Source: Promethearchaeota archaeon (GTDB taxonomy: Archaea > Asgardarchaeota > Thorarchaeia > Thorarchaeales > Thorarchaeaceae). Taken from it: DNA of 32,000 bases. The position numbers and the translations under genes were made by a program. Positions 1 to 32,000 of the stretch are shown here, piece by piece. The stretch is from contig JALVPN010000144.1 of NCBI GenBank assembly GCA_027031765.1, positions 1 to 32,000 of the forward strand. The letters are read 5' to 3'. Under the pieces are notes generated by a model. The model was given only the letters and a program-made list of their open reading frames with translations. It had not been told where the DNA came from and made no database searches. The stretch's first letter is position 1, and the number at the start of each line of letters is the position of its first letter.

Positions 1-157
1 AGATGGGACCCTGCCGTTTTAAGGCCGGCGCTATGGGCCCAGCGACCACCGTCACAACGCGCATATAATCTCAAGACTTATGTACGGTCTCTGACGAGGC
101 GCTCTACGCCTTCAACATGCCATTAGTTCTCACCATTGATGGAGGCAAGAGCAATTG

Positions 158-1960
158 ATGCCTGATAGGACTATGATGCGTCAGCGACTACAACTCTATG
201 CACTCAGTGCCATTGTTGGTGTGGCATCTGGAGTGACAGCTATAGCGTTCAGGTGTTTGATCTTTGGCATCAGCAGTCTGTTCGTCATGATACCAGCGGT
301 CTTGGGTGCCTGGGGATGGATTGTGGCCCCTGCAGTTGGAGGCCTGTTCGTAGCGTTCATCGTGCAGAGGTACGCGCCGGAAGCAAAGGGACATGGGGTG
401 CCCGAGATAATAGAGGCCTACTCAATCCAAGGTGGACGGATTCGGATGCGCGTACCGCTACTGAAGAGCTTGGCCTCAGCAATCTGTATCGGCTCGGGCG
501 GCTCGTGTGGGAGAGAGGGGCCAATCGCACAGATAGGTGGTGGCGTCGGGTCATCAATTGCACAGTTCCTGAACCTGAACAAGCGGATGACAAAGACACT
601 GGTTGTGTGTGGGGTCTCATCAGGCATCGCTGCCACATTCAACGCCCCGCTCGGGGGCACACTGTTTGGCATTGAAGTCGTTGCAGGGGGTATGGCTGGC
701 TTCTCAATCATCCCTGTAATCTTGGCCTCAGTAATTGCCACGGCAGTGGCAGATGCCGTCCTTGGGACACAGCCCTCATTCCAGGCACCACTGTTCTCAC
801 TTGGCAACTACTTTGAGCTCTTCTTCTACTTTGTCCTCGGACTGGGGTTCGGCATAGTCAGTGTGATATGGGCAAGGGGTTTCTATAAGGTGGAGGACCT
901 GCTTGAAAGGGTGCGAGTCTCGAAGTATGCACTCCCCGCAATTGGGGGGCTCATGGTCGGAGCGCTCGCAGTGCTCGTAATGATGCTGGAAGCAACATTT
1001 GCGTACAGCGGCGCTTTCAAGCCGGGCCAGCCCTATTTCCCAGCCATCATGGGGGTCGGCTACGCATTTGTCGACTCAACGCTGATGGGAAATGTGGTCA
1101 TGGCCGCGCTGCTTACGTTCGGCGTCCTGAAGGGCGTTGCAACATCCCTTACGCTTGGCTCTGGCGGTTCAGGTGGTGTCTTTGCACCCACCCTCTTCAT
1201 GGGTGCAGCACTTGGCGGGGCTTTTGGTCTCCTCATCTCCATGTTGCTCCCCGGGTTCCTCATCAATCCAATGGCATATGCGTTGGTAGGCATGGCCGCT
1301 CTCTTCGCAGGGTCGGGCCGTGCGCCGATTACGTGTATCATCATGGTAATGGAGATGACGCGCGACTACTCGATGATACTTCCACTCATGATTGCCGTGT
1401 CTACATCCTTCCTGATTGCGTCCTCCATCGAGGAGGAGAGCATCTATACACTGAAGCTCACACGACGTGGTGTCCATGTCCACAGGAGCCTGTACATAAG
1501 TGCACTGAAGGAGTTCAGGGCAGAAGAGGTGATGACACGGACGCCAACCGTTCTTCGACCTGAGATGACTAGGGACGAGGTACTGAGGATTGTCGACTCG
1601 ACACAACACACCAAGTTCCCAGTCGTCGATGAAGAGGGATGTGTCGTAGGCACACTGATTACCGAGGACCTGTTCAAGGAGCCACAAGAACCGGGGCGGG
1701 AATACCGTGTCCGAGACATGATGGACACGGACTTCCTGCACCTGAACCCCGGCTGTTCAATGGACGCCGTTCTCCACGCGATGCTGGAGAGAGGAGAGGG
1801 CCATGCAGTGGTGGTCGACCCCAGCAACCCGGACAAGATGCTGGGCTTCATAACAAAAGCTGATGTCCTAAAGGCATACGAGCTCTCCATCCTCCGTCTC
1901 AGAGCAGAGGGAGAAGATGTGGAAGAAATAGGCCAGCCCAAGATTGTGGACCCGACATGA
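158..1960 (+). CDS. CLC-family chloride channel/antiporter with C-terminal tandem CBS domains
   Basis: CLC signature motifs GHGVPE, GREGP (gating Glu), FNAPLGG, GVFAP and SIYT, with many TM helices. The C-terminus has a CBS pair (EEVMTR...KFPVVD...VGTL; DMMD...HAVVVD...GFITKADV). ATG 158 lies downstream of GGAGG at 141-145. Confidence 0.95.
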   Translation: MPDRTMMRQRLQLYALSAIVGVASGVTAIAFRCLIFGISSLFVMIPAVLGAWGWIVAPAVGGLFVAFIVQRYAPEAKGHGVPEIIEAYSIQGGRIRMRVPLLKSLASAICIGSGGSCGREGPIAQIGGGVGSSIAQFLNLNKRMTKTLVVCGVSSGIAATFNAPLGGTLFGIEVVAGGMAGFSIIPVILASVIATAVADAVLGTQPSFQAPLFSLGNYFELFFYFVLGLGFGIVSVIWARGFYKVEDLLERVRVSKYALPAIGGLMVGALAVLVMMLEATFAYSGAFKPGQPYFPAIMGVGYAFVDSTLMGNVVMAALLTFGVLKGVATSLTLGSGGSGGVFAPTLFMGAALGGAFGLLISMLLPGFLINPMAYALVGMAALFAGSGRAPITCIIMVMEMTRDYSMILPLMIAVSTSFLIASSIEEESIYTLKLTRRGVHVHRSLYISALKEFRAEEVMTRTPTVLRPEMTRDEVLRIVDSTQHTKFPVVDEEGCVVGTLITEDLFKEPQEPGREYRVRDMMDTDFLHLNPGCSMDAVLHAMLERGEGHAVVVDPSNPDKMLGFITKADVLKAYELSILRLRAEGEDVEEIGQPKIVDPT

Positions 1961-2000
1961 CCAGTGTCCAGTGTAGTAGGGGCAGTATACACGGGATTGA

Positions 2001-2008
2001 TATAATAA
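2001..2008 (+). promoter_or_regulatory. Candidate TATA box upstream of the V4R gene
   Basis: TATAATAA in an otherwise GC-rich intergenic region. Position only; no transcript evidence. Confidence 0.35.
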
Positions 2009-2146
2009 GGGACAGGTGACACGCAGATAGGCCAATCACTCGAGACGCACCCTAGAGGCAACAGTCCCTAGCAGGATGTCGCCTGCAGACACCGGGTAAT
2101 GAGCAGAGCGTTCAGAAAGAGTGATTGCACAGACCAACAAGTAAGT

Positions 2147-2836
2147 ATGAGGTACTGGTCGTACTACAGGAGTGTGACAGATGAGTTGGTAAAGACTGTA
2201 GAGGCACCGCCTGAACTCCACCCACTAATAGAGGAGATAGAAAAGAAATACGAGGAAGTATTCGCATCGCACCTTGAGTTCAGGCCGGAGGAGAGCCGTA
2301 TTCGGCTCCTAGGAAAAGACGTGATGTTCATAGGACTCAGGGCAGTAGCAATCGACCTGAAGGACGAGCTCGACAGAGTCCTGGGAGAACAGGGAAGAAA
2401 CCTCCTAATCTACCGCCTAGGACAGTCGTTTGGCCGCTCTGAGGCGGAACGCTTGATCCCACAGCTCGGCGTTGAGGGACTACCGGCAAGACTTGCTGCA
2501 GGGCCAATCTGGGCGGCATTCTCCGGATTTGTGAGGGTAAGACTACTCCCGGGATCAGTGCTCGAGCCGAATGAGAACTATTTTCTGTTCTACGAACATC
2601 CGAACAACTTCGAGGCACAGCTCTGGAAGGACGAGGGACGCACGAGTCAGGAGCCAGTCTGCTTCTTCAACGCGGGGTACTCGTCAGGCTGGTGCTCAGT
2701 TGCATCGGGGCTGGACCTGGATGCAGAGGAAATCCTATGTGAGGCCAAGGGCGACCCTGTCTGCAGGTTCATAATGTTCCCATCGTCCCGCCGGATGGAA
2801 TACATGGAACGCGTGGACGAATACAGGAACATATAG
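2147..2836 (+). CDS. Stand-alone V4R (4-vinyl reductase) domain protein, XylR/DmpR effector-domain-like
   Basis: NNFEAQ...EPVCFFNAGYSSGW...EEILCEAKGDPVCRF matches the V4R Cys/Glu pattern. The N-terminal half resembles XylR_N (ESRIRLLGKDVMFI...LIYRLGQSFG). No AAA+ or HTH domain. Start uncertain (ATG 2099 or 2147). Confidence 0.85.
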   Translation: MRYWSYYRSVTDELVKTVEAPPELHPLIEEIEKKYEEVFASHLEFRPEESRIRLLGKDVMFIGLRAVAIDLKDELDRVLGEQGRNLLIYRLGQSFGRSEAERLIPQLGVEGLPARLAAGPIWAAFSGFVRVRLLPGSVLEPNENYFLFYEHPNNFEAQLWKDEGRTSQEPVCFFNAGYSSGWCSVASGLDLDAEEILCEAKGDPVCRFIMFPSSRRMEYMERVDEYRNI

Positions 2837-3047
2837 AGTAGAGAACAGGAGTGCACGGCATACAGGGGCCTGCACTGGGGTCTCCACTGCGGCTGGCACG
2901 GACATGTGGCTGGGGCAACTGACCTGGCAAGATGTGGTCTGTATTGCATGTGACATGACAACGTCTGTATGTGTCCGCGCACCACGGACGGTGGGTTCAC
3001 TCTGACAACGACAACTAGAAACAGGGGGCGAATAGATGGGAGGAAGA

Positions 3048-3665
3048 ATGAAACCGTACGACTACAAGGTCTACGTGACCGGGCCATTCCAAGCGGGAAA
3101 GACAACTCTCATCCACACTCTCGACCCAGATGCCATATCAATAGAACGTGAGATGCGAGAAGCATATCGTGGTGAGAAGGGGACGACGACCACAGGGTTT
3201 GATCTAGGTCGGGTCGTGTGGGTGAGGAAAGAGGTGCATCATGACGGACTGGTTGTCCCAAAGAAGGAGTTTGAACGCGAAAGGGCCGAGTACGACGGCT
3301 GGACAACCAGAGAGATTGAACTCAGAGGTGTGCCAGGACAACTACACTTCAAGTTTGTCAGAGACACTATGCGGATGAACACCGATGGTGTCCTCATGAT
3401 TGTGGACTCGTCAGACTACGGGATGATTGGTGATGCAAGCGCAATACTGGCAGAAACGATAGCTGCATTCGGCGACATACCTCTGGAAGTGATTGCAAAC
3501 AAGCAGGACCGTAACGATGCCGCTAGTCCAGAAGAGGTCGCGACATGGCTAGGAGTAGAGAAGGCGACCGGTATGTGTGCAAAGGATCACGAGTCGGCCC
3601 GAGAGGCACTGATACGCCTGCTGAAGAAGCTGGAGGGAGCAGGGGAGGAAGGGGGGTCTGCATGA
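3048..3665 (+). CDS. MglA/CvnD-like small GTPase
   Basis: G1 GPFQAGKTT, G2 TTTGFDLG, Asp-less G3 GVPGQ (as in MglA TVPGQ and CvnD GTPGQ), G4 NKQD, G5 CAK. GGGAGG lies upstream of ATG 3048. Confidence 0.9.
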   Translation: MKPYDYKVYVTGPFQAGKTTLIHTLDPDAISIEREMREAYRGEKGTTTTGFDLGRVVWVRKEVHHDGLVVPKKEFERERAEYDGWTTREIELRGVPGQLHFKFVRDTMRMNTDGVLMIVDSSDYGMIGDASAILAETIAAFGDIPLEVIANKQDRNDAASPEEVATWLGVEKATGMCAKDHESAREALIRLLKKLEGAGEEGGSA

Positions 3666-3687
3666 ATGACCATACAGAGGGCGGTGC

Positions 3688-4149
3688 GTGAGCACATTGC
3701 ATGAGGACACCCACGAAATCCCACCAGTCCGAACAATCGTGTCAAAGCTCAGAGAGTTCACAACAAGGGTGCCGGTGTGGGGCCTGACGGTGTTTACAAT
3801 TGATGGTTATGTGATAGCCCATCATGCCACGACCAACAACATTCCCCAAGGAGTTGAGATGGCCATAAGCAGCATGTCAGCAGGGCTGATTGCGATTGCA
3901 GAAGACTTCATAAGACTTGTAGATGCGAAGAAGCGGTTCAAGGAGATAGTTGTTGACTCGGAGGACACCGATGGAGCCCCTGCATTCTCAGTCATACTGA
4001 GGCATGCAGCGGAAAACGTAATGCTCGCATGTATCTTCCCGAGGACAACGCAACTTGGACTGATCACGTTTGAGATGGACCTGCTCTGTAATGACATTGT
4101 AGAGATTGTAGGGCAGTGGGACCCCAAACTCCACATGATGAAACAGTGA
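3688..4149 (+). CDS. Roadblock/LC7 (MglB-like) domain protein 1
   Basis: Helix, then VWGLTVFTIDGYVIAH (beta hairpin with DG), AISSMSAGLIAIAEDF (alpha2), beta strands, and TQLGLITFEM (terminal helix). This is the Roadblock pattern. Confidence 0.8.
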   Translation: MSTLHEDTHEIPPVRTIVSKLREFTTRVPVWGLTVFTIDGYVIAHHATTNNIPQGVEMAISSMSAGLIAIAEDFIRLVDAKKRFKEIVVDSEDTDGAPAFSVILRHAAENVMLACIFPRTTQLGLITFEMDLLCNDIVEIVGQWDPKLHMMKQ

Positions 4150-4169
4150 CGTGAGGAGGCTGAAAACCA

Positions 4170-4601
4170 GTGAGCATGGGTACAAGCGAGAAACTGTCGG
4201 AGGTCATTCGAAGCCTTGTGACAGACTCGTCAGACAAGTTCCATGGCTGCGTAATCACCAACGAAAGGGGACTGATTGTCGCCGCAATGGATGACAACAC
4301 CGTATCCAATGAGAGTTTGGCAGCAATGATGTCATTGCTGTCAGACACGGCACAGCGGATAAACGAGAGCTTGGATCTTGGGACTCCCAAGACAATGGCA
4401 ATCCTCTCTGACGAAAGACGTCTTCTGATGCACGAGTTCAGGGTACAGGGACGTCGGTTCAGGATTGGTGCCATTGTCAGTGGCAGGGTGACATCCCGAA
4501 GACTGAAACGGATACGGGGGCTGTTCAGCCGTGGCGGTATTGAGCATACATTGGAAGATGCAGCCAAACGCGTTGTCAGTGTGTTGGAAGAGAGGGCATG
4601 A
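4170..4601 (+). CDS. Roadblock/LC7 domain protein 2
   Basis: GCVITNERGLIVAA...ESLAAMMSLLSDTAQRINESLDLG is a typical Roadblock motif. GAGGAGG at 4153-4159 precedes GTG 4170. Confidence 0.85.
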   Translation: MSMGTSEKLSEVIRSLVTDSSDKFHGCVITNERGLIVAAMDDNTVSNESLAAMMSLLSDTAQRINESLDLGTPKTMAILSDERRLLMHEFRVQGRRFRIGAIVSGRVTSRRLKRIRGLFSRGGIEHTLEDAAKRVVSVLEERA

Positions 4602-4641
4602 CCGTACCTACGAATGATGTGAAACAAGGTGAGGGAAGGTA

Positions 4642-5004
4642 ATGCCAAGGACTGAAGAGCTGAAGCAAGTATTGAGTGAACTACTGAAGAAGTGCGACCT
4701 TGATGGTGTGGCGATTGTTACGAACCGGGGGCAACCAGTGGCCGCGATACTACCGCATGACGCACCGGAGAAGGCTGTTTCTGCAATGGCAGCATCAATC
4801 CTGTCAATAGGACAGCGGGTAGGATATGAGCTGGGTGCGGGCGAACCGAGGCATATCATTGTTGACGGCACAGAGAACACAGTAGTACTCGTCGGGTTTG
4901 ACTCGATGGTACTTGTGGGACGGGCACCATCAACCGCTGAGATTGGGCTCATTCGGTTCGAGGCAGGCAAGACGGTCAGGAAACTACAGGAACTCCTCTC
5001 ATGA
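4642..5004 (+). CDS. Roadblock/LC7 (MglB-like) domain protein 3
   Basis: Canonical pattern: LDGVAIVTNRGQPVAA...VSAMAASILSIGQRVGYELGAGEPRHIIVDG...AEIGLIRFE. Confidence 0.92.
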   Translation: MPRTEELKQVLSELLKKCDLDGVAIVTNRGQPVAAILPHDAPEKAVSAMAASILSIGQRVGYELGAGEPRHIIVDGTENTVVLVGFDSMVLVGRAPSTAEIGLIRFEAGKTVRKLQELLS

Positions 5005-5080
5005 AGCGTAGGGACAACTAGGCCGGCACCGGGCGGTACGGGACAGGTCGTGCGTGCAACCGCACTGACTTGGACAACAG

Positions 5081-5296
5081 GACAGACTGTATGACCTCGC
5101 CGGCGCCACGAGCAAGCACCTGTGCACCCAGCAAGTGACGGGACTCGGTGTCCACGACAAGTTTCACAAGACCACGAGTGTCGCGCGCAGCGACCGCGTG
5201 TGGCACATACGCCAGTGAGAGTATGCTCACAACAACACTGCAACCAGCACTCCTAGCTGCACGTTCCGTGAGGCCGACACCAGCGACCTGAGGGTC
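5081..5296 (-). pseudogene. merA: Relic of mercuric reductase-like pyridine nucleotide-disulfide oxidoreductase (dimerisation domain only)
   Basis: Translating upstream of the listed 70-aa ORF gives [70 protein letters not shown]. This parallels the MerA C-terminal DPQVATVGYSEAEA...VPRALANFDTRGFIKLV...AGELIQ. In-frame stops lie just upstream, and the FAD/NADPH domains and C-terminal Cys pair are missing. Confidence 0.72.
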
Positions 5297-5353
5297 TGCC
5301 CGGTTGCGGCCCAGATGCCGTTGCTACTGTCACAACGCAGCCCCAAGCCAAAG

Positions 5354-5394
5354 AGATAAATATCTACACGGATATATCCAAACAGATACATACC
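5354..5394. promoter_or_regulatory. Three GATA-N(0-2)-TAT/CC palindromes upstream of copA (candidate operator/promoter)
   Basis: AGATAaaTATCT (5354-5365), GGATATATCC (5370-5379) and GATAcaTACC (5385-5394); the centres are 15 bp apart. Confidence 0.35.
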
Positions 5395-5415
5395 GGCCAT
5401 GGGTGGCGAGCAGAC

Positions 5416-8064
5416 ATGGAAGATGCTGTCGGAAAGAAGGTGAAGCGACGTTCGTTGAAGATTGAAGGGATGCACTGTGCATCCTGTGTGGCAACCATTG
5501 AAAGGGCACTCCTAGAGCAGGACGGGGTGATAAGGGCCACCGTAAGTCTGCTGGACGAGAAGGCGGTCGTAGAATATGACCCTCAGAGAGTGGACACGCC
5601 GGATCTTGAACGGGTGGTCGAGTCAACGGGGTATTCAGTCCGACGGGCAAAGATGACTCTCAGGGTCACATCAAGACCAGACGTCGATGGCTGGGAGGCA
5701 ATAGTTGATACCTTGAAGGGGACTGAAGGAGTCCTAGGAGTAGAGGTGTATCCTGAAAGGGACATGTTGATAGTGGAATATGACGACGATCTCGTCACTG
5801 TCAGGACGGTGAAACGGGCGCTACGCACTGTGGGCCACACCATAGAGGAGGAGGAGAAGTCAAGGACGGACCGGGAGTCGCTGGCAAGAACACAAGAGAT
5901 AAGACACTATACTAGACTGTTGGCCCTGGCACTTGCACTCTCAATACCAGTGGTCCTGGTCACGTTCGGTGTACTGACACCGCTACTGCCCGAGGGCGTC
6001 ACACCAGCGATGGTCAACTTCGTACTGACGACGCCGGTTCAGTTTGTGGCAGGATACCCATTCTACAGGTCGAGCCTGAAGGCAGCACGACATGGAAAGT
6101 TGAACATGGACACCCTGATAATGCTTGGGACCAGCGCGGCCTATTCGTACTCAGTGGCTGCGACGTTCGTGTTCACTCAGTACGATGCTTTCTACGACAC
6201 TGCTGCCCTCCTGATCACATTCATACTCCTCGGGAGGACTCTTGAGGCGGTGGCCAAGGGGCGCACATCACGTGCAATAAGGGAGCTCATGGATCTCCAG
6301 CCAAAGGCAGCAACGGTGTTGCGCGACGGGAGAGAGGTGCTGGTGCCGGCTGATGAACTTGAGGTGGGAGACGTGGTCCTTGTGAGACCCGGCGAGAAGA
6401 TACCGGTGGACGGTGAGGTCATCGAGGGCATGTCATCTGTGGACGAGTCAATGATAACTGGAGAGTCCGTGCCCGTGAGCAAGGGGCCAGGTGACACGGT
6501 CGTCGGTGCGACCATCAACAAGAACGGCGTGTTGCGAGTCCGTGCGACAAAGGTAGGACAGGACACGGTCCTCTCACAGATAATACGGCTTGTGGAGAGT
6601 GCCCAGACCCAGAAGCCGCCAATCCAGCGGAAGGCTGACGCGATTGCAGCAGTGTTCGTACCGGTCGTGATGACACTTGCCCTCGTGACATTTGTTGTCT
6701 GGGCATTTGTGTTCACCCAGCCATGGGTACGGGCACTGAGCTTTACGATTGCAGTCCTCGTAGCTGCGTGCCCCTGTGCACTCGGTCTTGCGACACCGAC
6801 CGCACTGATGGTAGGTCTGGGCCGTGGGGCAAAGTACGGGATCCTGATAAAGACCGGCTCCGCGCTCGAAACGATACCGAGGATTGATGTGATAGTATTT
6901 GACAAGACCGGGACACTCACAGTCGGTGCGCCCACGGTGACCGATGTCATCACGGATTACAACACTGACGAGGACTCTGTACTGTCAGTGGTGGCAGCAG
7001 TAGAGACCAACAGCGAGCACCCATTGGCTGAGGCAATTGTGAACTATGCAAGAGAGAGAGGTATTGATATCCCGCAGGTCGATGCGTTCGAGGCCGTCCC
7101 CGGGCGCGGCGTGCGGGCGCGGGTCGACAACGAAGTTGTACTCGTCGGGAACGAGGACCTCCTTGCCGACGCGGGAGTGGACACTACGCGACTCCTCGGA
7201 ACGGCCAAGGGACTACAGGACCAAGGCAAGACCACAGTCTTTGTGGCCCGTGATGGACGGGCGCTTGCAGTCATTGGGATTGCAGACACACTGAAACCCA
7301 GTTCACCACAGGCAGTTAGGCTGCTCAGGGAGATGGGAATTGAGGCCATCATGCTTACAGGGGACAAGAGGAGGACTGCAGAGTTCATCGCCGCCTCCGT
7401 GGGAGTTGACCATGTGATGGCAGAGGTGCTGCCGGAGCAGAAGAGCGCCAAGGTCAGGGAACTACAGCGAGAGGGACGAGTTGTAGCGATGGTAGGAGAC
7501 GGGATAAATGATGCACCAGCACTGGCCCAGGCCGATGTCGGCATTGCGCTCGGGAGTGGCACAGACGTGTCGATGGAAACGGGGGACATAGTGCTTGTAC
7601 GGAGCGACTTGCTGGACGTGGTTGCAGCAGTCCAGCTCGGACAGAAGACTATGACCAAGATCCGGCAGAACTTCTTCTGGGCGCTAGTATACAACATGGC
7701 CCTGCTCCCCATAGCTGCAGGAGTGCTATTCCCCATAGCAGGCATAGTGCTCCGGCCTGAACTCGCTGGCCTGGCAATGGCATTCTCCAGCGTGAGTGTG
7801 GTGACCAATGCACTACTACTCGGGCGCTTCAGACCGGTGGTTGGTGAGAGTGACACGGGCACGACAGGTCAGATGGGGCCGGGAACAGCGGTGGACCCTG
7901 TGTGTGAGATGCATGTAGAGATTACAGACGAAACGCCAGCATTTGAGTACAACGGCCGGACATTTTATTTCTGTGCCGCCCGCTGTAGGGACATGTTTGC
8001 AGCTAGGCCCGAAGAATACCTTGAGAAGAAGAGGACTGAACAGGAAACATCGAGCTGGAACTGA
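5416..8064 (+). CDS. copA: Cu(I)-exporting P1B-type ATPase with N-terminal HMA domains and C-terminal YHS/TRASH domain
   Basis: [47 protein letters not shown] and MAFSSVSV (P1B-1 signature). C-terminal DPVCEM...[11 protein letters not shown]. Confidence 0.96.
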
Positions 8065-8120
8065 CAACACAGACCGTGCCTGTGGGATGGTGGACACTGG
8101 TGGACAATGCCGAAGGGACA

Positions 8121-8573
8121 ATGCGTGAAGAAATGGACGAAATCCTCTCAGGTTTCACGCAGTTCTACATACTACTTATGCTGAGTGAAAGGGACGCCCA
8201 TGGGTACGCACTGATCAAGGAGTACCATAAGAGGACAGGACGCACCCTGAGTGCAGGGACACTGTATCCGTTCTTGCGAAAGCTGGAGGAGAAGGGACTG
8301 GTGACACACGAGGACAGACCTGTGGGCAACAAGCCGAGGTCAGTGTATATGTTGACACAGACAGGGCGGACATTCTGTAAACGGCTATTCCAGAGGTTCG
8401 CCACAATGGTCGCATCTGCAATCGAGCCAAGCCTGGAAGTGTGTGCGAGCTGCGGTGTGAAACTGATAGGAGGGGGGTATCATGAGATTATCGACGGAAA
8501 AGAAATGGCGTTCTGCTGCTCACATTGCGCTGCTGCTTTCAAGGGTGAACGGACGGGCAGTGAGCACCGCTGA
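8121..8573 (+). CDS. PadR-family transcriptional regulator with C-terminal TRASH-like metal-binding domain
   Basis: PadR wHTH: ILLMLSERDAHGYALIKE...LSAGTLYPFLRKLEEKGLV...RSVYMLTQTG. C-terminal CASC...EMAFCCSHCAAAF. Confidence 0.85.
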   Translation: MREEMDEILSGFTQFYILLMLSERDAHGYALIKEYHKRTGRTLSAGTLYPFLRKLEEKGLVTHEDRPVGNKPRSVYMLTQTGRTFCKRLFQRFATMVASAIEPSLEVCASCGVKLIGGGYHEIIDGKEMAFCCSHCAAAFKGERTGSEHR

Positions 8574-8627
8574 GGGACTACTCTGGAACAACCTATAATG
8601 GTCGTACGACACCCATAGGTAGTCCCT
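8573..8627. other. Nested inverted repeat / possible hairpin after the copA-padR unit
   Basis: AGGGACTAC (8573-8581) and GTAGTCCCT (8619-8627) form a perfect 9-bp IR enclosing the palindrome GTCGTACGAC (8601-8610). Confidence 0.3.
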
Positions 8628-8726
8628 GTAGTGGACTCAAGGGCCGACCCCGACAGTCCGGGTCTGTGCACCATAGTAATAAAACGCACCGACCACCACA
8701 CAGGGTGAGATTGGGGTGAAAGACTA

Positions 8727-10289
8727 GTGGCCTTGGCTGGACGGAGCGTGCGCGGACTCTTGTCCGTAGTGTTGCTCACCTCCATGTTGTGCCTGCTGTT
8801 CACAAGTAGACCAGTCCTCTGTCAGAGTGGGCACACATGGACTGTCGGAATAGACAGGAACTATGCACCACACGAGTACTGGGTCGATGGGGAGGCGAAG
8901 GGGTTCAATGTTGATATCATCAATGCGCTGGCAGTGCGGATGGGTGTGGAAGTGAGCTGGGTACCACTCAGCTGGCACGACGCGTTGGAGGCCCTCAGCA
9001 ACGGTACTGTCGACAGCCTCTGCATGGCGCGCTCAGCCGAACGCGACACTTACTTTGACTTCAGCCGACCAATACTGAACCTGTCACTCCGGGTGTTTGT
9101 GAGACCCGAGGTGAGCGGAATCGTCACCCTTGAAGACCTGGCAGGACACACGGTGGCTGTGGAGGAGGGCGACATTGCAGACTCGATAGTCACAGAACGG
9201 TGCCCGGAGGCAAACATCGTACGTGTCAGGACTCAAGATGAGGCCATTCAGCTGGTAGCTAACGGTGAGGTCCTAGCAGCCTTTTGCAACGAGTATGCAG
9301 GGTACTATGCAGTGATGATGAATGACATTGACAATGTGAAGGTTATCGGCGAGCCGGTGGACATAGAACCGCGGGTCATAGCGGTCAGGGAGGGGGACAG
9401 AGAGCTGCTGCAGGCGATAGACGCCGCACTCGAGGAACTCTTTGAGTCGGGAGAGTATGAAACGATATTCGCCCGATGGTTCGGTACCGGACTGGATGGA
9501 AACCGGGAACTGGCACAAATCCGGACGCTGGTAGTAGCTGTGGCGGGGATTGTTGGAGCGGGCGTCCTGCTTGTGCTCACTTGGAACTGGTCGCTACGCA
9601 GGAGGGTCGACAGGGCGACGAGGAGAATCCTGCTCCTGACCGATATCTTTCGACACGATCTCAGGAACATCTGCCAGATAGGACTCTATAGTCTGGAGCT
9701 CCTTGAACTGAAGACGGATCTGAGAGATGGGGAGGCGGCCGACTTTGTCGAGAATGCGAAGAATGCGTTCAGAAGACTTGACAACCTGATAAACGACCTC
9801 TCGCTCCTAGAAACACTTGCATCAGAACGGCCGCCAAAGGGCGAGGTTGATGTGAAAGGGGCACTGTACTATGCGGCCGAACGGCTCAGGGCCGAGCAGG
9901 TAGGTGTAGATGTCCAGCTGATATTTGAGAGCGATAGGACACAAGTGATACACTCGTGCGAGCTGTTGCCCGAGGCCCTCTTCCGGGTGATGCGATACGT
10001 AGCTGTGAAGACGCAACCAGATGGGGGCAGATACATCATCGTGAGGGTAAGGAGGACAAGGTTGCACACCGAAATCTCCATTGGGAGCCCGGAACTGGTA
10101 GTACCACCAGACATGAGAGAGAACAGGTTCTTGAGGTATGCAGGGGACTCTCACGCTGAGGTCGGGCTGGACCTGTCTGTTGCCCATAGTATAGTGTCCC
10201 AGTGCGGCAAGGGGACAATAAGGGTGGAGATTAGTCCGACCAGTGATGAAGGCACAGGAGCAACATTCGTAATCACGCTGGGCCAGTAG
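8727..10289 (+). CDS. Membrane sensor: family-3 solute-binding domain + TM + histidine-kinase-like module with degenerate HATPase
   Basis: Signal peptide; PBPb motifs (VGIDRNYAPHEY...GFNVDII...LSWHDALEAL...ERDTYFDFSRP); TM VVAVAGIVGAGVLLVLTW; H-box RHDLRN; C-terminal GTGATFVITL. GGGGTGA precedes GTG 8727. Confidence 0.85.
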   Translation: MALAGRSVRGLLSVVLLTSMLCLLFTSRPVLCQSGHTWTVGIDRNYAPHEYWVDGEAKGFNVDIINALAVRMGVEVSWVPLSWHDALEALSNGTVDSLCMARSAERDTYFDFSRPILNLSLRVFVRPEVSGIVTLEDLAGHTVAVEEGDIADSIVTERCPEANIVRVRTQDEAIQLVANGEVLAAFCNEYAGYYAVMMNDIDNVKVIGEPVDIEPRVIAVREGDRELLQAIDAALEELFESGEYETIFARWFGTGLDGNRELAQIRTLVVAVAGIVGAGVLLVLTWNWSLRRRVDRATRRILLLTDIFRHDLRNICQIGLYSLELLELKTDLRDGEAADFVENAKNAFRRLDNLINDLSLLETLASERPPKGEVDVKGALYYAAERLRAEQVGVDVQLIFESDRTQVIHSCELLPEALFRVMRYVAVKTQPDGGRYIIVRVRRTRLHTEISIGSPELVVPPDMRENRFLRYAGDSHAEVGLDLSVAHSIVSQCGKGTIRVEISPTSDEGTGATFVITLGQ

Positions 10290-10325
10290 GCAGTGGCAGG
10301 TCCTGGGGTCAACGTCGTCGCACAC

Positions 10326-11102
10326 CTATTCAGCATCTACTACTGCATCGACCACCAAGGTGCGACTGGACTCTATGAATGGCCTAGCAGAATAGTCTGC
10401 AAAACAAGAAACGGTCCCAAAGCCGGCGTCGTGTAGGGTTTCCACAAGCCAGAGGGGGCTTATGTTGAGAACCCGTTGTGTGACTGTGGAAGACTGCCAA
10501 TGGTCGCCAGTGCGTTGCGCAACTAGGAATACCAACGTGGACACCGGTTCAGATGGCAGGTGGTCGAAGAACCTCGCAAAAACGACCGGAGTGCCACTTC
10601 TGCCAGCACCCACACGCATGGGTAAGGGGCTCAGAGGCGAGGCCCGGAGTACATCAAAGTTCAGCAACTGGAGCACAGTCCGGCCATGTGGGGACAACAT
10701 GTCAGCAAGGGTGTATAACAGCTGCTCAACATCAGTGAGACTTGGCAGTAGCGACAGCGAGTTGCCAATGCACAGTACCATCTGGATGTCGCCTTGTGCA
10801 ATTAGTGTCGCATCACGCATATCAGCCAAGATGAACTGTGGGGTGGGTACGACACTCTGGGCAAGGACATGGGCAGCCCGGATCATTGCCAGACTAGAGT
10901 CAATCCCGATGACCCTGTACCCACGGCGCGCTAGGGCCACCGCATGGTGTCCACTACCACATGCAATATCTATGACCGAACCGCTATCTGGTGTGGCAAG
11001 CCTCTCCGTGATGAATGGCAGTTCTCTACCCAGACGGGTACGCCAGTCAATTGTCTGGTCATAGGCCAGCGCCACTTCGTCGAACACGGCCAGTCCAATC
11101 AC
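10326..11102 (-). CDS. Class I SAM-dependent methyltransferase
   Basis: Motif I VIDIACGSG, VIGIDSS, ADMR and LCIGNSL. Start uncertain (GTG 11102 or 11087). Confidence 0.88.
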   Translation of the reverse strand: MIGLAVFDEVALAYDQTIDWRTRLGRELPFITERLATPDSGSVIDIACGSGHHAVALARRGYRVIGIDSSLAMIRAAHVLAQSVVPTPQFILADMRDATLIAQGDIQMVLCIGNSLSLLPSLTDVEQLLYTLADMLSPHGRTVLQLLNFDVLRASPLSPLPMRVGAGRSGTPVVFARFFDHLPSEPVSTLVFLVAQRTGDHWQSSTVTQRVLNISPLWLVETLHDAGFGTVSCFADYSARPFIESSRTLVVDAVVDAE

Positions 11103-11217
11103 TTCCGGCAGACACCATATGGTGTCATATTGAACCGAGGGGGAGATGGATAAGTCCTTGGGAAGCGGGCCCTCCGGGCAACTGCCTGATCAGATGCTAT
11201 CAGGACGACCAACGACA

Positions 11218-12575
11218 TCATGCCAACGGTGGGGGGATTTGCCATCCAGACCCAAACAGGTCGTCCAGCGCAACAACTGGCCGGTCCAGTGCGGGGACGT
11301 ATTTCGTCGACCACAGGATGACGTGTCTGAGCATACGCATCGCTGGCGCGTCGGGTTTGTTGTACGGACAGGAGCGGATACAGTTACAGTTGGAGCAGTC
11401 CGTACCGTTGTCAAGCCAGTACCCATGACAGGCCTCAACATCGACGTACCACTTCTTCACGCCAGGGTCATTTGACCTGCACACGCCCTCCCAAGTCTGT
11501 TCCCGCTCGTAGGGGATTGCCTGAAACGGGCAGTGTCTGTCACACTTGTCGCACACCTCGCAGAACCGGATTACAGACTCGCAGAACTCCATGTCGGGAC
11601 CGTCAGGGCCCAGTGGCATGTCGGTGAGCACTGTGCCAATGCGCACATACGAGCCATACTTTGGAGTGATGAGCAGTCCGTGCCGTCCGTACTGCCCCAG
11701 GCCGGCATCGATGACCAGTGGCACACTCAGTGCCACATCGTTCCCACACACCACTGCCCGGTAGCCCATGTCCTCGATGGACTGAGCAAGCATGAGTTCA
11801 ATCACGACCAGCCGGGAGTAGCCCACGGCCGTTGGAACACTTGCAAGCATCGCTGGGGAGCTGCTGATGGACTCGTAGTCCATGCGGACAACAAGGACAA
11901 CAGCACGGTTGATGTCAGACGGGATGTTGTAGGGCACACCGAAGCGGTCCTTCGCATAGACCCATCGTCTGTCAAGCGCTGCAATGCCGACATCATCTGC
12001 TCCGAGATGGCGTGCAACACGCTTCGCGAGGGGCGCAGGTGCTCTGGACTTGCAGACACACGCTTGCTGGCTGGATCACCTACTAGACCACAGGGTCTGA
12101 GCTCGACCACATTGCCATAGACCCACCATGGTGCCACAAGTAGGGCGGACTCTGCAGGCGAGTACCCAAGAATGCCAAGCTCGACCACATGTGCTGCCCC
12201 AGAGTACGCACTACGTCCATAGTACTTGAAAGACGGCTCCTGCTGTGCACAGGCAAATATGTGGTCGGTTTCGCAGAAGCGACAGTATGATGGGCGCACA
12301 CGGTACGGTCGACTCTTGGACTGGACGGCTTGGCCACGGTCACTAGTGCGCTGCGGCGGGGTCGTCTTCCGACCGTATTCCGGGACAATGGCCCCCAGTG
12401 GGCAGGAAGGCACACATCCGAGGCAGGCGGTACACTCGGAGGGCCGCACAGTGGGGCGGCCACTCTCCCTGTTGAGGGCAAGTGGACTCCGTCCCTTGCG
12501 TACAGAAACGAACGAGACCACACATTCAAAGTCGCAACCAGACGGGTCGCATGTCTTCGGGTCTATGACCGCCAT
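11218..12575 (-). pseudogene. rdhA: Reductive dehalogenase (RdhA-like, cobalamin/2x4Fe-4S) with N-terminal RLI-type ferredoxin domain; one frameshift at about 12031-12035
   Basis: Joining two frames gives ...SPEHL / LAKRVARHLGADDVGIAALDRRWVY...GYSR...LSVPLVIDAGLGQYGRHGLLITPKYG...FCEVCDKCDRHCP...CHGYWLDNGTDCSNCNCIRSCPYNK. The span is 1358 nt, consistent with a 1-nt deletion (452 aa restored). Confidence 0.8.
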
Positions 12576-12773
12576 GTCTCGTGCCAGCCCGGAGGTGTGG
12601 GGCCCTCATGCGGCCAGAGGGTATTATCCACGCTTGTCCTCGGCCCAGACAGACTTCTATGACTCCGTACGGACAGTGCCATTCTGGGCCATCGTACGTG
12701 TTCCCAGTGACACAAAAACTAAATCGTGCCGCCGTGCTACCAGTGATGACCCCTGACAAGGGAGAGAGGCCTG

Positions 12774-13202
12774 ATGACGATTGACCCACTCCTAGATGCC
12801 CTCAAGAAGATTCCAGTGGAGATGCTTGCAAGTGCGCTTGACAGCCTACCAGTAGAGTTCACGATAATCGACGCAGAAGAAAGAGTCCTGTTCTGGAACC
12901 AGCACGGTACACGCACATTCAAACGTGGCCCGGGAGTGATTGGTCGGAATGTCCGCATGTGCCATCCAAAGTCCAGTCTCGACAAGGTCGAAAGAGTGAT
13001 TGAGCTCCTGAAGAGTGGCAAGAAGGATCATGTTGACTTCTGGATTGATATTGGGGAAGGTGATGACAAGAGGAAAATCCTCATACGGTACTTCGCCATC
13101 CGAGATGACGAGGGGAAGTACCTTGGAGTCCTTGAGGCCACACTCGACCTGACACCACTCCAGGAGATAACGGGGGAGAAACGGCTCCTAGACGTGGAGT
13201 AG
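12774..13202 (+). CDS. Stand-alone PAS domain protein (PAS_10-like, as in the DUF438 C-terminus)
   Basis: LDSLPVEFTIIDAEERVLFWN...RGPGVIGRNVRMCHP...FWID...IRYFAIRDDEGKYLGVLE is the typical PAS_10 pattern. Confidence 0.88.
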   Translation: MTIDPLLDALKKIPVEMLASALDSLPVEFTIIDAEERVLFWNQHGTRTFKRGPGVIGRNVRMCHPKSSLDKVERVIELLKSGKKDHVDFWIDIGEGDDKRKILIRYFAIRDDEGKYLGVLEATLDLTPLQEITGEKRLLDVE

Positions 13203-13217
13203 GGGCTGCATGTCAAT

Positions 13218-13479
13218 ATGAGGACACAGAGGACACGTCATCCCCGGGTCACTGTCCACACGGAGGACTGCACGGGGGTGTCTAAGGTGTGTCCGGGGGT
13301 GCCCTGAGAGGATGTTCGGGGGCGTCAGAAACGTAGAGAGCATGCGCACGGTAGTGGTGGTGGAGCCGGAACACAACTGTGTGGCCTGTCTTCTGTGTGA
13401 AGTGGTCTGCCCGGTGGACGCAGTACATGTCGTGACGTACGGCAGGTCTGATGACACGCTTGGTGCGCTCCTGCTCTAG
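13218..13479 (+). pseudogene. 2[4Fe-4S] ferredoxin with +1 frameshift in a G5 run (13274-13278); not in the ORF track
   Basis: Removing one G gives MRTQRTRHPRVTVHTEDCTGCLRCVRGCPERMF...EHNCVACLLCEVVCPVDAVHV (86 aa), with two perfect CxxCxxCxxxCP motifs. Confidence 0.85.
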
Positions 13480-13593
13480 TCTGCACAACCGGGTGGCCAC
13501 GTACTCGACCGTGGGTGTTCGTTGGCAGTTCCCCTTTTGGGGGTGCAGCACCCCGTTATGTCCGGAATGCCGTTTCTCTCTGCGTGACCGGAA

Positions 13594-14813
13594 ATGTGTG
13601 GCGTGTCGCTGAGCGACAATGAGAAGGCCATCCGTAATCGGACACGCACTTTTGTACGTGACCGGGTTGACCGGGAGCTCGTCCTAAAGGTGAATGGATG
13701 GGAGGAATACTCATGCGAGTTCATCAAATCCGCAGGGGACACAGGACTACTGGGGCTGCGTTTCCTACGTAGATATGGTGGGCACAGACTAGACTGGGTC
13801 CACGAGGTGCTTGCACTTGGAGGTCGGAGTGCTGGGATTGCACTTGCATGTGCGTACTCGCTCCTCAGTACTGTGGGACAGGGCATCCACTGGTTCGGCA
13901 CGGAAGAACAGAAGAAGATGTATCTTGAGCCAACACGGTGCGGTAAGACGATTTGTGGAGATGGGCTGACCGAGCCCCGGGGTGGTTCGGAATTCCTTGG
14001 CACCAACACAGTGGCCATCAAGGAGGGCGACACGTACACAATCAACGGCAGGAAGCGCTTTGTTGCGGGGGTGTTGGTAGAGACTACTTCCTTGTCTATG
14101 CACGAATCAGTTCTGATGCCCCGTCACATAGGTCACTGACGGCATTCCTAGTGGACAGGGATGCAGACGTTGAGGTCGCTGAGGAATACGAGCTGATGGG
14201 GCGTCGGGGGGTGGGGGCGGCCCGAATTGTGTTCTGGGAGGAGGTACCTGAGGCCGCCGTACTCGGCAAGGTTGATGGCGGCACAGCAGTGTTCAATACA
14301 ATAATGGTGTCCGAACGGCTAACCTCTGCATCAAACCCACTTGGAATGGCACGGGCGGCGCTTGAGATTGCGGTCAGGTATGCAGACCGGCGGCAGGCGT
14401 TCGGTGGGGGAATGAAACAACTTTGAGGAGACAAGTTTCAAGTTGGCGACTGTGCGACGCGGCTCGATGCAGGCCAGGGGCTCGTGTACCGTGCAGCCAA
14501 GGTCGCAGACACTAGGAGGTGGTGTAGGAGGGAAGTCGCACAGGCAAAGCCGTTCTGCACCGAGGCGGCCCTCAAGGTTGTCAGCGAGGCCATGCGAGTC
14601 CTTGGCGGTATAGGCCATACCAACATCTGTTTCATTGAACGTCTGTTCCCAGACGCACATCTTGTCACCATATTGACTGGGAGCAATGAGATACAGCGTC
14701 CAATCGTCCAGAAGGAATTGTTCAAGGAAGTCCTGTCTGAAGGCCGTTCGGATAGTCGTGATGTCAAGCCCTACACGCCGGGGGTACACAAGGTAGCGAA
14801 AAAAGGTGTTTGA
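13594..14813 (+). pseudogene. Acyl-CoA dehydrogenase, disrupted
   Basis: ACAD motifs GTEEQK, GLTEPRGGS, INGRKRFV, ERL...GMARAALEIAVRYADRRQAFG, AKPFC, VLGGIG and GSNEIQR are spread over three ORFs. There is a frameshift at the G run 14067-14071, an in-frame TGA at 14424-14426, and apparent small deletions. Confidence 0.88.
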
Positions 14814-14949
14814 GGAAGACCCGATGAGATACCACACAGGACAGGGCACAGTGACTGGCCGCAAACCCGGCAGTGAGTATTTCAGGCACGGTCGCAGAGC
14901 CAATACTGCAGCACCAGTACGGGTGCAGGCCTACGAGGTGAAATCAAGG

Positions 14950-15321
14950 GTGCAGGCCTATAACATAGTCCACTTTGCAACTACAGTAGTCCCTGGCGTC
15001 GTATTTGGGCTCTTGGTCGGATATGTGTTGGGTGGCTGGCAAATCCAGTCGCGCACGCGACTCGTCATCATTGCGCTCCTGGCACTGATTGGGGGTGTAA
15101 TGGTCGCACTTGGATACAGACTGCTCATGGGTCTGGAACCACTAGACCTCATCTTGGCATTCATGTCCTTTGTCTCAGGAGTGGGCCTTGGCAGCGGTAT
15201 CGGGTGGGTGCCTGAGGGGCCGCCTGCGCCAAAGCGTCATGTCAGGTATGACCCTGATGAGGACGACCGTGAGTTCGACAGGCAGCTCAGGGAGTCACTG
15301 GGTATCGATGAGGACGAATGA
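14950..15321 (+). CDS. Small membrane protein of unknown function (about 3 TM, acidic C-terminus)
   Basis: Three hydrophobic segments followed by DPDEDDREFDRQLRESLGIDEDE. GAGGTG at 14935-14940 favours GTG 14950 over the longer ORF start at 14806. Confidence 0.6.
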   Translation: MQAYNIVHFATTVVPGVVFGLLVGYVLGGWQIQSRTRLVIIALLALIGGVMVALGYRLLMGLEPLDLILAFMSFVSGVGLGSGIGWVPEGPPAPKRHVRYDPDEDDREFDRQLRESLGIDEDE

Positions 15322-15380
15322 TACTGTACGACTCCCCGAGGGGCACAATCAATGACGGGGTGAGTGGCCACAACGTCATG

Positions 15381-15393
15381 GAAACGTTCATAA
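15381..15393 (+). promoter_or_regulatory. Candidate BRE/TATA element
   Basis: GAAACGTTCATAA lies about 60 nt before ATG 15453 and resembles the elements at 19449-19463 and 27470-27481. Confidence 0.35.
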
Positions 15394-15452
15394 TCACGGG
15401 GGGGAGCTATTGCAGGTTCCAATCCGGACGAGCAGAACCGAGATGGATAGAC

Positions 15453-16649
15453 ATGATGCATAAGCCCAGCACTGCTCCGCTCTTTGCTGCAATGTTACTG
15501 CTCACCCTATGTATGGTACTGCCCAGCAGTACAGCACAGACATGGGGTGGTGATGAGAACCTGTCAGTACTCGTGGAGGTGGACGGGGCACCAATTGGCC
15601 CCAACAACCAGACCATACCGGTCTCAGATGTGATGGAACTGACACTTTGCATTCGTGCAAATGTGTTGCTCACACTGCAGAGTATCACATTCCGACTCTC
15701 CTATCTCGGGATTCCAATGATGAACCAGCCAAACGAGTTTGACATCCTGCTGCCAGCGGGCTACAACAGCACGCAGGACATCCCTGTCGACCTGAGTACG
15801 CTAAGTCTGGACGGCATCAGCCTGATCAGTGGTACAGTTGAGGGGAGCCTGGCCTTCGTCTACAATGTGACCCCGTACGAGAACAACACCATTGTCCAGA
15901 GGTTCAAAATAGCAATGGGTAGCGGGAACCCGCTGTATTCAGTACCGGGGATTATCACGGTCGGGCTGACGGCGATGACTGCCATATCCCTCCTCCTTGC
16001 TCTGGCGCAGTTCCAAGGGGGTATATTTGCTGCCGCCCGTATAAGACAGGCCACGCGCGCAAGAGATGTCAAGGTGTTCCCAAAACAGACCGTCCTTGGG
16101 AGAAAGAGAAGGAGAAGGAAAGAAGACCAAGAGATACCGGCTGACCTGTCGGAACGGGCAACCGAGATAGCACAGGACGCATGGGACGGACGCTACTGCC
16201 CCAAGTGTGGCAAGCGGTGGAAGAGGGGTGCCCCGACCTGTGCAAAGTGTGGATTGGACATGGAGTCTGCACGTCGACTGTTCGCCGAGAGAGTCGGCAA
16301 GCTGGCACCAGCCGCACTTGAGGTCATACGTCCAGGGACACGGATGACGGTCGGCGAGCTCTCAAAGAAGCTCAGAGTCCGGGCTGAGATTGGTGGTGCC
16401 ATTGCAGCCGCGCTGTTGGAGATGAACCTGCTCCGGACACGGAGTGTCAGGGTGCCACTGAAGAAAATCACATTCTCAGGCTCCACCATTGTGGGGCTAT
16501 ACCTGAGCTGGTCGCAACTCCTGGGTGGTACGACGCCGTCGTGGATATACGTACTACTGTTGACAGCAGGAGCACTCGTTGCCACAGTGACATTCGCATA
16601 CTGTCTGCGGTGGCTGGCCCGGGTGCCGAGGTTCGGATACGGGGAATGA
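15453..16649 (+). CDS. Membrane protein: signal peptide, extracellular domain, TM, zinc ribbon, wHTH-like segment, C-terminal TMs
   Basis: Signal-like LFAAMLLLTLCMVLPSSTA; TM VPGIITVGLTAMTAISLLLALA; CPKC...CAKC; MTVGELSKKLRVRAEIGGAIAAALLEMNLL; two hydrophobic C-terminal segments. Confidence 0.7.
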   Translation: MMHKPSTAPLFAAMLLLTLCMVLPSSTAQTWGGDENLSVLVEVDGAPIGPNNQTIPVSDVMELTLCIRANVLLTLQSITFRLSYLGIPMMNQPNEFDILLPAGYNSTQDIPVDLSTLSLDGISLISGTVEGSLAFVYNVTPYENNTIVQRFKIAMGSGNPLYSVPGIITVGLTAMTAISLLLALAQFQGGIFAAARIRQATRARDVKVFPKQTVLGRKRRRRKEDQEIPADLSERATEIAQDAWDGRYCPKCGKRWKRGAPTCAKCGLDMESARRLFAERVGKLAPAALEVIRPGTRMTVGELSKKLRVRAEIGGAIAAALLEMNLLRTRSVRVPLKKITFSGSTIVGLYLSWSQLLGGTTPSWIYVLLLTAGALVATVTFAYCLRWLARVPRFGYGE

Positions 16650-16716
16650 TTGCCCAGTGCTCCGTGCACCAGCATGACAGCCCGAAACGCGGCGGTCTTG
16701 AGGACGGGAACAGAGG

Positions 16717-17487
16717 ATGGATAGATATGATGAGGTCTTCGGGCGCCACCGCTACCACGAGTGGAGCAATGATGAAGTCGTCGTCACAGTGCCGTTCAGT
16801 GTCGCAGGCGTCAGCACGGTAATAGCAATCACTGAGCGGCGTGGCCACAGGACGGTGCTGCTGGATGCAGGCGACGGCGTTTCGAGGGATCTGCTGGCTG
16901 TAGCTGGGCCAACGGTCACATCAGCACTCCAGCTCGTTGCAGTCACTCACGGCCACTATGACCACATGGGCGGGCTCTACAGTCTACTTGGACTGCTCAG
17001 ACTGCGGCACCGGACAGACCCGCTAGACATCGTTGTCCCGGTGGGGTGTGTCGAGGCCCGTGAGATGGTTGCCGCGTTCAGGAGAGTCTATACAACAACG
17101 ATCCACTTCACAGTCAGAGTACAGGAGATGCCGTGTGGGTCTGAGGTCACAGCCGGCCCGTTCCGCCTTCAGGCCTTCTGCGTGGAACACAGGGGGTTGG
17201 GATCGACCGACAGTGACACCCCTTGGATGCCCGCGCTCGGGTACCGGGTCTGCGTCGGGAGTACCACAATCGCTTATACTGGAGATGCACGCATGACTCC
17301 CGGGCTGGAGAGAGCGGTGCGGGGTACTGACTTGGCCATTATCGAGGCCACACTAGAAACGCATGAGGAGGAGGAAACTGCAGCTCACCTCACAGAAGGC
17401 GAGGCCCGTGACCTCGCCGCCTCAGCAAAGGATGCAATACTCATTCACCGGCCGCCACAGTTTGTCAGGAGGACCAGCACACACTGA
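16717..17487 (+). CDS. MBL-fold metallo-hydrolase, RNase Z/BN-like
   Basis: LLDAGDG, THGHYDHMGG (HxHxDH), AYTGDA, IIEAT and AHLT. Confidence 0.88.
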   Translation: MDRYDEVFGRHRYHEWSNDEVVVTVPFSVAGVSTVIAITERRGHRTVLLDAGDGVSRDLLAVAGPTVTSALQLVAVTHGHYDHMGGLYSLLGLLRLRHRTDPLDIVVPVGCVEAREMVAAFRRVYTTTIHFTVRVQEMPCGSEVTAGPFRLQAFCVEHRGLGSTDSDTPWMPALGYRVCVGSTTIAYTGDARMTPGLERAVRGTDLAIIEATLETHEEEETAAHLTEGEARDLAASAKDAILIHRPPQFVRRTSTH

Positions 17488-17616
17488 CTATGCACGCGCC
17501 ATGCAATGATGCACGAGACCCCGCACCGTATTCTGGCATGGCCCGCCCCGAGGACACGACGGTGACAGCGGCAATGCAGCAGTCAGAGTGCGGCCCACAT
17601 GAGCAGATGGATGGCA

Positions 17617-19389
17617 CTACTCCAGCACGGCCTTTATCCGGACAAGACCGGCACCTATCTTCTTCTGCTTGACTATACGGAACTTTCCAAGGACGCCTGT
17701 GCGCTCGACGTGGGGCCCACCACAGAGCTCCATGCTGAAGTCGCCCACCCGGTAGACAGACACCTCGTCACCATAACGCTCTTTGAAGAAGGCGAGAGCC
17801 CCTGCAGCAATGGCCTCATCATAGGGCATGAACAGGTGCTCCACTTCGAGGTCCTGCTCGATTACCTCGTTGACGAGACGCTCTACCTCCTGGATCTCCT
17901 CGGGAGTCAGTTTGCGTGGAAATGTGAAGTCGAAACGCAGGCGTTCCCGCGTAATGTTGCTGCCCATCTGGCGGACGCCTTCGCCTAGTACCTTTCGGAG
18001 TGCAGCCTGGAGGAGGTGGGTGGCTGTATGTAGCCTTGTAATCTCTTCGCTGTGGTCAGCAAGGCCACCCTTGAACTTGCCCTGTGTCGCAGTCCGGGAA
18101 ATCTCCCGGTGGTGTTCAAACTGCCGCTGGAACTCTTCCATGTCGACAACAATCCCGCGCTCCTCTGCAATCTCCCGTGTCATCTCAGGGGGAAGACCGA
18201 AGCTTGTGAAGAGCAGGAACGCATCAGCGCCAGTGATGGTCCCAGTCTCGTTGAGGATCTTGTCCAGACGGCGGAGTGCCTTGTCCAGTGTGCGCCGGAA
18301 CTTCTTCTCCTCTTCGACCAAGTTCTTCATCACGGAGTCACGGTTGCGCCCGACCTCCTCATAGACATCCTTGTAGATGTCAATCACAATCTCAGCCAAG
18401 CCGGGCAGAAAGCCGGGCTGGATTCCCAGACGGTCGGCACTCAGGATTGATTTTCGCAACAGCCGGCGGACAATGTAGCCCTGCTCGACATTGGAGGGGG
18501 CAATGCGGCTGTCATCAGCCATTATCATGACCGCGGACTTTACGTGGTCAGCAATGATGCGGATGTTCGTGATGTCCTCATCGTCAAAGTCCGTCTTTGG
18601 AGAAACAGACTTGATGTGTTCTATGAGTGGGCGGAATACCTCCGTTTCGAAGACCGTGGGGGCACCCTGGAGCATTGCAGCTGTGCGTTCCACACCCATC
18701 CCGGTGTCGATGTTCTTGCGTTCCAGCCGCTCGTAGGTGCCGTCATCCTTCTTGTAGTACTCCATGAACACATCGTTCCACACCTCGAACCAGTGCCCAC
18801 ATGAGCAGCCCGGTTGACAGTCAGGGCCACACTTTGGGATGTTGTCCTGTTCTATGAACATCTCAGTGTCAGGACCACACGGGCCGGTCTTCCCAGCGGG
18901 CCCCCACCAGTTGTCCTTCTTTCCAAGGTAGAAGATGCGTTCTTCCGGGATGCCAAGCTCACGCCAGATCCTAGCCGACTCCTCGTCCCGGGGCGCGTCA
19001 TCATCGCCAGCAAAGACGGTCACAGCAAGTTTTGCAGGGTCGAAGCCGAGCCACTCCTCCGAGGTGAGGAACTCGTGGCTCCAGGTGATGGCCTCTTTCT
19101 TCCAGTAGTCGCCAAGGCTCCAGTTGCCAAGCATCTCGAAGAATGTGAGGTGCGACGCGTCACCCACCTCGTCGATATCTGTCGTGCGGATACACTTTTG
19201 GCAGCTGGCCAGACGCGTCCCCTGGGGATGCGGCTGCCCCAGCAGATATGGTACAAGTGGGTGCATGCCGGCTGTCGTGAAGAGTACTGTGGGGTCGTTC
19301 TCGGGGATTAGGGAGGCCGAAGGAATGATGGCATGTCCCTTCTGTTTGAAGAACTCAAGGTACTTCTTCCGGAGCTCAGCCACACGCAT
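17617..19389 (-). CDS. alaS: Alanyl-tRNA synthetase, short form without C-Ala domain
   Basis: DPTVLFTTAGMHPL, QKCIRT, HLTFFEMLGNWSLGDY and IDTGMGVER; editing domain HTATH and ELCGGPHV. Ends at 590 aa. Confidence 0.96.
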   Translation of the reverse strand: MRVAELRKKYLEFFKQKGHAIIPSASLIPENDPTVLFTTAGMHPLVPYLLGQPHPQGTRLASCQKCIRTTDIDEVGDASHLTFFEMLGNWSLGDYWKKEAITWSHEFLTSEEWLGFDPAKLAVTVFAGDDDAPRDEESARIWRELGIPEERIFYLGKKDNWWGPAGKTGPCGPDTEMFIEQDNIPKCGPDCQPGCSCGHWFEVWNDVFMEYYKKDDGTYERLERKNIDTGMGVERTAAMLQGAPTVFETEVFRPLIEHIKSVSPKTDFDDEDITNIRIIADHVKSAVMIMADDSRIAPSNVEQGYIVRRLLRKSILSADRLGIQPGFLPGLAEIVIDIYKDVYEEVGRNRDSVMKNLVEEEKKFRRTLDKALRRLDKILNETGTITGADAFLLFTSFGLPPEMTREIAEERGIVVDMEEFQRQFEHHREISRTATQGKFKGGLADHSEEITRLHTATHLLQAALRKVLGEGVRQMGSNITRERLRFDFTFPRKLTPEEIQEVERLVNEVIEQDLEVEHLFMPYDEAIAAGALAFFKERYGDEVSVYRVGDFSMELCGGPHVERTGVLGKFRIVKQKKIGAGLVRIKAVLE

Positions 19390-19448
19390 GGACTGTCACC
19401 AACCAGATCCACCAAGTATGCCGGACCAGTGACGCAATCTGCTCAGGC

Positions 19449-19463
19449 ATTTTAACGGTTTTG
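19449..19463 (-). promoter_or_regulatory. BRE-TATA promoter of alaS
   Basis: Minus strand CAAAACCG-TTAAAAT about 60 nt upstream of ATG 19389; GGTGA SD-like motif just before the start. Confidence 0.55.
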
Positions 19464-19468
19464 ATATC

Positions 19469-19960
19469 TCAAATGAGGATGAGACCGGAGGGAGTCATCC
19501 GGTAACGTCGCAGGCGCGAGGCAATCCAAGGGTAGGAGTCCAGCCAGTCGAGGAACCGGTCATTTGAAACGATGTCTGCATTGTGCTGCTGGGCCAGCTG
19601 GATGACAAAGAAGTCGTCATCACGACCTGCTGGTGCTTCTATCACCGTAGTGAGGCGGCTCAGCTCTCCAAGGTATGATGGGTCGGGGACATTGTGTTTC
19701 AGTGCAGCGGAAACCACAACAATTGGACGGAGGTGGGCGGATATCAGGCTCTTCAGTGCCAGCACGAGGTTCTTGGCATGTGGGCGCCCATCAGGGGACA
19801 GGTAATATGCAACATTGTTACCATCGACCACGACGGTCCTGCGCACTGTACGCGGCTGGTCGATGACCCGTTGTTTCGTACGGCACCGCTGGACATGTGC
19901 ATCTAACCGCGCACGGTCAAACAGACGATTACAGAACGGGCATCTCGCACGTCTTGGCAT
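19469..19960 (-). CDS. C2HC zinc finger + NYN/PIN (Zc3h12a/Regnase-like) ribonuclease
   Basis: N-terminal CPFCNRLFDRARLDAHVQRC (C-x2-C-x11-H-x3-C). Acidic PIN motifs VVVDGNNVAY, DDDFFVIQLA and IVSNDRF. Confidence 0.85.
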   Translation of the reverse strand: MPRRARCPFCNRLFDRARLDAHVQRCRTKQRVIDQPRTVRRTVVVDGNNVAYYLSPDGRPHAKNLVLALKSLISAHLRPIVVVSAALKHNVPDPSYLGELSRLTTVIEAPAGRDDDFFVIQLAQQHNADIVSNDRFLDWLDSYPWIASRLRRYRMTPSGLILI

Positions 19961-20378
19961 CCCGGTCAACACCAGCCAGTCTATCCCACACTCGTCCGAT
20001 ACACAGGGTCATGGATTGTCCTGACATGCTCCGTCCACAGGACTGCGCACAACAGACCCAAATTACTAATAGTCCTTTCGCACATATTATAGCTGGCGTC
20101 CGGTTTCCCACGTGTCCGTCCTCCCGGCGGCAACTGGTGGAATCGGGCGCCACTGCTGCCGCCTAGAGCATGTTGTTCGGAGCGGGGAAGCACAGGCATA
20201 ATGCCTTGCCAGAACGCATGACATGCCGACACAAGAGTGACTGGTCAGATGGGGGATTACAACCAACACCGGCTGTCAGTTTCTAGGGACAGCTGGCCAG
20301 TCCCATCAAAGACATCGCAACGTGGAGGTAACGAAACTCTTTAGACGGGGAGGACGCGCACCGCATCGGCACCGAGGA

Positions 20379-20687
20379 ATGAGACCCGTGCAGTACTGTG
20401 TGATGGTCAAGGGCCCATGCAGGGGACGGATGTGTGACTTCTGGGCCAGGGTCAGGATCCGCAAGACTCCTGTTGACGAGCTGGTCAAGGGACTGCTGTC
20501 AACAGTCGGTCAGACTGATGAGGTTGCAGGTGCCAGTCTCGAGGATGCAGTGACAAGGTACTGGCAGTCCCTGGGATTGAAGGACATGGTACGACTGCAA
20601 GAGGAGGACCCGGGACTGGGTGCAAAGATCAGTGAAGTGGAGCAGAGGGTTCGACAGGTGCTTAGTATGCAAGGGGCGAGTCCCTAG
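20379..20687 (+). CDS. Hypothetical protein with N-terminal Cys motif
   Basis: GAGGA precedes ATG 20379; C-x6-C-x4-C-x2-W followed by an amphipathic helical region; plausible codon usage. Confidence 0.6.
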   Translation: MRPVQYCVMVKGPCRGRMCDFWARVRIRKTPVDELVKGLLSTVGQTDEVAGASLEDAVTRYWQSLGLKDMVRLQEEDPGLGAKISEVEQRVRQVLSMQGASP

Positions 20688-22324
20688 CCTGGCATAGGCA
20701 CCATGTTCTCACGGTTCAGGAGCCACTTGGGGTCGAGGGCCTGCTTGACGGCCTGGATTTCCCGGATGCCCTCTTCACCATACATCAGCTGGAGGAACGG
20801 TCTCTTCAGTTTTCCAATCCCGTGCTCAGCGGCCACGGTACCCCCAAGTTGGACTGCCTTCTCAGCGAACACACGGTACAGCTCCATGCCCCTATGCACC
20901 TCGTCGGGGTCACGCGGGAGGATATTGACATGTAGGTGATTGTTCCCGATGTGCCCCCACACGACATGTTCTAGGCCCTCACGTTCCAGTGTTTCACGGT
21001 AGAAGTGGAGGTACTCCCATAGCGCTTCGTCAGGGACTGCCATGTCTGTCCCAATCTTGTGGACTTCGTGGTAGGTGCTCTTGCGTTTGGCGATTGTTGC
21101 ATTCACGGTCTCAGGGACGAGGTGACGGACTGCCCGCTGTAGCTCCTCGTCCTGGCTGTCCATTGCAGCCCAACTCATGTCGGAGGAACTATTGTGCGCG
21201 ACCAGGCACTCCTCCAGTGCCACGAGATAACTCTCCATGTCCTCTTCACTATAGGGGAACTCAAAGTACACAATGGCACGGGTCGTGTCACGGAGGACGG
21301 GGACTCTGATGCCTGCTGAAGGTGCGGTCTCCCGGATGAGATGCACGGCGTTGGGGCCAAGGTACTCTATTAGCTCTGGTCTGAGCGGGGTTGCGCCGCC
21401 ACGCAGGTCCTCGACAAAGCCGACCGCGTCCTCCTCGGATGGAAAGAAGGCCATTATGCTCATGGTGTTCTCGGGGACGGGTGCAACCCGTAGCTCCACA
21501 AGCGAGAACACACCCAAGATACCCTCGCAGCCCACGAACAGGTCAATAAGGTCCATGTCTGGCCGTGCAAACAGGCCCGCCGCGTTCTTGGTCTGTGGCA
21601 TCTGATATGTTGGGACACTGACCATCACCGAGCTCCCGTCACTCAGGACAACTTCGAACTTGCCGTCGTTTGCAGTCACCTGACCCCTTCGTATGTCAAG
21701 GACATCGCCGTTCATCAGTACGACCCGGACGCGTGTCACCCACCGACGCACCGCCCCATACCTGAAGGTGCGGGCTCCAGATGCATTGCAGGCAACTATG
21801 CCGCCCAAGAGTGCACTCGACTCCGTTGGGTCTACGGGGAAGGTGAACCGACGTGGGTCAGACTGGAAGCGTGTCCATGCACCGTCATGGCCGGGCACCT
21901 TGTCGGCCCCTGCAAACTCGATCTGTTTTGTCTTCACAGCATGTACAAAGTCCTCAAGGGACACCCCCGGCTCGGCGCCGACCAGATATGTGTCGTTGGC
22001 CTCGTCATACTGGATATACCGGTAGCGGGTCATCCGCTCAAGGTTGAGTGCTATACCCTCGAGGGGCACTGCACCACCGGTCAGACCAGTGCGGGCCCCC
22101 TGCACAGTTACGGGGACGCCACGTCTGTTCGCATCAGCCAAGACTGCTGATATCTCCGCTTCGGAGGTCGGAAAGACGATGGCCTCCGGGTTCCCATCAA
22201 ATGAGTGGCTCTCATCATCGAGGTACAGGGCATAGGTGTCGTGTATTTCGGACAGGTCGTTGATGACCCGCACCTGTGACAGTTCAACGGGTTCGGGTCT
22301 TGTAGCGACAATACGGTTTGACAT
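20684..22324 (-). CDS. FAD-binding oxidoreductase, GlcD/D-2-hydroxyacid dehydrogenase family
   Basis: GARTGLTGGAVP, VGAEPGV, FPVDPT...LGGIVACNASG, GCEGILGV, GHIGNNHLHVNIL and AEHGIGKLK. Confidence 0.9.
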   Translation of the reverse strand: MSNRIVATRPEPVELSQVRVINDLSEIHDTYALYLDDESHSFDGNPEAIVFPTSEAEISAVLADANRRGVPVTVQGARTGLTGGAVPLEGIALNLERMTRYRYIQYDEANDTYLVGAEPGVSLEDFVHAVKTKQIEFAGADKVPGHDGAWTRFQSDPRRFTFPVDPTESSALLGGIVACNASGARTFRYGAVRRWVTRVRVVLMNGDVLDIRRGQVTANDGKFEVVLSDGSSVMVSVPTYQMPQTKNAAGLFARPDMDLIDLFVGCEGILGVFSLVELRVAPVPENTMSIMAFFPSEEDAVGFVEDLRGGATPLRPELIEYLGPNAVHLIRETAPSAGIRVPVLRDTTRAIVYFEFPYSEEDMESYLVALEECLVAHNSSSDMSWAAMDSQDEELQRAVRHLVPETVNATIAKRKSTYHEVHKIGTDMAVPDEALWEYLHFYRETLEREGLEHVVWGHIGNNHLHVNILPRDPDEVHRGMELYRVFAEKAVQLGGTVAAEHGIGKLKRPFLQLMYGEEGIREIQAVKQALDPKWLLNRENMVPMPG

Positions 22325-22402
22325 GGGAGTTCACCATGAGTTGCCGGACAGCAGACACGCCGCTGGCCAGCCTTCAAGTCCAAACTCAGTACTACACCAC
22401 TA

Positions 22403-22420
22403 GAAAGATTTAGGGTTAAC
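22403..22420. promoter_or_regulatory. Candidate promoter in the divergent glcD-like / phosphoesterase intergenic region
   Basis: GAAAGATTTAGGGTTAAC is an AT-rich BRE/TATA-like patch between divergent starts. Confidence 0.3.
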
Positions 22421-22484
22421 CATAGCGCCACTTTCAACGCTCAACACCATATTCGGTCACTGGCCAACGGGAGAAACTTGGACG

Positions 22485-23387
22485 TTGAGAGTCGTAGCAG
22501 TCTCGGACATACACGCAAGACCGAGTGGAGCAGATGCACCACTACTCGATGCCATCCACGATGTTGTCGAAGAGATGTCACCTGATGTGTTTGTGATTGC
22601 AGGTGACCTCAGTGAGCGCATCGACCACCTGCGAGAAAACCTAGCCCGCCTCCGGATCCGAGGAGTCCAAGGCCTGTACGTGGCTGGGAACCACGATGTC
22701 TGGTTTGAGGAGGACACTGGTCTCGGGTCACTTGAGAAGTACTCTAGGGCTATTGGACAGGCATGCAGTGCTGCGGGCTTCATCCATTTGCCAGACCAGT
22801 CTGTCATAGACGACAGTATCGCGTTCGTTGGCAGTATGGGGTGGTATGACTACTCGTTCAGGAGGGAGGACATGGAGATCCCGCTGGAACAGTACGAGAC
22901 AAAACAGTGTGGGAATGCGGTCTGGCTGGACTACTACAACATTGACTGGACCTTCACCGACAGGGAAATCACAGGACTGTTCAACGAGAAGCTGCGGTAT
23001 GACCTCTCGATGCTGCCTAGAAGTGTTGAGCAGGTGGTATACGTGTCGCACCACCTGCCCTTCCGCGAGCTCACAGTCTACATGGACAGACTGCCTTGGG
23101 ACTTCTTCTCAGCATACATGGGGGCATCAAGTACAGGAGAGATACTGCTGGCAGACGGGCGCGTGGTGCTGACCATTTCGGGGCACAGCCACATCCGGCG
23201 CACCATCAACATTGATGGGATTACTGCTGTTTCTGTCCCGCTCGGATATGGTAGGCCTCCTCCAAACGGGGTCATGGATCTAGCGAAGAACGCCGTGGCA
23301 GAGATAGTAATCGGCGGGGATGGTGTGTGCCTACCATGGTTCGTCCAAGGGGACATCTGTGAGGGCCTGCCATACAAGTTCACCTGA
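22485..23387 (+). CDS. Calcineurin-like metallophosphoesterase
   Basis: SDIH, AGDL, GNHD, SHHLP and GHSH motifs; TTG start. Confidence 0.9.
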   Translation: MRVVAVSDIHARPSGADAPLLDAIHDVVEEMSPDVFVIAGDLSERIDHLRENLARLRIRGVQGLYVAGNHDVWFEEDTGLGSLEKYSRAIGQACSAAGFIHLPDQSVIDDSIAFVGSMGWYDYSFRREDMEIPLEQYETKQCGNAVWLDYYNIDWTFTDREITGLFNEKLRYDLSMLPRSVEQVVYVSHHLPFRELTVYMDRLPWDFFSAYMGASSTGEILLADGRVVLTISGHSHIRRTINIDGITAVSVPLGYGRPPPNGVMDLAKNAVAEIVIGGDGVCLPWFVQGDICEGLPYKFT

Positions 23388-23738
23388 CTCGTGCAGGGAA
23401 TGCAGGGACAGCGGACTGACGCAGTTGACAGTGGAGGTGCTGTTGTGACCACCACCGGGGCACGACCAGAAGTGCAGCTGCGTGGCCGGAGGAGTACGAG
23501 AGCGGGCAGTCAATGGACTGGAAGACAAGTAACAATTGACGGTATGCAGGAACGCATGGCAGCGCTGCCCACAGACGCACTGGTGATGTGACAACACATG
23601 TTGGCAGATAATGAGGGAGGACTGGGATGGAGCTACTAGGCAGGCGAAGGGCCAGAATACGGCAGATTAATCAGACGGGATAGAGGCCAGTTCCAGTACG
23701 TATTGTCCCATAAGACACACCCGTGGGTGCGACATCAA

Positions 23739-25070
23739 ATGGACTGGCTGGGCGGACTCGTACTGGCAATCTTTGTGATGACGTATGCAATCATCAGCAC
23801 AGAGAAGGTCAATCGGACGGCAATGTCGCTACTCGGGATGTCAGTCGTGGGTGTGGTACTCTGGGCCGCCTATACGTTGGGTCATCCGGACGGCCACCCG
23901 TTCCACGAACTGGTTTCTCATGTGGAGTGGAGCACAGTACTGTTCGTCACTGCAATGATGATAATTGTTGCAGTTGCCAGCGCCTCCGGGATGTTCCAGT
24001 ACATCGCCCTCAACCTGGCCAGGCCAAGCGGCGGGAATCACAGGAGTCTCTTCATAGTCTTCATCTGTTTCGTGTTCGGGATGTCGCTGTTCTTCGACAC
24101 AACATCGACCATGCTGATTATGGCACCGCTCACAATAGAGGTGTGCAAGGCACTCGATGTGGACTTCAGACCGTTCCTAGTATGCGAGTCTCTGACATGC
24201 AACTTTGCATCAATCCCCTCAATCGTTGGTGCGGTGCCAAACCTGGTCATTGCAGGCACGCTTGCAGAGAGCCCTGTGCAGACACCAATTGGAGTGTTCG
24301 CAGGGCAACTCTTCGTGGTGTTCCTCCCCCTCTCAATCATCCTGCTGGTCGTGACCCTGCCAATCATGCTCAAGTGGTATGAGAAGTCTTTCGGGACGAC
24401 GGAGGAACACATAGTGGATGCGGTCTTTGACATCGACCCGGCATACATGATCAAGTCACGTGGCGCATTCTATGCGTCTATCATTGCAATGGTAGCACTG
24501 ATCATGGGTTTTGGCATCGGACCGCTCTTTGGTTTCGAGCCCATAATGATTGCACTCATAGTAGCGGCGCTGATGCTCCTGCTGACCCACGAGAGAGTGA
24601 ACGAGTTCCTAGGGGCCGTGGGATGGGACACGGTCTTCTTCCTCGTGGGCCTGTTCGGACTAGTCGTGGCACTCGAGTTCACGCACCTGATTGAGGAACT
24701 CGGCGACGCGGTAGATGTGCTCATAGGGGACAACCAAGTCGCAGCTGTCATTTTCCTCACATGGATCCCTGCAATGCTCTCGGCTTTCCTCGACAACCTG
24801 CCGGTCTCTGCCGTGCTCGCGCCGATTGCGGCCGACTTCTCAACGGTCAGCCCGGTCATCCCGCTCGCACTCGTGTTTGCAGTGAACATTGGTGGATACC
24901 TGTTCACACCGCTCGGTTCACCCGCCAACATGGTGGCCATGGGGTTTGCTGAGAAGGAGGGACAGTACATCTCGTTCTCAGAGTTTGCCAAGATTGGCAC
25001 TGTGCTCGGGCTCATCCACCTTGCGATTGGGACGGGATGGCTCCTATTGATGCTGCTCATCTTCGGATGA
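23739..25070 (+). CDS. ArsB/NhaD (IT superfamily) anion permease
   Basis: EKVNRT...SLLG, VEWSTVLFVTAMM, FFDTTSTMLIM, IVGAVPNLVIA, VGWDTVFFLVGLF, SAFLDNLP, NIGGYLFTPLGSPAN; about 12 TM. Start ATG 23739 preferred. Confidence 0.9.
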   Translation: MDWLGGLVLAIFVMTYAIISTEKVNRTAMSLLGMSVVGVVLWAAYTLGHPDGHPFHELVSHVEWSTVLFVTAMMIIVAVASASGMFQYIALNLARPSGGNHRSLFIVFICFVFGMSLFFDTTSTMLIMAPLTIEVCKALDVDFRPFLVCESLTCNFASIPSIVGAVPNLVIAGTLAESPVQTPIGVFAGQLFVVFLPLSIILLVVTLPIMLKWYEKSFGTTEEHIVDAVFDIDPAYMIKSRGAFYASIIAMVALIMGFGIGPLFGFEPIMIALIVAALMLLLTHERVNEFLGAVGWDTVFFLVGLFGLVVALEFTHLIEELGDAVDVLIGDNQVAAVIFLTWIPAMLSAFLDNLPVSAVLAPIAADFSTVSPVIPLALVFAVNIGGYLFTPLGSPANMVAMGFAEKEGQYISFSEFAKIGTVLGLIHLAIGTGWLLLMLLIFG

Positions 25071-25074
25071 CGTG

Positions 25075-26331
25075 TCACGTCCCCTCAGCATACGAGCGAG
25101 CATACTTGACCTGCTCGTCGTTCAACTCATCAATCCCAATTCCCATGGTGTGTAGTTTTGCAAGTGCGGTCTCATGGTCGAGCTCTGTCGGGAAGTCGTA
25201 CACTGCGGGCTTGAGAGTACGGCCGTGCTCCTTCAACCATAGCATGGCGTTCAACTGGCCTGCGAAGCTCAGGTCCATCACCTCACTGGGATGGCCCTCG
25301 GCCGCGACAAGGTTCACCAGACGACCCTCGGCCAAGAGGTACAGTCTACGTCCGTCCTCTAGGAGGTACTCGTCAAGCGCGTGTCGCACCCGCCGTTTCT
25401 TGACGGTCATTGAGAGCAGGTCAGGCTCGTTTATCTCTACATTGTAGTGCCCGGCGTTGCCGAGGATGGCCCCGTCCTTCATGACCTCCATGTGCTCCCT
25501 TGTAATCACGTCCTTCATCCCTGTGACAGTGATGAACAAGTCACCCTCTGCTGCAGCCTCGATCATGGGCATCACACGGAACCCGTCCATCCTTGCCTGG
25601 AGGGCCCTCACAGGGTTGACCTCTGTGACAATCACATCGGCCCCAAGTCCTCTTGCACGCATTGCAAGGCCGCGACCACAGTACCCATAGCCACCGACCA
25701 CGACGGTCTTGCCAGCAATAAGGATGGCTGAGGCCCGGAATACCCCGTCGAATACGCTCTGCCCCGTCCCGTACACGTTATCGAACATGTGCTTGGTCGC
25801 AGCATCATTCACAGCCATTATCGGGTACTTCAGAGCACCGTCATCCGCCATGGCGCGGACACGGATGACACCCGTGGTCGTCTCTTCAGAGCCCCCATAG
25901 AGCGCAGGGATTAGCTCTTCATGCTTGCTGTGGAGCGTGAAAATCAGGTCTGCGCCGTCGTCAAGTGTCAGCGTTGGCCCAATCTTCAGCGCCTGCTCAA
26001 TGCACCAGTAGTACTCCTCAGTGCTCAGTCCGTGCCACGCGAATATCGATATGTCATTTGCTGCGAGCGCGGCAGCAACACTGTCATTGGTCGACAGGGG
26101 GTTACAACCACACCATGCCACATCGGCGCCGAGGTCGCGTAGGGTCTCGACCAGCACGGCAGTTTCCTTGGTGACGTGGAGGCAACCAGACACACGCATC
26201 CCCTTGAGGGGCGCATCTGTACGGTATTTCTCGCGCAGGTGCATCAGGACAGGCATGTGCCGTTCTGCATACTCAATCAGTAGTCGTCCCTCTTCAGCAA
26301 GTCCGATATCTCTGACCTTGTAGTCCGTCAT
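25075..26331 (-). CDS. ahcY: S-adenosylhomocysteine hydrolase (adenosylhomocysteinase)
   Basis: YKVRDIGLAEEG, GCLHVTKETAVL, CNPLST, DDGADL, EETTTG, VNDAATKHMFDNVYGTGQS, GYGYCGRG and GHPSEVMDLSF. True start ATG 26331 (418 aa). Confidence 0.97.
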   Translation of the reverse strand: MTDYKVRDIGLAEEGRLLIEYAERHMPVLMHLREKYRTDAPLKGMRVSGCLHVTKETAVLVETLRDLGADVAWCGCNPLSTNDSVAAALAANDISIFAWHGLSTEEYYWCIEQALKIGPTLTLDDGADLIFTLHSKHEELIPALYGGSEETTTGVIRVRAMADDGALKYPIMAVNDAATKHMFDNVYGTGQSVFDGVFRASAILIAGKTVVVGGYGYCGRGLAMRARGLGADVIVTEVNPVRALQARMDGFRVMPMIEAAAEGDLFITVTGMKDVITREHMEVMKDGAILGNAGHYNVEINEPDLLSMTVKKRRVRHALDEYLLEDGRRLYLLAEGRLVNLVAAEGHPSEVMDLSFAGQLNAMLWLKEHGRTLKPAVYDFPTELDHETALAKLHTMGIGIDELNDEQVKYARSYAEGT

Positions 26332-26409
26332 GGTAGCCAACCCCGCAACACGTAAGTATATGAATGATACATAGCACGGTGTAATGAAATGCCCAGATGG
26401 GGGCATCAT

Positions 26410-27345
26410 ATGTTGCACGACATTCCCACTACAGAGGCGCAGCTCCTGAGAGTGTTGCTCACGGACTCGCGGTGTGGGATACGACACATTGCAGATACAA
26501 TCGGCAAGAGCAGGAACTGGACAGCACATGCAATACGCCGGCTGGTGTCAGAAAGGGTTATCCGTTCCTACAGGATCATAGTTGACCCGTCACTAGTGTA
26601 TGTCGAACGGAACACAGTCCTGCGCATCAAGACCAACCCGCGAGAAGAGCAGTTGAGCCGGGCACTGTTGGAGATGCGCCAGCTTGAGTCGCTTGATGGG
26701 ATATCAGGCGAGCACTCGCTATTGGCCCTGTTCCGCTTCAGAAACGCCGGTGAGTTCTCAACGTTCTTAGACGACATAGACAGGACTGTGGCACAGACCC
26801 GGGCCCAGTCCTACGAGACCGTGCAGGTCCTCACCACCTACAAGAGCCACGGGTTTGTACTCCAGCCGCGAGATGCGGTGCCCCAACGGATCACAGACAT
26901 GGACTGGTCACTTCTACGGGTCATCACTGTCCAGAGGGCTGACCAAGAGCACCCGTTCCCGCTGACCCAAGAGCAGATTGGGTCTATGTTGGAGCCCCCA
27001 ATGAGCCAGCCGGGAGTGTCAAAACGGCTCAGACGGCTTGAGGACGCTGGGGTCATTGTGGGATACTCGGCGGACATAGACTTCAGCAGGGTCGGGCTGC
27101 CCATCAAGTTCTTCCTCCAGGTCAGGCCGCGCCCGGGGACTGTGTCAAGCACTGCGAGGTATGTGAGCACACTGCCAGAAGTGTGGGATCTGTATCGGAC
27201 AGGAGAGGACTTCAGTCTGTTTGCAACCGTACGCACGGCCAGCATATCAGAGTACAACGCATTTCTACGTAGACTCTACCAGCACCCAGATGTCATTGAC
27301 ACACGCTCTCAGGTTTCGCTTGAGGAGTGGGATGTCGCGGTGTGA
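26410..27345 (+). CDS. Tandem (duplicated) Lrp/AsnC-family regulator
   Basis: Two HTH+RAM units: LLTDSRCGIRHIADTIG...IRSYRIIVDP...ISGEHSLL, and SKRLRRLEDAGVIVGYSADID...LYRTGEDFSLFATV. Confidence 0.85.
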   Translation: MLHDIPTTEAQLLRVLLTDSRCGIRHIADTIGKSRNWTAHAIRRLVSERVIRSYRIIVDPSLVYVERNTVLRIKTNPREEQLSRALLEMRQLESLDGISGEHSLLALFRFRNAGEFSTFLDDIDRTVAQTRAQSYETVQVLTTYKSHGFVLQPRDAVPQRITDMDWSLLRVITVQRADQEHPFPLTQEQIGSMLEPPMSQPGVSKRLRRLEDAGVIVGYSADIDFSRVGLPIKFFLQVRPRPGTVSSTARYVSTLPEVWDLYRTGEDFSLFATVRTASISEYNAFLRRLYQHPDVIDTRSQVSLEEWDVAV

Positions 27346-27469
27346 GGGCGCCACACTGTGACCATGCACTGATGGACAGGCCGCAGGGGACATGGCCACA
27401 ATCGTTGGATAGTGGCCAGTATTACATACAGGATGGGGCGTATGGCGGCACAGGTGGCGTCGGCCCGAC

Positions 27470-27481
27470 AAAAGGTTAATA
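27470..27481 (+). promoter_or_regulatory. BRE-TATA promoter
   Basis: AAAAGGTTAATA lies about 65 nt upstream of ATG 27547, which has an AGGAG SD-like motif. Confidence 0.55.
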
Positions 27482-27546
27482 CAGGGCAAGGCAGAGCAGC
27501 ATATTCACACAATCCACCAACAGGTAAGAAGCCGGCGGTTCAGGAG

Positions 27547-28893
27547 ATGCTCAGCGCTATTTCACTCAAGATATACGAGCTCCGGAAGTACCTAGTGCTG
27601 AGTCTTCTTGTCTCCACAATCGCAATCCCACTGTCAACACTGTTCATCATCCAGCGAGACCGCAACCGGAATGAGATGTATGGGGAGGCATTCTGGATCT
27701 ACGGCTTTGGAGTGTACAACAAGACCGACAACGACCTCATCAGGGAGCTGCCCGACGAGTGGGACTTTGAGAACGCAACCTACAAGCTACCAGAGTACCT
27801 TGGCAACGTGACCTACGAGTATCCGGTCTTCGGTCTGATCTTCTTTGCAATCGCCACATATCTCTATCCCGGGGTCCAGGGATATCAGGGGCTGTGGCTC
27901 AACTTCATCTTGGTACTGGTGTTCAACCTGAACCTCGTCCTAATCTCAATCCTGCTCGGGAACAAAGTGAAGGAGCACATGTGGGCCAAGATGTTCTTTG
28001 TCGGGTACTTCATGTATGGGCTCTTCATGTCTGCTGCCGGTGGCAAGCTTGAGCCCATTGCGGACTGCCTGCTCTTCATGGCGCTGGTGCTGAGAAAGGA
28101 GGGGCAGATGGGAAAGGCAATGTTCACACTCGGCCTCTCAGTGCAGACAAAGATCTACTCCGTAGTAGTGTTCCCCCTGCTGTTCGTAGAGGCCCCTGCC
28201 TCTGCAGTCTGGTTCTTTGTATCGACTCTACTGACTATAGTCCCGTTCGCATTTCTGGGGGTCAACTTCGACTCGCTAGTAGCGCACTTCCTGAACACGA
28301 CCTCATACTCGTCATACATAGTCAATGGACTGTACCCGGGCCTGTTCCTTGCAACACCAGTGCTCGACACCAGCCCCACACAGTACTATATGTGGCCACC
28401 TGCACTAATCCCGCTCATCATCTACGCATCGTTCATGCTCTATACAATCCCGTTGTACCTGCCTGACAGGAAGACCTTCCTTGCCGCTGGCTGGCGGCAG
28501 CGGATTGACCTCCTCAAACCACTGTACATCTACATGACACCTGGAGTCCTCTTTGTGTTCAGGTGGGTAATGCCATGGTATCTGTTCTGGCTTGCACCAC
28601 TCGTGGTCTTGTTTGAGGACGACCGACAGGCAGCGGGATATATGAAGGAGGTCACCATAGTCGGCTTCGCGTACACCTTCGGGGTATTCTGCAATTATCC
28701 GTATTTCATCTCGGGGCCTCTGCCGGACTTCATCAACGAGTTCATCTTCGGGTATCAGACCCTGTTTGCGCTGGTCGCGATTCTACTCGTCACCACGCTG
28801 GGGTACCTTATATGGCGATGGGAATCTGAGAAACGGGAGAGGCGGGCGCGGCTGATACGCGAGGCAGAGGTCAGGGGAGAACTCGTAATCTGA
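27547..28893 (+). CDS. Polytopic membrane protein, GT-C / GT87(DUF2029)-like glycosyltransferase candidate
   Basis: First TM, then a luminal loop ending YEYPV; EPIADCLLFMAL, GLSVQTKIYSVVVFPLL and PWYLFW recall GT87/PIG-M-like GT-C patterns; about 10 TM. Confidence 0.55.
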   Translation: MLSAISLKIYELRKYLVLSLLVSTIAIPLSTLFIIQRDRNRNEMYGEAFWIYGFGVYNKTDNDLIRELPDEWDFENATYKLPEYLGNVTYEYPVFGLIFFAIATYLYPGVQGYQGLWLNFILVLVFNLNLVLISILLGNKVKEHMWAKMFFVGYFMYGLFMSAAGGKLEPIADCLLFMALVLRKEGQMGKAMFTLGLSVQTKIYSVVVFPLLFVEAPASAVWFFVSTLLTIVPFAFLGVNFDSLVAHFLNTTSYSSYIVNGLYPGLFLATPVLDTSPTQYYMWPPALIPLIIYASFMLYTIPLYLPDRKTFLAAGWRQRIDLLKPLYIYMTPGVLFVFRWVMPWYLFWLAPLVVLFEDDRQAAGYMKEVTIVGFAYTFGVFCNYPYFISGPLPDFINEFIFGYQTLFALVAILLVTTLGYLIWRWESEKRERRARLIREAEVRGELVI

Positions 28894-29023
28894 ACTCGCA
28901 TGAGATGATATTGCAGGCCTGACCGGTGGACACGTCAGTGATGTGGGCGATGCGGGCGTGGACATGCCACAGTCACACTGGCCGCAATGTGAGAGGGCCC
29001 ATCAATAGGAGATACAGGCGATA

Positions 29024-29482
29024 TCAGACAGTACCATTTGCATGGTAGTACTCCACAATCCGTCTGCGGATTTCAGTAGATGAGCACAGGTCATTGGTCG
29101 GGAGTCGGGACAACCGGACAACCCGGCTGGGGAGGCCCCCCTCGTCAAACAACCGTTGCAAGGCCTCAATATCCGCGACCTGGTCGTATCCGAGGGCGAC
29201 AATGTCAGGCTTCAAGTCGCGCACAATCTGTGTCCGGTCTTCAGTGTCGTAGCCCAGTACTGCACGGTCAACCACATCAAGTGCTTCCACCAGCTGGCGT
29301 CTCTGTTCTTGAGGGAAGACCGGTGGTGCCCCACGTTCACGTTCTATTGTCTTGTCCAGTGCAATGACGACTACCAGCTCGCCATCGGGCCCAGCGAGTT
29401 CACGGGCCTGCCTGAGATAGGAAAGGTGTCCCGGATGTAGGATGTCAAACTTACCGGCTGCAAGCACACGCTTGGGACACAA
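29024..29482 (-). CDS. ribL: Archaeal FAD synthetase (cytidylyltransferase-like)
   Basis: VLAAGKFDILHPGH (HxGH), LVVVIALD, PVFPQEQRRQLVEALDVVDRAVLG and PDIVALGYDQ. TTG 29482 follows GGGGGTG (ORF track start 29491). Confidence 0.85.
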   Translation of the reverse strand: MCPKRVLAAGKFDILHPGHLSYLRQARELAGPDGELVVVIALDKTIERERGAPPVFPQEQRRQLVEALDVVDRAVLGYDTEDRTQIVRDLKPDIVALGYDQVADIEALQRLFDEGGLPSRVVRLSRLPTNDLCSSTEIRRRIVEYYHANGTV

Positions 29483-29505
29483 CCTGTGCACCCCCTTGTC
29501 ACGGT

Positions 29506-29766
29506 TCAGTCCTCATCGACGGCCAGGAACTCCGTACCTTCATGCACCACTTCGATACGTCGGCGTGTCTTTGTTATCTGACTGACATGTATGATGCCGT
29601 TGATTTCGAGCTGCATCAGTGCTGCGTTGAGTTCGGAGTCACTGGGGTCAGCCCCGAGCTCTTTCTTCAGGGTCCTGCGGAGCTCGTCATCAAGTATAAC
29701 ACCATGCCGCTTCTTGAGGATTGCCACAATCAGGTTCCGCATTGGGATTGCAGACCATGTACTCAT
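29506..29766 (-). CDS. Small winged-helix-like conserved archaeal protein downstream of cdc48
   Basis: LIVAILKKRHGVILDDEL...ELNAALMQLEINGIIHV...RRIEV is a wHTH pattern; tightly packed between cdc48 and ribL. Confidence 0.75.
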   Translation of the reverse strand: MSTWSAIPMRNLIVAILKKRHGVILDDELRRTLKKELGADPSDSELNAALMQLEINGIIHVSQITKTRRRIEVVHEGTEFLAVDED

Positions 29767-29791
29767 CTCATTTCACGTCCCCATCATATTG

Positions 29792-31993
<2,202 letters not shown>

Positions 31994-32000
31994 TCAACCT

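Follow-up and report, generated by a model that had tools for sequence, protein, structure and literature searches.

A decayed reductive dehalogenase gene with a putative ABCE1-type N-terminal Fe-S domain in a Thorarchaeales genome

Described reductive dehalogenases and the locus analysed here

Thorarchaeotal reductive dehalogenases (RDases, here RdhA) with an additional N-terminal 4Fe-4S domain were described by Manoharan et al. (2019, mBio, PMC6737245) as PceA-like proteins in which Tat and RdhB are absent and Tyr246, Arg305, and Asn272 are conserved; the extra domain was labelled as pfam00037 only, with no tie to ABCE1/RLI. N-terminal ferredoxin domains are also on record for RdhA-like proteins of Heimdallarchaeia (Han et al. 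2025). The fusion, the missing Tat signal, and the missing RdhB have thus all been published, and the ABCE1-type assignment of the extra domain alone seems to be unreported; a literature search pairing reductive dehalogenase with ABCE1 found no paper. The original prediction, made from the DNA examined here, did not know of this fusion as characterised; its description in Thorarchaeota dates from 2019 and that in Heimdallarchaeia from 2025.

Two groups of known enzymes frame the comparison. PceA (4UQU, 8Q4H) is the closest solved relative of the catalytic core and has the same two Fe-S motifs and the same active-site Tyr, Asn, and Arg; it is an exported protein, bears a Tat signal, and docks on RdhB in the membrane, whereas the Asgard family has none of these three traits and possesses a cytoplasmic two-cluster N-terminal domain. 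Catabolic, ‘self-sufficient’ RdhA of the NpRdhA/BhbA type (4RAS, 6ZXU) are likewise cytoplasmic and lack Tat and RdhB, and in some of them a module for electron input is joined to the core, as is proposed for the Asgard family. In these catabolic enzymes, the module sits at the C terminus and is of the flavin/NAD(P)H plus 2Fe-2S type (PMC6737245; Han et al. 2025), whereas the Asgard module is N-terminal and of the 2x[4Fe-4S] type.

Here, we analyse an RdhA gene in a stretch of 32,000 nucleotides (the window) from a Thorarchaeales genome (GCA_027031765.1, contig JALVPN010000144.1). The gene belongs to the same family as the putative RdhA of Thor- and Lokiarchaeota (PMC6737245), its best matches being thorarchaeotal ‘reductive dehalogenase’ entries of about 450 aa, and it differs from those published proteins in being frameshifted and in having lost one cluster ligand. 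We consider it likely that the locus is the pseudogenised sole copy of an RdhA family of Thorarchaeota and related Asgard archaea, the intact members of which are soluble proteins of about 450 aa consisting of an ABCE1-type domain, a linker, and a PceA-like core. The new elements are small, namely that the extra domain can be assigned to the ABCE1 type and that three redox genes decay together at this locus.

Elsewhere (155-1960, 2099-3665, and 5416-8064), the window encodes a CBS-domain ClC chloride channel, a V4R/XylR_N protein with an Arf-like small GTPase after it, and a copper P-type ATPase that has HMA and YHS domains. It also contains an alanyl-tRNA synthetase ORF (17617-19389, minus strand) of 590 aa with catalytic and SAD domains, which seems to be without the C-terminal domain usual in archaeal AlaRS.

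The pseudogene occupies positions 11218..12575 of the minus strand and comprises 452 codons when read across its break; it is of the cytoplasmic Asgard type of RdhA, in which an Fe-S domain stands at the N terminus. The upstream frame runs from an ATG at 12575 to 12036 (minus strand) and encodes 180 aa ending in SPEHL. The C-terminal frame, which holds the RdhA core (11221..12036, minus strand; stop codon at 11218-11220) and is identified by its match to TIGR02486 and its alignment with PceA, is open from 12075, and family-like sequence begins in it at 12036 (APLAKRV...). The frameshift, at which SPEHL is succeeded by APLAKRV, lies within 12030..12040 (minus strand), at CTG/CG beside a CCCC run. 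Because both frames have base 12036 in common, exactly one base is missing, and the junction of the 452-aa read-through product is gap-free in alignments with database homologues. The original prediction had correctly placed the frameshift at about 12033, the one-base loss being found at about 12036, and the length of the repaired protein is as it had claimed.

Two further predicted lesions were recovered as described. The codon TTC at 12510..12512 (minus strand) encodes Phe22 where the Cys that is the fourth cluster ligand is expected, and a single G-to-T substitution separates it from TGC; this column is Cys in 84 of the 85 full-length homologues. At 11380..11391 (minus strand), ACAGTTACAGTT forms a perfect 6-bp tandem duplication (AACTGT twice on the coding strand, ACAGTT twice on the other), which inserts Asn-Cys in the second core Fe-S motif and turns the family form CSNCIRSCP into CSNCNCIRSCP; CSNC is canonical, without an Asn-Cys insertion, in all 84 aligned homologues. 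The two ORFs called at the locus are parts of a single broken gene, and the annotation is corrected here in that sense. A functional form split into two polypeptides was considered and is unlikely, as the second ORF (GTG at 11937) would lack the conserved GADDVGIA strand region.

The catalytic core and the distribution of the fusion

The remainder of the protein had been called RdhA-like, and placement relative to QueG, a member of the same corrinoid/Fe-S superfamily, was judged from HMM scores and PDB E-values. The C-terminal part of the window copy scores 162.8 bits against NCBIfam TIGR02486 (cut-off 160.35) and 53.7 bits against the QueG model TIGR00276 (cut-off 200); intact orthologues reach 218-225 bits on the former and about 50 on the latter. 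When the core is compared with PDB sequences, PceA chains are nearest (Desulfitobacterium hafniense PceA 8q4h, 4e-45; Sulfurospirillum multivorans PceA 4uqu, 4e-41), with NpRdhA more distant (5e-19) and QueG more so (4e-6). By these measures, the protein groups with reductive dehalogenases rather than with QueG; some database copies of this RdhA family carry a wrong QueG label.

The fold was assessed on a model of P0003, an intact same-family orthologue, and not on the broken window copy. The AlphaFold model of P0003 has a pLDDT of 86.9, with residues 67-86 disordered, and its fold matches rank PceA best (8e-27, 26-32% identity), ahead of NpRdhA (1e-18) and QueG (2e-7), which supports a PceA-like corrinoid-binding fold. 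In the HMMER alignment to 4uqu, three active-site residues of PceA have counterparts in the window copy (all on the minus strand): the Tyr of GYS (11812-11829) aligns with Y246, the Asn of CGND (11731-11748) with N272, and the Arg of YVRIG (11635-11652) with R305. Of the two Fe-S motifs that had been read in the core, the first (C-x2-C-x2-C-x3-CP; 11527..11562, minus strand, from the alignment) is intact, and the second is the one interrupted by the two-residue insertion.

An alternative reading, which we regard as unlikely, is that the family is not an organohalide reductase at all, but a corrinoid/Fe-S reductase of the RdhA-QueG superfamily that acts on another substrate and bears the RdhA label by similarity only. 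In favour of this reading, the Pfam Dehalogenase model PF13486 stays below threshold for the window copy (E 0.045); a cytoplasmic protein that lacks RdhB and any convincing Tat motif does not belong to the classical respiratory type; and gene neighbourhoods differ, with ferredoxin and acyl-CoA dehydrogenase here and MtrH and RACo in other genomes. Against this stand the passing TIGR02486 score, far over that for QueG, the conservation of the PceA active-site Tyr, Asn, and Arg, and the fact that the best structural matches are PceA (30-32% identity).

The homologue search returned 697 homologues, the best being 59-60% identical, about 450 aa long, and mostly from Thorarchaeota, with Promethearchaeota, Hodarchaeota, and Lokiarchaeota labels also represented. 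Strong full-length matches occur in 17 of 24 same-family genomes; because several of the 24 have no match or only weak QueG-like ones, the gene is patchy within the family. The fusion itself is shared, the N-terminal domain being found in essentially all relatives. Database ‘short forms’ that appear to lack it were rejected as mis-called starts, as the domain lies in frame upstream in loci L070 and L071. In these two loci (L070 2300-3667 and L071 2290-3622; Thorarchaeota P0015 and P0085), the NCBI starts are too late and cut off the Fe-S domain. There, the RdhA gene is divergent from genes for MtrH and a RACo-type corrinoid activator, and a PAS sensor kinase gene lies downstream of RdhA.

The original prediction had also stressed that the protein lacks an RRxFLK Tat motif and an rdhB partner, and neither was found. 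Neither a twin-arginine motif nor a hydrophobic segment occurs in the window protein. Among 84 homologues, none has a convincing Tat motif: a single one has an RR string, which is spurious and lies inside the ferredoxin domain, and two have a marginal hydrophobic segment. No rdhB-like membrane gene adjoins RdhA, whose neighbours in the window are a methyltransferase gene and a PAS_10 gene.

Likeness of the N-terminal domain to ABCE1/RLI

Residues 1-63 (12387..12575, minus strand) form a putative ABCE1/RLI-type 2x[4Fe-4S] domain, identified by the RLI model, by a profile search of the PDB, and by hhalign. The Fe-S domain of ABCE1/RLI (Pyrococcus abyssi 3BK7) has the same length and the pattern C-x4-C-x3-C-x3-C ... 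C-x2-C-x2-C-x3-CP, and the profile match to it is full-length. The window copy reads C-x4-C-x3-C-x3-F ... C-x2-C-x2-C-x3-CP, so that seven of eight Cys remain, and all eight are present in 84 of 85 full-length homologues. The Asgard family differs from ABCE1 in that it does not conserve the Pro next to the fourth Cys and in that the ABC ATPase domains are missing: in the window protein, the RdhA core stands after the Fe-S domain in place of the twin ATPase domains. The role of the Asgard domain is also presumably different, being electron transfer rather than ribosome splitting.

Several profile comparisons point to the same identity. Positions 4-66 of the NCBIfam RLI equivalog model match window residues 1-63 (E 1.4e-7), and the model also matches three intact orthologues (3e-10 to 2e-6). 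A family profile built from 23 N-terminal domains was searched against all PDB sequences, and the only matches covering the whole domain in a single stretch (profile 3-65, 2e-10 to 2.5e-8) are ABCE1 chains of archaea, yeast, and mammals; polyferredoxins top the list only by summed short matches to the second motif. When the same family was aligned by hhalign with eight archaeal ABCE1 N-terminal domains, taken from the source genome and its relatives, the probability was 99.2% (E 1.3e-19, 66 columns), vs 63% over 24 columns for a control, the family's own C-terminal Fe-S region. Residues 4-66 of P0003 match ABCE1 ORFs of about 600 aa in the genomes of relatives.

Generic Fer4 models of Pfam match all 23 members, whereas Fer4_RLI (PF04068) matches 10 of 23 and does not match the window N-terminal domain. 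AlphaFold gave a poor model of the isolated domain (pLDDT 57), with which Foldseek found nothing below E 1e-3; eight of its ten best matches are ABCE1 chains, at E 7e-3 or worse and a TM-score of about 0.4. The Pfam results and the weak fold matches speak for a rival explanation, in which the domain is an ordinary bacterial-type 2x[4Fe-4S] ferredoxin with a likeness to ABCE1 that arose by chance from common Cys spacing. We consider this explanation quite unlikely, because generic ferredoxins match the second motif alone (profile about 33-69) whereas ABCE1 covers 3-65 in one stretch, because the hhalign result far exceeds its control, because P0003 matches the ABCE1 ORFs of relatives, and because ABCE1 chains prevail even in the weak fold search. 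The ABCE1-type assignment of the extra domain is thus well supported at the level of sequence profiles, as the original prediction had suggested for the first 64 aa.

The true ABCE1 gene of the source genome lies on another contig (C124, locus L028). The second cluster motif of its product reads CSGEGIC, as against C-x-G-C-x-I-C in seven relatives, so that one cluster ligand of an essential protein is apparently Glu; the locus is partly masked (X).

Decay of RdhA and its neighbours

RdhA is present as a single copy in the source genome, which is 95% complete. Relative to 84 homologues, the window copy departs from the family at 6 of 63 invariant columns and 22 of 89 near-invariant columns; in other members, departures reach at most 3 and 12, with means of 0.3 and 3.5, respectively. 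Its TIGR02486 score is about 55-60 bits below those of intact orthologues. The original view of a decayed copy is hence borne out by the three lesions, the six altered invariant columns, and the lack of an intact second copy in the genome. At the same time, the decay is not advanced, as it has spared the three catalytic residues (Tyr, Asn, and Arg) and the first of the core Fe-S motifs. The terminal branch of the window RdhA is long (1.22 vs a median of 0.54), but this was dropped as a sign of relaxed selection: AdoHcy hydrolase, a housekeeping control from the window, shows the same lineage effect, with nearly the same ratio (0.21 vs 0.11).

The nearby ferredoxin and acyl-CoA dehydrogenase genes are broken as well. 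The order methyltransferase, RdhA, PAS_10, ferredoxin, and acyl-CoA dehydrogenase is wholly or partly common to three other genera (genomes G011, G012, and G015). In the window, the divergent PAS_10 gene (12774..13202, plus strand), a syntenic neighbour in G012 and G015, is intact. The following gene, for a 2x[4Fe-4S] ferredoxin (13218..13479, plus strand), is split because the G5 run at 13274-13278 has one G too many, and an intact homologue of 127 aa occupies the same place in G011 (L010 2898-3281). In the acyl-CoA dehydrogenase pseudogene (13594..14813, plus strand), the reading frame shifts near the G5 run at 14067-14071, a TGA stands in frame at 14424-14426, and otherwise conserved stretches are altered; G011, G012, and G015 have intact syntenic copies that encode 380-423 aa. 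Three of four consecutive genes are therefore broken within 3.6 kb, with reading frames open elsewhere in the 32 kb. As the breaks affect RdhA and these two genes but none of 16 other long ORFs in the window, a small redox module of RdhA, ferredoxin, and acyl-CoA dehydrogenase is decaying in the source genome.

All DNA evidence comes from assembled contigs of one hydrothermal-vent run, in three assemblies. An ENA contig is 100% identical to the window over 6.7 kb, a Logan contig of the source run covers 11000-12800 with zero differences at a word depth of 14.7, and the same second ORF of 239 residues is called on both; run X3 of the same study does not cover this stretch of the window. A slip of the assembler is thereby excluded; a platform error, which all three assemblies of the one run would share, is unlikely. 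All three frameshifts lie at or beside G/C runs, yet 33 G/C runs of at least five bases inside the 16 open long ORFs cause no break, so a general homopolymer error is unlikely. That the living cell has a working gene, with the frameshifts in RdhA and its two neighbours being sequencing or consensus errors at CCCC or GGGGG runs in DNA known from one run only, is very improbable even though the catalytic residues are kept, given an identical sequence from three assemblers at about 15x depth, the unbroken runs of comparable kind elsewhere in the window, lesions that are not of the homopolymer type (the Cys-to-Phe change, the 6-bp duplication, and the in-frame TGA of the acyl-CoA dehydrogenase gene), and the changes at invariant family columns.

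In the relative that the control gene places nearest, G011, the RdhA orthologue has a single in-frame TAA (contig C51, L010 about 2026-2028) that leaves ORFs of 269 and 180 aa in an otherwise well-conserved gene. This TAA may be an independent and very recent inactivation or an error; taken at face value, it points to repeated loss of RdhA in this part of the family.

Proposed mechanism and meaning for the family

Under the preferred reading of a pseudogenised copy of a fused RdhA family, the following mechanism may be proposed for the intact members. The core, which combines a corrinoid-binding fold with two [4Fe-4S] motifs of its own, is joined to the N-terminal domain by a linker of about 20-25 poorly ordered residues. 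A cytoplasmic donor would reduce the N-terminal clusters, and electrons would then travel via the two core clusters to the corrinoid, which amounts to a putative four-cluster wire. The reduced corrinoid would in turn reduce a substrate, presumably an organohalide, with reductive cleavage of a carbon-halogen bond. The fused domain would in this way fill the role of electron entry that RdhB and the quinol pool hold in respiratory enzymes. In this clade, the co-decaying ferredoxin and acyl-CoA dehydrogenase are candidate donors.

A more ambitious version of this scheme can be advanced only tentatively, and we doubt that it holds in full: that the N-terminal domain is a captured archaeal ABCE1 Fe-S domain serving as the electron entry of a self-contained four-cluster cytoplasmic corrinoid reductase, and that the shared decay of RdhA, ferredoxin, and acyl-CoA dehydrogenase marks a real functional module, in which electrons from acyl-CoA oxidation would pass through ferredoxin to RdhA, with an organohalide or a similar compound as a fermentative electron sink of Asgard archaea.

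The general picture of Asgard metabolism is unchanged by these observations, and their practical value is modest. The co-decay of three neighbours is a cheap hint as to pathway partners, and the ABCE1-like identity of the extra domain offers a concrete hypothesis for the electron entry point in intact orthologues. For the organism, the locus captures a lineage that is losing its only RdhA together with two redox neighbours, which fits the patchy distribution of the gene in the family.
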